Part shown: positions 1-64,000 of the stretch, in pieces
How the letters are laid out: the number at the start of each line of letters is the position of its first letter
How positions within the stretch are numbered: position 1 is the stretch's first letter
NCBI GenBank assembly: GCA_028281385.1
Contig: JANQJY010000004.1
Location: 8,141-72,140, forward strand
Reading direction: 5' to 3'
Origin: Rickettsiales bacterium
Lineage (GTDB): Bacteria > Pseudomonadota > Alphaproteobacteria > Rickettsiales > UBA3002
Length of the DNA stretch: 64,000 nt
Notes under the pieces: generated by a model
The model's input: the letters and a program-made list of their open reading frames with translations, nothing else
What the model was told of the DNA's origin: nothing
The model's database searches: none
Position numbers and translations under genes: made by a program

Positions 1-309
1 ATGGTGCGGAGTATTAAGGATGACATCAAACACCTTATCGAGGAATGAATCATCTACGCCTTCATGAAACAGGTCGCTCATGGAATTTACGAAATAGATA
101 GTTGGTTTTTTGCGTCTAAGCGGCTGGCTTAAACGGTCTTCCATTACGGATAGCTTAAAACCATTATCGTAACCGTTAGCGCCCATAGCCTGAAGGCGCC
201 TAGCCATGACTTCAGCATAACAATGTTTGCAGCCAGGTGAGACTTTGGTACAACCCGTTGTTGGATTCCACGTTTGTTCTGTCCACTCAATCTTCGTTTT
301 ATTTGGCAT
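1..309 (-). CDS. DUF5131 / phage Gp37-Gp68 family protein, N-terminal 103 codons (gene runs off the left window edge)
   Basis: Own translation of the minus strand from ATG at 309: MPNKTKIEWTEQTWNPTTGCTKVSPGCKHCYAEVMARRLQAMGANGYDNGF... The W-N-P-x-x-G-C-x-x-x-S-x-G-C-x-x-C-Y three-Cys N-terminus is the hallmark of this family. Absent from the ORF track because it is edge-truncated. Confidence 0.7.
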   Translation of the reverse strand, partial: MPNKTKIEWTEQTWNPTTGCTKVSPGCKHCYAEVMARRLQAMGANGYDNGFKLSVMEDRLSQPLRRKKPTIYFVNSMSDLFHEGVDDSFLDKVFDVILNTPHH

Positions 310-360
310 AGCAGCCTCAACATACACGGATTTGCGAGTTTTTTGAATCGAAAAGGCTGG

Positions 361-1138
361 CTAAGTTTTCTTTATAGGCGGATAAAACACTCCCACAATC
401 ATAAACGGGTTACGGCTGCGGCGGATATGCCAATATTTCGTGGTGCCGAGATAGAAATACACCTCTCGCGTTTGTATCATTTCATCGAAATATTTTCGGT
501 GTAGATGTTTCTCAATAACGGCGTGGTGGTTGCCGTATTGTCGAATCAGTTTGCGGCACAGTTCGTAGATTTCCCAATCGAGAATCTGTAAACAACTGCG
601 TCGCCCGGTTTCATCTGCGAATGTGTAATGAAACGTAAACGGAATATGTTGTGCTGGCCGTCTTTTCATCCAGTGATTCAGATAGTATTTTCTTGCGTTC
701 CAAAAATGCTGGCTTGGAATCGGTTTTCTCGACCTTAAAGTTGATAATGCGCGCCGGTTTGAAGGTAGCAAGTGAGGTTGAGGTGCCGGTGTCTCGCGCC
801 TCGCTAATCAGTTTGGTGAGGTCGGTATAAACATTCTGTAGCACGATTTTCTTCCTTTCGTTCCAGCCGTTCTTCGTATCGAGATGACGTAATAGCTTGA
901 TCTTCCCAGCTAGCTTGTAGCTTTCGGGTCGGGGGTCACGCGTGTCCTTTTCCAGTCGTACTTCAATCCACTGATATTTTTTGAAGCGCTGGTCTTTATC
1001 GAGCAGCCGGTAGGGAATCGGGTAAATGCGAATCCAACTGCCGTCGCGCAACAAACCAGCCGTGCAAACTGTTTCCGTATATTTCGTGGATAAAAGCGGA
1101 GCCGTTTTGACCGTGACCAGTAATCTGGTCCGTTTCAT
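361..1138 (-). pseudogene. hypothetical protein interrupted by a frameshift (two overlapping ORFs, ~259 codons if fused)
   Basis: ORF 611..1138 (MKRTRLLVTVKTAPLLSTKYTETVCTAGLL...) and ORF 361..771 (...FTFHYTFADETGRRSCLQILDWEIYEL...FYLGTTKYW...) are collinear on the minus strand in frames offset by 1 and overlap by 160 nt. The tail of the first and the head of the second look like out-of-frame junk. Confidence 0.5.
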
Positions 1139-1156
1139 GGCATTCCTTATGTCGCG

Positions 1157-2008
1157 TTAAGTGTGTTTAATATGTTGAATCGGGATGGTGAAATCATCAC
1201 GTGCGCGCAAGGCTGAGGCTACGCGGCTGCGATGGCAATGATACGGCTCGGCTTCAAAGCAGGTAATCGCGACACGGCCATGTTGTTGGGCTAATTGTGC
1301 AAGCTGTTTCAACGCATCTTGTTGTCCTGCCAACGTGGTGCGTTCATATTCATCAAACAGTGCTTTGTAGTCCGCATCTGTTTTGAGGGCCTGACGTTTT
1401 TCAGAAACAATACCTAGTTCCGGCATGTGCAGGTAATCAATACCTGCCACCCCCAACGCGGATTGCAACTCACCCTTGGTAAAGCCGAATTTTTGACTAT
1501 AGGCATTTTTTCGAACATCGCATAACAGTTTCACCTTATGTGCAATCAGGCTATTGACATACGCCTCCGGCGATACACCTTCATAGCCAATGGTGAAAAA
1601 CATTGTTTCGTCTTCGCTATCGGTTTGTGCGGCTGTTGCACATTCTGGGTGGGATGCACGAATCTGTGCCAGCAATTCTTCGCGGGATAGTTGCTGCATC
1701 TGTTGGTTTTTCATTTTCTGAACGGCAATCTTCTCGAAGAAATCTAACTCAACCGCGAAACGCTTTACATTGGTTGGTGCTATCCAGTCATCGCCCGCTT
1801 CCAGCTTTTTCTTTTTGGTGAGTAGTTTCTTATCCTCCGCCGCTTGTAGTGAAACAGGCCCATCCGCAGATGGAATGAAATCATAATAGTGATTATGTTC
1901 AACAAAGCTGTGGCAGTAGAGAAACAGCAGCGGTTGCAGTTTGTCAGCGGGGATGTTTCCGCCAAGTTCCTGCATCAGCGCCATTAGAATTTTTTGACGG
2001 TGAATCAT
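1157..2008 (-). CDS. DUF488 domain protein with ~130-aa N-terminal winged-helix-like extension
   Basis: C-terminal half FFTIGYEGVSPEAYVNSLIAHKVKLLCDVRKNAYSQKFGF...ITCFEAEPYHCHRSRVA matches the DUF488 pattern (TIGYEG, DVR, CFE..HCHR). The N-terminal KLQPLLFLYCHSF...YDFIPSADGPVS resembles accessory wHTH modules. Confidence 0.75.
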   Translation of the reverse strand: MIHRQKILMALMQELGGNIPADKLQPLLFLYCHSFVEHNHYYDFIPSADGPVSLQAAEDKKLLTKKKKLEAGDDWIAPTNVKRFAVELDFFEKIAVQKMKNQQMQQLSREELLAQIRASHPECATAAQTDSEDETMFFTIGYEGVSPEAYVNSLIAHKVKLLCDVRKNAYSQKFGFTKGELQSALGVAGIDYLHMPELGIVSEKRQALKTDADYKALFDEYERTTLAGQQDALKQLAQLAQQHGRVAITCFEAEPYHCHRSRVASALRARDDFTIPIQHIKHT

Positions 2009-2495
2009 GGTTGGGCCTTATGGTTAGAAAAATAGGAATCTACCATTTCATCTATAGCGTGTGATTGGTCTCTCAGAAAGTGTCAAACCTAAGAAAAATT
2101 AGGACCGCTTCTCAATAAGAAGATCGCAAACAGTCTCGACTACCGAATACTCCATCCCCAAAAGCGATCCTCGATTCGGTGGACTGTATCCAGCCAAGCA
2201 AACGGCCTAGCTCTTTCTCCAGATAGTCGATTCTTTTTTCTGTATCCATGGCATTCCTTACATCTTAATATCAAAGGGTTAGTGAATAACCAGCATATTA
2301 TTACCATGATTGTAAAGTATAATGTTGCTTTCCAAGCTGTTGATGAAAAGAACGAAAAAAGTACGCTCCTTCAGCTTGCTGTAGCTTCCTGTAGCGACGG
2401 TCATAGACCATCATAGACATCGGACAAAATTCGAATGGATTGATTTTTGGTGATAACCTATTGTAACCCAATAGGTATCGATGCCAATAGGGTAA

Positions 2496-2543
2496 GCATT
2501 CGTAATGCGTAGGTCGTAGGTTCGAGTCCTATCATCGGCACCA
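2496..2543 (+). other. 3' fragment of a tRNA-Thr(CGU) gene (anticodon arm to CCA), putative island attR
   Basis: GCATTCGTAATGCGTAGGTCGTAGGTTCGAGTCCTATCATCGGCACCA. It has an anticodon loop TTCGTAA (CGT), a T arm GTAGG-TTCGAGT-CCTAT and an acceptor 3' strand plus ACCA, and closely resembles E. coli thrW from position ~29 onward. No complementary 5' acceptor strand (GCCGATG) or D arm lies upstream, so it is not a complete tRNA. Confidence 0.65.
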
Positions 2544-2583
2544 TTGTTCCTTACCTGTTTGCTAGTTTACAGGTAAGGAACAA
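2544..2583. terminator. perfect 15-bp stem hairpin directly after the tRNA fragment
   Basis: TTGTTCCTTACCTGT (2544..2558), 10-nt loop, ACAGGTAAGGAACAA (2569..2583), followed by TTT. It overlaps the last codons of the convergent SDR gene, so it could terminate both directions. Confidence 0.5.
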
Positions 2584-3303
2584 TTTGACACTATAGGGCA
2601 GCAAACGCAGCTGTTTCACCCAGAATGTAAATCCTTTAGGGAAGTGAATTTCAAAGCGCCGGCTTCTCAGGCCTTTGGCAATCGCTTTTGCCGCTTGTTC
2701 CGGTTCGATGCGCATGGGCATGTGAAATGCGTTTTTATCGGTCATGCGTGTGCGCACAAAACCGGGATTGATGACCTTTACGTCAATGTAATCGCCTACT
2801 TCTGCATACAGGCTCTCAGCGAAATTGATAATGGCAGCCTTGGTTGCGCTATAGGGCTGGCCGCCGGGAAGACCGGTATAGCCTGCTACACTACCGCAAA
2901 GAACGATTTGTCCCGAATGTTGCCGTTTAAATACAGGTAATATGGCATAAGTTGTGTAAATGGCCCCCAGTAGGTTTACTTCCACCAGCTGTCTGGCAAA
3001 GTCGATATCCATGTCATCAATATCGGCAGGCCTGTAGATCGCTGCCATGAACACGACACGATCCAATGTTTCTACTTTGTCCAGAATAGCCTCTGCCGTT
3101 TGCCTGACCTGCTCACTGTCCGATACATCCAATGGGTATATGTGGTGGCGTCCCCCGAGTTCCTGATTAAGCCGTTCCAGTTCTTCCTTGCGCCGTGCAG
3201 AGAGCAGAAGGGTTGCCCCCTGTTGTGACAGCTCGCTGGCCAACGCTTCGCCTATGCCGCTGCTGGCGCCGATGATCCAGATATGTTCATTTTCAAATGA
3301 CAT
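2551..3303 (-). CDS. short-chain dehydrogenase/reductase (SDR) family oxidoreductase
   Basis: N-terminal IIGASSGIGEALA (TGxxxGIG cofactor motif) and catalytic YSATKAA (YxxxK). Confidence 0.85.
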   Translation of the reverse strand: MSFENEHIWIIGASSGIGEALASELSQQGATLLLSARRKEELERLNQELGGRHHIYPLDVSDSEQVRQTAEAILDKVETLDRVVFMAAIYRPADIDDMDIDFARQLVEVNLLGAIYTTYAILPVFKRQHSGQIVLCGSVAGYTGLPGGQPYSATKAAIINFAESLYAEVGDYIDVKVINPGFVRTRMTDKNAFHMPMRIEPEQAAKAIAKGLRSRRFEIHFPKGFTFWVKQLRLLPYSVKLFLTCKLANR

Positions 3304-3839
3304 TACAGTTCTTGTTTTTGCATGAATAAGGTCAACTCCGCCACGGTAAATCCAAATTTCTTCAGGTAGGAACGATTAATCAATACCCCGTCATTCATCT
3401 GCCACATCCAGTCATCAAATGTCAGACGATATGTCGTATCGCCAACAGGTATGTCCATCCGGTAGTGCCAGTTGACAGCATTTCCTTTTGTGTTGCCCGT
3501 GGCTTTACCTACGATATCCTCCGCGGTACCTTCGTAACTACCATTCTCCCGTTTGGTAATCGTCCAGGTACGTTGCTGCGTTGTACCGTCATAGTAACGA
3601 AAGTCCTCTTTAAGTGTGCCAACATCCCCGTCCCATGTTCCTACCATATTAACATCAAAACGGCTAACCACGCGCCCACGCCAGTCCTGGACAATGCCCC
3701 ACGCCTTGATCGGGCCGGTGAAATAGGTTTTTATATCTGCTTCAGGCTGTGTACCCTTGTAATAATCCAGTGTATTACCGGAACATCCGCTAAACATGAT
3801 GACGACTCCTATCAGCAATGGGGTGAGTGTTTTGGGCAT
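3303..3839 (-). CDS. DUF3833 family lipoprotein
   Basis: Lipobox MFSGC after a hydrophobic leader. The YFTGPIKAWGIVQDWRGRVVSRFDV...WTGDVGTLKEDFRYYDG pattern and the conserved neighbourhood (SDR/MFS/CFA-synthase/DUF1365) fit this family. Confidence 0.65.
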   Translation of the reverse strand: MPKTLTPLLIGVVIMFSGCSGNTLDYYKGTQPEADIKTYFTGPIKAWGIVQDWRGRVVSRFDVNMVGTWDGDVGTLKEDFRYYDGTTQQRTWTITKRENGSYEGTAEDIVGKATGNTKGNAVNWHYRMDIPVGDTTYRLTFDDWMWQMNDGVLINRSYLKKFGFTVAELTLFMQKQEL

Positions 3840-5124
3840 GGTTTTCTCCTGATTGAGTGGGCTGCATGCGCCAGAGCATGAATGCAGCGGTTAATTTTAT
3901 GGCACAGGGAATAGCGGCGTAGGTGAGGCTTAATGTCCAGAGTGCCTCACGGCTATTTATTTGTCCTGCCTGGAATCCCGACCAGTCCAGAAGAGGAAAT
4001 ACAATGGCTGAAGCGACAGCCAGCACTGTCTTGGCCAGGAAAGCAAAGACGCCAAATTGTAAAGAGGCATGCTGTTCCTGTTGTCCGGCATGAATATGAT
4101 CGGCAAGGATGGAAGGGGGAAGGGCCAGATCCGCTCCGAAAGCGATGCCCGATAGCACACAAATCACCGCATACTGCCAGATATCGCCATTCCCCAGAAA
4201 ATACGCCCAGAAGAATGTCGCCACCGCAAGACACATGGCCATTATCCATGCATGGTATTTATTCCACCTGCGGCTTGCGAACTGCCAAAGCGGCATACCA
4301 GCAGCCCCGGAGAGGAAGTAAAGTGCGAGAAAGAGACCTGTATGGCTTTCTGCGCCCAGGCGATCCCGGATAAAGAACAGGACTAGTACCGCCGGAATGC
4401 TGGAAGCCAGCATGCTGATGCCGTAGATAATAAAGAAGCGCCGGGTATAGGAGGATATGGCTTTTAAAGAGGTCAGGATCGATTCTTTCCTATGCACTGA
4501 AGGGGTAGTCTGATCGTCAAAATATCTGCGATACCAGGTAAGGAATGTAATGATGCCAATGACGACCAGAAACACCAGTACTCCACTGACCCAAAGGAAG
4601 GTGTCCATCTTCGTCATGTTTTGCATCAATATGGCCGGCAGCAGTACTGCCAGCAGCAGTCCTGCCAGCCCGAAAGCTTCACGGAAGGCTGTAATACGTG
4701 TCTTCTGATGACTGTCTCTGGTCCACAGCCCTCCTGCGGTATTCAGGTTAATACTGAGCGTGCTGAACGCAGTAGTCGCCAACAGCATCATGAATGCAAA
4801 CCAGACCAGAGTGCCCTGTTGAAGAATGGGTTGGAATAAACCGGTAAAACTCAGCACCAATACCAGAGCTGCCATCAGCATAATCAGGAGACGTTTATGT
4901 GAAAAACGATCGCTGAGTCTGCCGATAAGCGGGTCCTGTATGGCATCAATAAATCTCAGAAACAGCAGGGCAAGACCGATGGAGGACAGAGACAGTTGAA
5001 ATTCTGTGGTATAGAAATCCGGCGCATGCACATACAGAGGCATTCCGGCAAATGCGATGGGGAAGGCGATGAACCCATAGTGCAGAAGAGCGTTACGCGG
5101 TAATGATGCGTCCTTATGCTTCAT
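3790..5124 (-). CDS. MFS transporter (GPH-like)
   Basis: 444 aa and about 12 hydrophobic segments. The RLSDRF motif lies after TM2, as in the sugar/GPH-type MFS D-R-x-G-R-R-like loop. Its 3' end overlaps the DUF3833 gene by 50 nt. Confidence 0.75.
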   Translation of the reverse strand: MKHKDASLPRNALLHYGFIAFPIAFAGMPLYVHAPDFYTTEFQLSLSSIGLALLFLRFIDAIQDPLIGRLSDRFSHKRLLIMLMAALVLVLSFTGLFQPILQQGTLVWFAFMMLLATTAFSTLSINLNTAGGLWTRDSHQKTRITAFREAFGLAGLLLAVLLPAILMQNMTKMDTFLWVSGVLVFLVVIGIITFLTWYRRYFDDQTTPSVHRKESILTSLKAISSYTRRFFIIYGISMLASSIPAVLVLFFIRDRLGAESHTGLFLALYFLSGAAGMPLWQFASRRWNKYHAWIMAMCLAVATFFWAYFLGNGDIWQYAVICVLSGIAFGADLALPPSILADHIHAGQQEQHASLQFGVFAFLAKTVLAVASAIVFPLLDWSGFQAGQINSREALWTLSLTYAAIPCAIKLTAAFMLWRMQPTQSGENHAQNTHPIADRSRHHV

Positions 5125-5633
5125 TGGATTCCCAGCAGTTTCCGGCGCAGGCCGGGCTCGGATGTGTTTTCAGCCAGCCAGATGTTGAAGAATTTCTCTG
5201 CGAATCCAGCGTCTTGAATCTGACCGATGTTTTTGTTTCCATGATAGAATCGTGTAGGGCTGCCGGGGGTGTAAATGCCGGTTAGCCGGGTGCCGTTCGT
5301 AACATTCGGGAATATGGTCTTCATTTGCGAATACCAGCCTGCCAGCCTGACTTCATCGGTAAAGCCCTGCTGCCTGATTTCGTGGGCGGAACGGTCGGCG
5401 ATGTCCTCTCCATCAATGGAGCGGAGATAATGTAATTTCAACGCAAAGGGCTGGTCTGGTCTCCAGGTGCCACCGGGAGCATAGAGGGTTGCTTCATAGA
5501 CATCCCAGAATGCATAGCTTAAGGTGCCCGAACCGACGACGGGAAATTCGGAACGATAGTCTTGCGTTCCGTCCTGTGCTTCTGCATCGGCATGAATGAT
5601 CAGAGAAAACAATAATACGGCAAGTTTAAGCAT
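5121..5633 (-). CDS. chalcone isomerase-like family protein (periplasmic)
   Basis: Signal peptide MLKLAVLLFSLIIHADA. YAFWDVYEATLYAP and LKLHYLRSI blocks are typical of bacterial CHI-like proteins in this gene cluster. 4-nt start/stop overlap with the neighbouring gene. Confidence 0.6.
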   Translation of the reverse strand: MLKLAVLLFSLIIHADAEAQDGTQDYRSEFPVVGSGTLSYAFWDVYEATLYAPGGTWRPDQPFALKLHYLRSIDGEDIADRSAHEIRQQGFTDEVRLAGWYSQMKTIFPNVTNGTRLTGIYTPGSPTRFYHGNKNIGQIQDAGFAEKFFNIWLAENTSEPGLRRKLLGIQ

Positions 5634-6882
5634 GTTGTAACTCCATTTGGATTACATCGGTTCTTCCCACAGCGAAACTGGCAATGCATGATGCCAGGTA
5701 AAATTGCCAAATGCGGATAAAGGCTTCATCAAACCCTAACGCACGGACGTCTGACAGTCTGGATTCAAACGTATGCAACCAGTATGTCAATGTCGTTGTA
5801 TAGTCCTTACCGAAGGCATGGCAGTCGGTTATGCGAAGACCGGCACGTTCTGCTTCCTGCCGGAAACGCATGGGAGTGGGCAGCATTCCTCCGGGGAAGA
5901 TAAAGCTGCGTATCATGTCTCCTCCCTTGCGGTAGCGCTCGAAATATTGATCGCCGATAGTAATCGTCTGGATGACGGCTTTACCTCTTCGCGTTAACAG
6001 GGATTGCAATTTATTGAAATATAGCGGCCAGAATTTTTCCCCGACAGCCTCGAACATCTCTATGGAAATGATATGATCATATGTACCTTTCTGGGACCGG
6101 TAATCTTCGATTACAATCTCGGCATGATTGCCCAGGCGCTTTTTTGCATAGGCATGCTGCTGCTCGGAGAGTGTGATGCCTTTTACAGAAAAATCATACT
6201 TTTCGATGGCGCGTTCGGCCAGACCGCCCCAGCCACAGCCTATCTCCAGTAAGTTGCCCGTGCGTGCATCCAGCCTTTCGAGCATTCGATCATACTTATT
6301 GTGTTGTGCCTGCTCCAGTGACTCCGTTTCGTGATGAAAAAGCGCAGAGGAATAACTCATGCCCGGGTCAAGCCATAGGTTGTAGAACTCATTGCCCAGA
6401 TCATAATGCGCATGAATATTTCTCCGGCTCCCTTTCAGCGTATTACGGGTAAAGATATAGAAAAACCGGCTTGCTACCCGCGACAGCATGTTGCCATATA
6501 TATAATTATTTAACGCGTGTGTGTTCTGAAGACCCACTAGAAACAGACGGGTTAAATCCTCGGAATCCCACCAACCATCGCGGTAAGCTTCTGCCAGGCC
6601 TATATCACCCTTGGAGGCAAAGGCAGGAATAGTACGCCAGTCATGAATATGGAAATGAGCATTAATTCCAGGAGTTTTTCCATGAAACACATGCTTTTTG
6701 CCATCAGGGGTGATGACCACCATCGAGCCATATTCCAAATGTTCTAAGGTACGTAAGAATTTGTCTGTGATCGAGTATTGCAGCATGGTTGTTTTCCTAT
6801 ATCCAACTGTCTTTAGCATACATGTACCGACTAACCCCCGCCTTACCTGTTCATTACATTTTGGTAAAGTGATGCGTGACAC
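5626..6882 (-). CDS. cyclopropane-fatty-acyl-phospholipid synthase family SAM-dependent methyltransferase
   Basis: HYDLGNEFYNLWLD, SAM motif I LLEIGCGWGGLA, and IEMFEAVG. An alternative start at Met33 (6786, MLQYSITDKF) is possible. Confidence 0.85.
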   Translation of the reverse strand: MSRITLPKCNEQVRRGLVGTCMLKTVGYRKTTMLQYSITDKFLRTLEHLEYGSMVVITPDGKKHVFHGKTPGINAHFHIHDWRTIPAFASKGDIGLAEAYRDGWWDSEDLTRLFLVGLQNTHALNNYIYGNMLSRVASRFFYIFTRNTLKGSRRNIHAHYDLGNEFYNLWLDPGMSYSSALFHHETESLEQAQHNKYDRMLERLDARTGNLLEIGCGWGGLAERAIEKYDFSVKGITLSEQQHAYAKKRLGNHAEIVIEDYRSQKGTYDHIISIEMFEAVGEKFWPLYFNKLQSLLTRRGKAVIQTITIGDQYFERYRKGGDMIRSFIFPGGMLPTPMRFRQEAERAGLRITDCHAFGKDYTTTLTYWLHTFESRLSDVRALGFDEAFIRIWQFYLASCIASFAVGRTDVIQMELQHA

Positions 6883-7633
6883 TGACCGTTTCTTCGTGCT
6901 GTTTCGGTTTGGTGATATAGTGAATGCCTTTGGAAAACAGCCTGATTGCCTGCCAGTGAATGAGGGTAATGGTTTTTAATGTCACGAATGGGTGCGTCCA
7001 GAAGGCACGGCGCAGTCTTTTGTTTGTGAGTGGCGCCAGCGTGCCGGTCAACGCGGTTGAAAGCTGTTTACGATCTTCCGCATCGTAATAGTCGATCCGG
7101 ATGCCCAGTGTTTCTTCTTCCAACGCAAAGCGGAACTGGTATTGCCCTTCACGCTTCAGAAATGGAGAAACGTGGAAGAGCTTATCCGCGCTTAACCATT
7201 CACTGTCATGAATGGCGCGATGGTCAGGATGGGCGCACAGATATGTATGTGTCTCTCCGAAGGTATTATTGACTTCACATAAGACGGCACGAAGCTGTTT
7301 ATCCGTATCAAAACACATCCAGAAACTGACAGGATTAAACACATAGCCCAACAAGCGGGGCATACTGATGAGGACAATATGTTCCGTCACGTCGTGCAGA
7401 TTATGGTTTGCCAGCAACTCACGCGCCCAGTGTTCCAGATTTGTACCATCCTTTGCGCCGTGGTCTTTTTCATAAAAGCTGATGAATGATGGGCGGTTGA
7501 TGCTTAATGAGGTTTCCGCAAGCGCCGCCAGCGGCAATGCGAGATAATATACCCTGTAAGTGAACTGATTGACTTTGGGAAAATGCCGTTTATGCATCAC
7601 TTTGGCGGTGAATATGTGCGGGGTTATGTCCAT
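6854..7633 (-). CDS. DUF1365 family protein
   Basis: N-terminal KVMHKRHFPKVNQFTYRVYYLALPL pattern, and canonical position between the FAD oxidoreductase and the CFA-synthase-like gene. Confidence 0.65.
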   Translation of the reverse strand: MDITPHIFTAKVMHKRHFPKVNQFTYRVYYLALPLAALAETSLSINRPSFISFYEKDHGAKDGTNLEHWARELLANHNLHDVTEHIVLISMPRLLGYVFNPVSFWMCFDTDKQLRAVLCEVNNTFGETHTYLCAHPDHRAIHDSEWLSADKLFHVSPFLKREGQYQFRFALEEETLGIRIDYYDAEDRKQLSTALTGTLAPLTNKRLRRAFWTHPFVTLKTITLIHWQAIRLFSKGIHYITKPKQHEETVSVTHHFTKM

Positions 7634-8880
7634 GGCACACTCACCCCAAGCTTCTCCGCCATCTGTACCGCGCTCATCAACCCGTCTTCATGGAAGCCGT
7701 AGCGCTGCCAAGCACCGCAATACCAGGTGCGATGCTGGCCCTGCAACTCTGCTAATCTGGATTGTGCATTGATTGCTCTCCGGTCGAAAACCGGGTGTTC
7801 AAACTGGTAACGATCATGAATCAATGAGGGTTCCGGCTGACTCCCCGGATTGAGCGTGACGATGATGGGAATATCCGTTCCCAGGGGCTGCAGGTTATTC
7901 ATCCAGTAGCTCAGGCTGACCACGGGGTTAGCGTCTTTCCTCCCTTCAGACAAATAGACCCAGCTGGCCCAGGCTGCCTTACGGTCAGGCATAAATCGCG
8001 TATCGCTGTGCAGGACCATCTCATTGGACTGATAGCGGATGTTGCCGATACTCTCCTGTTCCTGCCGGGTTGGTTGATCCAGCATGGCAATCGCCTGATC
8101 GGAATGGCAAGCGAATACTACCTGATCATAAGACATCACATTTCCCTGAGTATCATGTACATCAATATGATCGGCATGACGTACGACATTGCGTACACCA
8201 CAATTCAGACGGATTTGTTCTTTAAAAGGCGCGCTAAGTCGTTGTACATATTCCCTGCTTCCACCTCTGACCGTATACCATTGCGGCTGGTCGTTGACGG
8301 TCAATAATCCGTGATTATCAAAGAAACGGATGAAGGTCTTTGCAGGAAAATCCATCATCTGCGCCAATGGGGTGCTCCAGATCGCGCCCCCCATCGCCAG
8401 CAAATAATATTCGCGAAACCATGTTCCCACATTCAGCTCATCGAGGCATTGCCCCAGAGTGATCGCATCCTCTTCTTCCAGATAACGTATTGCCTGCTTA
8501 TTGAAACGTAATATATCTGCGACCATCCTCCAGAAAGCAGGTCTGAAAAGGTTGTGCTTCTGTGCAAAAACATTGCGAAGCCGTTGTGTGCCATATTCCA
8601 GCCAGCCGCCATCAATACTGACACCGAATGACATGTCGCTTTTTGCTATTGGTACGTCAAGATGGGTAAAAAGCGCCGTGAGCAGCGGGTAATTGCGATG
8701 GTTGAACACGATGAAACCGGTATCGACCGGTACCGTGCCTTCCGGCGTGCCGACCTCTACCGTACGGCTATGTCCCCCGATATATTCATTCGTCTCATAC
8801 ACCGTGATGTCATATGCCTGATGTAGCAAATAGGCCGTTCCTAACCCTGATATTCCGGTTCCGATGATGGCGATTTTCAT
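7624..8880 (-). CDS. NAD(P)/FAD-dependent oxidoreductase (amine-oxidase-like)
   Basis: Rossmann dinucleotide motif KIAIIGTGISGLGTAYLL...VYETNEYIGGHS at the N-terminus. Confidence 0.8.
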   Translation of the reverse strand: MKIAIIGTGISGLGTAYLLHQAYDITVYETNEYIGGHSRTVEVGTPEGTVPVDTGFIVFNHRNYPLLTALFTHLDVPIAKSDMSFGVSIDGGWLEYGTQRLRNVFAQKHNLFRPAFWRMVADILRFNKQAIRYLEEEDAITLGQCLDELNVGTWFREYYLLAMGGAIWSTPLAQMMDFPAKTFIRFFDNHGLLTVNDQPQWYTVRGGSREYVQRLSAPFKEQIRLNCGVRNVVRHADHIDVHDTQGNVMSYDQVVFACHSDQAIAMLDQPTRQEQESIGNIRYQSNEMVLHSDTRFMPDRKAAWASWVYLSEGRKDANPVVSLSYWMNNLQPLGTDIPIIVTLNPGSQPEPSLIHDRYQFEHPVFDRRAINAQSRLAELQGQHRTWYCGAWQRYGFHEDGLMSAVQMAEKLGVSVPWT

Positions 8881-9021
8881 AGGATCATTCTTCAGTTATG
8901 TCATGGTTCTTTATTGTCTGTATCACCTTAAGATACTCCGTGTGAATATGTCTTCTGACAGGAATTTCATACCTGTCACCATACGTCCTACGCCATTGCG
9001 TCAGGCTTTCTAACATATGAA

Positions 9022-10392
9022 TTATTGGTAATGTGGGAAGAGGATTTCGATGCGCAGACCGGGAGTATTGTTACTTAAGCTAATCGTCCCTTTATGGAGC
9101 TCCAGCGCTGCCTTGGCCAGACTTAACCCCAACCCGCTGCCTTCCGTATGGCGGCTTTTATCCGAACGATAAAAGCGTTCAAAAACCTTTTCCTTCTCTT
9201 CTTCCGCAATACCGATTCCTCTGTCAGAGATAGTAATGCGCAGGTTCCCTTTTATCTGATCGAGTGTGATAGTGACCGGGCTTCCCTCAGGTGAAAATTT
9301 AATCGCATTATCCAGAAGATTGGCGAAAAGCTGAAAGAGCAGGTCTCTGTCCCCCGAAATGTGCGGGCATTCCTTATACGCGGTTTCTATGGCAATCTGT
9401 TTCTCTTCAGCCAGCGGTTCATAGAGTTCTACCACATCCTGCAATACTATCTGTAGATCTACCTCCTCAAACGCCTGATGCCGCTTTCCTTTTTCAATAT
9501 TGGAAATACGCAGCAAGGCATTAAAGGTCGCCAGCAGATGATCCGCTTCCATTAACAAGGCATCGACAGCTTTCTGATCCAGCGGTTTTTCTCTTGCTGC
9601 TTCGAGTTGATTACGTAGTCGGGTGAGCGGGGTACGCAGATCGTGTGCGATGCTGTCGCTGACATCCCGGATACCCTGCATTAACGATTCGACACGTCCA
9701 AGCAGCGCATTTAACGTATGCGCTAGGTTGCTTAGATCGTCCCAATTGGTATCGACAGAGATTCTCTGGGATAAATCGCCGGTATCCATAATCTGCTGTG
9801 CCGTATTGGCAATGGTGTTAATACGCCCGACGACGAACACGCTGATAAAAAAGCTTACCAGAACGACAATCAACATAAACAGTATGATGAGAATGGAGAA
9901 CAGCTTCAGCCGTTCATACGTCCGGGTAATGTCATGAATGTCACGGGCGATGAGCAGGCTGGAGCCATCCGAAAAAGTATGGATTTTTGAGGCAACCGCT
10001 CGCTTCCGGTTATTCTTCTCTATCGTGAACTGCAGTACCCCTTCCTTGATACGTTCGACGTTGGCGGGAATCCTTTCAATGTTGCCGGCCAGTTTCCTGC
10101 CATCCGTGGTGCGGTAAAAATAAAGGGGATAATCTGATTTTTTTGACCGTTCCTGAATATGTTCTATCAGATTTTGCTGGTGATCCCCTCCCATCAGAGC
10201 CAGCATATGATCCATTTCATTATCGATGGCCGCTTCTGTTTCACGGATAAAATTCGCCCGGCTGAAATCATAGAGAAAATAACCGAGCAGCAACGCGGCT
10301 GTTCCCAGAAGCAGCGTGAACAACGCGGCCATCTTGAAGCTGGAGCTGCGGGTATAGCGCCGAGGCTTATTCTTCAATAATATATCCTGCAC
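9022..10392 (-). CDS. two-component sensor histidine kinase (2 TM, HAMP, HisKA, HATPase)
   Basis: H-box IAHDLRTPLT, N-box LLDNAIKFS, G-boxes DRGIGI and GSGLGLS. The start may be at the internal Met21 (10332), because 10392 overlaps the RR gene by 26 nt. Confidence 0.85.
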   Translation of the reverse strand: MQDILLKNKPRRYTRSSSFKMAALFTLLLGTAALLLGYFLYDFSRANFIRETEAAIDNEMDHMLALMGGDHQQNLIEHIQERSKKSDYPLYFYRTTDGRKLAGNIERIPANVERIKEGVLQFTIEKNNRKRAVASKIHTFSDGSSLLIARDIHDITRTYERLKLFSILIILFMLIVVLVSFFISVFVVGRINTIANTAQQIMDTGDLSQRISVDTNWDDLSNLAHTLNALLGRVESLMQGIRDVSDSIAHDLRTPLTRLRNQLEAAREKPLDQKAVDALLMEADHLLATFNALLRISNIEKGKRHQAFEEVDLQIVLQDVVELYEPLAEEKQIAIETAYKECPHISGDRDLLFQLFANLLDNAIKFSPEGSPVTITLDQIKGNLRITISDRGIGIAEEEKEKVFERFYRSDKSRHTEGSGLGLSLAKAALELHKGTISLSNNTPGLRIEILFPHYQ

Positions 10393-11041
10393 CGCGTACC
10401 GTCTTAATCAATTTGCCTTCCCGGTCTCCGATCTTCTTTCGCAGACGGCTGATGTGCACATCAATGACATTCGTTTGCGGATCGAAATGGTAATCCCACA
10501 CCGCTTCAAGCAGCATGGTGCGGGTAACCACCTGTCCCTTATGTCTGAGCAAATATTCCAGGAGATTAAATTCCCTTGCCTGCAAATCAATGAGCGTACC
10601 CTGACGGGTTATCTTCCGTGACAGTAAATCCATTTCCAGGCCTGCTGCACAAAGCGTGGTCAGCTGAGAAGAGGGTGTCTGTATGCTGCGTCTTCCTAAC
10701 ACCTCTACCCGCGCCAGCAGTTCGGCAAATGCAAAAGGTTTGACCAGATAGTCATCACCTCCGGCACGCAGCCCTTTTACCTTGTCATCCACATCACCAA
10801 GCGCACTCAGGATAAGCACTGGGACGGGATTATCCGCACCCCGGATCGTCTTTAAGATAGTAAGGCCATCTACTTCCGGAAGCATTCGGTCAACGATCAG
10901 CACGTCATAACGCTCGGTGGTTGCCAGGAACAGCCCTTCTTTTCCGTCTTCCGCCACATCAACCCCATGCCCGGATTCCTGCAGCCCTTTTGCCACATAA
11001 TTCCTCACTTGGCTGTCATCTTCGATAAGCAGTATTTTCAT
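10367..11041 (-). CDS. OmpR-family response regulator
   Basis: REC domain (KILLIEDD..., DVLIVDRMLPEVDG, KPF) plus a winged-helix trans_reg_C domain (LLRHKGQVVTRTMLLEAVW...VHISRLRKKI). Confidence 0.9.
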   Translation of the reverse strand: MKILLIEDDSQVRNYVAKGLQESGHGVDVAEDGKEGLFLATTERYDVLIVDRMLPEVDGLTILKTIRGADNPVPVLILSALGDVDDKVKGLRAGGDDYLVKPFAFAELLARVEVLGRRSIQTPSSQLTTLCAAGLEMDLLSRKITRQGTLIDLQAREFNLLEYLLRHKGQVVTRTMLLEAVWDYHFDPQTNVIDVHISRLRKKIGDREGKLIKTVRGAGYIIEE

Positions 11042-11212
11042 CTGATCTATTCTACGTTAAAGCTAAGATATACGTCTTATAGCTGTATTATTATCAAATG
11101 TCAGTTGTTTATACTGAGCATTTTCTCCACTTCCCTTCCGCTGTTTCGGCCAACTTGGTGATTGAATCCAGTTCTGCTGGCCTCTCTTGTTATCCTTTGC
11201 TATACCCCACGC

Positions 11213-13018
11213 ATGACAACCGACATCACGAACATCCGTAATTTCTCGATCATTGCACATATCGACCACGGCAAGAGCACACTGGCGGACCGGCTGATCC
11301 AGCAATGTGGAGCGGTTGAGGAGCGTGAGCTGGGCGAGCAGATGCTCGATAATATGGAGCTAGAGCGCGAGCGCGGCATTACCATCAAATCGCAGACGGT
11401 ACGGCTGGAATACAAAGCCAAAGACGGGCAAACTTACATTCTTAATCTGATGGATACGCCGGGCCATGTCGATTTTACCTATGAGGTCAGCCGTTGTCTG
11501 TCGGCCTGTGAAGGTGCGCTGCTGGTGGTCGATGCGGCGCAGGGTGTGGAGGCGCAGACGCTGGCCAATGTCTATCAGGCAATCGAGCAGGATCTCGAGA
11601 TCATTCCGGTACTCAACAAGATCGATCTGCCGGCGGCCGAGCCAGATCGGGTAAAAGAGCAGATCGAGGATGTGATCGGCATTGATGCGAGTGATGCGTT
11701 AATGGTCTCGGCCAAAACCGGACTGGGCATTGAAGAGCTGCTCAAAGCGATTGTCCAACGCCTGCCGGCACCCAAGTCACCGGAGCAGGACCCGCTCAAA
11801 GCGCTGCTCATCGATAGCTGGTATGATACCTATCTCGGTGTCATTATTCTGGTGCGGGTGTATGAGGGCGAACTGCAGAAGGGCCGGAAAATCCGCTTTA
11901 TGAATGCGGGTGTGACGCAGGACGTCAATCAGGTCGGGGTGTTTACGCCGAAGACGCAAGAAGTGGCGTCGCTGGGACCGGGCGAGGTCGGCTATATCAT
12001 CACTGGCATCAAACAGGTGGCCGATACCAAGGTCGGCGATACGATCACGGAAGAGAAAAATCAAACGCCGGAGCCGCTGCCGGGATTCAAACCGGTGCAG
12101 CCGGTGGTGTTCTGCGGCATCTACCCGACCGATAACGGCCAGTATGATCATCTGCGCGATTCGCTGTCGAAGCTGCATCTGAACGATGCGAGTTTTCTCT
12201 ATGAACCGGAAAGTTCTACTGCTTTGGGGCTGGGTTTTCGTTGCGGTTTTCTCGGGCTGTTGCATCTGGAGATTATTCAGGAGCGTCTGGAGCGCGAATA
12301 TGACGTTGATCTGATTACCACGGCGCCGAGCGTGAGCTATCAGCTGACCATGACCGATGGGGCCGAAATGGAACTGCATAATCCGACCGACTACCCTGAT
12401 CCGGTCAAGGTGGCGGAGATTCGTGAGCCGTGGATTCGCGCCACCATCATGGTGCCCGATGATTATCTGGGCAATGTCCTGTCGCTTTGTACCGAAAAGC
12501 GCGGGGTGCAGGAGAACCTTACCTATGTCGGCAGCCGGGCGATGGCGGTCTACAGGTTGCCGCTCAATGAAGTGGTGTTTGATTTTTACGACCGGTTGAA
12601 AAGCTGCTCGAAAGGCTATGCATCGTTTGATTATGAGATGGCTGGCTATGAGGTGGGCGATCTGGTCAAGCTGTCGATCTTGGTCAATGGTGAGCCGGTC
12701 GATGCGCTGGCGCTGATGGTGCACCGTTCTCAGGCCGAGCAGCGAGGCCGGGCGCTGTGTGCGAAGTTGAAAGATTTGATCCCCAAACATCTGTTCAAAA
12801 TTCCGATTCAGGCGGCAATCGGCGGCAAGATCATCGCGCGCGAGACGATTTCGGCGATGCGCAAGGACGTGACCGCGAAATGTTATGGTGGTGATATTAC
12901 CCGAAAACGCAAACTGCTGGAGAAGCAGAAGAAGGGTAAGAAAAAGATGCGCTCGATCGGCAATGTCGACATTCCGCAAAGCGCGTTTATTGCTGCGCTC
13001 AAAATGGGTGATGAGTAA
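11213..13018 (+). CDS. lepA: elongation factor 4 (LepA)
   Basis: [30 protein letters not shown]..., [13 protein letters not shown], and C-terminal [40 protein letters not shown]. Collinear with E. coli LepA over its full length. Start moved to ATG 11213; the track used an upstream TTG. Confidence 0.97.
12960..13016 (+). repeat. copy A of a 57-bp direct repeat (the live 3' end of lepA)
   Basis: GCAATGTCGACATTCCGCAAAGCGCGTTTATTGCTGCGCTCAAAATGGGTGATGAGT. It recurs at 14037 and 15117 in the same orientation. Confidence 0.9.
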
Positions 13019-13051
13019 ATCATATAAACTGTCTGTAGGGTACTTAGCTTG

Positions 13052-13813
13052 CTACGGCACCAGTTCCCAATAGAGTCCACAATGATTGACAGTCTCTGTT
13101 AGGTTATATTCCAACCCCGTGCCGGTCGTACAATCCACTGCTGTACCAAGTCCATGTGCGATGACCTTGCCGCTGGCGGGCAAACCGTCATCTTTTTTCG
13201 TATCCATATTCCACGCTTCTTCCGGAGTAAATACACCTAGATTGTCGTTAAATCCGCTACTCACATTAAATATGTGTGGTTGTGCGATTGTCATCGCCAG
13301 ATAGATCGATGAGGTTAGCACTTCATGTGCGTTGGGGATAGCGCCATTGCCGCTAGCCGAATTATGCCATGGTCCGGACACAAACATCCCTTTGCTTTCT
13401 GCTGCGGGTACGCGTGGATAGCCTTGTCCTAAAATGGCGGTGCCATCATAATTACCCCCCAACAACCCAGCCTGGTTCAGCTGAATAAAAAATTGCGGAC
13501 GTTCGCCATCAAAATACCAATTGTCTGGGGTTGTAAAACTACCTCCATGTGCTCCACCAATCACTTGAATTGTGCCATCGCCATTGCCATCGAGTGCGGT
13601 GGGCCAGAAATTACTGGCGTTTCGTAAATCGCCGGGCCAGCCGAAATAGCGGTCACGAAACGTATGCATGGCGGCGATATAGGTTTCTGGTGTTGTAATT
13701 GTTTTGCGCAACTCCGCATTACGTATGAGGTTTTGCCCGGTGAGAATGCCGCCGGTCAGCAAACCGAGGATCACCAGAACAATACTTAATTCAACTAACG
13801 AAAAACCACGCAT
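13052..13813 (-). CDS. prepilin-type N-terminal cleavage/methylation domain protein (type IV pilin / pseudopilin-like), 253 aa
   Basis: MRG|FSLVELSIVLVILGLLTGGILTG is a class III signal with Glu+5. C-terminal Cys pair DCTTGTGLEYNLTETVNHCGLYW (pilin D-region-like loop). Start set at the Met preceded by GGGAGA. Confidence 0.85.
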   Translation of the reverse strand: MRGFSLVELSIVLVILGLLTGGILTGQNLIRNAELRKTITTPETYIAAMHTFRDRYFGWPGDLRNASNFWPTALDGNGDGTIQVIGGAHGGSFTTPDNWYFDGERPQFFIQLNQAGLLGGNYDGTAILGQGYPRVPAAESKGMFVSGPWHNSASGNGAIPNAHEVLTSSIYLAMTIAQPHIFNVSSGFNDNLGVFTPEEAWNMDTKKDDGLPASGKVIAHGLGTAVDCTTGTGLEYNLTETVNHCGLYWELVP

Positions 13814-13990
13814 GATACTTCTCCCTTCGCTGGTGGACGGGGAGTTCATAAACCTTCAAACAGAGAGGTCCCGCTGGTCTTTAGGCAAGCCCTGGACATG
13901 CACCAACGGCTCCCCGACCATGGGAAGATCGAGGAGTATGAATAACGGTCATACCAACCGCTGTTTGAAGGGGTTATGACGCCCCGCGAT
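13814..13990 (-). ncRNA. candidate structured 5' leader (cis-regulatory RNA) of pilin-like gene 1
   Basis: 11-bp closing helix (plus coordinates 13853..13863 with 13961..13971) enclosing three conserved helices. The invariant 3' tail GAACUCCCCGUCCACCA can pair with the SD GGGAGA. Covariation with copy 2 (see findings). Confidence 0.5.
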
Positions 13991-14036
13991 AATCATAATC
14001 ACCGCAACATTATTCTAACAAACTCATGATAAAGAA

Positions 14037-14093
14037 GCAATGTCGATATTCCGCAAAGCGCGTTTATTGCTGCGCTCAAGATGAGTGATGAGT
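14037..14093 (+). repeat. copy A' of the lepA 3'-end repeat (3 mismatches to A)
   Basis: GCAATGTCGATATTCCGCAAAGCGCGTTTATTGCTGCGCTCAAGATGAGTGATGAGT. It reads [19 protein letters not shown] in the lepA frame. Confidence 0.9.
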
Positions 14094-14137
14094 CGTGAGA
14101 TTTACACGGCGTGCTGTAAAGAAGGCGCCACTATGAT

Positions 14138-14899
14138 TTACGGTACAAGTTCCCAATATAATCCGCAATGTTCAATGGTTTCCGTCAGATTATATTCTAA
14201 GCCCGTAGCGATGGTACAGTCTTCGGCACCACCCAGACTACCATGCGCAACGACTTTGCCACTGGCGGGCAAACCATCATCCTTCTTGACATCCATATTC
14301 CAGGCCTCTTCAGGTAAAAACAGACCGTATGTATCGTTAAACAAGCCATTAACATTAAACCAAGCGGGTTGTGCAATCGTCATCGCCAGATAGATGGACG
14401 CAGATAGGGAGCTTACTGCATCGGGAATGGCTCCATTTCCTCCGGTGTCGGGATACCACTTCCCGGTAACAAACATGCCTTTACCGGAAGCAGCCGGCAC
14501 ACGGGGGTAGCCCTGTCCCAATACCGCAGAACCGTCATAACTGCCTTCCAGCAACCCGGCCAGATTCAGCTGAATGAAAAATTGCGGGCGTTCTCCATCA
14601 AAAAATGGATTGTCAGGCAACGTATAAGAAGTAGCATATACACTAGCCGCTTCGATCTGCCCATCACCATCGCCGTCCACTGCTGTCGGCCAGAAGTCGC
14701 TGGCATTGCGTAAATCACCTGGCCAACCGAAATATTGATCACGAAAAATATGCATGGCCGAGATATATTCCTCTGCCACTGTCATGGTTTTACGCAACTC
14801 TGCTGCGCGGATAAGATTCTGGCCGGTTAAAATCCCACCCGTCAACAAGCCAAGAATAACCAATACAATACTTAATTCGACTAATGAAAAACCACGCAT
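14138..14899 (-). CDS. prepilin-type N-terminal cleavage/methylation domain protein, paralog 2, 253 aa
   Basis: MRG|FSLVELSIVLVILGLLTGGILTG is identical to paralog 1. Roughly 70 percent identity overall by eye. Same C-terminal DCT...HCGLYWELVP. Confidence 0.85.
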   Translation of the reverse strand: MRGFSLVELSIVLVILGLLTGGILTGQNLIRAAELRKTMTVAEEYISAMHIFRDQYFGWPGDLRNASDFWPTAVDGDGDGQIEAASVYATSYTLPDNPFFDGERPQFFIQLNLAGLLEGSYDGSAVLGQGYPRVPAASGKGMFVTGKWYPDTGGNGAIPDAVSSLSASIYLAMTIAQPAWFNVNGLFNDTYGLFLPEEAWNMDVKKDDGLPASGKVVAHGSLGGAEDCTIATGLEYNLTETIEHCGLYWELVP

Positions 14900-15072
14900 A
14901 ATCAATCTCCCTCAGTTGGTGGACGGGGAGTTCGAAAAACCTACTCTAAGAAAGGTCTCCGCAGGCCTTTGGGTAACACCTTGGACATACGCCAGCGGCT
15001 CCCCGGCCATAAGGTCGAGGAGTATGAATGACGGTCATACGAACCGCTTAGAGTAAAGGATTTCGACACCCC
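14900..15072 (-). ncRNA. candidate structured 5' leader of pilin-like gene 2
   Basis: Same helices as copy 1 with compensatory changes. Closing helix UACUCUAAG/CUUAGAGUA (plus coordinates 15047..15055 with 14942..14950). Confidence 0.5.
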
Positions 15073-15116
15073 AGGATTTACATCCTGTTGTAGCATAGCA
15101 AGTTCAGGGCGCAAAA

Positions 15117-15173
15117 GCAATGTCGACATTCCGCAAAGTGCGTTCATCGCCGCGCTCAAGATGAGTGATGAGT
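15117..15173 (+). repeat. copy A'' of the lepA 3'-end repeat (6 mismatches to A), followed in frame by a stop
   Basis: GCAATGTCGACATTCCGCAAAGTGCGTTCATCGCCGCGCTCAAGATGAGTGATGAGT+AA encodes [18 protein letters not shown]-stop. Four of the six differences from A are synonymous third-position changes. Confidence 0.9.
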
Positions 15174-15270
15174 AAGCTATTTCATTTTAACTTCACTGAA
15201 TTGTCATATGGTTGACTGATTTCTTAGGCTATAATTCCGTCATCCTTAACGTTTATGAAAGGGATGTAAC

Positions 15271-16071
15271 GTGGCAGAGAAAAAAGGTGGGGAACGGCCC
15301 TATACAGGACGACCTGGCTCCTTCCCGGGTGGAGGAAATGGGAGCGGAAGAGGCGGGCGTAAAACGCCCTATGGAACTGGTCCCGGACCCGGCCGTTCCG
15401 CCCACCCTCAAGGGGGAAGAGAAGATCCTAATATAGTGCAACAAAAAATTGGAAAATTAAAAGCTTCGGGCCGTCATGAGGGAAGTGCACCAAGACGGGT
15501 GGGTAGTGGGCCACAAGAGAAAAAAGAACGTCCCAAAGTAGACGCTCTGTTGATGCGGGATGTGGCTGACAGTTATATCGATTGGGTGATTGCACAAATG
15601 GTATCGGAGGATAGGACTGTGCACGATAGATATGAAGCCAGTTATGAAGGGGCAAAACAAACTCTTAAAGAAGCGGCATTGGCGTCTAAAACTGTTTTTG
15701 CAGGGGACCATAAAGCGTTTCTAGAACTACTTTCTGAAGAAGGATTTGCAGCAGGTATTGAGGCGGCTGCCAGCGAGCATGTAGACAGGCTGCAGGAATG
15801 GGATGAATATTTTAGTCAATCTGTCAATGCAAGCATTCAGGCGATGATTGGCGAGGGTGATATGTTAAGGTTCGTAAAAGGAAAAATGAGAGACATAGGG
15901 GACATATCATCGCCATCCAATGAAACAGTTAAAGCTATTGCTGGTAACGTGCGGTCAAAGTTGGAGGGAGTGGCGACCTCCCATCATGTCATGGCGGCCG
16001 GTGTATCGGAGGAGATATTGCCCAGGCTGTTGAAGGTGATAAGTAATAAGGGTCCCCAACAAAATAGATAA
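15271..16071 (+). CDS. hypothetical protein with Gly/Pro/Arg-rich disordered N-terminus
   Basis: 266-aa ORF with a GTG start 7 nt after AAAGGGA. The first ~95 residues are low complexity (GGERPYTGRPGSFPGGGNGSGRGGRKTPYGTGPGPGR). No motif recognised. Confidence 0.5.
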   Translation: MAEKKGGERPYTGRPGSFPGGGNGSGRGGRKTPYGTGPGPGRSAHPQGGREDPNIVQQKIGKLKASGRHEGSAPRRVGSGPQEKKERPKVDALLMRDVADSYIDWVIAQMVSEDRTVHDRYEASYEGAKQTLKEAALASKTVFAGDHKAFLELLSEEGFAAGIEAAASEHVDRLQEWDEYFSQSVNASIQAMIGEGDMLRFVKGKMRDIGDISSPSNETVKAIAGNVRSKLEGVATSHHVMAAGVSEEILPRLLKVISNKGPQQNR

Positions 16072-16123
16072 AATCCTTAAGAAATTAACTTTTTCGTAAC
16101 CTTCTCTTGCTACGCTTGGTGGC

Positions 16124-17092
16124 ATGAACTGGCAAGCGAGCAATAATCTGTTGGATACACTGGGCATTCTGCCGCCGGTGCAATGGTGCTTTAAGGGATT
16201 GAATCCGGACGGTACGCGCAACGAACTGCTCCTGCGGCGTGTGAAGCAGGGGAATGAAGCGGAAGTCGAGGAAAAAGACCACACCGAATTTGAGACGCAT
16301 TATAAGGGTAAATTCAGCCATGCGGCGTCATTGTGCGAGCATATTCATGATCGCTATGCCGAACGGGTGCTGGGAGAATGGGGCGAAGGCGTGACATACA
16401 GCCTGCTGGAGCAGATGGTCGAGGTTGCCAGACATCAGGCTGCATTATTGGAATTATTTATTCCCAAAGGAAAAATCGAAATCTATGCGCCAGAATTCCG
16501 CTATTTTCAGCCGCAATATATCGCGGCGAACTATACGCTGAAACTCCATGCCGATGATATGCTGAAGCATAAGAGAGGGAATCTGTTTTCCCGATTGATT
16601 GCCCAGCATCTCGATTATCCTTACGCACCGGGCGAGCGGCGTTTTTCCACCTCTAAATTATTTGATTTGTGTTTCGCTGCAGAAAAGCTGATTGCTCCGA
16701 AAGGACTGGCGGCGCATATTGATACATCGCTGGAAAAGGCTGGCATGTATCAATCGGCACGCCATGAAACAGACGAGCTGGAACAGGTGCGCGCCCTGCT
16801 GGGCGGCGCTCCGGCATCGATTGCCAATTCCTATACACGCGTGTTGCAGCGCGAACGGTTTGCGCATCTGGTTGAAGCTTTATATACCGCATCCTCCGTA
16901 GCGAAGAAAAAGTCACCGATTCTGACGCATTACAAGCAATTGATCGAGGTGGATTTACTTTCTCACAAACAACGACAGTATAAAGATTATCCGTCAAAAA
17001 CCGTGGACGAAATGGCCGAAGCGCTCCACGTCCCACTCATGATAATTTTCGAGGCAGGCAGGCATGAACGAATTACAGACAACACTGGATAA
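16124..17092 (+). CDS. hypothetical protein
   Basis: 322-aa ORF, no recognisable motif, same strand as its neighbours. Confidence 0.5.
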   Translation: MNWQASNNLLDTLGILPPVQWCFKGLNPDGTRNELLLRRVKQGNEAEVEEKDHTEFETHYKGKFSHAASLCEHIHDRYAERVLGEWGEGVTYSLLEQMVEVARHQAALLELFIPKGKIEIYAPEFRYFQPQYIAANYTLKLHADDMLKHKRGNLFSRLIAQHLDYPYAPGERRFSTSKLFDLCFAAEKLIAPKGLAAHIDTSLEKAGMYQSARHETDELEQVRALLGGAPASIANSYTRVLQRERFAHLVEALYTASSVAKKKSPILTHYKQLIEVDLLSHKQRQYKDYPSKTVDEMAEALHVPLMIIFEAGRHERITDNTG

Positions 17093-17249
17093 GGTCGCCG
17101 AAGCACCGGGCGAGCGTACGCGCGAAATGCTGGGGCAGGATTTTGCCAAACAGCTAACAGCGCTGATTGACGACTATTCTGCCAAACTCGCGGCAGATTG
17201 CGGGGTGAATATTCATATCCATATTCATGGCGGACAGGAAAAAAACTAG
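17064..17249 (+). CDS. small hypothetical protein (61 aa)
   Basis: ORF overlapping the previous gene end by 29 nt, with GAGGCAGG upstream. Ends with a His-rich tail NIHIHIHGG. Confidence 0.35.
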   Translation: MNELQTTLDKVAEAPGERTREMLGQDFAKQLTALIDDYSAKLAADCGVNIHIHIHGGQEKN

Positions 17250-17352
17250 ATCTAACCTGAACGTTTAGCGATAGAAAAATGTCATCGAATTGTCATCCTG
17301 TGTCAATTGTCGGAGTGATATGCTGCCTCTGTCAAGGATGGGGTGAAGGATA

Positions 17353-18348
17353 ATGACGACGAATTGGGCAGATTCGGTGAGGGGAGAGAAATCTTCCAAA
17401 GTCAAACAGACGGATTTTATCAGCAACGATCAATTGAAGGCATTGATAAAAGAAATTAAGTGTTTAGGAAAAGAGGCTCAACAATGGAGAAATGAACCGG
17501 AGAACCTTACTACAGAAGGTAAATTATTTCATGAGATGAAACGGGAAAAAAGCCCTTTAAATGGAGAATGGCGCGAATCTCCGGTAACACAAAAAGATAA
17601 AGAAGTACATGAAAAGCTCAGTGCATTTTTGCAGGCGCTGACTCCCAATATTCCAATTGTCAGTGAAGAGGAAGAGGATGAAAATAAAAATCGTCAACTG
17701 CATCAAAATCCTACTTATTGGGTCATGGATCCGATTGACGGTACCAGTAACTTTATTAGCGACAAGAAGCAATATGGTGTGTTGCTGGGGTTGGTGCATG
17801 ATGGCCGTCCGATTATGGGCATCACCTATTATCCCGAATATGACATGTTATGTTACACTAAAGGTGGTAAAGCCTTCAGAGAAAAAGACGGAAACACAGA
17901 AGAGTTACATATTGGTGAACCATTTCGGTGTGATAGCAGCGAAGGACCGCAGGTGCTGCGCATTACCCCTCGTGTTAAAAAAGCAAAAGCACAACCTGCT
18001 GCGTTAACAAAAAGAAAAATTGACACAGAATCTTTGAGGCCTGAAGCGATAGACTATGAGGATTATCCGGACGAAATGATTTTGCTGGATGGCAAGGCGC
18101 AACTGGGTAGCATTAATAATGGCGGGTATGAATGGGATATCGCGGGGAGACAAGCGATTTTTGAAGCAGCAGGCGGGCTGTTTGTCGATAAGAAAACGGG
18201 ATGGGCTCCCCAGTTTGGCCGTTCTAATCCGCGAGGAGATCTATTTGTAGACCCCATGTGGACGGGGCATCCCAAGACGCTTGAAGCGCTGAAATTATTG
18301 CAGGAAACGGAAAGAACACACAGTGCGGGTGGTCGTTCTCACACATAA
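17353..18348 (+). CDS. inositol monophosphatase / CysQ-family phosphatase with ~100-aa N-terminal extension
   Basis: Metal-binding motifs PIVSEEEE, WVMDPIDGTSNFI and WDIAGRQAIFEAAGG are in the canonical order for the IMPase superfamily. Confidence 0.75.
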   Translation: MTTNWADSVRGEKSSKVKQTDFISNDQLKALIKEIKCLGKEAQQWRNEPENLTTEGKLFHEMKREKSPLNGEWRESPVTQKDKEVHEKLSAFLQALTPNIPIVSEEEEDENKNRQLHQNPTYWVMDPIDGTSNFISDKKQYGVLLGLVHDGRPIMGITYYPEYDMLCYTKGGKAFREKDGNTEELHIGEPFRCDSSEGPQVLRITPRVKKAKAQPAALTKRKIDTESLRPEAIDYEDYPDEMILLDGKAQLGSINNGGYEWDIAGRQAIFEAAGGLFVDKKTGWAPQFGRSNPRGDLFVDPMWTGHPKTLEALKLLQETERTHSAGGRSHT

Positions 18349-18399
18349 TCTGCTTGCAAAGCTGCGTCAGTCTCGTTAATTCATTCGCATACCATCTGT

Positions 18400-18475
18400 G
18401 GGGCATTAGCTCAGTTGGTAGAGCGCTACAATGGCATTGTAGAGGTCAGCGGTTCGACTCCGCTATGCTCCACCA
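18400..18475 (+). tRNA. tRNA-Ala (anticodon GGC)
   Basis: GGGGCATTAGCTCAGTTGGTAGAGCGCTACAATGGCATTGTAGAGGTCAGCGGTTCGACTCCGCTATGCTCCACCA folds into a full cloverleaf. G3:U70 alanine identity pair, anticodon loop AUGGCAU, encoded CCA. Confidence 0.95.
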
Positions 18476-18509
18476 TTTCATACCTAAACGGACCACAATA
18501 GAACTGTCT

Positions 18510-19436
18510 TCAGGGAATTTTCTGGTAAGATCTAAGGCTTCTAAACATTTTCAGGGTAATTATACCTTTCCATTCTTGCTTTGCTTGTTCCCACTCACTG
18601 GTAAAACTATTATTCCACGACCAAAACGGTAGCCATGCACCATCCTTTTGTTGTTGTGTGAGTTCATAATCAATTTGTTTTTGGATTTCATCATGTAAAA
18701 CACCTGCCAACGGTGAGTGAGAAAAGGGGGCAAACCATAGGGGTTTCGCACAATAATCTGACCATTTTTGTGTGTCTATCTCCACAACTAGCAAAACAGT
18801 TTTCTTTAGCTTTTCCAGAACTTCCTTACTTAGGTGCTCAGGAAAATGACGTGCTTCTACTAGCCAAAGGTAACATAGGATGTCATGCATCTCCATTTCA
18901 TCAGATAACATATGCAGGCATTCCATCGCCATATCAGTAAAGGTTGCCAATAATATTGGGTCAATCAAGGTATGGTAATGCCAAAAGTGACCAATAATCT
19001 CTGCCCCTGCATTGGCCTGGAATTTTTCTGAATAGGTTAGCCCGTGTTCCGGTTTAAAGTGCCACCAGGGTGCATGAGGGTAATCATTTACTTGTGTTGG
19101 TACATTGTGCCAAGCGTTACGATCAGGATCGTATTGCCGTAATAAATACATTATGGCTTTTCGTACCAGCATATTTTCAGGAGGTGCATTAATTTCACGC
19201 AATACCTGCAAGGCGATGCTCGTAGCCAGAACAGAGCTTGCTGGCAAACGAAAGTCTGGCTCAAGAGCATGCCCAAAACCACCATCATCGTTTTGGAACA
19301 ATGTAAGCTCACCTAAAACAGTATTGGCATCACCACACTCAAAATGATACTCATACAATGCTCTCTCTAAAGGTCGAGCAAAACTGTAAATAAAATTTCT
19401 GGCTTTGGTGATAGAAACTTTTTGCATTTTATTCAT
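18510..19436 (-). CDS. hypothetical protein, possibly alpha/alpha-toroid (prenyltransferase/terpene-cyclase-like repeat) fold
   Basis: Repeated aromatic/DGG motifs: FQNDDGGFGHALEPDF and QQKDGAWLPFWSW. The assignment is tentative. Confidence 0.4.
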   Translation of the reverse strand: MNKMQKVSITKARNFIYSFARPLERALYEYHFECGDANTVLGELTLFQNDDGGFGHALEPDFRLPASSVLATSIALQVLREINAPPENMLVRKAIMYLLRQYDPDRNAWHNVPTQVNDYPHAPWWHFKPEHGLTYSEKFQANAGAEIIGHFWHYHTLIDPILLATFTDMAMECLHMLSDEMEMHDILCYLWLVEARHFPEHLSKEVLEKLKKTVLLVVEIDTQKWSDYCAKPLWFAPFSHSPLAGVLHDEIQKQIDYELTQQQKDGAWLPFWSWNNSFTSEWEQAKQEWKGIITLKMFRSLRSYQKIP

Positions 19437-19578
19437 GCCAATGAAACCCCTTGCTATATGCGTTATTATATGTGACCTCTAAGACGTTACCAAACAAAAA
19501 TCTTTCTATTAAAGTGAGTTGAATGATTGATTAGTAAGGCCAAGCGTTGTAGATCTTCTACAAACTCTTGAGCGGAAA

Positions 19579-19608
19579 GGTTCGAGGTTAGTCCTTTTAG
19601 CTCCACCA
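19579..19608 (+). other. degenerate tRNA 3'-end-like sequence (possible decayed att repeat)
   Basis: GGTTCGAGGTTAGTCCTTTTAGCTCCACCA, compared with the tRNA-Ala 3' end GGTTCGACTCCGCTATGCTCCACCA. Same orientation, 1.1 kb downstream of the intact tRNA. Confidence 0.3.
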
Positions 19609-19677
19609 CTTTGTTCAAACAGTTTTTTAACTGGATTTCATTGGCTTGCGTGTTCGCTAAAAGATGAAATAGTTTCC

Positions 19678-20220
19678 TTAAGATTTTGTTTTGCTTTTTT
19701 TAAGGCTTACTTTTTGTATATGCTCCGGACAAAGAAGCTCTACGGAAATACCTTTCTTTTTAAGTACTTCTTTAAATTTCCACCAGTGATGATCAGAAGC
19801 CGCAGCAATCGGTGGCTTCATGGGGTGAGTGTTTGCAACCGCTACAAATTTTTTATCACTTTTATCAAAACCATTCAATTCTGCGCAATTCGGAAACTCT
19901 GCATAGTTATCATCGGTTTGTGTAATAGTGACTCTATCTTCCAGCGGAAAATGCCACTGATTATCATGAACCCATTTCATGAAAGCATCTCCTAGACCAG
20001 GTTGCCCGCTCATAGACAACTGTTTTCTATACTCGTCAAAAATTTCACCGCCAGCGTCGACAACAAGCTTCAATTCTTCATTTAAAATCTTTTTGATTTT
20101 TTCTGCACAACTCAGAGCGCAATCCACCATATTATCAGGAAGTTCTGCAATATTCGTGGCACTATTTGCTATTTTGGGGACATTTGTGTCCACTACATAT
20201 TTGGCGGTCGCTTTCCTCAT
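19678..20220 (-). CDS. PIN-domain nuclease-like protein
   Basis: N-terminal KYVVDTNVP (first acidic residue on beta1) and later FDKSDKKFVAVANT (D-x-x-D..A-x-A motif typical of PIN). 9-nt gap after the ATPase gene. Confidence 0.55.
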   Translation of the reverse strand: MRKATAKYVVDTNVPKIANSATNIAELPDNMVDCALSCAEKIKKILNEELKLVVDAGGEIFDEYRKQLSMSGQPGLGDAFMKWVHDNQWHFPLEDRVTITQTDDNYAEFPNCAELNGFDKSDKKFVAVANTHPMKPPIAAASDHHWWKFKEVLKKKGISVELLCPEHIQKVSLKKSKTKS

Positions 20221-20228
20221 TGTGAATT

Positions 20229-21602
20229 CTACTTTTTATTCATTTGTGCTTTGCGTTTTTTTAATGCCGCTACAGTTTGGTCTGCAATATCGCCAGCAAC
20301 ATCACCGAAGAAGTTTTCTGGCCAGTTCAAAACATTGCCAAACAGATCAATCTTCAACTCTTCCAGCTTTGGCGGATAAGCCGCAACATTAGCAAAATAT
20401 GCGGATACCTTGTCTTTGGAGACGTTATCTTCAGCAATTCTTTTTTGTAACCTTCTGAGAAAATGCTCGGAATGAGTTTCAACAATGAGTTGGATATTTC
20501 TATTTTCCCCGTACTCTTTAGAATTAATTACATCAATAAATACATCTGCTAAAGCAGCTTGGGCGCTAGGATGTAAGTGTATTTCAGGCTGTTCCATTAT
20601 AATAACAGAATTCTTTGGAGCATAAAAACATTGAACAAGCACTGGCAATACTTGTGATATACCAAAGCCTACGTCCGGCAGATCAACGTAATCTTTGCTA
20701 CCTTTTGTGCGCACTTTTACATCGTATTCATGGCGCCCTTCCGCGATACGTTTGACCTTAAACTCATCGATTAGCCCCATCTCTTTGAGCTTTGAGGCAA
20801 TGATTTCTTCAAACGGTTTGGTTGGTCTTTTGTGGCCTAAACCAATTCTTCTTTTTTTTGCGGCCAACAATGCAGGAATAGTATCTTCGCCAGCATTTCC
20901 CACACTCTCTGGCTCAGTGCCTGTCCATTTGTATAAGCGGGCAGGTTTTTCTCTCATCGGGCCGAGATAAAAGACCGATCTGAATAATTTCTCATGCTGA
21001 AGATTTAATTGTTGAACGAAGTCTGCATTTTGATGATACGCAACAACTTCTTCGGGAAAAGCATAAAACTTATAGGGCGCCTTGAATGGCCAAGCCCTTT
21101 GAAGCTGACGTACTAAACTATATCCGGTAGAATCAACTTTATACTCATGTTTATCTTCGGCACGTTTCATAGTTACGGATATACCTGCAACATCATACTT
21201 AAAATGCTCAACTATAAGTGTGTTTTGATTTTTGGTATCCAAACTAACTTCTGCGTCAAAAGACATATCGTTGCCACTATACGTGGTGCTGGATTTTGTA
21301 TCTTTAAATTTGAGTATAGGCTCGAAATCCCATTGATATTGAAAAGATATTTTATTTTCAGGATCACGATGAAAAACCATTTCCTGAAAAGAACCTAACT
21401 CTACTGCAGAGTTCCCATCCCCAGGAAAAAACACTGCTTTACGCTCAGAGGATAACGCTGTTTGCTTAAGCATCATCAAAAACTGGCCAATACTTGATTT
21501 TCCAGAACTATTCGTGCCAAAGAAAAGCGTTATTGGAGACATTGTGATACTTCCAGTATCGCTCCATCCTTTGAAATTCTTGATGTGTAAATTTTTTAGC
21601 AT
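20229..21602 (-). CDS. ABC/SMC-type AAA ATPase (AAA15-like with DUF3696-like C-terminus)
   Basis: LHIKNFKGW...ITLFFGTNSSGKSS (Walker A), IIMEQPEIHLHP (Walker B/D-loop), VETHSEHFLRRLQ (H-loop). The C-terminal VSAYFAN...LNWPENFF tail resembles DUF3696. Confidence 0.75.
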   Translation of the reverse strand: MLKNLHIKNFKGWSDTGSITMSPITLFFGTNSSGKSSIGQFLMMLKQTALSSERKAVFFPGDGNSAVELGSFQEMVFHRDPENKISFQYQWDFEPILKFKDTKSSTTYSGNDMSFDAEVSLDTKNQNTLIVEHFKYDVAGISVTMKRAEDKHEYKVDSTGYSLVRQLQRAWPFKAPYKFYAFPEEVVAYHQNADFVQQLNLQHEKLFRSVFYLGPMREKPARLYKWTGTEPESVGNAGEDTIPALLAAKKRRIGLGHKRPTKPFEEIIASKLKEMGLIDEFKVKRIAEGRHEYDVKVRTKGSKDYVDLPDVGFGISQVLPVLVQCFYAPKNSVIIMEQPEIHLHPSAQAALADVFIDVINSKEYGENRNIQLIVETHSEHFLRRLQKRIAEDNVSKDKVSAYFANVAAYPPKLEELKIDLFGNVLNWPENFFGDVAGDIADQTVAALKKRKAQMNKK

Positions 21603-21619
21603 ATCGGAAGCTTAGCTGA

Positions 21620-21778
21620 TTAATTTTTTTGTGTCAGCTGTATTATGGACTCAAACTTCCTATTCAAAACCATCTTTGCAATTTGCTCAATAGTCTTCAC
21701 CAATTCAACCTCCTGCTCTTCGGTCAGATCGAAATTATCAATATGTGGGCGGTAAGGTTCAAGGTCGGTTATTTTCAT
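21620..21778 (-). CDS. small hypothetical protein (52 aa) heading the ATPase-PIN operon
   Basis: Own translation: MKITDLEPYRPHIDNFDLTEEQEVELVKTIEQIAKMVLNRKFESIIQLTQKN. Strong AAGGAG lies 7 nt upstream of the ATG. Below the 60-aa cutoff of the ORF track. Confidence 0.45.
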   Translation of the reverse strand: MKITDLEPYRPHIDNFDLTEEQEVELVKTIEQIAKMVLNRKFESIIQLTQKN

Positions 21779-21957
21779 CAGTCAACTCCTTTTTGAACTG
21801 ATTCATGCCTCCTTTCCGAGAACTAGCAAGCCATTTCCTGACTGGCAATCTGCTCAATCGCATTCGCCAATCATGCATTACATTGAGCATCGGTTTACAT
21901 AAGATTGCCGATCCTCCACCATAAAATATTTGCCTGTCAGCGCATAACAACGAGAAA

Positions 21958-22698
21958 TCACTCAATGTCTTTTACCAAATGCCTGAACAGCCCATAGTCC
22001 CAGTGGCGCATGGCCGTGACCAGAGTGGTACCCTCGCGCTGATCAATGGGCAGAGACGCATCGTCACGATTCATATCGCTGAACTCACGTACAAGCCGTT
22101 TGATTTTTCGCTGGAACTCTGCGGCACTGGCTTTTGACAAGGTTGCATTCATTACATGCAGGCAGGCGGTATCTCCATCAAACCCGCTGTTGAAGTATTC
22201 TTTACCGATATGGGTGCGAAAAAATTGTTCGAAAGGGCCGTTCGGATGCCACATGAAATGTTTGTCAATAAGGAGGCGCACGCGATCACCGGGAAGCAGC
22301 TCGATAATTCCGATCTTTTCCAGCTTCAGTAATTTGCGAACACATTGGGTTTTCGTCAGCGTGAAATGCTGCGTGATGTTTTCGACAGTCCAAAAATTAA
22401 AGACACATACCGTGACCAGCAGGAGTTCGAGATCTTCGGTGATTTCGCGCTCCTGCTGAATTGTCAGCTGCGTAATCTGATTACGGTTGGCTTCCATCTG
22501 TTTGACCAGATCGCTGATTTCCATTCCAATCATCTGGCAGATATGATCGAGTCGTTCGAGTGAAAGATTCTCTTCGGCAAAAATACGTTTGATACTGGCT
22601 TCTGATAAGCTCAGAGATTCTGCAACATCGGCATAGGTTTTGCCTTTTGCCTTCAGGCATTGTTTGAGTGCGGAAATTAAGTCAGCGGTTTGAGCCAT
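21958..22698 (-). CDS. XRE-family helix-turn-helix transcriptional regulator with C-terminal sensor-like domain
   Basis: N-terminal TYADVAESLSLSEASIKRIFAEENLSLERLDHICQMIGMEISDL is a Cro/C1-type HTH. Divergent from the PspA-like gene. Confidence 0.75.
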   Translation of the reverse strand: MAQTADLISALKQCLKAKGKTYADVAESLSLSEASIKRIFAEENLSLERLDHICQMIGMEISDLVKQMEANRNQITQLTIQQEREITEDLELLLVTVCVFNFWTVENITQHFTLTKTQCVRKLLKLEKIGIIELLPGDRVRLLIDKHFMWHPNGPFEQFFRTHIGKEYFNSGFDGDTACLHVMNATLSKASAAEFQRKIKRLVREFSDMNRDDASLPIDQREGTTLVTAMRHWDYGLFRHLVKDIE

Positions 22699-22709
22699 AT
22701 ATCCTCAGA

Positions 22710-22728
22710 AGTATCATATGATGATACT
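22710..22728. promoter_or_regulatory. 19-bp perfect palindrome in the XRE/PspA divergent intergenic region (candidate operator)
   Basis: AGTATCAT-ATG-ATGATACT, 12 nt upstream of the XRE gene start codon. Confidence 0.4.
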
Positions 22729-22825
22729 AAATAGATAATATTTGGCAACTATAAGATAAATGGTATCGGAAAATTGTCTCGTTTGGCATGCTGTGACTGA
22801 CAAACCAACCATAAGGAGTCACACC

Positions 22826-23470
22826 ATGAATATACTCACCCGAATTTCGGCGACCATAACCGGTAAGCTGGATGAAGCCGTCTCTCATGTTGAAAATCAC
22901 GATGCGGTGGTAGCAGTAGCCCTGAAAGATACACGTGCTGCCGTTGCAAAAGCATGCGTGCGCCTCGAACAGGTACGCAGAGACGGAACATCCATGCGTC
23001 AGCGCCTCGAACAGCTGCAGCAGAAAGAAACGTTATGGGCACAACGCGCACGTGCGATGGCGAGCGAAGATGAGGCCAAAGCACTGGAATGTGTTGCGCG
23101 TCGTAATCAGTGCCGTGAACAAATCGCTAAACTGAACGAAGCGTTAATCCGCCATGAAGAACTGGAACAAAAGGTCGGAGCAAATGTGACGCGGATGGAA
23201 GAACGCCTGCGTGAAATGAACCATCAGCAGCATCTGATGCGTTCCCGCCAGTCGACAGCGGATGCGATGCGCATCATCAACAGGATCGAGGATCGTTCTT
23301 CCTGTGGAATCGACGCCACCTTTGATCGCTGGGAAATGCTGATCACCGAGACCGAATATGCCAATGGTAATCTGCCGGATATTGATACGCTGGATATGGC
23401 CTTTGTCAGGGAAGAACAGACCGCTGAGTTGAAAGCTGAACTGGATCAACTGCTTCAGGGAAAGGAGTAA
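22826..23470 (+). CDS. PspA/IM30 family protein
   Basis: MNILTRISATITGKLDEAVSHVENHDAVVAVALKDTRAAVAKACVRLEQVRRDG... is a long coiled coil with the PspA/IM30 N-terminal pattern. AAGGAG lies 7 nt upstream of ATG 22826. Confidence 0.75.
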   Translation: MNILTRISATITGKLDEAVSHVENHDAVVAVALKDTRAAVAKACVRLEQVRRDGTSMRQRLEQLQQKETLWAQRARAMASEDEAKALECVARRNQCREQIAKLNEALIRHEELEQKVGANVTRMEERLREMNHQQHLMRSRQSTADAMRIINRIEDRSSCGIDATFDRWEMLITETEYANGNLPDIDTLDMAFVREEQTAELKAELDQLLQGKE

Positions 23471-23473
23471 ATC

Positions 23474-24784
23474 ATGACGAGTATCTGTAGGGAGAATATG
23501 ACAGTGCCCAATGAAGGCATTGTCAATACAATGCGCCAGTTTGCCGGTTTTGCCAGCATCATGCGCATCTGTGGCGCATTAACCATTGTCGCAGCCATGT
23601 CTGCCTTTCTCATGCAGGGATGGCAGGAAGGGGATGATATCAGCCGTTACTATATGCTGCTGATGCAAACAGGCCTTCTGGCAGCCTGTGGTTTTGCGTT
23701 AAGTTTCATCTTCAAGGAAAATAAAGGCGCGCGCGTCTTTTTTGGTCTGGGACTGATTTCGATTACGGTCAATATGACCACGTTCGGCGCACTTATTTTC
23801 TCGACCATGCAGTGGGGAAGCGCATTGGTGGAATATCCTGCCTTTGCACAATGGAAAGCCCTCGGCATGGATCAGTTGTTGCTGGCATTCGCAGCTACGA
23901 TAGTCTGTTGCGGGCCGATAACCGCCTTCAGCCATAAAGTGTTTGCACGGCAATCCGCCACATTATTGTCGGGCATTTTTCTGGCCATGAATCTGCTGCT
24001 TTTATTGCCGGTACGCGAATCATGGGCGGTCGGTCTGGTCGCCATGGCGGCCATAATGATGCCACTCTGGCTATTGCACAAACACATACGTGAAGATATC
24101 GCTTTGCGTACACCGGAAGGTCTGTTCGCCATCGCAAGTCTTCTGGCGCCTGGAGGCATCATCATCTTCCGCAGCCTGTGGCTTTACCCGCTCGATGAAT
24201 TGCTGTCGCTGATTTTATCCGGCACCGCGTATGTTGCACTTCGGTTTGCCATCGTGCAAATGGATGAAACGGTGATGATTCGCCGCATCATGAATGGCCT
24301 GTCGGTTGCGGTTGCGTTTACCGTGGCACTTTCATGTGCATCGATCGCTGCTGACCTGTTACCGGATGAACTGGTGGTGATGGCCTTTACCGTACCGCTT
24401 GGTGCATTGATGCTTGATGTCGCATCGCGCAGTAACACCCCTCAGAACATGATCCAGTTTGCCATTATTATGCTGACCATCGTGCATCTTATTGCTTTGC
24501 GTATCGAACCATCCTTACTCGCCGGATGTGTCGCCATGGTAGCAGGAACAGGCATCATACTGCTTGCGAATTACTACGGTATAGGCTGCGGATTGTATCT
24601 TGGGAGCGCAACGGCTGTGACTGGTGTAGCGGTTCAGCTTATTTATTTCCTGGACACAATAGATTTTTCGAACTGGATTACCCTGTCGATTACCGGTGCA
24701 GGCATCATTGTGTCGGCATCACTCGTCGAGCGCCATGGCGTCTATCTTAGACTTAAACTCAATCAATTTCGTCATCAGGCATGA
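23474..24784 (+). CDS. polytopic inner-membrane protein (about 12 TM), PspA partner
   Basis: 436 aa, almost entirely hydrophobic segments. The start is 3 nt after the PspA-like stop, suggesting translational coupling. Confidence 0.65.
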   Translation: MTSICRENMTVPNEGIVNTMRQFAGFASIMRICGALTIVAAMSAFLMQGWQEGDDISRYYMLLMQTGLLAACGFALSFIFKENKGARVFFGLGLISITVNMTTFGALIFSTMQWGSALVEYPAFAQWKALGMDQLLLAFAATIVCCGPITAFSHKVFARQSATLLSGIFLAMNLLLLLPVRESWAVGLVAMAAIMMPLWLLHKHIREDIALRTPEGLFAIASLLAPGGIIIFRSLWLYPLDELLSLILSGTAYVALRFAIVQMDETVMIRRIMNGLSVAVAFTVALSCASIAADLLPDELVVMAFTVPLGALMLDVASRSNTPQNMIQFAIIMLTIVHLIALRIEPSLLAGCVAMVAGTGIILLANYYGIGCGLYLGSATAVTGVAVQLIYFLDTIDFSNWITLSITGAGIIVSASLVERHGVYLRLKLNQFRHQA

Positions 24785-24808
24785 TCACTGGTTATATTGT
24801 GTGACTGG

Positions 24809-24838
24809 AAAGGCAGGGTTTTCTCTGCCTTTCTTTTT
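24809..24838 (+). terminator. rho-independent terminator
   Basis: AAAGGCAG-GGTTTTCT-CTGCCTTT followed by CTTTTT, 25 nt after the stop of the membrane protein gene. Confidence 0.6.
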
Positions 24839-24909
24839 GGGTTCATAAAAAAGTATCAAGCATTACCCCTATGAATTGCGTTGTCAGGAAATTATGCTAA
24901 AATGCTAGA

Positions 24910-25248
24910 ATGCTCAGCAAATGTCTAAACCGTCTTGTGAGTATTGCATTGGTTGTTACGCTCAGTGCTGGCAGTGTGAATGCATTTGTAATGACATGTT
25001 ATGGAAACAAGGAACCGGCACCGCACACAATCGCCTGTCATGATATGGAAGCGAAACATGAACAGGAGAAAGAGACATGCTGTATCAATACTTTCTGTGC
25101 CAATTGTTTTATCCAGCTTGCCAGTCTGGGAAATAACCTGCCTGCCCATAACGCTCTGGTAAGTGGGTTGTTATTTGGTCACTATTCCGATCACCTTAAG
25201 GGCGGGTTCCCTGAAGGGCTGGAGCGTCCTCCGAAAATCCTTGTCTAG
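24910..25248 (+). CDS. small exported Cys/His-rich protein (DUF2946-like, tentative)
   Basis: Signal peptide ...LSAGSVNA. Cys/His clusters (TIACHDMEAKHEQEKETCCINTFCANC) and a C-terminal ERPPK tail reminiscent of metal-related DUF2946 proteins. Confidence 0.5.
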   Translation: MLSKCLNRLVSIALVVTLSAGSVNAFVMTCYGNKEPAPHTIACHDMEAKHEQEKETCCINTFCANCFIQLASLGNNLPAHNALVSGLLFGHYSDHLKGGFPEGLERPPKILV

Positions 25249-25291
25249 TATCTTTATTATTTATTCAATCAACTAACTAAATGAGGATTCT

Positions 25292-25591
25292 ATGTTTAAA
25301 ACACTTATTCCAGTTATCATGCTGGTGTTTGTCACAGCCTGTGCAAACGTACAGGGTACTTCCGACGCCGGTATGGCGACTCCATGCCAGTGCTGTGAGC
25401 AGTGTGCCTGTTGTCAATCCGGTGATTGTGAGTGCCGGAGTGCTGGGCAATGTTCCTGTTGTGATAGCAGCCATTGCGCATGCTGCAAGAGCGGCACGGG
25501 CAAAATGTGTCACGGCAAAATGAAGGGTATATCTTCCGCAAAGGAAGGTAAGTCCTGCAAGGCCTGTCTTGGAGCTGAAAAGCAACGATGA
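25292..25591 (+). CDS. Cys-rich lipoprotein, metallothionein-like
   Basis: Lipobox VTAC. The mature ~80 residues contain 17 Cys in CC, CxC and CxCC arrays (CQCCEQCACCQSGDCECRSAGQCSCCDSSHCACC). Confidence 0.6.
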   Translation: MFKTLIPVIMLVFVTACANVQGTSDAGMATPCQCCEQCACCQSGDCECRSAGQCSCCDSSHCACCKSGTGKMCHGKMKGISSAKEGKSCKACLGAEKQR

Positions 25592-25662
25592 GCAGGTAAC
25601 GTTAATGCGGGGGATGGTCGGATGTCCGGCCATCCCTTCAGCATTGTTAGAGAGATAAACTA

Positions 25663-26040
25663 CTACTCATAGCCGAGCCGTTCCATGATCGGCAGCAGTT
25701 TTTCCTTATGCGGGTCGAAATAATTTTCCCATGGCTTCCATTTAGCAATTGCCTGAGTATACATCGGCTGGTCGGGGTACGCACACCGCGTTTCTGTTTA
25801 TGTTCATAGTAACGCAGGATTTTGTCATCCCATGGTTTTTCCATAAAGTCGCAGACTTTGAGGACGTAAGATTCAAAGTCGGATACCATGTCTTCATATT
25901 TCATGACCAGCAGGTTAATCGGCAGGGTACGCTCATATTCCAGCCATAGTTCCATGAAATGGATATAATTTTCTACAGTACTGTCAAACTCCCGGAAATT
26001 GGCCGACATGTTATTAGGCACAAAGTTTTGTGACCCACAT
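25663..26040 (-). pseudogene. sulfotransferase family gene remnant (C-terminal third only, plus a frameshift)
   Basis: ORF 25647..26099 contains ...LPINLLVMKYEDMVSDFESYVLKVCDFMEKPWDDKILRYYEHKQKRGVRTP. The family-typical continuation (DQPMYTQAIAKWKPWENYFDPHKEKLLPIMERLGYE-stop) is read in the +1 frame. The PAPS-binding N-terminal part is absent. Confidence 0.55.
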
Positions 26041-26127
26041 TCAACTGCCGATTTTAGGCGATAAAATGCAATACCAACTTGCAATGTAACCTCTATCACA
26101 ATAAAAAATTCTCAAGGAGAAAATAGT

Positions 26128-28416
26128 ATGACATGGCGCATAAAAGGAATTGCTATCATACTGACTGCCTTGGCATTTGCATTGGGTTCGTGGATCTTTC
26201 TGGCTTCTGATCCCACCACTGATGACGATAGTGATTTTACCTTTGTCTCTGAGAAAGACAGCAGTTTCGAGTTGATTGACAAGGCGAGCAAAACCGATGC
26301 TGTTGATGAAGAAACGGCACTATTGTATAAAGCTTATGCCTTGTTTGGCGATGAGCGTTTGCCGGTTGAATATGCCAGTGATGTCGTCCCCTTTGAAAGC
26401 CATGTGCTGGATGATATTCGTGGTAGGCTGAGCCGTTTGTCGCCTGAAAGCCAGAAGGTGTTAGCCCCTTTCTTGAAACGGCCGGATGATCCGGATAGTT
26501 ATGTTAATCAGCGCTTTCTGGCACAGCAGGAGGCAGGCGGAAAAGCAGCACAAAACAGTCTCATCAGCACGGCTTATGCGGCTCGTCCGCATATGCAGTT
26601 CTCAGCATTGTTTCCCTCGGACAGGACCGTGATTTCGGCCGACAATAGGGTGAAAATATGGTATCCAGCCGATACATCCACGGCCAAAGCCGGCGCGTAC
26701 CAGCAAATGGCCAACGCGATCAAAAAGGAACTCGACCAGCAACATATCATGCAGCGTTTTGCAAGCCTTCTGGCGCGCAATCCGGTATCGGATATGCCGT
26801 TTGGCGGTGATGACAAGTTGGATATCTATATTATGCCGGGGCTGGGCGTAAACGGGATGGCGCCCTCGGATGCGCCCGGTTATCCTTCCAGCGCTTACGT
26901 TATGATCAATGCTAACCTGATGAATGATCCCCGCTATTTGCGCAATGCCGTTGCGCATGAGATATTTCACGTATTCCAGGCAGCATTTAAACTTAACCCT
27001 GGTTATGATAAGTGGTGGCGAGAGGCCAGTGCTACCTGGTCGGAGAACTTTATTTATAGTAAGGATGATACCGAGCAGGAACGGCTAAAGCTGTTTTTTC
27101 CTTACCCTAAAACCAGCCTCGATTCGGAGGTTGATCCACAATATCATGAATATGGTGCCTATATTTTTGCCTATTACCTTACCCAGAATCTCGGTGATTC
27201 CATGATGAAAAAAATTCACGAAACCTGCGAAGCCTATAGCAGTTGTCTTAAAGCGATAGATGTAGCGATTCCCGGCGGTTTCAAGAAGCATTGGCGTGAA
27301 TTTACGTTGTGGAATTATAATAAAGAACCAAGCAAAAAATATACGGACCCAAGTGGACATTTTTCACCTAAATCCTCGATCGACAGTGTGCAGAATAAAA
27401 AAATCGATATTGAGAAAGATGAAAAAGACATCGACATCGATGAACTGGAGTGGCTATCGGCGCAACTTGTTACGGCTACTAATAACGTTGATCGCGGTGA
27501 TGTGAAAAAAGTCGAGTTTAGCGAGTTAGATAAATTTACGTCTAACCTTGATGGTGCATCGATTAAGGCCATTGTCTATTTCAAGGATAAAGCGCCGGCG
27601 GTGGAAGACTGGACAGACAAAAAGCAACGCACATTTTGTATTGATTGCGGTGGCAGGAGTTCCAGCGAGTGCAAGGAAGAGGATTTTGAGAAAGTGGTGC
27701 TGGTGTTTGCCAACGGGCATCGTGAAAACATGCTGCCTGCTTCAACCATTAAGGTCGAAGGTAAAGAACCTGCGTGCAGTGGCAGCTGGAAAGGGATGCT
27801 AAAAGTTACCCAGACCATGACGCTTCCCATGAATATTCGTCATAGCTGGACAGTGGTAATCAAGGAAGAGCTTGAAGAGGTCGAAGTTGGCAAGGTTGGC
27901 AATGTCAATCCACTTTCCGCATTGAAGGATCCAACAGTCGAGCTTGAATATCATGTCATGAAACAGGATATCACCTTCGATTATCTTGAAAGCCATATTG
28001 CCGGACCGGTCACCGGCAAAGGTCATGCGGTGCGCGAACACCCGCATCCGCAAAAACGGGGAACGCTGATTAAAGATGATCATGAACTCGATACAGTCGT
28101 GCGTTTTATCAAAATGAAAGATTATAGCGATAAGGGAGTACAGGCGGTACTCGGACATGGGGAATATTATTTGCTTGATGATGACAAAATTTATGGTGAC
28201 TGTAATTTTGTCACCTATTCGCATGACGGGGTGAAATGTCCGCGCTTTACCTATGAAACTGGCCAGTATTTTATCGGTGGTGATGCCTTTCGCGGTATTG
28301 AAGTCACGCCGACTGATAATAACCGCCGCTTTAAAGGATCAAAATCAACCGTTGATCCAATTATGGGCCGTGTGAAAGTCGATATGTGGTGGGATTATCA
28401 GCGCGTATTTGAATAA
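26128..28416 (+). CDS. membrane-anchored/secreted protein with HExxH zinc-metalloprotease motif
   Basis: N-terminal TM/signal IAIILTALAFALGSWIFLA. NAVAHEIFHVFQ (HExxH) near residue 285. The remainder has no recognised motif. Confidence 0.5.
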   Translation: MTWRIKGIAIILTALAFALGSWIFLASDPTTDDDSDFTFVSEKDSSFELIDKASKTDAVDEETALLYKAYALFGDERLPVEYASDVVPFESHVLDDIRGRLSRLSPESQKVLAPFLKRPDDPDSYVNQRFLAQQEAGGKAAQNSLISTAYAARPHMQFSALFPSDRTVISADNRVKIWYPADTSTAKAGAYQQMANAIKKELDQQHIMQRFASLLARNPVSDMPFGGDDKLDIYIMPGLGVNGMAPSDAPGYPSSAYVMINANLMNDPRYLRNAVAHEIFHVFQAAFKLNPGYDKWWREASATWSENFIYSKDDTEQERLKLFFPYPKTSLDSEVDPQYHEYGAYIFAYYLTQNLGDSMMKKIHETCEAYSSCLKAIDVAIPGGFKKHWREFTLWNYNKEPSKKYTDPSGHFSPKSSIDSVQNKKIDIEKDEKDIDIDELEWLSAQLVTATNNVDRGDVKKVEFSELDKFTSNLDGASIKAIVYFKDKAPAVEDWTDKKQRTFCIDCGGRSSSECKEEDFEKVVLVFANGHRENMLPASTIKVEGKEPACSGSWKGMLKVTQTMTLPMNIRHSWTVVIKEELEEVEVGKVGNVNPLSALKDPTVELEYHVMKQDITFDYLESHIAGPVTGKGHAVREHPHPQKRGTLIKDDHELDTVVRFIKMKDYSDKGVQAVLGHGEYYLLDDDKIYGDCNFVTYSHDGVKCPRFTYETGQYFIGGDAFRGIEVTPTDNNRRFKGSKSTVDPIMGRVKVDMWWDYQRVFE

Positions 28417-28630
28417 ACGCATCTCATCTGGTTCAACCACTATTTACCTCCGATTTGCCAACCTGGTCCGGACATTTGGTATCGTGCGCCTGGGCTTCTT
28501 TTTGGTAACCAATCGCCACAATTTCACCGAACTGTCATACAAATTAAGATTTGTTAATTTACAATTAACCTGTCGGAAGTAGTGCCGGTTATCCGCACGA
28601 GCTTCTTATGTGTAAGGGTAAAAAACATAA

Positions 28631-31600
28631 ATGAAATTTGAGCAAGATCATGATGCATGCGGTGTGGGGCAGGTGGTTGACCTGGAGGCGAGCATGGTGC
28701 GCTCGCTACAAGAAAACAAGCAGGCTGCGATAGCTGGTTTGCAACGTCATGATATTCTGCAAGAGGGCATTGATGAGCTCATTTGTAATCATCACCGTAT
28801 CGGTGTATTGCCCGATGGAACGGGGGATGGCTGCGGTATTGCGACGGATATTCCGATTGATTTCTATAATGGAGTGCTTGAAAAAGAAGGTTTGGGCTCC
28901 GAGCATTCATATGAATTTGGAAAATTGGCGATTGGCCAGCTCTTCTTACCACAAGATAATAGTTTGCGAGTTAATGAAAAGTCTCCCAAAGAGGTGATTG
29001 AAGCTCTCATTAAGGCCGATGTCCGGTTTAAGTTTATTGGATTTCGCAAAGTGCCAGCCAATAATACCGGTTTGAGTGAGCGTGCCAAGCGCACCATGCC
29101 GGATTTGGAGCAAGTCTTTTTCGCGGTTAAAGATGGGGTGGATCAGCAGGAAGCCGAACGGGCCTGCATTGAAATGCAGGGAAAAATTGACCAGGCATGT
29201 GCTGCCTTTAATAACGAACAAACCGAAGAGAAAAACCGTGTGAATGTGGTATCCATGAGCACCGATACCATTGCGTGGAAAGGGATGCTGCGCCCGGACC
29301 AGTTACAAGGTTTCTACAGTGACTTGGGTGAAAAAGATTATAGAGCTTCACGGGTACTTTATCACGGACGTATGTCGACCAATAGTGACCCGCAATGGGC
29401 CTATGCGCATCCCAATAACAAAATCGGTCATAATGGTGAAATCAATACGATAGAAGGCAATCGTGCTGATCGTCATGCTTTCGGATTGGAAATTGCGCGG
29501 GATAAGGCAATGATTGCGGCAGAACGCGGGTCCGACTCACGCACCTTTGCTGCGGATGTGGCGGAACAGTTTAAGCGTGATGGCATGCCTTATTCACAAG
29601 CGGTTGCGATGTTGCTGCGTCCGGCTTATCTTAATGACCCGTCACTGAGTGATCAGGCCAAAGCGATGCTGCATGTGTTTGATCTTGAACGTAAGGCCTA
29701 TACGGGACCGGCGCATATCGTAGCATCGACGGATGAAGAACAATTGGCGGCTTTGGACCCAAGTGGACTGCGTCCATCGCGTTATGCGCTGACCATCAAA
29801 AAGATTCCGGAAGGTGAAGACGGTGCAAAACTGGCGGCGGAGATGGAGCGTCGAAAAGCTGCATATGGCTGGCCCTATAATCTGGTGCCGGAAGGCCATA
29901 TGCTGGCCAAACTGCATATTGGATCTGAAGATTTATGGCAGGATAAGGAGCTCAGGAAAAAAGGTGAATATGTGCTGGTGCGTGGCATTCTGAGTGCGGG
30001 TGAAATGCTGCTTCACAAGACCGATGGCCGTTTCTACCAAGGACTCGAATTGATTGAAGAAATGGCCAAAGAAAAAGACTGGAAAGGCGAACTGGCACGT
30101 TTGACGGAAACAGGTGCTGCCCCGGATTTCTCTGATGCGAAGCCTGAAGATCATCCGCTCGACCTGACGAGCCGTATGAATATGCTGTTATGGGATGAGG
30201 AGACCACCAAGGTGATTCTTGATCCGATGATTGATTCGGGCAAGGTGTCGGTGACGGCGATGGGCGATGATGGTGAATTGCTGCGACAAAATCACCCGAC
30301 GCATATGGCGGCATATTTCAAACAAATTTTTGCGCAAATTACCAACCCCCCCTTGGACTATATTCGCGAAAAAGAATCCTTTTCGTTGCAGACCAATATC
30401 GGCAAACACCCGTTATCTAATGGGGGTGGCACACTACTTACATTTGATAAGCCGTTCCTGATGGACAACCAGTTACAAAATATCCGCGATAAGTTGAATA
30501 CGGTGACCATTGATCTGACCTATGAGGTAGGCAATTCGGCGGATGAAGCGATTGCACATTATGAAGCAGCGCTAAAGTCTGTGGTGGCTCAGGCTGTTGA
30601 AGCGGCACGTAATGGCAAGGTGATCATCGTGAGTGACTGCAACATCGGGCTCAATAAAAGTGCGATCAGTGATGTGGATGCGGTGGCGTCGATTGACAAA
30701 GCACTTCAGCGGATTGGCGCCGAAGAGAGGACGCCAATACGCACCAACACCGATATTATTGTCGAGAGCGGACAGGCAAAAGACCCGCATCATGCGGCAG
30801 TATTGTTTGCCTTCGGTGCCAAGGCAGTGAATTCCTATCTGGTCAATGCATATGTCCGTCAGCAATTTGCACGAAACAGTAATGCGGTGAAAGGCAAGAA
30901 GATCGACGATGTCTTTGCCAACATCTATAAAGGATATGAATATGCCTATGGTAAGACGCTGGGCCGTTACGGCATTTCCAACCATGAGAATTATGTCGGC
31001 GGTGGGTTGATGGAGGCCAATGGGATTGACACGCGTGAAAAAGGATTCGGCGAGGCGTTTGTTGGCACCTACTCGCCGGTGGCCGGGTTAAACCGTGCTG
31101 ATATTGCATTGGCCCATTTTGCGGCGAATCAACTTGCCAATGAGCAGTTACAGGATTTTGCGGCGCTTGAAGAAGTCATTACCAAGATTATGCAGGAGCT
31201 GATGGGCAAAGATGCAGAACCATCTGCCAATATGCGGGCAATTCTGCAACGTCATTATAACTCGCTGAAATCCACCGTCTATCTAGAAGGTGAACCACAG
31301 CAGGAACGTATCGCTGAGATATTGAAACAGGTGGTGAAAGAAGATGCGGGTAAAGAGGTAGAAGAATCAGCATTTGCGCAAAGAACAGAGCATATTGTCG
31401 ACCTGTTGGAGCGTACCCGCCCATCACCGGAAGTGCTGAAACATTATGGTATTTTCTCGATGCGTGAAGGCGGGATTGCGCACCGTTTAGGCCCACAGCT
31501 GGTGCGAACGACCAATGCCATGTTTCAAAAGCTGGCTGAAAAGCGGCAGATACATATCGACCAGGAAAAAGCGGCACATCCAGATATGTCCAAAAAAGAA

Positions 31601-34066
31601 ATTGAGCAGCTTGAGAAATATGCGCATGTGCCGCTGGATGAAGACGGGTGCGTATCCAAGGAATATTTGCGAAACCTTAAGGAGCCAAGTGACGCATATA
31701 AAATCTTTGCCGAAACGATTGAACAGTCTCGCATAGAGCAACCTATTTCCTCTCGTGACTATATCACCATTGAGCCTTCTGGTCGTAATGCCTTAAGCGA
31801 TAACGAGATGAAGATTAACACGCTGGATATTATTCAGCGGACAACGCGTACCGGGCAGATGAGCCAGGGCGCGTTAACGCCTTTGGCGTGGCGCACCATC
31901 GTGGAAGCTGAAAATCGTCTGCATGGTAATCCGTCGGCTGGTGAAGGCGGTGAAGATCCGCGTCTTCTGGGCACCATTCAAAGCCCGAAAATCAAACAGA
32001 TTGCTTCGGGTCGTTTTGGTATTCATCCGGAAATGCTGGCCTCTGCTGCGCGTGAAGGGGGAGGCATACAGATTAAAGTGGTGCAGGGTGCCAAGCCGGG
32101 TGAAGGTGGTGAGATGCCGGGCGGCAAGGTCAATATGCAGATCGCGATTCTGCGCCAGAGTGTGCCGGGTGAACCGCTGGCCAGCCCTGCACCGATGCAT
32201 GATATTTACTCTATCGAAGATTTGACGCAGCTGATCTACGACCTCAAATCGATTCCGAAAACCGATGAACACGGGAACATTGTTTTTGATGACGAAGGTA
32301 AAATGCAGACGCTCGATGTGGATGTGAAGATCGGCGCAACCTCGAGTGCCGAAATCGTGGTACGCGGTGCGGCAAAAGCGGGAGCGGACAGTATTACCCT
32401 GGCCGGTCATGAAGGTGGGACTGGTGCGGCGCCAGCACTATCGGCACGTAATACTGGTCAGGACTGGTTGTTTGACATTGCACGCATTGATAAAGGCCTG
32501 CGTGAAGATGGTACGCGCAGCAACGTGAAACTGGTGGCCGAAGGTGGCATCATCACCCATTATGATGCGCTGCTGGCGTTGAAATATGCAGATATGATCG
32601 GCCAGGGCACGTTTGAGATGATCGCTAATCGCTGCATCATGGCACGCATGTGCCACAAAGCTGGCGTGAGTGATGCGCAATCGGCAGCTTATCATGAACG
32701 ATTCAAACAAGAGCATGGGCGTGAGCCAATGACACCTGATGACTATATTATGCTGGTAGGCAACGGCTATTGCCCGACCGGTGTAGCCAATAGTGAAGTG
32801 CTCTTTAAATCGGAGCCGTGGCGTATTGAGCAATATCGGATGGATTTTGCCGCTGCAATGTACAAACATTTACGTGATCATGGTTATAAGAATCTCGAAG
32901 AATGGCAGAAGGATCGTCATTTCAGATTCAAGCCGACTAATATCCACGGTGGATTTGATTTTTCCATTCTTGAGGAACCGGTAGCTGAAGAACTGGCATT
33001 TGAACGGCACGAGATGGGGGAATCACCGAATAACCGTGCAGACGATGCCTGGCTGGAAGAGGTAAAAAACTATCTGGGCGCAATGAAAGCCGGGCAGGCA
33101 GACCGGAATGATTTAATGATCAATGGTCAATCTATCGGTCAAGGTTCGGCAAGTTTCAAACCACTGGTTATCGAGCATGATGTAAAACCTGGAGACCGTG
33201 CACTGGGTGCGCGTACGTCAGGGTTTATTGCGCTGCAAATGTCTGCAGACGGGCGTATAGAGATGCAGAAATATACTGATCGGCCAGTATTGCCCGGTGG
33301 CGCGATTCATATCAAAGCCCATGGAAATACCGGACAAATGCTCGGCGCGTTCAATGCCAATGCGCAGCATATTGAAGTGATGGGTGTCGGTCAGGATGGT
33401 GTTGGTAAGTCAGGCGCCGGTGGCAGTATTGCGATTGCACCGGATATCCCTGAAGATCATCCATGTCCTGACGTGTATCGCGCGAATTCGGTGCTGGCCG
33501 GTAATGTGGTTGGTTATGGCAATCAGGGCACCATGTTGTTCATTGCCGGAAAAGTGGGTGCGCGTGCCAATGTTTGTGCACATGGCGGAACATTGGTCTG
33601 CGAAGGGTTGGGCGATTATGCTGGTGAATTCCAGACACAGGGCACCATCATCAATTTGGGCGCACTTGGTGCGCATGCCTGTAACGCCATGATCGGCGGT
33701 ATATTTATGCAGTATGATCCTGGGCGTACATACCAGGATGGTATTGGTGATGCACGATTGGCGAATCAGGATGAAACAGCGTTGGGGCAGCCGATGGTCA
33801 AACATCTACTGCGCATGCATGTTGACAAAACGGGTTCTGCCAAGGCAGAGCAGATCCTGAAGCACTGGGAGCAGGAAAAGAATAATTTTAGAATCATGAT
33901 TCCCAAATCGATGGATCATTTCAAAACAGCCGGTCAGTTTAAAAAGCTGATGGAACAGGCGGAACGGCAGAAAACGGCGTTGGATCCGGGATCAGCCTAC
34001 ATTATGCAGGCACTGTTAGACAAAATGACACCTGATCAAAAGACTGCGCTGGAAATCGGAGGATAA
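28631..34066 (+). CDS. gltB: glutamate synthase large-subunit-like protein, atypically long (1811 aa)
   Basis: Ntn amidotransferase start DHDACGVGQV (compare E. coli ERDNCGFGLI). Central domain; FMN domain (KVVQGAKPGEGGEMPG); Fe-S Cys residues (NRCIMARMCH...YCPTGVA); C-terminal GXGXG beta-helix (GNTGQMLGAF, GVGQDGVGKSGAGG). Several insertions relative to classical GltB. Confidence 0.8.
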   Translation: MKFEQDHDACGVGQVVDLEASMVRSLQENKQAAIAGLQRHDILQEGIDELICNHHRIGVLPDGTGDGCGIATDIPIDFYNGVLEKEGLGSEHSYEFGKLAIGQLFLPQDNSLRVNEKSPKEVIEALIKADVRFKFIGFRKVPANNTGLSERAKRTMPDLEQVFFAVKDGVDQQEAERACIEMQGKIDQACAAFNNEQTEEKNRVNVVSMSTDTIAWKGMLRPDQLQGFYSDLGEKDYRASRVLYHGRMSTNSDPQWAYAHPNNKIGHNGEINTIEGNRADRHAFGLEIARDKAMIAAERGSDSRTFAADVAEQFKRDGMPYSQAVAMLLRPAYLNDPSLSDQAKAMLHVFDLERKAYTGPAHIVASTDEEQLAALDPSGLRPSRYALTIKKIPEGEDGAKLAAEMERRKAAYGWPYNLVPEGHMLAKLHIGSEDLWQDKELRKKGEYVLVRGILSAGEMLLHKTDGRFYQGLELIEEMAKEKDWKGELARLTETGAAPDFSDAKPEDHPLDLTSRMNMLLWDEETTKVILDPMIDSGKVSVTAMGDDGELLRQNHPTHMAAYFKQIFAQITNPPLDYIREKESFSLQTNIGKHPLSNGGGTLLTFDKPFLMDNQLQNIRDKLNTVTIDLTYEVGNSADEAIAHYEAALKSVVAQAVEAARNGKVIIVSDCNIGLNKSAISDVDAVASIDKALQRIGAEERTPIRTNTDIIVESGQAKDPHHAAVLFAFGAKAVNSYLVNAYVRQQFARNSNAVKGKKIDDVFANIYKGYEYAYGKTLGRYGISNHENYVGGGLMEANGIDTREKGFGEAFVGTYSPVAGLNRADIALAHFAANQLANEQLQDFAALEEVITKIMQELMGKDAEPSANMRAILQRHYNSLKSTVYLEGEPQQERIAEILKQVVKEDAGKEVEESAFAQRTEHIVDLLERTRPSPEVLKHYGIFSMREGGIAHRLGPQLVRTTNAMFQKLAEKRQIHIDQEKAAHPDMSKKEIEQLEKYAHVPLDEDGCVSKEYLRNLKEPSDAYKIFAETIEQSRIEQPISSRDYITIEPSGRNALSDNEMKINTLDIIQRTTRTGQMSQGALTPLAWRTIVEAENRLHGNPSAGEGGEDPRLLGTIQSPKIKQIASGRFGIHPEMLASAAREGGGIQIKVVQGAKPGEGGEMPGGKVNMQIAILRQSVPGEPLASPAPMHDIYSIEDLTQLIYDLKSIPKTDEHGNIVFDDEGKMQTLDVDVKIGATSSAEIVVRGAAKAGADSITLAGHEGGTGAAPALSARNTGQDWLFDIARIDKGLREDGTRSNVKLVAEGGIITHYDALLALKYADMIGQGTFEMIANRCIMARMCHKAGVSDAQSAAYHERFKQEHGREPMTPDDYIMLVGNGYCPTGVANSEVLFKSEPWRIEQYRMDFAAAMYKHLRDHGYKNLEEWQKDRHFRFKPTNIHGGFDFSILEEPVAEELAFERHEMGESPNNRADDAWLEEVKNYLGAMKAGQADRNDLMINGQSIGQGSASFKPLVIEHDVKPGDRALGARTSGFIALQMSADGRIEMQKYTDRPVLPGGAIHIKAHGNTGQMLGAFNANAQHIEVMGVGQDGVGKSGAGGSIAIAPDIPEDHPCPDVYRANSVLAGNVVGYGNQGTMLFIAGKVGARANVCAHGGTLVCEGLGDYAGEFQTQGTIINLGALGAHACNAMIGGIFMQYDPGRTYQDGIGDARLANQDETALGQPMVKHLLRMHVDKTGSAKAEQILKHWEQEKNNFRIMIPKSMDHFKTAGQFKKLMEQAERQKTALDPGSAYIMQALLDKMTPDQKTALEIGG

Positions 34067-34067
34067 C

Positions 34068-36059
34068 ATGGGCGATAAAGCAACAGCAGAACTTCGCAGA
34101 CCGGGCTATTGGGACATTGATGACGTGCGGGATGTATTTACGCGTATCAAGACGTCACTGGAAGAGGCAGAAAAGGCGACAACGGTGAAACATGTCGAAA
34201 GTGCGGCTGCCAAAGGTCATGCGTGTTTCTGTGCGGCTACCGCATGCCAGCAGGGCTGCCCGCTTGGTAAGGAAGTACCGTCCATTATGGGGGCGCTCAG
34301 GGAAGTGGATTTTAAGCTCATTGATGAAGAGTTCAAAGATGTTCAGAAACAGCTTGATACCTATTTGAAAGATTTCGGGGAAAGCACATTTGAAGACTAT
34401 TTTCGCGAGGCACGGAAGGGATATATTAAGAGACTGAACCAAATAATTGATGGAGATCCGGAACATGGAATTGAGGGGAAGCCAGAACTTAAAAAAGAAC
34501 TGAATAATTTAAAAGCGGCGTATATGCTGCAGGTTAGCGCGTCGCGCAATGGGAGCATTGCCAAAGACCCATTCCCCGAATTTACCGGCAAACTGTGCCC
34601 GGCACCTTGTGAAGACGGTGGCCCCAAGGGGACGGGCTGTACGCTCAAGGAAAGTGGCAGGCGTGAGCCGGTGCGCATTCGCAGTGTGGAATATGACTTG
34701 GCCACCATTGGCTTTGCGCTTGGCTGGATGGATGAGATATTTCGCCTGCCGGCATCGTTACAGGAAAAAGAGGAAAAGGTTGCTGTGGTGGGGGCGGGAC
34801 CGGCCGGTTTGCAAGCGGCTTATCGTCTGGCGATGAAGGGTTATGATGTAACGTTGATGGAAAAAGATGATGAGATTGGCGGTCTGATGTATCGCGGTAT
34901 TCCCGAGCATAAATTTGAAAAGGAGCGTTTGGTCAAATACCGGTTATTGCTCGAACAGATGGGCGTGAAGATTGAGCTGGGTAAAGAGATCAAGGCAGAT
35001 GATCTGAAAGGATTTGATGCCAAGGTGATCGCGGTCGGCGGGATGGACGGGCAGATTGAACCGACATGGATTAATGGTTATGATGTCGCAAAAACAGCCG
35101 ATTTAACGCAAGATGCGTATGGTTTTCTTGATAGGGGCAAGGAATGGGCAGCCAGTAAGAATAAAGCGGAGCATGAGGCTGTACCAAAAGGAGAGCAGAT
35201 TATTTTAGCTTATGGTGATGGCTATACCGCTACCGATGTGGTGCAAACACTCATACGAATGAAAAAGCAGAGCAACTCTGCTATTGTTCCGATTCACGCC
35301 TTTCGTGATACCGGTGTGAGCGATCAGGTAGCCGGAGGATTCAGTATTGCAGAATCCAGAAAAGATTATCAAAAACATAACTTCTCTACGTTTGATGAGG
35401 ATAAGGAATCTGCTGATGTTATGACGATTCCGGGAGCTAACATCAGCAAGATCATACCACAGGGAGAGCAGGCAGAGATTCACTTCGCCTTCCAGAAACC
35501 TCAGATAGGATTTGCCAATGTCGCCCGTGATGTACGGCGCAAGCAATACGAGGCTGATAAAGAAGCCGGCGGCATTATGCGCGATGACGAATTGGTAGGA
35601 CTGCGCGTGCGTGATGCCAATGGCCAGCTTCATGATCATACTTATAAAGGTAACGGGCAATTTGACATCAAACCTTCTGCGGATGCTATCGAAGGTGAGG
35701 TAAACGGTACGTTAACACTCAATGTAAACCGTATCATTCCAGCATTGGGTTATAAAGATGCCAGTAAAAACCCATTAGTACAAGAATTGGGTATGAATGC
35801 CAGTGCCTATAATAATAAGCCGGGTAAAGACGAGAATCGCGACGGCATATGGAATGGCGTAGCAATGTCGCAGGAAGGCACCTTCTTTATCGGAGATGCG
35901 GCTCCGGGTAATGAGCAGTTGATTGTCTCTGCACAAGCCAGTGCCAATAAAGTGGCAGATACGATTGACCTCTATTTACATAAGAAACGCTCAGGTGAAG
36001 AAATTGATCTGGTAGCACTTGCGTCACGTATGGATTTACCTGCTGCGCGTTCTGCCTGA
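34068..36059 (+). CDS. gltD: glutamate synthase small-subunit-like NAD(P)H oxidoreductase, extended (663 aa)
   Basis: Cys clusters CFCAATACQQGCPLG and GKLCPAPCEDG. FAD Rossmann motif VAVVGAGPAGLQAAYRLAMKGYDVTLMEKDDEIGG. The start overlaps the end of the gltB-like gene (ATAACATGG). Confidence 0.75.
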   Translation: MGDKATAELRRPGYWDIDDVRDVFTRIKTSLEEAEKATTVKHVESAAAKGHACFCAATACQQGCPLGKEVPSIMGALREVDFKLIDEEFKDVQKQLDTYLKDFGESTFEDYFREARKGYIKRLNQIIDGDPEHGIEGKPELKKELNNLKAAYMLQVSASRNGSIAKDPFPEFTGKLCPAPCEDGGPKGTGCTLKESGRREPVRIRSVEYDLATIGFALGWMDEIFRLPASLQEKEEKVAVVGAGPAGLQAAYRLAMKGYDVTLMEKDDEIGGLMYRGIPEHKFEKERLVKYRLLLEQMGVKIELGKEIKADDLKGFDAKVIAVGGMDGQIEPTWINGYDVAKTADLTQDAYGFLDRGKEWAASKNKAEHEAVPKGEQIILAYGDGYTATDVVQTLIRMKKQSNSAIVPIHAFRDTGVSDQVAGGFSIAESRKDYQKHNFSTFDEDKESADVMTIPGANISKIIPQGEQAEIHFAFQKPQIGFANVARDVRRKQYEADKEAGGIMRDDELVGLRVRDANGQLHDHTYKGNGQFDIKPSADAIEGEVNGTLTLNVNRIIPALGYKDASKNPLVQELGMNASAYNNKPGKDENRDGIWNGVAMSQEGTFFIGDAAPGNEQLIVSAQASANKVADTIDLYLHKKRSGEEIDLVALASRMDLPAARSA

Positions 36060-36181
36060 AAATAATTCAGAAAAGTTCAGCTAAATCGTTGATTCCATTT
36101 CCGGTAGGGTGATGTTTAGACACTACACCTCATTTTCAGTTTAGGTTAGGATCGTCATCTTCTTCTGTCATCCAGCTCATA

Positions 36182-40159
<3,978 letters not shown>

Positions 40160-40476
40160 GCGGCCTCGCCGTTATTAGTGTGTGATGATAAAAACTATAT
40201 TTTTTAGGAGACATTTACAACCTATAATTGTTCTTTGGTGCAGTATTATAGTACCCGCATACAAGGCGCAATATGGAGTAAGCTGGAATTTTTTTGGCTG
40301 AAAGCGTGGCGACGCTACCTCTCGTTTCCGACTCAGGGTCACAATCTCGGGTTCGAACTTTTTTGACCGGAATGTTCCGGTATCATCTTGAATTTGCAGT
40401 TTAGGATTTGTGAATCCCGAGGCTGACCTTTAAGGACTGCCCCAAAGCCTAAAATACGGAATCATCAGGGATTACC

Positions 40477-41349
40477 TTAAGAAACATACTTAGAGCGATA
40501 TTTTTGATAATCAGATACATAGTGAAATAATTGCTCTTTACGAAAAGGTTTTGCGACAAAACCGTTGGCTCCAGCTTGCAACGACGTTACCACGTTATCG
40601 ACAAAACTGTTAGCGCTGAACATAATGATATAAGCGCTGTCATCATAGGTGCGGATCGCATCCATGACGTGAAAACCGCTATGATCAGGCAGACCGATAT
40701 CGAGGAAAACAATATCGGGCGCATGCAACGCATATTGTGTCACGGCATCGCGGGCATTGTTAGCTGTAATCAGATGCTGATTGTTTTTCATACAGCGTGC
40801 TACGATTTTACGGGTTAACGGATCATCTTCCACCAGCAGAATACGCATCGCAAATCGCGATTTTCGTTCGATCATATTTGAGGATAATACGTCTTGCATG
40901 GTACCTAGTGTGTGACGTAGCCTTCCCATTGAATGGTCGCAGGGAAAAGGAAAATAATCCACCCCGTCAGGTGTTTCGCATAAGCTCTGCAAATACTGCC
41001 ATGCATAGGTTGGTTCGTATAATGTGCAATAAGACGATAGGTTGTGCTGTTCAAACAAGGCATCTGCCATATCATAACCCATGGTGCGCAAGCGATAGGC
41101 TTCTATGTCACGGCATAGGATAAACACATGCTGCTCGCTATTCAGATACGCCACGCCATCGAGTTCTTTCATCTGATGACCGATATAATTGGCGATGTAG
41201 GCACTGGCAGGCAGTGTATTTTTCTGTGTCTTATTTTCTTGTATATTAATATATAGCACGAACCACTTTTCCCAACTGGTGGGATCATGGCGCATGGTAT
41301 CGGCAATATGGGAAAATTGTTGTTCAGCATCTTGGATAATAATTCGCAT
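40477..41349 (-). CDS. response regulator: uncharacterised ~165-aa N-terminal domain plus C-terminal REC
   Basis: C-terminal RILLVEDDPLTRKIV...DIVFLDIGLPDHSG...GFVAKPF. Start set at Met36 (AAGGA upstream), 13 nt after the preceding stop. Confidence 0.75.
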   Translation of the reverse strand: MRIIIQDAEQQFSHIADTMRHDPTSWEKWFVLYINIQENKTQKNTLPASAYIANYIGHQMKELDGVAYLNSEQHVFILCRDIEAYRLRTMGYDMADALFEQHNLSSYCTLYEPTYAWQYLQSLCETPDGVDYFPFPCDHSMGRLRHTLGTMQDVLSSNMIERKSRFAMRILLVEDDPLTRKIVARCMKNNQHLITANNARDAVTQYALHAPDIVFLDIGLPDHSGFHVMDAIRTYDDSAYIIMFSANSFVDNVVTSLQAGANGFVAKPFRKEQLFHYVSDYQKYRSKYVS

Positions 41350-41362
41350 TATGTTGTTCCTT

Positions 41363-42241
41363 TTAATGTGTGGTGGGTTGATAGGTTGGAGCTTTCTGGA
41401 TGTAAGCGAGCAGTTTTTCTTTTGCGAAAGGTTTGGCGACAAACCCTTTTGCACCGTTCTTCATGGCACTTAAGACATTTTTCTGATCGCCGTTACCGCT
41501 GAGCATAATGATATAGGCATTTGGGTCGATAGAGAGTACTTTATGCAAAATTTCATGACCATTCACATCTGGCAGATCAATATCCAGGAACATCACATCG
41601 GGCGCTTTATGGACATAGGCTGAAATTGCATCATGCCCATCTTCAGCGGATGAAATCGAAAAAAGTGTCTTGAGTGAACGTTGCACGAGTGTTCGGGAGA
41701 AGGGGTCATCTTCAACGATTACAATCTCCACGCCTTCACGTTCCGTGCGTCGCTTGTCGATGTTACACAACAATTCATCAGGAAATGTCTGGTTTAATGC
41801 AGACTGACGTATCTGTTCCTTTTTTACTTTTTCAGCATTGGCCTTTCCTTTTTCTATATGTTTGGTCAATGCATCGAATTTTCGTTTAAGCAAACTGTCC
41901 ATGTGAAACCAGTTGATGCCTTTCTCATAAAAGGTCATTGCTTCAATTGTGTGATCAGCATAATGGCTAACATATGCTTTAACTTCATGATAATGACTGG
42001 TGGTGATGCCTTTGCCAGCGATAATAATATCGCCATCATAAAGAATAAACACACGAACCTCCGCATCTTTGAATGCATGGGCGAGTGTTTGTGTAAAATC
42101 AGCGGAGAGCATTCGCGGTTCGTTGAACAATGCATCACACTGACGAACATGAATCGCACGCGGGACGTAACTGGATTGTGCGTTTGCGTCCTCCATCCAT
42201 TCTATGGCTTTGCGTTCTGCTTGCGTAGTGACGATGATCAT
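41363..42241 (-). CDS. response regulator paralog: uncharacterised N-terminal domain plus C-terminal REC
   Basis: C-terminal IVIVEDDPFSRTLV...DVMFLDIDLPDVNG...GFVAKPF. Start set at Met14 (AAAGGAG 7 nt upstream), because the longer ORF would swallow the sigma-54 promoter. Confidence 0.75.
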   Translation of the reverse strand: MIIVTTQAERKAIEWMEDANAQSSYVPRAIHVRQCDALFNEPRMLSADFTQTLAHAFKDAEVRVFILYDGDIIIAGKGITTSHYHEVKAYVSHYADHTIEAMTFYEKGINWFHMDSLLKRKFDALTKHIEKGKANAEKVKKEQIRQSALNQTFPDELLCNIDKRRTEREGVEIVIVEDDPFSRTLVQRSLKTLFSISSAEDGHDAISAYVHKAPDVMFLDIDLPDVNGHEILHKVLSIDPNAYIIMLSGNGDQKNVLSAMKNGAKGFVAKPFAKEKLLAYIQKAPTYQPTTH

Positions 42242-42268
42242 GGGACTACTCCTTTCTGTGATATGAAC

Positions 42269-42284
42269 AGCAGGAGCCATGCCA
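42269..42284 (-). promoter_or_regulatory. sigma-54 (-24/-12) promoter for the response-regulator pair
   Basis: Minus strand reads TGGCATGGCTCCTGCT (consensus TGGCAC-N5-TTGCW) with correct GG-to-GC spacing, ~28 nt upstream of ATG 42241. Confidence 0.6.
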
Positions 42285-42367
42285 AAAACTTGTAAGCATA
42301 TAAATCAATCAGTTAATGATTCACCCGCGGGGCGATTGGTATTATTCTGAGAAAAAAAGCAAATAAA

Positions 42368-42384
42368 TTATCAAAACTGAACGC
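42368..42384. promoter_or_regulatory. 17-nt motif TTATCAAAACTGAACGC (candidate enhancer/UAS), copy 1
   Basis: 16/17 identical to 43830..43846. Lies ~90 nt upstream of the minus-strand sigma-54 -24 element. Confidence 0.4.
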
Positions 42385-43779
42385 TTAAACGTCTTTAATC
42401 TTCAATTCAGATAAACGTCTGTAGAGTGTGGGTTTGGCCATACCTAATGACTTTGCCGCTTGCGTGACATTGCCGTTATGATGCGATAATGCAAAGCGAA
42501 TCGCCTGTTCCTCAATTGCCTTAAGTGGCAGGAGAGAACCATCCGTCTGCACGAATGGAAGCGTACCGTTATCGGTTAGTGCGTAAGGGCTGTCAGGCGT
42601 ATGAGTGTAATGCATCATCACCGCTTGCACATCCTCTGCACCAATCATACTGTGTTCACTCGTGACCATTATGCGCTGAATCGTGTTTTCCAATTCACGA
42701 ATATTACCTGGCCAGGAATGATTGCAGAGCACGTCGATGGCATGGGTTGAGATTTCTTTCATCGGTATGTCATAGTGTGCAACAAACCGTTCCATGAAAA
42801 ACGTAATGAACGCTGGAATGTCTTGAACGCGTTCATGCAAAGTTGGTATATGCAGTGGTAAGACATTAAGTCGGAAAAAGAGATCTTCACGAAAATGCCC
42901 AGAAGACACCTCGTCTTTTAACGTGCGGTGCGTAGCCGATATGATGCGTACATTTACAGGGACTGATTTGCCAGCGCCAACAGGCTCTACTTCTTTTTCC
43001 TGCAAAACACGAAGTAATTTCGCCTGCACATCCAATGGTAATTCGCCAATTTCATCAAGAAAAAGGGTACCACCTTCTGCTTCACGGAACTTACCAAGCG
43101 CATCAGTGATTGCGCCGGTGAACGAGCCTTTAACGTGGCCAAACAGTGTACTTTCAACCAATTGCGCAGGAATTGCGGCGCAGTTAATAGCGATGAAAGG
43201 GTGACAACAGCGGATACTTTCACCATGAATTGCGCGAGCCAACACTTCTTTACCCACCCCGGTTTCCCCGGTAATTAAGATTGGCAAATCACTTTGCGCA
43301 CCCCTGCGTGCGATCTTTACCAGTGATTTAAGACCGCTATCATATCCAATCATATCACTGAATTGCGTCTCGCCGGATTCTTTGCGTTTATAGCGATGCA
43401 GTTCACGTGACATGGCACGCATTTTTAATACATGAAGAATCGATACAGCCAATCGCTCTGGCTCGGCCGGCTTTGGCAGAAAATCGATCGCGCCCATTTT
43501 CATAGCACGTACGGCGTGATCAATTTCATCGCTACTTGTTAACATAATAACGGGCAGGTCAGGATAACGTTCTGATAATTCGCTGAGCGTTTCCAGGCCA
43601 TCTTTTTTTGGCATGTGAACATCCATGATGACTACATCCGGCATTTGGCGTTTAACGATGTTTAAGGCCTGTTTGCCATCTTCAGCATCGATGACATCGT
43701 AGCCAAAGCGTTTTTTAATCAGTGAGCCAATCATAATACGCTGTGTATCTTCATCTTCGACTATCAGAACTGTAGGCAT
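42385..43779 (-). CDS. sigma-54-dependent Fis-family response regulator (NtrC type)
   Basis: REC (VLIVEDEDTQR...DVHMPKKDG); AAA+ domain with Walker A GETGVGKE and GSFTGA (GAFTGA variant); C-terminal Fis HTH AAKSLGMAKPTLYRRL. Start at Met24 (GAGAGGGGA upstream). Confidence 0.9.
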   Translation of the reverse strand: MPTVLIVEDEDTQRIMIGSLIKKRFGYDVIDAEDGKQALNIVKRQMPDVVIMDVHMPKKDGLETLSELSERYPDLPVIMLTSSDEIDHAVRAMKMGAIDFLPKPAEPERLAVSILHVLKMRAMSRELHRYKRKESGETQFSDMIGYDSGLKSLVKIARRGAQSDLPILITGETGVGKEVLARAIHGESIRCCHPFIAINCAAIPAQLVESTLFGHVKGSFTGAITDALGKFREAEGGTLFLDEIGELPLDVQAKLLRVLQEKEVEPVGAGKSVPVNVRIISATHRTLKDEVSSGHFREDLFFRLNVLPLHIPTLHERVQDIPAFITFFMERFVAHYDIPMKEISTHAIDVLCNHSWPGNIRELENTIQRIMVTSEHSMIGAEDVQAVMMHYTHTPDSPYALTDNGTLPFVQTDGSLLPLKAIEEQAIRFALSHHNGNVTQAAKSLGMAKPTLYRRLSELKIKDV

Positions 43780-43829
43780 ATCCCCTCTCGTTAGATGCGT
43801 TTTATTATGATAAAAGTATAACGAATATG

Positions 43830-43846
43830 TTATCAAAATTGAACGC
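43830..43846. promoter_or_regulatory. 17-nt motif TTATCAAAATTGAACGC (candidate enhancer/UAS), copy 2
   Basis: Lies in the divergent region between the activator gene and the porin operon, ~70 nt upstream of the plus-strand -24 element. Confidence 0.4.
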
Positions 43847-43907
43847 ATTTATGTGTTTTATCGAAAGAAGAATAACCAACACACTGTTTTATATGCATTC
43901 ATAAAAA

Positions 43908-43923
43908 TGGCCCGCTCTCTGCA
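43908..43923 (+). promoter_or_regulatory. sigma-54 (-24/-12) promoter for the porin / PhnD-like / hybrid kinase operon
   Basis: TGGCCCGCTCTCTGCA with canonical spacing, 38 nt upstream of ATG 43962. Confidence 0.6.
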
Positions 43924-43961
43924 GACAGGTAGTCAAACAGAAACAATGAAGGGCCAAGTCT

Positions 43962-45224
43962 ATGAAACATCTGATCCTGACCACGATCGCACTGAGTCTG
44001 CTGGTAACTAATCCTGCGATCGCCGGTGAAGCAGATAACCGTGCGATGCAAATGAAAATAGATCGCCTCGAGCGTGTCGTTGATAGCTTGATAAAAGAAC
44101 AAGAATCACAGCCTTCCTTGTCCTTAAAACCCGGCATTCGTCTGAAGGATCCTGATAATCGCTATAGTTTTGGCCTTGACGGGTTTGTGCAGGGGGATGC
44201 CGGGTGGATGGATGCCGGAACGAATGATCTGCCTGACGGCACGACCATCAAACGTGCGCGTTTGGGGGTTAAAGGCACCATCGAGACAGATTGGAAATAT
44301 CGCATTCTCACTGATTTTGGCAATGATGATTTTCAATTGATGGATGCGAATCTCAGTTATACCGGATTTGATAATTTAAACCTCACCGTCGGACAATTTA
44401 AAGAGCCATTTAGTTTGGAGCAGCTTATGGCCGCCAAGTATTGGACGTTCACTGAAAAAGCTTCGATGGCTGCACTCACTCCAAAACGCTCACTTGGTGT
44501 TGGAGCAACGTATGATTATGGTGATGGTATTATCAGTGCTGGTTTATTCGGTGAAAATGTAAACAAAAACCGTGCTGATGATGAAGGCTATGGTGTGACA
44601 GGGCGTATGACCTACGTGCCTGTTCACGATAAGAATAAGTTGGTACATATTGGCTTGTCGGGCGCCTACCGTGAACCGGATGCAGAAACCGGCTCGGTAA
44701 GGTTTAAAAATGCCGGGCATAATACCCTCACCGGCGCATTTGTCGACACGGGAAAGATCAATAATGTCTCCAGTGTGACATCGTTTAACCCTGAGATCGT
44801 ACTGGTATATGACGCCTTCTCACTACAAGGGGAATATACCCATACGCGTGTCGAACGTGATGTTGGCAGCGACCTCGATTTTGTAGGATATTATGGTGAG
44901 GCGTCCTATTTTCTGACCGGCGAATCACGAAAGTATAACAGGAAAAAAGGCGTGTTTGGCAAGGTAAAGCCGGAAGCAAGTTTTAATTGGAAAAATAATG
45001 AATGGGGCGCGTGGCAACTCGCTTATCGCTATAGCCATATTGACCTGAATGATCATGATATTACAGGCGGTGAAATGAATAGCCATACTTTTGGTGTGAA
45101 CTGGTTTCCAAACATCTATACGCGGCTGTCGGCCAATGTCATTTATAACCAGACCGATCATGAAGCCAAAATCCCAGACGCAGAAGCCACAATCTTTATG
45201 TTACGAACTCAATTTGAATTGTAG
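43962..45224 (+). CDS. phosphate-selective porin O/P (OprO/OprP) family outer-membrane protein
   Basis: Signal peptide ...NPAIAGEA; N-terminal coiled segment (MQMKIDRLERVVDSL); RARLGVKG, DFGNDDFQLMDANLSY, VGQFKEPFSLE blocks; C-terminal ...LRTQFEL. Confidence 0.75.
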   Translation: MKHLILTTIALSLLVTNPAIAGEADNRAMQMKIDRLERVVDSLIKEQESQPSLSLKPGIRLKDPDNRYSFGLDGFVQGDAGWMDAGTNDLPDGTTIKRARLGVKGTIETDWKYRILTDFGNDDFQLMDANLSYTGFDNLNLTVGQFKEPFSLEQLMAAKYWTFTEKASMAALTPKRSLGVGATYDYGDGIISAGLFGENVNKNRADDEGYGVTGRMTYVPVHDKNKLVHIGLSGAYREPDAETGSVRFKNAGHNTLTGAFVDTGKINNVSSVTSFNPEIVLVYDAFSLQGEYTHTRVERDVGSDLDFVGYYGEASYFLTGESRKYNRKKGVFGKVKPEASFNWKNNEWGAWQLAYRYSHIDLNDHDITGGEMNSHTFGVNWFPNIYTRLSANVIYNQTDHEAKIPDAEATIFMLRTQFEL

Positions 45225-45235
45225 GAGAAACACGC

Positions 45236-46099
45236 ATGAAAACGACCATATTCAATTACATGCACATATTGACTTGCTTGTCACATATCCTGCTTTTTGC
45301 CGGACTGTATCTTTTTCTTTCCCTGCCACTTGCCCATGCAGCACCATGCCAACTTACTGTTGGTGTGGTGCCGCAATTTGAGCAGCGGAAAATCATCAAT
45401 GTTTGGAACCCGATCCTTGCAATGCTCAGTGAAAAAACAGGATGTGTTTTTGAACTGAAGGGCACACAGACCATCCTCGAGTTTGAACGGCAATTTAAAC
45501 ATGGCGCGTATGATATGGCCTATATGAACCCATATCATGCAGTCATGGCCAATGATGCGCAGGGCTATCTCCCAATGGTGCGTTCGGGGGCAAAACAACT
45601 GAAAGGTATTCTGACGGTGCATAAAGATAGTGGCATCAGCGATGTGGGCCAGTTGCAGGGTGAAACTATTGCGTTTCCGTCGCCAAATGCCCTGGGAGCA
45701 TCGCTGCTGATGCGTGCGGAACTCAAACGCAAGCACGGGCTGGATATCATACCGTTCTATGTCAAAACACACAGTTCGACCTATTTGCATGTGGCAAAGC
45801 ATCTGACCAAAGCCGGCGGGGGTGTCATGCGGACATTGAATGAGCAAAAACCGTCATTGCAAAACAAGCTCAGCATTATCTACACGACGACCCCTGTGCC
45901 AGCCCATCCGCTTGTCGTCCATCCGCGTGTGGATGAGACGACGCGCACCATCATTCAAACATCGTGGCTATCAATGGCTGCGGATAATGCAAATGTATTT
46001 AACGGTGTGCCAATGAATGCACCCATTGCGACGAGCATGGTGGATTATGACCCATTGCGTGCATTGGGACTTGCTGACTTCGTTGGTGATAAAGAATAG
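45236..46099 (+). CDS. PhnD-like periplasmic phosphate/phosphonate-binding protein
   Basis: Signal/TM, then [30 protein letters not shown]...[10 protein letters not shown], typical of PhnD-family SBPs that accompany sensor kinases. Confidence 0.65.
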
Positions 46100-46113
46100 G
46101 AGCAAAGTTTATT

Positions 46114-48405
46114 ATGGCATGGTATTATGGCATTAAAGCAAAAATATTTCTTCCTATCATTCTTCTCACTATATCGATTTGTTCCTATACCTACTTCATC
46201 TGGCTGCCTGCTTCGATTGAATATTCCATAACGCAGACGAAAAAGCACGCTACCCATACACTGGCCACACTATCGGAGGGATTGGTGCCTCTCTTACTTG
46301 CAAATAAACTCTCAGACATCTACGATACCATTGATAAGGTCGTAGCCGATAATCAACCTGATTGGGCTGGCATTCGTCTGATTAATGCACAGCAACAATC
46401 GCTCTATCCGTTAGAGGAAATCCCGCTCCCTGAACCTTCGGATACGCTACATATCCTGCGTTATCCACTCAACGCCTCAGGCACCATTGGTGAGTTGGTT
46501 CTGGTTTATGATTTTTCCGATACCAAAGCGCGTATCGAACAGCACGGGCTGGAATTATTTCTCTCTGTCTTTACCGCAATTACCATTTTCTCCTGCGTGA
46601 TTGGACTCGTCGTGCATCATTTCGTACTGCGCCCCGCAACCCGGCTTGCGGATGCATCTAATGCAATGGCTGAAGGGAATTACGAGGTTAACCTGCCTGA
46701 GATGAAGAGCGGCGAGATGGCTACCTTGTTAAATAGCTTTTCCGAGATGCGTGATACTATCCGTACGACACAAAAAGAGATGCAAACCGCTCGTTTTAAC
46801 GCTGAGACCGCTAACCGTGCCAAGAGTGAATTTCTGGCGAATATGAGCCATGAACTGCGTACCCCGATGAACGGCATAATCGGCTTATCAGATCTCATTC
46901 TTGATAGCGATCTGGATGACGAATCACTCGAATCACTCAGCGCTATTAACCGTTCGGCAGAGGGGTTACTGTTATTGCTGAATGATATTCTCGATTTTTC
47001 TAAAATCGAAGCGGGTGAGATGACACTTGAATATGCCCCGTTCGATTTGAAGCAAAGCATTAAAGATGTGCTTGATTTATTACAATTTCAGGCAGAAAAA
47101 AAAGGACTTTATTTGCGATGTAATTATAGCCCAACGACGCCACGGTGGGTCGTAGGTGATACGGCGCGGCTGCGGCAAATTCTCACTAACCTGATTGGTA
47201 ACGCGATTAAATTTACGGAAAAAGGTGGTGTGTTGCTCGACATCTCGACGCATTATGAGAATGGACATTCGAGCATCTATTTTCGCATTGACGATACAGG
47301 CATCGGCATTCCACAAGGCCGACTTGAGCCAATCTTTCAGAAATTCACTCAGGCCGATGAGTCAACCACGCGCAAATTTGGCGGTACCGGATTAGGATTA
47401 AGCATCTGCAAATACCTTACTGAAATGATGGAGGGGAGGATTGGTGTTAATAGTGTCGAAGGCAAGGGCTCATCTTTCTGGTTCGTGCTTCCCTTCGATG
47501 TATATGAGCAGGGAGAAGGTAATATGACAGAGGATATTTCATTTGCGGATGAAGCGGTTACGTATGCGGAAGAACCTGTACGAACCATGTTTTCCTCACC
47601 AGAAAAAATACAGCCTATGCCGGGTGACGAATCTATTCGCATTCTTGCTGTCGATGACAATCCGGTGAATCTGATGTTTTTACGCAAGTTGCTAAAAAAA
47701 ATGGGCTACCCTGCTGTGCAACTTGCCAATGGCGGCCAGGAAGCACTCGAATATGTGAAAGAGGTTCAGTATGATCTTATTTTTATGGATTGCCAAATGC
47801 CGGAGATGGATGGGTTTCAAACCACATCTGCCATTCGTGAGCATGAGAAAGTGACAGGCCGTCACACACCGATCACCGCACTTACCGCCAATGCTCTTAA
47901 AGGTGACCATGAGAAATGCATCAATGCGGGCATGGATGATTACGCCACCAAACCAGTGAACAAAGACACCATTACCACATTAATTGAAAAGTGGGTCTCT
48001 CCAGTTGTGGACGAAAGTAGAATGGGAGAAACATCAATTGAGGGTGCCAGTAAGGCTGATAATGCGGTAGTGCCAGTAATGGATCTGGACCGGCTGCATA
48101 TTTTTACCGATGGTGACAAGGAAGAAGAGAAAATGCTGTGCGATACTTTTTTTGAACAAGCAGATACATCCGTTCGGGCATTAAAAGACAATATTTCAGG
48201 TAATGGTGTTGAATGGAAAAGTGCAGCGCACAGGCTTAAAGGGTCATCCGCCAATTTTGGCGCCATAGCACTTTCAGAACAGTGCCGTATTGCAGAAGAA
48301 AGATACAATGCATCAGAAGGGCAAAAACAAAGCATACTTAAAGAGATAAACATTTATCTTACCCAAGTGAAAAATGTCTTCGAAGAAAATAGACCTGAAA
48401 TTTAA
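46114..48405 (+). CDS. hybrid sensor histidine kinase/response regulator (2 TM, HAMP, HisKA, HATPase, REC, HPt)
   Basis: H-box [10 protein letters not shown]; [10 protein letters not shown]; DTGIGI; GGTGLGL; [13 protein letters not shown]...DCQMPEMDG...KPV; HPt [12 protein letters not shown]. Confidence 0.9.
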
Positions 48406-48608
48406 GAGAGTGTGCTCAAAGCGCCCCTCACTTTCAGCTTAAAATTCGTGAGCATCAGGCTCTGCAGGCTTATGAAAGCTTTAACCACTATGCATAACAG
48501 GGAATGATCAGGGAAAGCCACTTATATGATCCTGTGAAGATGCGGCCATTATCTACTCGTGTCAAAACACCAGATTCAGACGAATACTGATCGTGTCATA
48601 TACTGGAT

Positions 48609-50300
48609 TCATGGTCGTGACTCTCTCATTCGAGCGACGGCCTGTTCAGCGGCATCATAGAATGGAAAAAGAATCAGGTTCACGCCTTTCTCTTTCAGCA
48701 CTTCCTGATCATGAAGTTGCTGCGTAGATATGGCAATACCGCCCTGATAGTGCTGTTGTTTCAACCCTTCAATGAGTGACAGACGCGGGTCTTCATGTGT
48801 CACACCCACGTCATGCTGCGGCATGGCGGAGACCACCCATTTCACTCCTTTCAGTGGTAGGCCGCCTACAAAAGCCGGATCACAAGCATCGCCATACATC
48901 GCCGCATGTCCCATATCACGCCAGCGCCGGACTTCATCCGGGTTGAAGTCAACTGCCAGCAGGTTGAACCCTTCCTGCTGAAGATAGTGTGCAATGGCTT
49001 TTCCATACCGGCCCAATCCGAATAGAATCACATCATAATTGCCTTTGGACGTTTGCTGCTGTTCCAGCTTTTCTTCTCTGAACGGCTTCATGCGCTCGAA
49101 AATATTCAATAGCGGTTCCAGCTTTGCATAAAGGCTGTGTGAATAGGTGATCATGTAAACGGAAAGTGAGATGGTAATCAGCCCGACCAGTGTCACCAGA
49201 CCCAATGACTCGGCAGAGACGTGGCCCAGCGTCAGCCCCATGGCCATAAAGATGAGCGAGAACTCACTAATCTGCGCGACCGTCAATCCGGCCAGAAAAC
49301 CGGTGCGTTTTCGGTACCCCATGAATCCCATAATCACCATTACGATCAACGGGTTCCCGATCAACACGAACAAAGAGAAAACCAGTGCCGGAGCAATCTG
49401 GGCACCCAACAGGCCAAGGTCAAGCTGTGAGCCGAGCGCAATGAAGAAAAACAACAGCAGAAAATCACGTAAGGAAGAGAGTCGTGCAACAATGGCTTCA
49501 CGGAAAGGCGTCGAGGCGAGCGAGATACCGGCAAGCAGTCCGCCCAGCTCTTTGCTGAATCCAAGTTGGCTTCCGATGGCGGCCAGTAATGCAGCCCAGC
49601 CAATGGCAAACGTAATCAGTAATTCCTGCGAATGCGCGATGCGGCTGACCAGCGGGGTCGCCAGGTAACGAATGAACAATAGCACAAAACCCAACATCAG
49701 CAGACCATAGAGCATGACGGTAGCAATATGGATCAGGGCTGAGTCCTCCATGCCATCCTGTGCGCCGACACCAAATGCAGACAGCGTCATCATTGCCAGT
49801 ACCACAACCAGGTCCTGTACGATCAGGAAACCGATGGCGATACGCCCATGCAAAGAATCCACCTCGCGCTTATCTGAGAGCAGTTTTACAATGATAATGG
49901 TACTGGAAAAGGTAAGCGCCACAGCCACATAAAGCGACGTAGTCGTGTCCAGACCAAGCACCAGGCCGATGAGAAAACCGATGACGGAAGTAAAGGTCAC
50001 CTGTCCCAAACCCGTTGCCAGTGCCACCGGCCCAAGTGTGCGGATGAGTTTCAGGTCGAGTTTAAGCCCAACCAGAAACAGCAGCACGGCAATGCCCAGT
50101 TCGGCCAGTAGCTCGATATGTTCATGGGACTGGACGATGCCAAGTGCTGAAGGTCCGGCCAGCACACCTACCGCAATGAAACTGACAATCATCGGCTGAC
50201 GCAGCAGCAATCCGATGAAACCTGCTACTGCTGCCAGTGCAATCAGTGCCGTCAGCTCATAGAAAGGGGAAGCATGGATAAAATTCAGATCCAGCATCAT
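48609..50300 (-). CDS. CPA2-family cation:proton antiporter with C-terminal RCK/TrkA-N-like domain
   Basis: About 12 TM (Na+/H+ exchanger type), then VILFGLGRYGKAIAHYL (Rossmann GxGxxG). The start is probably Met8/Met9 (ATGATG after AAGGAG), overlapping the ATPase TGA stop. Confidence 0.8.
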   Translation of the reverse strand: MMLDLNFIHASPFYELTALIALAAVAGFIGLLLRQPMIVSFIAVGVLAGPSALGIVQSHEHIELLAELGIAVLLFLVGLKLDLKLIRTLGPVALATGLGQVTFTSVIGFLIGLVLGLDTTTSLYVAVALTFSSTIIIVKLLSDKREVDSLHGRIAIGFLIVQDLVVVLAMMTLSAFGVGAQDGMEDSALIHIATVMLYGLLMLGFVLLFIRYLATPLVSRIAHSQELLITFAIGWAALLAAIGSQLGFSKELGGLLAGISLASTPFREAIVARLSSLRDFLLLFFFIALGSQLDLGLLGAQIAPALVFSLFVLIGNPLIVMVIMGFMGYRKRTGFLAGLTVAQISEFSLIFMAMGLTLGHVSAESLGLVTLVGLITISLSVYMITYSHSLYAKLEPLLNIFERMKPFREEKLEQQQTSKGNYDVILFGLGRYGKAIAHYLQQEGFNLLAVDFNPDEVRRWRDMGHAAMYGDACDPAFVGGLPLKGVKWVVSAMPQHDVGVTHEDPRLSLIEGLKQQHYQGGIAISTQQLHDQEVLKEKGVNLILFPFYDAAEQAVARMRESRP

Positions 50301-53014
50301 ATCTCCTTCATCCGCCGGCATGCCAGGCGAATCTGTTTTTCAGTTTCAATAATGGCAAACAGCACCACGCCAATACTTACAATCAGCACGCCGTACCAGA
50401 AGGGGATAGCCTCCGTGGCGAATATTTTTTGCATGGGCGGCAGGTAGGTGATGGCAAACTGCGCCACCATAATGGCAATCACCACCGCCCAGACCACTTT
50501 CGTACCGCGCACCGCTTTCCATGTCAGAGACGTTCCGTAGATATTGCGAATGAAAAACAGGTGGAAAATTTCCATCACCACTAATGTATTGAGCGCCATG
50601 GTGCGGGCGAGGTCGATGGAATGGCCCTGATCGACCGCATAATGATAAATGCCGAACACCCCGCAAAGGAAAAGAGTGGAAACCAGTACGATGTGCCAGA
50701 CCAATTCGCCGGTCAGCAACGGTTCATGGCGGGGGCGCGGCGGGCGGCGCATGGTGCTTGCTTCCGTAGGCTCAAACGCCAGTGCGATGCCCAGCGTCAC
50801 GGCAGTGATCAGATTCACCCAGAGAATCTGGATCGGCGTGATAGGTAGCGCCATACCAAGTAGCAGGGCCAGGATAATCGTCATCGCTTCTCCGGCATTG
50901 GTAGGGAGCGTCCAGCTGATGACTTTCTTCAGATTGTCATAGACGGTGCGCCCTTCACGCACGGCAGCGGCAATGGAGGCAAAATTATCATCCACCAGCA
51001 CCAGTTCGGCTGCTTCCTTGGCGGCTTCACTTCCTTTGTGTCCCATGGCAATACCGGCATCCGCACGTTTGAGGGCAGGTGCGTCATTCACCCCGTCTCC
51101 GGTCATGGCCACCGTCATGCCATGTGATTGCAATGCCATGACCAGCCTCAGCTTATGTTCCGGGCTGGTTCGAGCGAAAATATCGCAGTTCAGTACCGCC
51201 TGACGCAATTCGGCATTGTCCATGCCGTCGAGATCGGCTCCGGTCAGCACCGTACCTGGGTTTTGCAGGCCGATTTGTTTGCCGATGGCGGTAGCGGTTT
51301 TCGCATGATCGCCGGTGATCATCTTCACGCGAATACCTGCCTCATGGCATTCGGCTACCGCCGCTACTGCTTCCGGGCGTGGCGGATCGATCATGCCGAC
51401 CATGCCCAGCAGTGTGAGTGATCCTTCCACATCATCATGTTCCAGTACCGTAAGGTCCGGCTGTACCGATTTCACGGCAAAGGCCAGTACCCGCTGACCG
51501 AGTGCGGCGATGGATTCTGCCTTTTCATTCCAGTACGCAGTATCCAGCGGTTCCGTCTTGCCATTGGTGCCGCGCTGATTTTCGCACATGGAAAGAATCC
51601 GTTCCGGTGCACCTTTGACAAACACAAACGCATGGCGTTCATGATCATGATTCAGTGTCGCCATGAAGCGGTGTTTGGAATCAAAAGGGATGGTATCGGT
51701 ACGCGTCCATGCCGCTTGCTCCTTGCGAACATCTACATCCATTTTCCCGGAGAAAGCGAGTAATGCGCCCTCCATCGGATCGCCTTCCACCACCCATACG
51801 TCATTATGCTGACGTAGGGCTGCATCATTGCACAGTGTGGCAGCGCGGGCGAGTTCCTCCAATATAGCATGCTCAGCCGGTGATACGTGGTTATTGTCCA
51901 GCTTCACCACTCCTTTCGGTGTATAACCACTGCCACCAATGGAAAAACAATGCTTATTATCCAGCACCGAGGCCACCATCATTTCATTGCGCGTCAGCGT
52001 ACCGGTTTTGTCAGTACAGATAACGGACACCGATCCAAGTGTCTCAATAGCGGGTAAGCGCCGTACGATGGCATTGCGCCGCGCCATGGCCTGCACGCCG
52101 ATCGCCAGCGTGATGGTCAGTACGGCTGGCAGTCCTTCGGGGATAGCGGCAACGGCGAGTCCCACCACGGCCATGAACATTTCAGTAAAATCATAATGAG
52201 CGACGAAATAACCGAAGGCGAGCAGCAACGCGGCGATAAGCAGAATAAAGATGGTCAGCCATTTGGCGAACACGCCCATCTGCTGCACAAGTGGCGTGGT
52301 GAGTGTTTCAACCTCGGAAAGCAGGCCGCTGATGCGCCCGATTTCAGTATTGCCGCCAGTGGCTACCACGATGCCTTTACCTTGTCCGGATGTCACCAGC
52401 GTTCCGGAAAACGCCATACAGAAACGATCCCCCAGCGGTGTATCTTCCGCTACAGGGGTGACATGCTTCTCCACCGGCACCGATTCTCCGGTCAGTATCG
52501 CTTCTTGTACTGACAACCCATGCGTGGTGAGGAGCCGTAGATCGGCAGGCACCTTATCACCTGCCTCCAACAGCACAATGTCGCCTGGAACAAGCTGCTC
52601 TCCCTCAATACTGATGCGCTCCCCACCACGCATGACATTGGCATGTGGAGCCAGCATATGGCGGATGGCGTCCATCGCCTTTTCCGCTTTACCTTCCTGA
52701 ATAAAACCGATGACGGCATTCACAAACACCACTGCCAGAATCACGCCGGTATCAATCCAGTGATCCAGCACTGCCGTAATGACCGCGGAGCCGATAAGCA
52801 CATAAATTAAGATATTATGAAACTGCAACAGAAAGCGCATCATAGCACTTCGCTTCGCCGCTTCCGGAAGGCGGTTTGGTCCATATTGGGAAATCCGGGC
52901 TTCAGCCTCCTTTTGGCTCAGGCCAGAGATTTCGGCGTTCAGATGTTTAAAGGCATTATCTATGGAGATATGATGCCATGTGGGCTGAACTCCTTCCGAT
53001 TTTACTCCCTGCAT
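50297..53014 (-). CDS. cation-transporting P-type ATPase (P2 type, Ca2+/Mg2+-like)
   Basis: LTGESVPV (TGES), ICTDKTGTLT phosphorylation site, MTGDGVNDAPALKRAD hinge, 10-TM organisation. Confidence 0.9.
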   Translation of the reverse strand: MQGVKSEGVQPTWHHISIDNAFKHLNAEISGLSQKEAEARISQYGPNRLPEAAKRSAMMRFLLQFHNILIYVLIGSAVITAVLDHWIDTGVILAVVFVNAVIGFIQEGKAEKAMDAIRHMLAPHANVMRGGERISIEGEQLVPGDIVLLEAGDKVPADLRLLTTHGLSVQEAILTGESVPVEKHVTPVAEDTPLGDRFCMAFSGTLVTSGQGKGIVVATGGNTEIGRISGLLSEVETLTTPLVQQMGVFAKWLTIFILLIAALLLAFGYFVAHYDFTEMFMAVVGLAVAAIPEGLPAVLTITLAIGVQAMARRNAIVRRLPAIETLGSVSVICTDKTGTLTRNEMMVASVLDNKHCFSIGGSGYTPKGVVKLDNNHVSPAEHAILEELARAATLCNDAALRQHNDVWVVEGDPMEGALLAFSGKMDVDVRKEQAAWTRTDTIPFDSKHRFMATLNHDHERHAFVFVKGAPERILSMCENQRGTNGKTEPLDTAYWNEKAESIAALGQRVLAFAVKSVQPDLTVLEHDDVEGSLTLLGMVGMIDPPRPEAVAAVAECHEAGIRVKMITGDHAKTATAIGKQIGLQNPGTVLTGADLDGMDNAELRQAVLNCDIFARTSPEHKLRLVMALQSHGMTVAMTGDGVNDAPALKRADAGIAMGHKGSEAAKEAAELVLVDDNFASIAAAVREGRTVYDNLKKVISWTLPTNAGEAMTIILALLLGMALPITPIQILWVNLITAVTLGIALAFEPTEASTMRRPPRPRHEPLLTGELVWHIVLVSTLFLCGVFGIYHYAVDQGHSIDLARTMALNTLVVMEIFHLFFIRNIYGTSLTWKAVRGTKVVWAVVIAIMVAQFAITYLPPMQKIFATEAIPFWYGVLIVSIGVVLFAIIETEKQIRLACRRMKEI

Positions 53015-53029
53015 ACTCGTTCCTCATGA

Positions 53030-53968
53030 TTAATAAGCCTTTACCGGTGAAACAAATCCTTGCGGTTTCAGCGCCATGAGCGAGCAAGTCAGTGTCTGCA
53101 TGATATTCTCTGCCGTATTGCCAATCATGAAACCAGGAATACCGGTGCGTGCCACCGTCCCCATCACCAGAATATCGATTTTATTGTCCTGTATGAAATC
53201 AGGAATGAATTCGCTGGCGTTACCTCGCATGTGATGCACATGATGGGTGCCTTCGATACCCGAAGCCTTGATTAAGCTTTCCAGTGCAGCACGGTGTTCA
53301 TGTTGCGTTTTCAGAACCGTTTCCTCTATAACGCTATCTGATAGTTTTACCCATACGTTACCTCGTAAATACTCCTCGAACTCATAATCCCAGCAGGAGA
53401 TGATATGCAATTCGCCACTGCAACTATTTGCCAGTGAGCGAGACAGTTCCAGCATACGTTTGGAAAGCATCTCGGCAGCAGGCTCCTGACTTTCCGGATC
53501 AATAGCAACGGCTACCTGAATGTGCTGACGGGAATGTTTGATCGGCCGGCACAGCCAGACGGCGCATGGGCATTTACGCAGTAAATCCATATCGATTGCT
53601 TTAAATCCGGCCTTTTTGTCTCTTGGCTCAGCTTCTTTAATGACAAGATCGTGCCCGTGCCGCAATACATGCTGAATGATTTTAATGGAAGGTGTTTTGT
53701 CACTTACTAGCTCTATGGAAATGTCCACGGAACCTTCTTCCAGTTTAATCGCTTCCTTGGTCGATTGAATAGAGGTCTCGGCCTGCTCCAGCAGCGAGTC
53801 TTCGTATTTCTTCTGATACTCCGGGAAGTCTTCAGGAAATTCAGGGCTAACAACCAGCACTTTCAGCGGAGCCTCATTATTCCGTGCAAGGCTGAGTGCC
53901 TGTTTCAATCCCTCCGTTTCATCTGAAGTACCGTGGCTGACATAAAGTAAATTATGATAATGGTGCAT
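53030..53968 (-). CDS. tandem universal stress protein (UspE-like)
   Basis: Two USP halves, with the C-terminal motif DILVMGTVARTGIPGFMIGNTAE. Start moved to ATG Met8 (AAGGGA 7 nt upstream); the track start is TTG. Confidence 0.75.
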   Translation of the reverse strand: MHHYHNLLYVSHGTSDETEGLKQALSLARNNEAPLKVLVVSPEFPEDFPEYQKKYEDSLLEQAETSIQSTKEAIKLEEGSVDISIELVSDKTPSIKIIQHVLRHGHDLVIKEAEPRDKKAGFKAIDMDLLRKCPCAVWLCRPIKHSRQHIQVAVAIDPESQEPAAEMLSKRMLELSRSLANSCSGELHIISCWDYEFEEYLRGNVWVKLSDSVIEETVLKTQHEHRAALESLIKASGIEGTHHVHHMRGNASEFIPDFIQDNKIDILVMGTVARTGIPGFMIGNTAENIMQTLTCSLMALKPQGFVSPVKAY

Positions 53969-54133
53969 GTGAATATCCCTTATTCTCAATGTTATTGCAC
54001 TTCAGACCCACTTTGATGCATGGGTTACTCCTTCCTGCTGCTACGATGCGGAATCATAGAAATAAAACTATTTCAAGTAAACCAAAATAGGTGTAGAAGA
54101 GAATGAATTAGTGCAAGTAAGGAATAACAGCTT

Positions 54134-54346
54134 ATGTTAAGCGCACCCTTTATGACCATACAGGAAGTGGCTGATCTGTTGAAAGTCAGCAATGCGACAG
54201 TACGTAGTTGGATTAAAAATGAGGAACTGCGTGCGGTAAAGCTGGAGCGTGAATTCCGTATCGCCAGAATAGATCTGCAGCACTTTGTTGATACGCGCGC
54301 GACGACGGATATTAAAGAGGCTTCTTCGCTCCACCTCAAAAGCTGA
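54134..54346 (+). CDS. excisionase/MerR-like helix-turn-helix DNA-binding protein (70 aa)
   Basis: MTIQEVADLLKVSNATVRSWIKNEELRAVKLEREFRIARIDLQHFV is the excisionase-family HTH_17 pattern. The start may be Met7 (54152). Confidence 0.6.
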   Translation: MLSAPFMTIQEVADLLKVSNATVRSWIKNEELRAVKLEREFRIARIDLQHFVDTRATTDIKEASSLHLKS

Positions 54347-54479
54347 AGATGTGTGCCTCCACCATTTCCAATTCTATATTGCCTGATAGATAATGGTTCG
54401 CAGGGTGATTTTGAGATTTTACAGAGAGTTTTACACATACGAATTGGTACCAAATGATAATCACGAAAATAAATAGTGT

Positions 54480-55124
54480 TTATTGGATGAGAACGCGTTG
54501 ATGTATCACCGTCTTTACGGTCGGTAACAGATTCTGTGCAACGATGTTGTACCCGTCTGCATTGGGATGAATCCCGTCATCCAGATTCAGGTTCGAGTCA
54601 CCTGCAACGCCCGTTAAAAACGTATAGGTTACGGTAATAGGGTAGGCCGCTTCCAGATCTGGGAATATTGCATCGAACTGCTCCTGGAATACCGGGCCTA
54701 TATTAGGTGCGGCGTTGAATCCCACCAGTATCACGTCAATATCCGCTTCGGTAAGCGTTTTGACAATATACTCCAGATTATCGCGGGTAGAGGACGGCGG
54801 CAGACCGCGCAAAAAATCATTGGGTCCAAGCGCGACAATGATGATATCGGGCGCTGCGTCTATCGCTCGCTGTATCCGCGCACGGCCGCCCGCAGTCGTA
54901 TCGCCGGAAATACCATGGTTGAGTATGTGTATCCCCGCATAGCCTTTTTCCTTTAACAGACGTTCCAACTGTGCCGGGTAGGCATCTTTTTTATTCAACT
55001 GGTATCCTTCGGTCAGGCTGTCGCCCAGTGCCAAAATAGTAACCTTCTCGGGCGACGCTATTGCATATCCACTGCTGGCGATCCATATAACCATGCAAAG
55101 AAAAACTATCCAGCGAGTGTTCAT
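54480..55124 (-). CDS. tesA: SGNH/GDSL arylesterase-thioesterase (TesA-like), exported
   Basis: Signal peptide [23 protein letters not shown], block I ILALGDSLTEGY, GISGDT, and C-terminal DGIHPN. Divergent from a YbbA/YbbP-like ABC pair, as in E. coli. Start moved to Met62. Confidence 0.75.
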   Translation of the reverse strand: MNTRWIVFLCMVIWIASSGYAIASPEKVTILALGDSLTEGYQLNKKDAYPAQLERLLKEKGYAGIHILNHGISGDTTAGGRARIQRAIDAAPDIIIVALGPNDFLRGLPPSSTRDNLEYIVKTLTEADIDVILVGFNAAPNIGPVFQEQFDAIFPDLEAAYPITVTYTFLTGVAGDSNLNLDDGIHPNADGYNIVAQNLLPTVKTVIHQRVLIQ

Positions 55125-55809
55125 GTCCTCTCCTTTACTGTCTCTGCAACAGGTATCACTGACTCTCGACAGTGCATCCGGCCCTGTGCCTATATTACGC
55201 GACATCTCATTAGATGTATATAGGGGCGAAAGTATTGTGTTAATAGGGCCGTCCGGTTCGGGAAAAACCTCCACCCTGCTGGTCATGGCAGGATTGGAGC
55301 GTGCCACCGGTGGTAAGATTTTTCTTCATGAGGAAGATATCAGCCCATTGTCGGAAGATGCGCTGGCTGCCTTGCGGCGACGGCATTTCGGCATTGTGTT
55401 TCAATCATTCCATCTCATTCCCACCCTGACCGCACAGGAGAATGTCGCCATACCGCTTGAGCTGGCAGGGGAGTCCGATGCGTTTGATCAGGCAGGTGCG
55501 ATGCTCAAAGACGTCGGGCTAGGACATCGTGTTCAGCATTATCCTTCGCAACTTTCCGGCGGTGAACAGCAACGCGTAGCCATTGCCCGGGCATTTGCGC
55601 CCAGGCCACCTATTATTCTGGCGGATGAGCCGACCGGTAATCTGGACCGTAAGAATGGCGAGCATATTATGGAACTGTTGATTGGCCTGCAGCAGAATCA
55701 CGATGCGACGCTGGTGCTGATTACGCACGACCCGGCCCTTGCCACACGTTGCGATCGTCTCATAGAGGTGGATGCCGGCAGGCTGAAAGAAATGGCTCCG
55801 CATGGCTGA
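55123..55809 (+). CDS. ABC transporter ATP-binding protein (YbbA-like)
   Basis: Walker [10 protein letters not shown], signature [14 protein letters not shown], Walker [12 protein letters not shown]. Start ATG 55123 overlaps the tesA-like start on the other strand. Confidence 0.85.
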
Positions 55810-58303
55810 GCTGTGGCACGATCTTCGGCTGGCTGCACGCTATGCCGGGCGTGAGATTCGTCATGGTGTGCGTGGTTTTCGTTTATTTATTCTCTGTCTG
55901 CTTCTGGGGGTGACGGTCATTGCCAGTGTCGGGCTGTTGTCGGACATTCTTAAAGATGGGCTTCAGCGTAATGCAAAAAGCCTGCTTGGCGGAGATTACG
56001 AGGTGTACCTGACCTATCGTGGCTTAACGCCGGAGCAGCAATCCGCCATTGAGAAAACTGCCACCTTGTCGCTTGCCATCGAGCTGCGCACCATCGCGCA
56101 GTCAGACGATAGCTTCCAGCTGGTAGAGCTCAAAACCGTGGACGCACACTATCCCTTATATGGCACTGTAGAGCTGGATCCGCCGATGCCGCTGGAGGAC
56201 GCACTGGCTGACCGGGGCGTGGTTGTGGAGCCGGAGTTGCTGGAGCGTTTTGATACAAAACTAGGGGATGTGCTGCAGATGGGTGATCAGTCCCTCGTCA
56301 TTCGCGCGATCATCGATAAAGAGCCGGATCGTATTGTAAATACCTTCAGTTTCGGGCCGCGTGCCCTCATGGCAGAACAGACATTACGTGAGACAAGCCT
56401 GCTGCAGCCGGGAGCGCTGGTGCGCTATCGTTACCGCGCTGCACTTCCGCCGGGGACGGATGGCGCAGCATGGATCGATGATTTAGAGCGGCAATTTCCC
56501 GATGCGCCGTGGCGGATTCGCGATTTTAAGGCAGCTGCGCCGCAAATTGACCGGGTACTCACTAATCTTACCCTGTTTCTCACCCTGACAGGATTGACTG
56601 CCCTGCTTGCCGGGGGCGCCGGAATTGCCAACAGTGTCTATGCGCTGCTGCAGCGTAAGTATTTTTCCATTGCCACGTTAAAATCGCTGGGGGCAACAAA
56701 CCGGCTGATATTTCTTACCATGCTGTGTTTAATTCTTGTTGTGTCGGCGGCGACGATTGCGCTCGCACTCGGTCTGGCCGCTCTGCTCGCCTGGCAGGGC
56801 ACGCGTTTTATCAATGAGTTGATGGATATCGGCGCGACCTTTACGGTACATCCCGAACCGCTGGTGCTGGCTGCCTTTTTCGGGCTGCTCATCGTGCTCA
56901 GCTTTTCGCTGTGGCAGTTAGGAGCGCTGCGTCACATTCAGCCTGCTGCTATTTTTCGCGGCAAGCTGGGACTGCAGGGCAGGCCCGGTATTACCATTAT
57001 TGTACTGAATAGTGTGTTGGGTATTGCGCTCGCCGTTACAACCGTCGTCACTGCGGAGAATCAAACTGCGGCGCTGATATATCTGGTGAGTACTGTCCTC
57101 ACCATTCTGATATTCTGGCTGTGTTCTTGGTTACTTCTCCATAGGGCATCCAAACTGAAGCCGCGGCGTTTCTGGCTGCGCTACGGTCTGGCGAATCTTG
57201 GTCGCCCCGGAGCACGCACCACTGCCACCGTCATGTCACTGGGAATCGGGATGACTTTCCTGATTGGAGTAAGTCTCATTGACACCAATATACAGCGCTC
57301 GATTGCCGAGATTCGTCCCAAACATGCGCCTACCCATTTTCTTATCGATATTCAGCCCGACCAGCAGCAAGGGGTGCGCGCATTGCTGGAATCGCTGGGA
57401 GCCAGCGATGTTACCCTTGCGCCGATGGTGCGTGGCAATATTGAAAAACTCAATGGCCGTCCGGTCGCAGAGGTCGAAGTGGCCTCCGAGGTACGCTGGG
57501 CCATCCGTGGCGACCGCGGCATCAGCGACGCTGTCACGCCACCTCTCGGCACTGAAATGGTGGCGGGCGTATGGTGGCCTGAGACCTATCAGGGCCCGCC
57601 ACTGGTGTCGTTTGATGAACGGCTGGCCAAGGGCATGGGGCTGAGCGTGGGCGATACGATCACCTACAATATTCTTGGTGAGGTGATTACAGCGGAAATC
57701 GCCAATCTGCGTATTGTTGATTACCAGAATTTCCGGATGAATTTTTCCGTCATTCTCTCGCCGGGCATTCTCGACGCCTTTCCGCGCAGTTACATTGCCA
57801 CCGCCAGCGTGCCGCCCGGTTCAGGCCTGCTGCAACAATTAGGTGCACGCTTTCCCAATGTCTCTCCCATCGCAGTAGACCGGGCCGTTGCCCAGGTGGC
57901 CGAGTTGAGCAATAATTTGGCGCTGGCCATTCGTGTTACCGCGATCTTCACGGTGCTGGCAGCGCTCGCGGTATTGATTGGTGCGCTGGTCGCCAATGAA
58001 GAACGCCGTACCTATGATATCGTAGTGTTGAAAGTGCTCGGCACATCCCGGCGCGATATTTTCCGCAGTTTTCTCACAGAATATGCCGGTATTGCGTTGA
58101 TTGCGGGTGCTATATCGGTCATCGCGGGTACGGCTATCAGCTGGTATGTGCTGGACAGTTTTCGCTTTTTCACTTTCCGGCTCGCGCCGCATGTCTCGCT
58201 TACCATCGCCCTGATGGCACTGCTATTGATTGTCGGTATCGGTCTGATGATTATTCTGCGCTCTTACAGCCGGTCCGGCACCCACTATCTGCGCAATGAG
58301 TAA
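55802..58303 (+). CDS. FtsX-family ABC transporter permease (YbbP-like, duplicated 4-TM modules)
   Basis: 833 aa with two FtsX-like TM bundles separated by large periplasmic loops. 8-nt overlap with the ATPase gene. Confidence 0.8.
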   Translation: MAELWHDLRLAARYAGREIRHGVRGFRLFILCLLLGVTVIASVGLLSDILKDGLQRNAKSLLGGDYEVYLTYRGLTPEQQSAIEKTATLSLAIELRTIAQSDDSFQLVELKTVDAHYPLYGTVELDPPMPLEDALADRGVVVEPELLERFDTKLGDVLQMGDQSLVIRAIIDKEPDRIVNTFSFGPRALMAEQTLRETSLLQPGALVRYRYRAALPPGTDGAAWIDDLERQFPDAPWRIRDFKAAAPQIDRVLTNLTLFLTLTGLTALLAGGAGIANSVYALLQRKYFSIATLKSLGATNRLIFLTMLCLILVVSAATIALALGLAALLAWQGTRFINELMDIGATFTVHPEPLVLAAFFGLLIVLSFSLWQLGALRHIQPAAIFRGKLGLQGRPGITIIVLNSVLGIALAVTTVVTAENQTAALIYLVSTVLTILIFWLCSWLLLHRASKLKPRRFWLRYGLANLGRPGARTTATVMSLGIGMTFLIGVSLIDTNIQRSIAEIRPKHAPTHFLIDIQPDQQQGVRALLESLGASDVTLAPMVRGNIEKLNGRPVAEVEVASEVRWAIRGDRGISDAVTPPLGTEMVAGVWWPETYQGPPLVSFDERLAKGMGLSVGDTITYNILGEVITAEIANLRIVDYQNFRMNFSVILSPGILDAFPRSYIATASVPPGSGLLQQLGARFPNVSPIAVDRAVAQVAELSNNLALAIRVTAIFTVLAALAVLIGALVANEERRTYDIVVLKVLGTSRRDIFRSFLTEYAGIALIAGAISVIAGTAISWYVLDSFRFFTFRLAPHVSLTIALMALLLIVGIGLMIILRSYSRSGTHYLRNE

Positions 58304-58536
58304 ATTGAAAAATAAGAAAAAGAATTGGCTGTGTAGTCGGTAAACCTATCGCTTCCAGCTCTGTATTCCCTCATAAGTATGGATTTAGACGGTAAATTCT
58401 CAAGCGCTACGCCCACTGGAAGCCTCCTTCCAAATAGCATCGTTAAAGTTATACAGAAATCTGTTTTTTAGGATATTAAGATGCCACAGATTAGTGTAGA
58501 TTGGATCGACTAAAATTTTATGAAGGGGTATATAGA

Positions 58537-58857
58537 ATGAAAAAGACTATTATTGGATTAGTATCAATTATCGCATTTTCGGCTACTGGTGCGTGGGCAG
58601 AGGATGCTCCCTCCGGTGGCCCAACCATCCATGGTGGTGTGCAGTTAAATGTGGAAGCCGCAGAAGATATTTCGGCTGCGATCGGTAACGAAGCAACCGC
58701 TTCTCAGGAGCTGGGTGACATCAACTCTGGCAATATTACCGGCGATATTGAAGATACGGTAGCAGCTGATCAGGATATTTCAGCTGCCATTGGTAACAAA
58801 TCATGTGCGTCGCAGAAAGTCGGTTCCATCGGCGGAAAAGGGAGCGACTGCGAGTAA
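58537..58857 (+). CDS. small secreted repeat protein (106 aa), curlin/HfaA-like candidate amyloid subunit
   Basis: Signal peptide MKKTIIGLVSIIAFSATGAWA. Two ~35-aa repeats (…VEAAEDISAAIGNEATASQELGDI… and …TVAADQDISAAIGNKSCASQKVGSI…) share the AAIG-x5-A-x3-(I/L/V)G core with the 955-aa protein downstream. Confidence 0.6.
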   Translation: MKKTIIGLVSIIAFSATGAWAEDAPSGGPTIHGGVQLNVEAAEDISAAIGNEATASQELGDINSGNITGDIEDTVAADQDISAAIGNKSCASQKVGSIGGKGSDCE

Positions 58858-58867
58858 GCAGAACCCC

Positions 58868-58895
58868 AAAGGGCAGAGATATCTCTGCCCTTTTT
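58868..58895 (+). terminator. strong rho-independent terminator after the small repeat-protein gene
   Basis: AAAGGGCAGAGAT|ATCTCTGCCCTTT (13-nt arms) followed by TT, 10 nt after the stop codon. Confidence 0.7.
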
Positions 58896-58932
58896 CCTTG
58901 TCTTTACATGTGTGAATCGGTGTGGTGAGTGT

Positions 58933-59253
58933 ATGATGAAAGCGCTTTTATTGTCCGCCTTATTGTTGAGCATCATTATGCCACTTCCTGTTAACGCGCA
59001 GTTACTGGATGATACGGCTAATGTCAAAATCCTCAAAGCGCGTGCACAATTATTGCATCTGAATGAAGACAAGATCACTGATGACCTCAACGCTCAGGAC
59101 AATCGTCTCAATAACCTGGGTGGCCGTGTGGATTGCGGCAGCGTTGATATTGGAAATCAGGTTATTAGCAGCGGTATTGGCCAGGATATCAGCGTGGTGA
59201 TTACCGGAGATATTATCAACACCGGCAACCGGTGTGTGAATACAAACAAATAA
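58933..59253 (+). CDS. small secreted protein (106 aa) with one degenerate copy of the repeat
   Basis: Signal peptide MMKALLLSALLLSIIMPLPVNA. C-terminal GSVDIGNQVISSGIGQDISVVITGDIINTGNRC. Confidence 0.5.
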   Translation: MMKALLLSALLLSIIMPLPVNAQLLDDTANVKILKARAQLLHLNEDKITDDLNAQDNRLNNLGGRVDCGSVDIGNQVISSGIGQDISVVITGDIINTGNRCVNTNK

Positions 59254-59298
59254 CAAAAATGCCTTCCATCATGGGGGCAAGGGCAGTGGTGGTATAAA

Positions 59299-60477
59299 GT
59301 GAATAAAGCGTGGAGAAAAGCCGCAAGTGCGGTTTCAGTTATGGCTTTGCTGCAGGGTTGCGGCATTACAGCCGTTGAATATCCCGACGATATTAAGGAA
59401 CAATTGCCGGTACAAACCCCGGTGCGGGCCGTCACCGGATTCACCGACGGGCTGCATTGTATGGACCAGATGTTCCTGAAATATAAGGTACGCCCGATTC
59501 GTATCACTGCCGCACAAATTCCGGACTTTTCCGAAAGCCGCGGTGATGCAGGATTTGGTGCGCGTGAGATGTTGATTTCCGCTATCTCCGCGATGTCGCA
59601 ACAAAGCGGAGCACTGCGTTTCGTCGCCTATGACCGTAGCACGCCGGATATTATTGCGCTGCAATCGGCTCACCCGAACAAAAAAGATTTTCTGGTGCCG
59701 GACTTTTTTATCCGCGGCGCGGTGACACAGATCGATGGCAGTCCCTATAGCCGTCAGAATGGTTATAGTCTCAGTGCAGATGATATCGATGAAGCCGAGA
59801 TTCAGGGTGGTCAGCTGTCTAATTCCAACAGTGCGTCCCTTAAAACCGTCTCGGTTGATCTGAATATGGGGCTGATCAATAATTTTCAGCTATTGCCGGG
59901 TATTTTTTCCTCAAACGCGCTTTCTGTTGAAAAACGTGGTTCTTCCGATGATGTGTCGCTTAGCATTTGGAAGCTCGGCACCATCTACAGCCTGAACGAT
60001 ACTCGTGCCCAGCCGCTTAGCGGCGGATTGCGTGCGCTGATGGAAGTCGGTGCCATCGAGATGTTCGGTAAACTCTATAACCTTCCTTACTGGGAATGTT
60101 TAAGTGTGTTAGGAGAAGATAATGAGATTGCCGCCAAAGCACGCGATGCCTATGATGGCATGGGACGTAGCGAGCAAATTGCATGGATTGCCAGGGAACT
60201 CCAACGTCAAAATTACTTAAGCAAGGACGCGAAGATCACGCGGGAGGACGACGAACCATCCGACGCATTGCGTGCCGCAATGTCACATTATCGCGTGAAA
60301 AATGAGATGTTTGGCAATACGCTCATCACATTCAAGCTCTTTAAAAAGCTCTATGCCCAACAGCATATGGCCAACAAAGTGATCAGCCAGCCAGACAGTG
60401 TTGCAGCGGACCCGACGCCTGCCGTAGCGACCAGCCCATCAGGCAGCTCCGATGTGCAAGACACCAAAACGCAGTAG
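59299..60477 (+). CDS. CsgG/HfaB-family outer-membrane secretion lipoprotein
   Basis: GTG start and lipobox LLQGC. Blocks are collinear with E. coli CsgG by eye: IRITAAQIPDFS...GAREMLISAISAMSQQSGALRFVAYDR; FFIRGAVTQIDGS; SLKTVSVDLNMGLINNFQLL; GLRALMEVGAIEMFGKLYNLPYWECL. Confidence 0.65.
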   Translation: MNKAWRKAASAVSVMALLQGCGITAVEYPDDIKEQLPVQTPVRAVTGFTDGLHCMDQMFLKYKVRPIRITAAQIPDFSESRGDAGFGAREMLISAISAMSQQSGALRFVAYDRSTPDIIALQSAHPNKKDFLVPDFFIRGAVTQIDGSPYSRQNGYSLSADDIDEAEIQGGQLSNSNSASLKTVSVDLNMGLINNFQLLPGIFSSNALSVEKRGSSDDVSLSIWKLGTIYSLNDTRAQPLSGGLRALMEVGAIEMFGKLYNLPYWECLSVLGEDNEIAAKARDAYDGMGRSEQIAWIARELQRQNYLSKDAKITREDDEPSDALRAAMSHYRVKNEMFGNTLITFKLFKKLYAQQHMANKVISQPDSVAADPTPAVATSPSGSSDVQDTKTQ

Positions 60478-63319
60478 CCGCAGCGTTTCATTGCTAAGCG
60501 GTGCAGCTGTTCTGATTGCGGTCAGCGCCTCCGCTGATGAGGCAGAGCGACTGCTTGGCGTCACTGATATTGATCCCGTTGTTCGCGAGGTAATCGATGA
60601 TGCCTTTGCCGATGGTAGTGGTTCCCTTCCTGGCCTGATCAAAAAAGTATCCAGCGGGCAGATGCATCCTGGTGCAGCCGCTGAAGAAATTATCGGCGGT
60701 GCCGAAGGTGAGATGATGCACATCTTAAAGCGGTTGGGTCTGGGCGCGGAGGCCCTGCGTATGAATACCAGCTGGCAAGCCTTTGCCAAAGCCCGGTTTG
60801 AGGCCAAGACCAGCCAGAATATTAAGCTGCCAAAACTGCCTAAGGGACTCAAAGCGCCATCGCTACCCGCGCTGCATCATCATGCCAGGAAAGACGATGC
60901 ACCTGCTGATATCGATAAAAAACTCAGGCAGCTTGACCGCCAGCTCGCCCATACGATTGAGACGAAACCAAAAGTCTCGCACATCAAGGAAAACCTAGAA
61001 CGCGAATCACATGTGCGCGATATCCATGCGCGTGCCAAAACACCCGATATTCAAACGCCACGTCCTTCGATTGATCGTAGTTTGGCAAACGGTCTGGCAA
61101 ACGTGGCGCGTCCTGGTGCGATCCATCCATCCGTTGATACTAAACTGGCTAAGATCGATTCGATTAAGCCGGATGTCACACGGCCGTCAATCGATTCATC
61201 CATATCGAAACCCGCGGTGAATGTTGGTGACATAAAGACCAGGCTCAAAAATATTGGCGCATCGGTTGATCCCTCAACCACCGTTGATAAGGTGAAGCCG
61301 TCGGTCAATATCGCAGATATAACTCAACAGGTGGGAGATGTTGCACGGCCAGATGACATACCCCAGCCCGGAAATATCTCACAGCAAGTTAACGCTGCCA
61401 CTGCTGGCATCGATCCGTCTGTTAATCCGGCACTTGCGCAACTAAACGATCTGTCGAACCGAGTGACTGCACAAGTAAACCCGAACGTTAACCCGGAGGT
61501 TGACCCACGCACAAAAATCGGCGACTTGCGACAACGTGTGGAACAATCGGTGGATGTTGATGCCATCCGTCAGCGTGTGAGTGCTGCGGTCGATCCCGAT
61601 GCGCTGAAGAAAAAAATCGAAGGCAAAGTTGATGTCTCATCCATCCGGCGCAAAAGTACTGCGAATATTGATGTCAATCTGGATAAAGCCAAAGACCGCA
61701 TCAAGGCCGCGATGAAAACGGTGTTTGGTACTGTGAATGGGTTTATGCAGAAGCAGGTCGATCAGAAACAGACTGATTATAATACCGCCAAAGCTAATTA
61801 TAATGCCATTTATGTACCGCCGATTCGCAAGCATCGCGTCTGTGTGAAGCATATTGTGATCTGTGTGAAGCACGCCAATGTACCGATTCAATCCAGCGTC
61901 GAAGCGCATAATAAGGCATTGGCGAAAAAGAAAGTCGCCGAAGGCCAGATGGATGGTGCCTATAAAGAGTTGCAGAAATACCAGAAAGGCCAGGACTATG
62001 TCTTGCAAAAAGAAACTGATACCTACGGCCAGCTCGATACCGTCTTTGCCAGCGCCAACACCTCGAGCGATGTTGCCGTTCAGGTCAGCTCTGATCCAGC
62101 AGAAACTGCAACGGCTGAGGCGCCCGGCAAACAGAAGAAACGGGTGCCGGGAGGCTCACATGATCACGATGTGGTGGTGATCGCTGATAACATCACCGAA
62201 AATATTGTCTCTGTTGGCACCATCACGGCGGCTATCGGTTCAGACTCCGTCGCCACGACTGATATTGGCGCGATCGGCGATATCAGTGACACACGCGTGC
62301 TCGGCGATATCCGCCAAACCATCATTGCACCTGGTGTGATCAGTGCGTCGCTGGGGTATAATACGTCCGCTGATGTGCGCATCGGAAATATTGATGGCAC
62401 TGTCAATGGCAGGCTGGATCGTGATGTGAATGCCGTGGGCGTGCTTGCTGCCGCGATTGGTGGAGATTCAGATGCCAGTGTAGAGCTTGCGAATATCAAT
62501 GGCATTGTAAACGGATCTGCCCAGCAAGACGTCACCGTCGTCGGCGCATTAGCGGCATCCATTGGCGCAGATACCTCTGCACGTGTCCATATGGCGAATC
62601 TTGGGCAAGGCATTCGTGTCGGATCACTTGATCAGCGTATCATTCAGGCCACTCCCGCAATTGCTGCGGCCATCGGCTATGATGCAGATGCCTGGATCAC
62701 TGCGGGTCAGGTTAATGCCGACGTTACCGGCAATGTCAAACAGCATATCAATATTGGCTCGGTGATCGCCGCCGCCATTGGTAGCCGTACGGAAACGAAG
62801 ATTCGCATTGGGGAGGTCAATGAGAAAGTCACTGGCGATGTCACGCAAAACATCAATGCCGGTTCCATCACCAATATTGCCATCGGGGCAGGTACTAAGG
62901 CCAATACTGATGTCGGCGTCATTGATGCGCCTGTCACCGGTGATGTCACCCAGAATATCAATACCGGTGTGATTACTACCGCGACTGTGGGGGTTGGCAC
63001 CGGTGCGGAAACGGTCGTCGGTGCGATTCGCGCCCCGGTCAATGGTGATGTAAATCAAAATATCTCGGTGGGTGATATCACCACCTTTTCTATCGGACTG
63101 GGAATTGGCGGCGATGCCGATATCCGGGCACGCAGCTATGTTGGTTCTGTCTTCCAACCTGTCAACGGTCCGGTCAATATCAAGGTCAACACAGGTGGCA
63201 TCGTCTCGCTCGGGTTCGGTTTAGACATAGATTTAGGGCCATTTGGTGAATTACGCATTGTAGAAAGTGGCTGTGAAGGCGGTAGTGTGCGCTTAGGAAA
63301 TATAGGAAACCCATGTTAA
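60452..63319 (+). CDS. large secreted repeat protein (955 aa): Pro/Asp/Val-rich N-terminal half plus ~10 tandem ~34-aa AAIG repeats
   Basis: Signal-like N-terminus ...AAVLIAVSASADE. C-terminal 380 aa are built from units such as DVTGNVKQHINIGSVIAAAIGSRTETKIRIGEVNE / KVTGDVTQNINAGSITNIAIGAGTKANTDVGVIDA. Possible HfaD-like role. Confidence 0.65.
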   Translation: MCKTPKRSSRSVSLLSGAAVLIAVSASADEAERLLGVTDIDPVVREVIDDAFADGSGSLPGLIKKVSSGQMHPGAAAEEIIGGAEGEMMHILKRLGLGAEALRMNTSWQAFAKARFEAKTSQNIKLPKLPKGLKAPSLPALHHHARKDDAPADIDKKLRQLDRQLAHTIETKPKVSHIKENLERESHVRDIHARAKTPDIQTPRPSIDRSLANGLANVARPGAIHPSVDTKLAKIDSIKPDVTRPSIDSSISKPAVNVGDIKTRLKNIGASVDPSTTVDKVKPSVNIADITQQVGDVARPDDIPQPGNISQQVNAATAGIDPSVNPALAQLNDLSNRVTAQVNPNVNPEVDPRTKIGDLRQRVEQSVDVDAIRQRVSAAVDPDALKKKIEGKVDVSSIRRKSTANIDVNLDKAKDRIKAAMKTVFGTVNGFMQKQVDQKQTDYNTAKANYNAIYVPPIRKHRVCVKHIVICVKHANVPIQSSVEAHNKALAKKKVAEGQMDGAYKELQKYQKGQDYVLQKETDTYGQLDTVFASANTSSDVAVQVSSDPAETATAEAPGKQKKRVPGGSHDHDVVVIADNITENIVSVGTITAAIGSDSVATTDIGAIGDISDTRVLGDIRQTIIAPGVISASLGYNTSADVRIGNIDGTVNGRLDRDVNAVGVLAAAIGGDSDASVELANINGIVNGSAQQDVTVVGALAASIGADTSARVHMANLGQGIRVGSLDQRIIQATPAIAAAIGYDADAWITAGQVNADVTGNVKQHINIGSVIAAAIGSRTETKIRIGEVNEKVTGDVTQNINAGSITNIAIGAGTKANTDVGVIDAPVTGDVTQNINTGVITTATVGVGTGAETVVGAIRAPVNGDVNQNISVGDITTFSIGLGIGGDADIRARSYVGSVFQPVNGPVNIKVNTGGIVSLGFGLDIDLGPFGELRIVESGCEGGSVRLGNIGNPC

Positions 63320-63834
63320 GATATTTTTCTCCCTTTCTTCTGATTGTTTTGTTTGCCGCACCGCTATATGCCGTTGATGGCTATGATCATTTCAATAATA
63401 CACGTGTTACGATTATTGCGGGTGATCGCATCGCGGTGGGTGAAGACTTGGGTGTCTATATATGGAAAGAGAAAAAATTCCGGCCCGTTGAAATTGATAA
63501 TATCGTGACACGAGGCGGTGATCTGGAACTGGAAGTCATTGACCGCAAACATAACAAGCAGTTTTTCTTTGAAATTCGTGCCGATGACCCAGGGCTTGAT
63601 TTGCTAACAGAGTTCGACCCCGGTCTGCCCTATCCGGAAGTGTTAAGCCCACAGCTACATATGGAACATGATTTACTGGAAGCGCGTGGCGATATGACCA
63701 GCCGCGGCAATCTTGTTGACCGTGGTAACCTTATCGAACAAGGCTCAAGGCTGCATGAGGAGAATATCTTAGAGCAAGGCCAGCCTTCTACGAATCAGCA
63801 TCTTTTGTATCAAGGGTTTCAACCAATTGAATGA
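63313..63834 (+). CDS. secreted hypothetical protein (173 aa), translationally coupled to the repeat protein
   Basis: ATG overlaps the upstream stop (ATGTTAA). Signal peptide MLRYFSPFLLIVLFAAPLYA. No motif recognised. Confidence 0.5.
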   Translation: MLRYFSPFLLIVLFAAPLYAVDGYDHFNNTRVTIIAGDRIAVGEDLGVYIWKEKKFRPVEIDNIVTRGGDLELEVIDRKHNKQFFFEIRADDPGLDLLTEFDPGLPYPEVLSPQLHMEHDLLEARGDMTSRGNLVDRGNLIEQGSRLHEENILEQGQPSTNQHLLYQGFQPIE

Positions 63835-64000
63835 AACAAGATAGAGAGGTCGGACAATAAATCTTCTCTTACGATTCAGTAGCTTATAGTTGTGTGGCTG
63901 ACTGTGTGGTCAGCAACTATCTTGTTTCCAACTCTTACAGGGTGGTTTTGAGGTTTTTCGGGGATTCTTGCGAGAATATCGTTGGCAAGCGCGCTTTGGT

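Follow-up and report, generated by a model that had tools for sequence, protein, structure and literature searches.

Direct copies of the lepA 3′ end bracket divergent pilin cassettes in a Rickettsiales genome: a possible recombination-maintained array

In the 64-kb window that we analysed (the whole 64,000-nucleotide stretch of a Rickettsiales contig), the final 57 nt of lepA are present in three direct copies that bracket two units of ~1.02 kb, each holding one convergent pilin gene with a prepilin N-terminal methylation motif and a conserved leader, and lepA stays full length. We tentatively favor, at somewhat short of an even chance, the explanation that the lepA 3′ end is an att-like insertion footprint now working as a pilin cassette array, maintained by homology-driven recombination between the repeats. 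The n cassettes with n+1 repeats and the repeat edge exactly at the lepA stop codon are the footprint expected if an insertion had brought a replacement lepA end, in agreement with the insertion reading offered in the initial annotation of this DNA.

The lepA gene, encoding elongation factor 4, was taken from the open reading frame list (11213..13018, + strand; 601 aa, closing with the terminal 18 residues and a stop); its product is 100% identical to P0121, and LepA homologues have GTP_EFTU and LepA_C domains. The repeats, also on the + strand, are the live end, copy A (12960..13016, the last 18 codons, with the stop codon at 13016–13018), and the displaced copies A′ (14037..14093, 3 mismatches to A) and A″ (15117..15173, the outermost, 6 mismatches to A), at spacings of 1077 and 1080 bp. 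The coordinates, mismatch counts, orientation, and spacings first reported for these 57-bp repeats were all reproduced, and a search of the 64-kb window with a degenerate consensus derived from all three, allowing ≤3 mismatches, returned exactly these three sites and none in 100 shuffles (0 expected by chance). All copies extend to the position of the lepA stop codon, which is TAA in A and A″ and TCG in A′, with a TGA one codon further on. A′ reads 19 residues and a stop; A″ was described as still in frame, and its lepA frame indeed reads 18 residues followed by a stop codon at 15173–15175. The differences of A″ from A are mostly synonymous third-position changes, as had been stated, but they number five of the six and not four, the sixth and only non-synonymous one replacing Gly with Ser. 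The Logan unitig L141 (run SRR20820735) matches window positions 12973–13922 exactly and ends within the stretch common to A and A′, which is the behavior expected of a true repeat.

Cassette number varies among relatives, as the initial annotation had anticipated for mobile units. While the window holds two units and three repeats, the nearest relative (L005; LepA 86% identical) holds one cassette and two repeats in the order lepA end, pilin, homologous leader, second lepA end, and with the same boundaries: the start of its repeat, at the Asn codon AAT, lies no more than 2 nt away from that in the window, and the end coincides with the lepA stop codon. On the right, the variable interval is anchored in synteny by orf322, a clade-specific gene (16124..17092, + strand) whose tblastn matches in L005, L010, and L011 are 49–50% identical and likewise lie downstream of lepA. 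L010 and L011 keep the synteny from lepA to orf322 but have the lepA end only once and lack a cassette. To this extent the site is unoccupied in these two, but the interval is not strictly empty, since an Iron_permease-family gene lies between lepA and the orf322 homologue. A single lepA end is also present in six other relatives (LepA 83–84% identical), and L134 carries a tandem duplication of the lepA end without cargo. As the pilin-cassette layout is limited to two genomes, those of the window and of L005, the copy-number variation (0, 1, and 2) rests on three lineages.

The two pilin genes, pil1 (13052..13813) and pil2 (14138..14899), lie on the − strand and encode 253 aa each. Their products are 75–76% identical, above the roughly 70 percent estimated earlier, and are mutual best matches among 5.8 billion proteins, with the next match at 53%. 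Synonymous divergence between the genes is saturated (pS 0.73, dN 0.18, and 4-fold-site identity of 0.34; that of lepA in the window vs. L005 is 0.52), and purifying selection acts on the pilins. The L005 pilin is only 38–44% identical to the window pilins, and the three leaders, two from the window and one from L005, are mutually equidistant at 72–76%. Given the saturation between pil1 and pil2, the distance of the L005 pilin, and the equidistant leaders, three or more old lineages of cassette must be distinguished at this single site. The strong codon bias of lepA (GC3 of 0.67, vs. 0.46–0.47 in the pilins) weakens the case for cassettes that predate the host split. Recent tandem amplification by unequal crossing-over was considered and rejected, given that the two whole units are ~74% identical, pS is as high as stated above, and the spacers are unalignable. 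The earlier objection to simple amplification is thereby upheld, the two cassettes being anciently diverged.

The repeats are 89–95% identical with sharp edges, while the unconstrained spacers between units can no longer be aligned. When the repeats of three genomes, those of the window, L005, and L134, are compared (the lepA reading frame of L134 being corrected by hand), 14 of the 16 variable sites are third positions of lepA codons, with P = 7e-4 under a model with constraint on the live copy only. With so many variable sites at third positions, the displaced copies appear to behave as live or recently copied lepA ends and not as decaying relics. Copies within a genome are more alike than orthologous lepA ends, and both L005 copies terminate in MDGD. 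Homologous exchange or gene conversion would account for this likeness no less well than would repeated insertion at a specific site. A simple tree fits the 7 variable sites of the window repeats as well as a crossover does, so that they demonstrate no recombination event directly. Ongoing recombination at the repeats, its type, and the original integration are inferred.

Under the cassette-array explanation, the original insertion into the lepA 3′ end would have brought a replacement end, through an event or a capacity common to L005. Each cassette would be self-contained, comprising a promoter region, a structured leader RNA of ~150 nt, and the 253-aa prepilin gene, and would be delimited by a full extra copy of the last 18 lepA codons. 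The repeats would then act as portable recombination sites, such that a crossover between any two copies could gain, lose, or swap a cassette. Every such exchange would leave lepA intact, which would explain the coding-like look of the displaced copies. Exchange would be homology-driven, by RecA-type unequal crossing-over and gene conversion, with partners of the same lineage or strains with different cassette alleles, and would need no dedicated recombinase. In favor of this explanation are also the lack of a recombinase family among the 48 window ORFs and the base composition of the cassettes, which is ordinary for this genome. Among the points that weigh against it, homologous recombination leaves the initial duplication of the lepA end unexplained, and 57 bp at 89–95% identity is about the least that RecA can exchange efficiently.

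We give an appreciable, if minor, chance to the alternative that non-autonomous cassettes were inserted serially by a site-specific recombinase encoded elsewhere, with the lepA terminus as attB and a replacement end on each cassette. The n+1 repeats, their edge exactly at the stop codon, and starts no more than 2 nt apart in two genomes agree with this, as do the 0, 1, and 2 cassettes among relatives and the far greater divergence of the cassettes than of the repeats. In-frame stops and coding-like substitutions in all displaced copies would likewise be expected if these were once live ends, and recombinase-less SCC elements in arrays at rlmH provide a precedent (10.1101/336396). However, the Pfam integrase, resolvase, and transposase families matched none of the 48 window ORFs of ≥90 aa, the window covering 64 kb of a contig of at least 119 kb, and in each unit the pilin ORF stands alone, confirming the earlier statement that the units are without a recombinase gene. 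Folding of the 57-mer is not significant, its hairpins being no better than those of shuffled sequence (z-scores of 0.05 on one strand and 1.13 on the other), and the 12-nt palindrome AATGTCGACATT inside it is not kept in L005. A scan of 490 kb of related DNA with the leader model gave no further copy of the cassette, the leader core was not found in the JGI metagenome and IMG/VR collections, homologous pilins elsewhere have no flanking gene-end repeats, and pil1 and pil2 are nearest to each other even among billions of proteins. The initial reading of the locus is thus supported in part: its footprint, comparison, and divergence stand, and no support came from the window ORFs, which match no recombinase family, or from the fold of the 57-mer. 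It seems unlikely that these units represent a new kind of miniature mobile cassette of ~1 kb with its own promoter, a riboswitch-like leader, a pilin, and a replacement lepA end, directed to the last 18 lepA codons by a recombinase encoded elsewhere.

Quite unlikely, in our view, is a vertical history only, in which an ancient insertion or duplication happened once, cassettes were then duplicated in place and lost differentially, and the live lepA end homogenized the 57-nt copies through gene conversion alone, without cassette exchange between strains. The mutual best match of pil1 and pil2 at 75%, the next at 53%, is in line with such a history, as are the base composition of the cassettes, which is ordinary for and native to the host genome, the lineage-specific tails shared by copies within a genome, and L134, showing that cargo-free tandem duplication of a lepA end can arise. 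Yet the L005 pilin is orthologous to neither window pilin despite the close hosts, so that at least three ancestral cassettes and reciprocal losses would be needed. Moreover, it would take a coincidence to put the duplication edge precisely at the stop codon, and conversion over a mere 57 nt would have been sustained while lepA 4-fold sites dropped to 52% identity. An assembly chimera, joining two co-existing one-cassette strains, as in L005, in tandem through the shared repeat, is improbable. It is true that the contig comes from a metagenome-assembled genome, that the sole other example has one cassette, and that the Logan unitig breaks in the repeat, leaving linkage across A′ without independent confirmation; but the copies differ at 3–6 sites, A and A″ have no more than ~22 nt of uninterrupted sequence in common, too short for a join at usual k-mer sizes, the LepA, pil1, and pil2 protein clusters contain one sequence each and give no sign of a second strain, and a 118.8-kb contig is atypical for a strain-mixed assembly. 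We think it very improbable that the displaced copies are retained as DNA elements for the pilin promoters, e.g., as an upstream activator site. They do lie ~50 to 105 nt upstream of the leader starts, just upstream of promoter-like spacers, with their left edge abutting a TTGC/TTGT motif that resembles a −35 element, and the poorly conserved spacer from A′ to leader 1 (13987..14036, − strand) contains a promoter-like TTGTTA-18-TATGAT (14021 to 13992; a consensus match only). Promoter-like matches in the region are not in excess, however (6 vs. 3.6 ± 2.0 in shuffled sequence), and the 3-nt periodicity of the lepA frame, visible in the excess of third-position changes, is unlike a protein-binding DNA site.

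Several known systems resemble the putative cassette array in part. SCC elements target the rlmH 3′ end, where n elements come with n+1 direct repeats containing the gene end and rlmH is left intact; their short integration-site repeats are recognized by Ccr serine recombinases, and the elements span several kb to tens of kb. Composite SCC islands at rlmH (orfX) in staphylococci consist of tandem elements, some of which (pseudo-SCC) are without a recombinase (10.1101/336396). The window is like SCC and SCCmec in its tandem elements at a housekeeping-gene locus, with n elements and n+1 repeats at one gene end and recombinase-less units, and unlike them in its 57-nt repeat, ~1-kb single-gene units, alphaproteobacterial host, and lepA target, which together with the absence of any Resolvase or Recombinase domain in the window sets it apart from the Ccr/rlmH pairing of SCC. 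As in integrative elements of gene 3′ ends, the direct repeats duplicate the end of the target gene and lepA is intact, but no recombinase lies in or beside the units in the 64-kb window. Integration of e14 into icd duplicates the 3′ end with the ORF length unchanged, and lepA, which the initial annotation did not know as an integration target, is a described prophage target in Salmonella, for Gifsy-1 (PMC3603311). The insertion point of Gifsy-1 is the 5′ end of lepA (PMC10100743), and the earlier statement is to be qualified accordingly. In contrast to e14 and Gifsy-1, which are large and have their own integrase, the window carries 1-kb tandem cassettes without one. Divergent pilins at one site with short conserved flanks and homology-driven exchange are also found at Neisseria pilE/pilS (Sma/Cla repeat) and in the Pseudomonas pilA allele groups. 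The window shares the divergent pilin genes at one site and the short conserved flanking sequences, but its repeat is a piece of the neighboring housekeeping gene, and, unlike the silent partial cassettes of Neisseria, both copies are full-length, evolve under purifying selection, and come with a leader each. Integron cassettes are similar in being ~1-kb single-gene units in arrays, bordered by recombination sites (putative here) and with no recombinase of their own, and differ in that the window has no attC-like folded imperfect palindrome and no intI, and its units have their own 5′ leader and promoter-like region. An integron cassette was rejected as a candidate, with no attC-like fold in the 57-mer and no intI or other integrase among the window ORFs.

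If exchange is indeed active at the lepA-end copies, they would provide a very compact route to variation in a surface-filament subunit, in which the docking sequence would be a short stretch of an essential-type neighbor and that gene would come out whole from each rearrangement. The cassette-array principle of SCC, integrons, and Neisseria pilin loci would gain a target and a cargo new to it, in a poorly known bacterial group. Should the site-specific reading be true instead, an integron-like or SCC-like system would reside on a translation-factor gene in uncultured Alphaproteobacteria. The coding-type substitution pattern in displaced copies outside any gene may serve as a simple general signature for finding similar active recombination sites.

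The cargo proteins begin with MRG/FSLVELS, match Pfam N_methyl, and score above the TIGR02532 cutoff; the short leader peptide, G/F-x-x-x-E motif, and hydrophobic N-terminal helix place them in the superfamily of type IV pilins and type II secretion pseudopilins. GspG and GspH models matched the N-terminus only, with scores below their cutoffs. The AF2 model of pil1 (pLDDT 91) has a helix over residues 6–56, and its best Foldseek match in the PDB, C. difficile PilA1, is weak (E = 0.2, TM-score 0.34/0.59). In the pil1 family, with 3669 homologues, Cys228 is nearly invariant and Cys245 invariant. The leader RNAs lie on the − strand: leader 1 (13838..13986), within the 5′ UTR of pil1, has a multi-helix junction closed by a long stem, and leader 2 (14924..15073) has a predicted structure conserved with it. 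Rfam gave no match at the gathering score, and a permissive threshold gave only chance-level matches (E ≥ 1.4). The leader of ~150 nt is a promising candidate for a novel RNA regulator that would control pilin translation; ten of its base pairs covary through compensatory changes, and the 3′ strand CUCCCC of leader 1 is predicted to pair alternatively with the GGGAG ribosome-binding site at 13820–13826.

The initial annotation described a triple repeat of the lepA end bracketing two pilin units, and the coordinates, mismatches and spacings bear this description out. lepA (11213–13018, +) closes with an 18-codon end and a stop. Its last 57 nt form the live copy A (12960–13016, +), and displaced copies in the same orientation lie at 14037–14093 (A', +; 3 mismatches to A) and 15117–15173 (A'', +; 6 mismatches to A), giving spacings of 1077 and 1080 bp. 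Searching the 64 kb with the lepA-end consensus at up to three mismatches returned only three sites, which were A, A' and A'', while shuffled sequence returned none. The differences between A and A'' had been called largely synonymous, which is correct, but the count is five of six rather than four. The two homologous units between the repeat copies (1020 and 1023 nt) each comprise, on the minus strand, a weakly conserved spacer of ~45 nt, a conserved leader of ~150 nt, a GGGAG ribosome-binding site and a 253-aa gene. A 12-nt perfect palindrome, AATGTCGACATT (codons N-V-D-I), marks the left edge of A (12962–12973) and of A'' (15119–15130); A' has an imperfect version, and L005, the nearest relative, does not conserve it.

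The nearest LepA proteins are 83–86% identical to that of the window, and the few LepA and pilin homologues with a source name belong to uncultured Alphaproteobacteria or Rickettsiales. L005 (LepA 86%) carries one cassette, consisting of the lepA end (4553–4609), a 253-aa prepilin gene convergent to lepA (4606–5367), a homologous leader and a second copy of the lepA end (5603–5658), with a homologue of orf322, the clade-specific gene at 16124–17092 (+) in the window, farther downstream. The repeat starts in window and L005 agree within 2 nt, at the Asn codon AAT, and in each genome the stop codon forms the far end of the repeat. In L010/L011 (LepA 83%), lepA and an orf322 homologue are kept with one unrelated gene between them, a single lepA end and no cassette, and in six more relatives (LepA 83–84%) the lepA end is likewise single, with assorted unrelated genes after it. 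The copy-number polymorphism anticipated after lepA is thereby seen as 0, 1 or 2 cassettes at one site, in three lineages only. The DNA 3' of lepA varies in nearly every relative, with RidA-like, Iron_permease-family or HMGL-like genes or unknown ORFs (window 13017–16123; L005 4610–6456; L010 9861–10596; also L006, L008, L009, L012 and L015), and given these differences among relatives, this clade has a general breakpoint or zone of plasticity at the 3' end of lepA. In the window, this zone also includes orf266 (15271–16071, +), with a Gly/Pro/Arg-rich N-terminal third and a low GC3 of 0.40, which had no family match in Pfam or NCBIfam and was not found at the corresponding position in L005 or L010.

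Variable repeat sites were pooled over three genomes, those of the window, of L005 and of the Rickettsiales MAG L134, whose three lepA ends are spaced 79 and 126 nt apart and enclose no cargo. Third codon positions of the lepA frame account for 14 of the 16 variable sites, with 14 of 14 changes synonymous or stop-preserving, where a share of ~46% would be expected if the live copy alone were constrained (probability of the excess, 7e-4). Every displaced copy has an in-frame stop at the normal position or one codon later, tails are shared within a genome (MDGD in both L005 copies; MGDE or MSDE in the window), and the repeat copies of one genome show greater similarity among themselves than to the lepA ends of orthologues. 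Given the coding-type substitutions, kept stops and shared tails, the displaced copies either served recently as live ends or were copied from such ends, and we infer recombinational activity at the repeats. Synonymous conservation of the lepA end was rejected as a cause of the likeness, given that the last 19 lepA codons are not unusually conserved between orthologues. We also rejected the pattern of A' (A-type on the left, A''-type on the right) as proof of unequal crossover: by our own count, ~19% of random patterns over 6 informative sites show at most one breakpoint, and the simple tree ((A',A''),A) fits as well. The seven variable window sites would be compatible with A' as a crossover product and equally with that tree.

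A degenerate lepA-end pattern matched at least 119 loci in GTDB genomes; among the matches listed, L134 is the only informative locus, and neither the window's genome nor its close relatives appear. At L134 (Rickettsiales bacterium C4_MAG_00014, JAIXQD010000033.1, 5650–5930), the copies include the stop and ~14 nt beyond, a GC-rich hairpin follows each, no gene lies between them, and only synonymous changes separate them from the live end; the QSAF codons and the sequence just past the stop form a 14-nt inverted repeat. The same pattern has 30-nt exact matches in two related phage contigs of IMG/VR (L139, 88–117; L140, 1721–1750), reading 11 residues and then a stop, which we judged coincidental; the matched sequence belongs to a zinc-ribbon ORF read in a different frame, lepA flanks are lacking, and no integrase lies within 8 kb of it.

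Both window pilin genes (pil1 and pil2) begin MRG/FSLVELS and match Pfam N_methyl and TIGR02532. The AlphaFold model (pLDDT 91) has a long N-terminal pilin-type helix, but its head domain resembles solved pilins weakly, and a fold search with the model against the PDB gave weak pilin matches only. The family is large (3669 matches, chiefly in Alphaproteobacteria and Rickettsiales-like MAGs, where one genome often has several members), and pil1 and pil2 are mutual nearest relatives. That they have diverged was stated correctly in the initial annotation, although their protein identity is 75–76% and not ~70%. Given that synonymous sites are saturated (pS 0.73, dS ~2.9) and dN is 0.18, both genes are functional and long separated; over the first 30 N-terminal codons, pS is 0.78 despite a single differing non-synonymous site. 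Identity at 4-fold sites is 0.34 between pil1 and pil2 and 0.52 between lepA of the window and of L005, a clock comparison that is only rough because codon bias in lepA is strong (GC3 0.67, versus 0.46–0.47 in the pilins). Identity between the L005 pilin and either of the window's is only 38–44%, and the leaders, two from the window and one from L005, are equidistant (72–76%). The earlier argument against plain amplification holds, in that pil1 and pil2 are saturated and the spacers of the two units no longer alignable, yet the 57-nt copies are 89–95% identical with sharp edges. As judged from these comparisons, the array is not a recent amplification, and at least three old cassette lineages are present at this site across two related genomes.

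The repeats outnumber the cassettes by one (n+1 for n), and homology stops at the lepA stop codon. This layout is what an insertion bringing its own replacement gene end leaves, and tandem duplication of a single-copy lepA/pilin pair would be expected to yield n repeats for n genes. We tentatively favor, at somewhat short of an even chance, an ancient integration footprint since maintained and reshuffled by homology-driven exchange. Under this scenario, integration would have left a lepA–cassette–lepA-end locus, after which homologous recombination would suffice: two different cassettes could come to lie in tandem when the left repeat of one allele recombines unequally with the right repeat of a second, exchange within one chromosome could remove a cassette, and gene conversion could hold the repeat copies alike. 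Placement of the cassettes by a trans-acting site-specific recombinase is possible but doubtful. There is no sign of a dedicated recombinase within the window, where 48 ORFs of at least 90 aa gave no integrase, resolvase or transposase family match; the 57-mer showed no folding beyond that of shuffled sequence; and neither a free cassette nor a second site came up in JGI metagenome contigs, viral contigs or 490 kb of related DNA. The status of pil1 and pil2 as mutual nearest relatives also speaks against such placement, as does cassette composition native to the genome; a foreign composition of the pilin genes was rejected, GC and GC3 being ordinary here.

Homology-driven exchange is therefore preferred, given that neither recombinase nor free cassette was found in the DNA searched, composition is native and homologous exchange would be sufficient. 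Purely vertical birth-and-death of the units with conversion among them is unlikely, and an assembly joining different strains into a chimera is very unlikely. Retention of the displaced copies as promoter elements is the least probable reading, a slim prospect, and the 3-nt periodicity of the repeat changes argues against it.

In function, the array comes closest to pilin loci flanked by conserved repeats. Integrating elements that duplicate the 3' end of a gene are a classic case. Islands at tRNA genes are one example. Another is icd (PMC3603311). lepA of Salmonella is a known prophage target (PMC3603311); however, the insertion point of Gifsy-1 is the 5' end of lepA (PMC10100743), whereas the pilin array lies at the 3' end. 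The nearest architectural analogue is the staphylococcal rlmH locus with its tandem SCC elements, some of them without recombinases (10.1101/336396). Given that it showed neither a recombinase within the window nor an attC-type site, we file the lepA array outside the families compared.

The leader, the ~150-nt 5' UTR of the lepA-linked pilins (window 13838–13986 and 14924–15073; L005 5391–5551; all –), is predicted to fold, on the pilin-sense strand, into a hairpin junction enclosed by a long closing stem. In 10 of 59 predicted pairs both sides have changed with pairing kept, in a comparison of only three sequences, and several G-U pairs that do not vary mark this strand as the pilin mRNA. 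L005 has an extra perfect hairpin at one helix tip. The leader matched no Rfam family, and its covariance model R1 recovered only the three training sequences in 490 kb, pilin-homologue loci included; the core AGTATGAATNACGGTCATAC had two unrelated chance matches in JGI metagenome contigs and none in viral contigs. We put the leader forward as a candidate for a riboswitch or other new regulatory RNA. In all three sequences, the CUCCCC on the 3' side of the closing stem has the GGGAG ribosome-binding site as an alternative pairing partner, which suggests a translational switch; this is no more than an inference, since the short folds do not exceed shuffled sequence in stability.

None of three other pilin homologues (P0003, P0004 and P0008) adjoins lepA or has flanking gene-end repeats. 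In the same sample as L005, another locus (L001, 4570–8028) has paralogous prepilin genes of 261 and 257 aa directly 3' of a GGDEF/EAL gene and separated by a small HTH gene; their N-terminal coding regions are direct repeats spaced 1260 bp, and the locus has neither leader nor gene-end repeat. Elsewhere in the window, in the region 17353–21602, a tRNA-Ala(GGC) gene (18400–18475) is followed by DNA with a GC content of 0.39–0.41, versus 0.48 for the window. This low-GC stretch holds two genes without family match and an AAA_15/AAA_21/DUF3696 ATPase, and an HTH protein at normal GC comes next; it is probably a small defence-type island at the tRNA, in which no integrase was found. A sigma-54 promoter for the pilins was rejected, as the GG-N10-GC spacing was not seen by eye in the upstream spacers. 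A large hybrid histidine kinase with MHYT, PilJ-N and GAF domains (36182–40159, –) and, near it, a sigma-54-dependent response regulator of the NtrC/PilR type (42385–43848, –) are possible regulators of pilus genes.

Follow-up and report, generated by a model that had tools for sequence, protein, structure and literature searches.

A conserved structured leader RNA upstream of two pilin-like genes and of diverse mobile-element genes

The described RNA closest to the leaders analysed here is sRNA-Xcc1 (Rfam RF02221), a detected transcript of Xanthomonas campestris that was reported as a separate RNA species of 88 nt, to which a trans-acting role was ascribed (PMC2996969). This RNA has been described as under HrpG/HrpX control (PMC2996969; citations in PMC12189769), and the gene downstream of it in Xanthomonas is symE (bioRxiv 10.1101/2025.06.18.660453). 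A second point of comparison is provided by the type I toxin mRNAs, in which sequestration of the Shine-Dalgarno sequence (SD) by an anti-SD is combined with long-distance pairing between 5' and 3' regions (PMC8594479).

The window, i.e. the whole 64,000-nucleotide stretch of Rickettsiales DNA that was analysed, contains two leaders that resemble both systems. Their 3' domain has the shape of sRNA-Xcc1: a closing stem of 9-10 bp, rich in G/C (GGYCGGGGAG / CUCCCCGRYC), encloses two internal hairpins, and a UUnnnAA linker and a CACC tail are also present. Like sRNA-Xcc1, which is found on integrons, transposons and plasmids, the RNA is carried by mobile elements and closely precedes a gene in the same orientation. 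The leaders differ from sRNA-Xcc1 in their length (~180 nt vs 87), in adjoining an SD and an open reading frame, and in lacking a U-tract after the closing stem. With the type I toxin mRNA leaders (hok, tisB, aapA) they share a cis-encoded anti-SD, pairing over a long distance between 5' and 3' regions, and a local 5' hairpin that competes with this pairing, and relatives of the leader precede the toxin gene symE. Here, in contrast, the long-range pairing lies within the leader and not between the mRNA ends, and activation by processing is presumed. No antisense RNA partner of the leader was found, and no sequence or family relationship to the type I toxin mRNAs was apparent.

Leader RNAs and pilin-like genes in the window

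Each of the two pilin-like genes is preceded by a genuine structured RNA of ~180 nt. The initial annotation described two leaders with one architecture of four helices; the letters of all four helices were found in place on the minus strand and the two copies align well. The same minimum-free-energy architecture was obtained for both copies (z = -3.4 and -2.6 against dinucleotide shuffles), and each of the invariant blocks GAACTCCCCGTCCACCA and GTATGACCGTYATTCATACTCCTCGA has exactly two matches in the window, where ~0.09 and 0 would be expected by chance. The extent of the leaders required revision, as the 5' end lies further upstream than had been noted, at a hairpin designated P0 (14005-13986 and 15086-15073). 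The features, all on the minus strand, are as follows.

13052..13813, minus: pilin-like gene 1, encoding 253 aa with a prepilin N-terminal methylation motif
14138..14899, minus: pilin-like gene 2
13830..14005, minus: leader RNA copy 1, spanning hairpin P0 through the ACCAG tail and preceding pilin-like gene 1 (13813..13052)
14916..15086, minus: leader RNA copy 2, spanning hairpin P0 through the ACCAA tail and preceding pilin-like gene 2 (14899..14138)
14035-14040 and 14012-14017, minus: candidate promoter of copy 1, TTGCTT, 17 nt, TAGAAT, as read from the sequence; the predicted start lies ~6 nt on, at the first base of P0
15115-15120 and 15092-15097, minus: candidate promoter of copy 2, TTGCTT, 17 nt, TATGCT, likewise read from the sequence
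13986..14005 (copy 1) and 15073-15086 (copy 2), minus: P0 hairpin, GCGGUGAU-UAUG-AUUAUCGC and AGGAU-GUAA-AUCCU, respectively
13970..13985 (copy 1) and 15057-15072 (copy 2), minus: GGGG-CGUCAUAA-CCCC, local hairpin H5, whose loop doubles as the 5' strand of P1b
13961..13971 (copy 1, CCUUCAAACAG) and 15047-15056 (copy 2, UUACUCUAAG), minus: 5' strand of P1c
13936..13961 (copy 1), minus: pseudoknot P2, with S1 formed by GCGGU and ACCGU and S2 by GUAUGA and UCAUAC
13927..13936 (copy 1) and 15013-15022 (copy 2), minus: anti-SD-like element 1, CUCCUCGAUC, the 5' strand of PA
13910..13919 (copy 1, GGUCGGGGAG) and 14999-15008 (copy 2, GGCCGGGGAG), minus: shared SD-like element, partner of element 1 (PA) or of element 2 (PB)
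13871..13909 (copy 1) and 14959-14998 (copy 2), minus: P3 hairpin, with hypervariable stem P3a, internal loop GYAUGUCCA / AAAG and apical stem P3c
13844..13869 (copy 1), minus: 3' strands of the rod, in the order ACCU (5' strand of P4), CUGUUUGAAGG (P1c), UUUAUGAAC (P1b)
14931-14950 (copy 2), minus: 3' strands of P1c and P1b
13830..13844 (copy 1) and 14916-14930 (copy 2), minus: anti-SD-like element 2 and tail, CUCCCCGUCC-ACCAG, the 3' strand of PB; element 2 is identical in both copies
13820-13825 (copy 1) and 14906-14911 (copy 2), minus: SD GGGAGA, whose GGGAG is complementary to CUCCC
13811-13813 (copy 1) and 14897-14899 (copy 2), minus: ATG start codon

A promoter had originally been placed just upstream of copy 1 at TTGTTA-N18-TATGAT. 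Its -10 hexamer falls in the loop of P0, and P0 contains 66 G.U cells against 13 A.C cells in the family alignment, which indicates that this hairpin is transcribed; TTGTTA-N18-TATGAT is therefore probably not the promoter. The candidate TTGCTT-17-TAGAAT/TATGCT layout is alike in both copies but falls under the threshold of the consensus scan, which lists TTGTTA-18-TATGAT instead. No terminator was detected between leader and open reading frame in either window copy by sequence reading and scan.

The two pilin-like proteins are 75% identical, and only their N-terminus is matched by Pfam N_methyl and TIGR02532. Their family counts 3669 relatives, most of which come from uncultured Alphaproteobacteria. 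The leader is absent at the closest pilin homologues elsewhere, and a protein search of the genome contigs for pilin paralogues returned just two distant loci. Both cassettes are flanked by repeats of the lepA 3' end. An integron attC site was considered and rejected, since sequence reading revealed no R''/R' core sites and no copy of the element follows the last cassette in the window. We infer that two pilin-like cargo cassettes acquired the leader module together with its promoter.

Covariation, relation to sRNA-Xcc1 and spread of the family

Homologues were collected with a search pattern that fixed the core CGGGGAG and the tail AACUCCCCG..CACCA. In the family alignment, 91.4% of cells were paired, compared to 70.1% in shuffles and 37-49% in slid controls, and the covariation score was 0.579 compared to 0.186 in shuffles, with 0 of 500 shuffles scoring as high. 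The view of the leader as a covarying, conserved structured RNA was thus upheld. Overall, G.U cells outnumber A.C cells (438 vs 116), an excess which places the structure on the strand sense to the downstream open reading frame.

The closing helix of the initial annotation, CCUUCAAACAG/CUGUUUGAAGG in copy 1 and UACUCUAAG/CUUAGAGUA in copy 2, corresponds to the hypervariable long-range helix P1c, which is 97.2% paired in 102 homologues and carries double-sided changes at 7 of 7 modelled pairs. Its duplex energy is -8.9 kcal/mol with its own partner and -1.45 kcal/mol with swapped partners. P1b (96.7% paired) shows 4-5 pair types at each position, and the rod duplex reaches -30.6 kcal/mol with own partners compared to -20.3 kcal/mol when partners are swapped. 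The second annotated helix proved to be P3a (97.9% paired; double-sided changes at 8 of 8 pairs; 80 G.U cells and no A.C cell), and P3c is 95.1% paired. The AUG and AAAG residues of P3 are at least 90% conserved, though they were left free by the search pattern. These strongly conserved unpaired residues hint at a specific partner, one that is not named by the two-state model considered below.

The third helix (GUAUGA..UCAUAC) is real, but its supposed invariance is limited to the two copies of the window; family-wide the helix covaries, with an S2 duplex energy of -8.4 kcal/mol for own strands and -4.3 kcal/mol for swapped strands. Its loop CCG pairs with the upstream GCGG to form S1 (92.5% paired; pair 67:84 = UA38/CG30/UG10), so that this helix is one stem of an H-type pseudoknot. 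The fourth helix, CUCCUCG/CGGGGAG, was recovered as PA and is 92.7% paired; its column 181 covaries with column 197 (AU76/GC6/GU4), and it contains 151 G.U against 28 A.C cells. Two local hairpins were also supported, H5 (96.6% paired, with both-sided G-C to A-U changes) and the alternative hairpin P4 (90.4% paired; 267:281 = GC58/UA16/CG4/AU3). A hairpin immediately 5' of GGGG, the position of P0, occurs in 91% of family members (z < -1). Helix P1a, an RNAfold prediction that pairs the 5' GGGG with the 3' CCCC, was dropped, as changes in GGGG are compensated in the local CCCC of H5, also in true Xcc1 loci.

In agreement with the initial annotation, which by eye saw no match to several known riboswitch classes, cmsearch against Rfam yielded no family at the curated threshold for the leaders. 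The sole sub-threshold match was sRNA-Xcc1. Copy 2 matched RF02221 at 14914-15007 with 21.5 bits (E = 1.5; gathering cut-off 53), copy 1 gave no match at E <= 10, and plasmid relatives scored 35.1 and 27.4 bits, again under the cut-off. With the same model, bona fide sRNA-Xcc1 loci score 70-73 bits; they lie directly upstream of a BRO-family gene, a hypothetical gene or an antirepressor. The family model built here, R1, detects both window copies over their full length (144.3 bits for copy 1, which is itself in the seed alignment, and 126.2 bits for copy 2), and it matches the true Xcc1 loci L146-L149 over model positions 1-180 or 23-164 (rough E 1e-7 to 0.016). Complementary rod strands are readable in L146 and L147. 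The Xcc1 architecture, a closing stem around two hairpins followed by a CACC-type tail, was found in the consensus of 106 homologues and in the 3' fragments of both window copies. Since the examined true Xcc1 loci possess the 5' domain and the long-range helix, RF02221 appears to model only the 3' half of a longer leader. These sequence comparisons suggest that the leader is the alphaproteobacterial full-length form of an element known to Rfam by its 3' half as sRNA-Xcc1. The claim of novelty accordingly stands as regards the lack of a family at threshold, but the 3' half is a distant relative of a known RNA. A literature search, in which subscription journals were thinly covered, turned up no earlier account of the element at full length.

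More than 130 distinct homologues were identified in metagenomes, viral contigs and 175 alphaproteobacterial plasmids. The pattern scan returned 15 viral loci and at least 120 loci in metagenomes; in viral contigs, no match was obtained with the strict pattern CGGGGAGCCG..GAACTCCCCGTCC. A blastn search with leader 1 led to alphaproteobacterial plasmids, and blastn of the window leader against the phage collection gave no match. Of the 175 plasmids bearing the plasmid-type copy, 135 are conjugative. The downstream genes encode RovC_DNA-bd/DUF2285 activators, serine recombinases, an ECF-type sigma factor, an IS3 OrfA transposase and an Imm_superinfect immunity protein, as well as OMP_b-brl, DUF429 and DUF5818 proteins, XRE regulators, antirepressors, SymE, and secreted and pilin-like proteins. 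One element (L018) holds several copies with different cargo, as does the window. Judged from these genomic contexts, the leader is specific neither to pilin genes nor to this genome and is a portable module of mobile elements. A microRNA-size RNA of Stx phages, 24B_1, was considered as a possible relative and is unrelated, since its gene lies at another site of the phage, the lom region (PMC4426718).

Alternative folds at the ribosome-binding site

The SD-like element GGYCGGGGAG can pair either with CUCCUCGRCC upstream (PA) or with CUCCCCGRYC, located 12-20 nt before the G-rich SD (PB). Pairing of the tail CUCCCC with the core CGGGGAG, as originally proposed, was recovered as PB in the RNAalifold consensus of 106 homologues, which comprises H5, PB, P3 and P4, and it covaries at the sole position left free by the search pattern. 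Because the pattern fixed the core and the tail, covariation of PB and of the anti-SD is assessable at 2-3 positions only. Position 3 of PB is mismatched in the window copies (U.U or C.U). Triple covariation was observed at columns 181, 197 and 301, which read A-U-A in 73 sequences and G-C-G in 5. The proposed mutually exclusive layout was therefore retained: an SD-like GGGGAG lies between two anti-SD-like CUCCYCG elements, and this arrangement is conserved, as seen in the pairing of PA, the PB consensus and the triple covariation. On comparative grounds, a predicted fold 1 (rod and PA) and a predicted fold 2 (H5, P4 and PB, which corresponds to the shape of sRNA-Xcc1) are mutually exclusive, and covariation supports each of them.

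Nearest-neighbour calculations, in which pseudoknots were left out, favour rod and PA over fold 2 in the full-length RNA by 8-13 kcal/mol, and the predicted ground-state energy of the leaders is -74 to -86 kcal/mol. The isolated 3' fragment of both window copies folds into the Xcc1 shape in an energy calculation, likewise with pseudoknots left out. Under the same restriction, predicted SD accessibility is near-equal whichever of the two folds is imposed (copy 1, 0.20-0.22; copy 2, 0.33-0.37).

A direct pairing of the tail CUCCCC with the SD had also been proposed and has indirect support only. SD windows with at least 5 nt complementary to CUCCCCG make up 60% and 77% of those behind the leader, compared to 23% for control open reading frames (p = 9e-7, 1e-17), but in the window copies the pairing is energetically marginal, and forcing it costs ~2-10 kcal/mol. 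G-rich SDs behind leaders could be merely strong SDs. In 104 of the family loci analysed, the distance from the ACCAG tail to the start codon 3' of it is 10-20 nt or 55-70 nt. Rod, H5, PA, PB and SD complementarity together reproduce the fold-back features of type I toxin mRNAs, a likeness in layout whose functional effect is predicted only.

Candidate explanations and implications

The best explanation of these predicted folds, rated slightly more likely than not, would be a portable, two-state, cis-acting safety-catch leader of mobile elements that controls translation or processing of the downstream gene. Fold 1 would be the thermodynamic ground state of the full-length transcript, with the 3' CUCCCC outside PB and the initiation region poorly available. 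Removal or displacement of the 5' strand of the rod, whether by processing, by folding kinetics during transcription or by the binding of a factor or ligand, would allow fold 2 to form, locking CUCCCCG in the 10-bp PB helix and freeing the SD. The downstream genes would remain silent until the transcript is matured or triggered, a role that SD/anti-SD pairing and long-range 5'-3' contacts play in type I toxin mRNAs. A more far-reaching proposal holds that a single ancient RNA module, with the sRNA-Xcc1 of Rfam as no more than its 3' half, is present in plasmids, integrative elements, integron cassettes and phages of Proteobacteria and Desulfobacterota. As a portable riboregulator with two states, processing-activated or sensing a factor or ligand, it would keep costly or dangerous genes, namely those for transfer activators, recombinases, transposases, antirepressors, toxins and surface proteins, untranslated until a specific trigger arrives; this proposal is tentative and carries more doubt than belief.

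The leader had been put forward as a new riboswitch or RNA sensor for the pilin cassettes. A genuine structured RNA is present, but it is not pilin-specific and the downstream functions are unrelated. A ligand-binding riboswitch, with junction, pseudoknot and P3 internal loop as putative aptamer and PA/PB as expression platform, would account for the highly conserved unpaired residues (GYAUGUCCA / AAAG, UAUGG) beside freely covarying stems, for the pseudoknot and for the conserved mutually exclusive helices in an RNA that matches no Rfam class. Translational riboswitches likewise combine a conserved junction and pseudoknot with mutually exclusive helices that include an anti-SD-like sequence by the SD. 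Covarying stems, conserved loops and the PA/PB pair are all present in the leader, but predicted SD accessibility is barely fold-dependent. No known riboswitch class is matched, however, and the genes behind the leader are functionally unrelated mobile-element genes without a common pathway; this heterogeneity, together with several copies carrying different cargo in one element, argues against a classical metabolite riboswitch. The examined true sRNA-Xcc1 loci carry the same 5' domain and rod, yet the 88-nt Xanthomonas RNA (PMC2996969) and the Rfam model span the 3' domain only, without the 5' half of the putative aptamer. On balance a riboswitch is unlikely; the signal, if there is one, may be global, e.g. 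a nucleotide second messenger or a metal ion. It is similarly doubtful that the leader is chiefly the precursor of a stable small RNA whose released 3' domain (PB, P3, P4 and ACCA tail) acts in trans or on its own operon, as does c4 of phage P1. The c4 RNA (immI) of phages P1 and P7 is structured, lies in the leader of an antirepressor-type operon, and has loops able to base-pair with a target at the ribosome-binding site further down. The present leader resembles it as a structured leader RNA with upstream complementary sequences whose relatives precede antirepressor or BRO genes, and its 3' fragment folds autonomously. PB followed by ACCA, which we take to resemble an RNase P minihelix substrate, would also fit such a precursor. 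In addition, the ends of the 88-nt sRNA-Xcc1 coincide with PB (PMC2996969; model alignment). Pairing of the hypervariable strands, which would be the natural recognition loops, with the 90 nt downstream is nevertheless non-specific (own -6.6 vs swapped -6.6, and -4.8 vs -5.0 kcal/mol), and these strands pair with each other instead. A c4-like antisense RNA was rejected on these equal duplex energies; Rfam gave no C4 match in the leaders. Moreover, the alphaproteobacterial copies have no terminator after PB, and ARAGORN detected no tRNA- or tmRNA-like gene in the leaders. The tRNA- or tmRNA-like element suggested by the ...CUCCCCGUCCACCA end was discarded, as ARAGORN reported only a tRNA-Ala at 18400-18475, Rfam found none in the leaders, and the putative T-arm has no 5' strand.

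Two further explanations dispense with switching or with RNA function. A constitutive module, in which a compact 5' structure stabilises the mRNA, insulates the ribosome-binding site and aids cargo across hosts and insertion sites, would be compatible with unrelated genes at a fixed short distance between leader and SD, with the very stable predicted ground state and with similar SD accessibility in both folds. It leaves unexplained the two covarying partners of GGYCGGGGAG, the tight conservation of unpaired residues and the covariation of H5 and P4 despite their incompatibility with the rod, and is improbable. The least credible reading is a DNA-level element, i.e. a hairpin in single-stranded DNA acting in conjugative transfer (single-strand promoter or priming site) or a cassette recombination site. 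The rod helices are indeed nearly G.U-free (28 G.U vs 20 A.C cells), the family is concentrated on conjugative plasmids, and the window cassettes are bracketed by lepA 3'-end repeats. Against it stand the G.U excess overall and in P3a, PA and P0, the constant orientation and spacing to SD and start codon, the detection of sRNA-Xcc1 as a transcript (PMC2996969), the absence of attC-type core sites on sequence reading and the missing element after the last cassette.

If the safety-catch reading is true, hundreds of conjugative plasmids and integrative elements would share one uncharacterised post-transcriptional control device, placed before the genes on which transfer, excision, induction and surface display depend. 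Among the carriers are elements from well-studied strains of Agrobacterium, Rhizobium and Sinorhizobium and, via the Xcc1 branch, Shiga-toxin phages. The large family, its rich covariation and the clear pair of alternative helices make the hypothesis directly testable with reporters and structure probing. sRNA-Xcc1, annotated in many genomes as a trans-acting virulence sRNA, would then be the 3' domain of a cis-acting leader. In this genome, the two pilin-like genes would be imported cassettes with mobile-element regulatory hardware rather than members of a native pilus regulon.

Structured leaders of two pilin-like cassettes

The regions upstream of the two pilin-like genes align well, with invariant blocks separated by stretches that are wholly different in the two copies but still complementary. 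The features concerned are listed below.

lepA: 11162..13018, plus strand; 3' end repeated at the pilin cassettes
Pilin-like gene 1: 13813..13052, minus strand; 253 aa, sole recognisable feature the prepilin N-terminal cleavage/methylation motif
Leader copy 1: 13830..14005, minus strand; 5' of pilin-like gene 1
Pilin-like gene 2: 14899..14138, minus strand; 253 aa, sole recognisable feature the same prepilin motif
Leader copy 2: 14916..15086, minus strand; 5' of pilin-like gene 2

Across the 64 kb, the invariant blocks have exactly two occurrences each, and both leaders fold into a common architecture (z-scores −3.4 and −2.6). Given the alignment, the block counts and this shared fold, the structured RNA reported in both leaders by the initial annotation is real and correctly located, and homologue covariation now supports it far beyond what two copies could give. 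The pilin-like proteins are 75% identical and fall in a family with over 3600 members, mainly from uncultured Alphaproteobacteria and Rickettsiales-like MAGs.

At Rfam 15 gathering thresholds a tRNA-Ala was the only match in the window; the leader itself matches no Rfam family at these thresholds, in agreement with the earlier proposal of a candidate new RNA. Permissive thresholds gave one suggestive, sub-threshold match, to sRNA-Xcc1 (RF02221; 21.5 bits, cut-off 53), in the 3' half of copy 2. ARAGORN identified no tRNA- or tmRNA-like gene at the leaders despite the CCACCA ending their tail, its sole match in the window being the tRNA-Ala. About 3 kb separates this tRNA-Ala(GGC) gene (18400–18475) from the cassettes, with three ORFs in between, two of them lacking a Pfam match.

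The promoter proposed for copy 1, TTGTTA-N18-TATGAT, was the only match in a consensus promoter scan; its −10 hexamer sits in the loop of P0, a hairpin that behaves as transcribed RNA, and the assignment is probably wrong. TTGCTT-N17-TA(G/T)(A/G)(A/C)T, which is common to both copies and ends 6 nt upstream of P0, is a candidate leader promoter, weaker than consensus.

The last 57 nt of lepA are present three times in the window (12960–13016, 14037–14093 and 15117–15173) as direct repeats flanking each ~1.08-kb pilin cassette. The homology stops at ...GACATTGC, where the TTGCTT hexamer of each cassette starts. Judged from sequence, the arrangement resembles the outcome of tandem duplication or of serial insertion at a specific site; the neighbourhood of the window cassettes showed no recombinase gene. 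Another leader and pilin-like (259 aa) cassette, at 1229–2270 of locus L081 (metagenome contig Ga0209231_1004158), lies between trmD and rplS, is convergent to trmD, shares its last 20 nt and has CTTGCTTT at each end. This arrangement suggests insertion of such cassettes at the 3' ends of housekeeping genes.

Distribution and covariation of the leader family

Leader 1, used as a blastn query, gave matches that lie between genes on alphaproteobacterial plasmids (Ketogulonicigenium, Paracoccus, Shinella, Rhizobium and Agrobacterium); in pYP1 the element adjoins repA and parA, immediately upstream of a DUF2285 gene. A plasmid-type query matched 175 plasmids, 135 of them conjugative. A core-plus-tail pattern scan, with CGGGGAG and AACUCCCCG..CACCA held fixed, gave 15 viral-contig loci and at least 120 metagenome loci, yielding 133 distinct sequences. 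The closest pilin homologues in other samples (~50% identity) lack the leader and carry in its place a palindromic operator together with an HTH_3 gene in divergent orientation; regulators of quite different kinds are thus connected to the same pilin gene family. Since these homologues are leaderless and many unrelated genes follow family members, the leader is not pilin-specific.

Two of the leaderless loci, L001 (2843–3000) and L004 (2114–2248), have a ATATGCGATAT-type palindrome upstream, and one of them adjoins a GGDEF-EAL gene. Within the leader family, plasmid and ICE-type copies (L008, 2656–2718; L009, 2606–2672; L010, 2591–2647; and many metagenome loci) have an additional conserved hairpin, with an apical GCGGGGGCG(N)ACCGC, that lies after the ACCAG tail and ahead of the SD. 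In a separate subfamily (e.g. L027, L029, L046, L122, L125 and L140), a downstream CUGGUGA(Y) offers a pairing partner for the G(A/G)UCACCAG tail.

Covariance model R1 was built from 106 aligned representatives (A2), and 102 matches were realigned as A3, which is fitted to the rod model described below. R1 scored the window copies at 144.3 and 126.2 bits as its sole window matches; both copies are in the seed, and these scores are not independent. In the nested model, standard pairs filled 91.4% of cells versus 70.1% with partners shuffled, and the covariation score was 0.579 versus 0.186, a value that no shuffle out of 500 reached. With partners slid by 1–3 columns, pairing fell to 37–49%. 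Pairing and covariation in homologues confirmed all four helices of the initial annotation.

Helices of the initial annotation among homologues
P1c: helix 1 ("closing helix"); 97.2% of cells paired; 7 of 7 pairs altered on both sides, 4–6 pair types each
P3a: helix 2; 97.9% of cells paired; 8 of 8 pairs covary
S2: helix 3, stem of an H-type pseudoknot; alignment not reliable for a paired fraction
PA: helix 4; 92.7% of cells paired; changes mostly one-sided (wobble)

S2 covaries by energy (own partners −8.4 kcal/mol, swapped −4.3), and S1 pairs the CCG of the hairpin-3 loop with an upstream GCGG. P1b, an outward extension of P1c (96.7% paired), forms with it a long-range rod of ~15–17 bp that joins the 5' and 3' leader parts (duplex energy −30.6 kcal/mol with own partners versus −20.3 swapped). 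P0 lies ahead of the element in 91% of members, including both window copies. The excess of G.U over A.C cells (438 versus 116) assigns the structure to the strand sense to the downstream ORF. The rod (A3 columns 38–63 with 272–292; 13961–13978 with 13844–13863 in copy 1) is an exception, being nearly pure Watson-Crick (28 G.U versus 20 A.C cells), whereas the other helices are rich in G.U and poor in A.C. Possible reasons for the near absence of wobble are selection at the DNA level, an RNase III-type site or a requirement for the greatest stability.

Alternative folds and relation to sRNA-Xcc1

RNAalifold, applied to the unfitted alignment, did not choose the rod and returned the following helices.

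H5: local 5' hairpin, GGGG:CCCC
PB: 10-bp closing stem, GGYCGGGGAG:CUCCCCGRYC
P3: hairpin
P4: small hairpin whose loop is the P1c 3' strand

This consensus shape is exactly that of sRNA-Xcc1. H5 covaries (G-C to A-U on both sides), P4 pair 267:281 occurs as GC58/UA16/CG4/AU3 and PB pair 197:301 as UA82/CG8/UG3. Topologically, neither PB nor P4 can coexist with the rod, and PA and PB compete for GGYCGGGGAG, an SD-like segment. The key result concerns the variable position in GGYC, which covaries jointly with its PA and PB partners, as A-U-A in 73 and G-C-G in 5 sequences; further cases show one-sided compensation only. By nearest-neighbour energies, full-length window leaders favour rod plus PA by 8–13 kcal/mol, and their isolated 3' fragment takes the Xcc1 fold. 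A 5' GGGG with 3' CCCC pairing predicted by RNAfold was dropped, as it changes without compensation.

Plasmid copies match sRNA-Xcc1 at 35.1 and 27.4 bits, more strongly than the window copy and still below threshold. True members (70–73 bits) were retrieved from Nitratidesulfovibrio, Pseudomonas and Aeromonas replicons and from Stx phages, each 40–70 nt 5' of a same-strand gene (hypothetical protein, BRO-family protein or antirepressor); the gene that follows in integron cassettes of Xanthomonas is symE (bioRxiv 10.1101/2025.06.18.660453). Sequence upstream of the true members contains the 5' domain and rod strands that are complementary, and R1 matches these members across the full model (rough E-values 1e-7 to 0.016). 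RF02221 therefore models only part, the 3' domain, of a longer conserved element, and the leader is related to a known RNA, sRNA-Xcc1. Bona fide loci also have further compensated H5 variants (AGAG:CUCU, GAGG:CCUC and GGCG:CGCU) and PB variants. Conserved upstream structure extends ~100 nt beyond RF02221 in the bona fide loci L146 (1375–1572), L147 (1370–1582), L148 (1359–1571) and L149 (1870–2086). The Stx phage element lies directly against the annotated start of an antirepressor gene and overlaps it in part. In an incomplete coverage of the literature, no paper was found on the full-length element or on a cis role for it.

Downstream genes and possible function

In family members an SD and start codon follow at a fixed short distance of 10–20 nt, or at 55–70 nt with an extra hairpin between. 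The downstream genes are of many kinds, all of a sort common on mobile elements. Their products are RovC/DUF2285 activators, XRE regulators, an ECF-type sigma factor, serine recombinases, an IS3 OrfA, a superinfection-immunity protein, secreted and outer-membrane proteins and, in L081, the pilin-like protein. Such heterogeneity disfavours a pathway-specific riboswitch, and the leader is probably not a classical riboswitch. Of the interpretation proposed earlier, the structured cis leader with alternative pairings stands; its classical riboswitch reading is improbable.

A riboswitch for a global signal is a rival explanation, as is a precursor of a trans-acting small RNA; an 88-nt species mapped in Xanthomonas (PMC2996969) corresponds to the RF02221 3' domain. 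The leader may also be a constitutive stabiliser or insulator, or a DNA-level element. A simple energy model of the window leaders gave no clear difference in SD accessibility between the rod plus PA and PB folds. Family SDs are unusually G-rich: 60% and 77% have 5 nt or more complementary to CUCCCCG, compared with 23% for control ORFs taken from the same contigs. A c4-like antisense mechanism was rejected, the variable strands not being complementary to the downstream mRNA.

We lean, by a modest preference, towards a portable cis-acting two-state leader. Beyond the existence of two mutually exclusive, covarying folds, we infer that the resting full-length transcript would adopt the rod plus PA state. 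Removal or displacement of the 5' rod strand would let the 3' domain refold, which would lock CUCCCCG in PB and free the SD. Its mode of action would resemble that of the fold-back and anti-SD devices in type I toxin mRNAs (PMC8594479).
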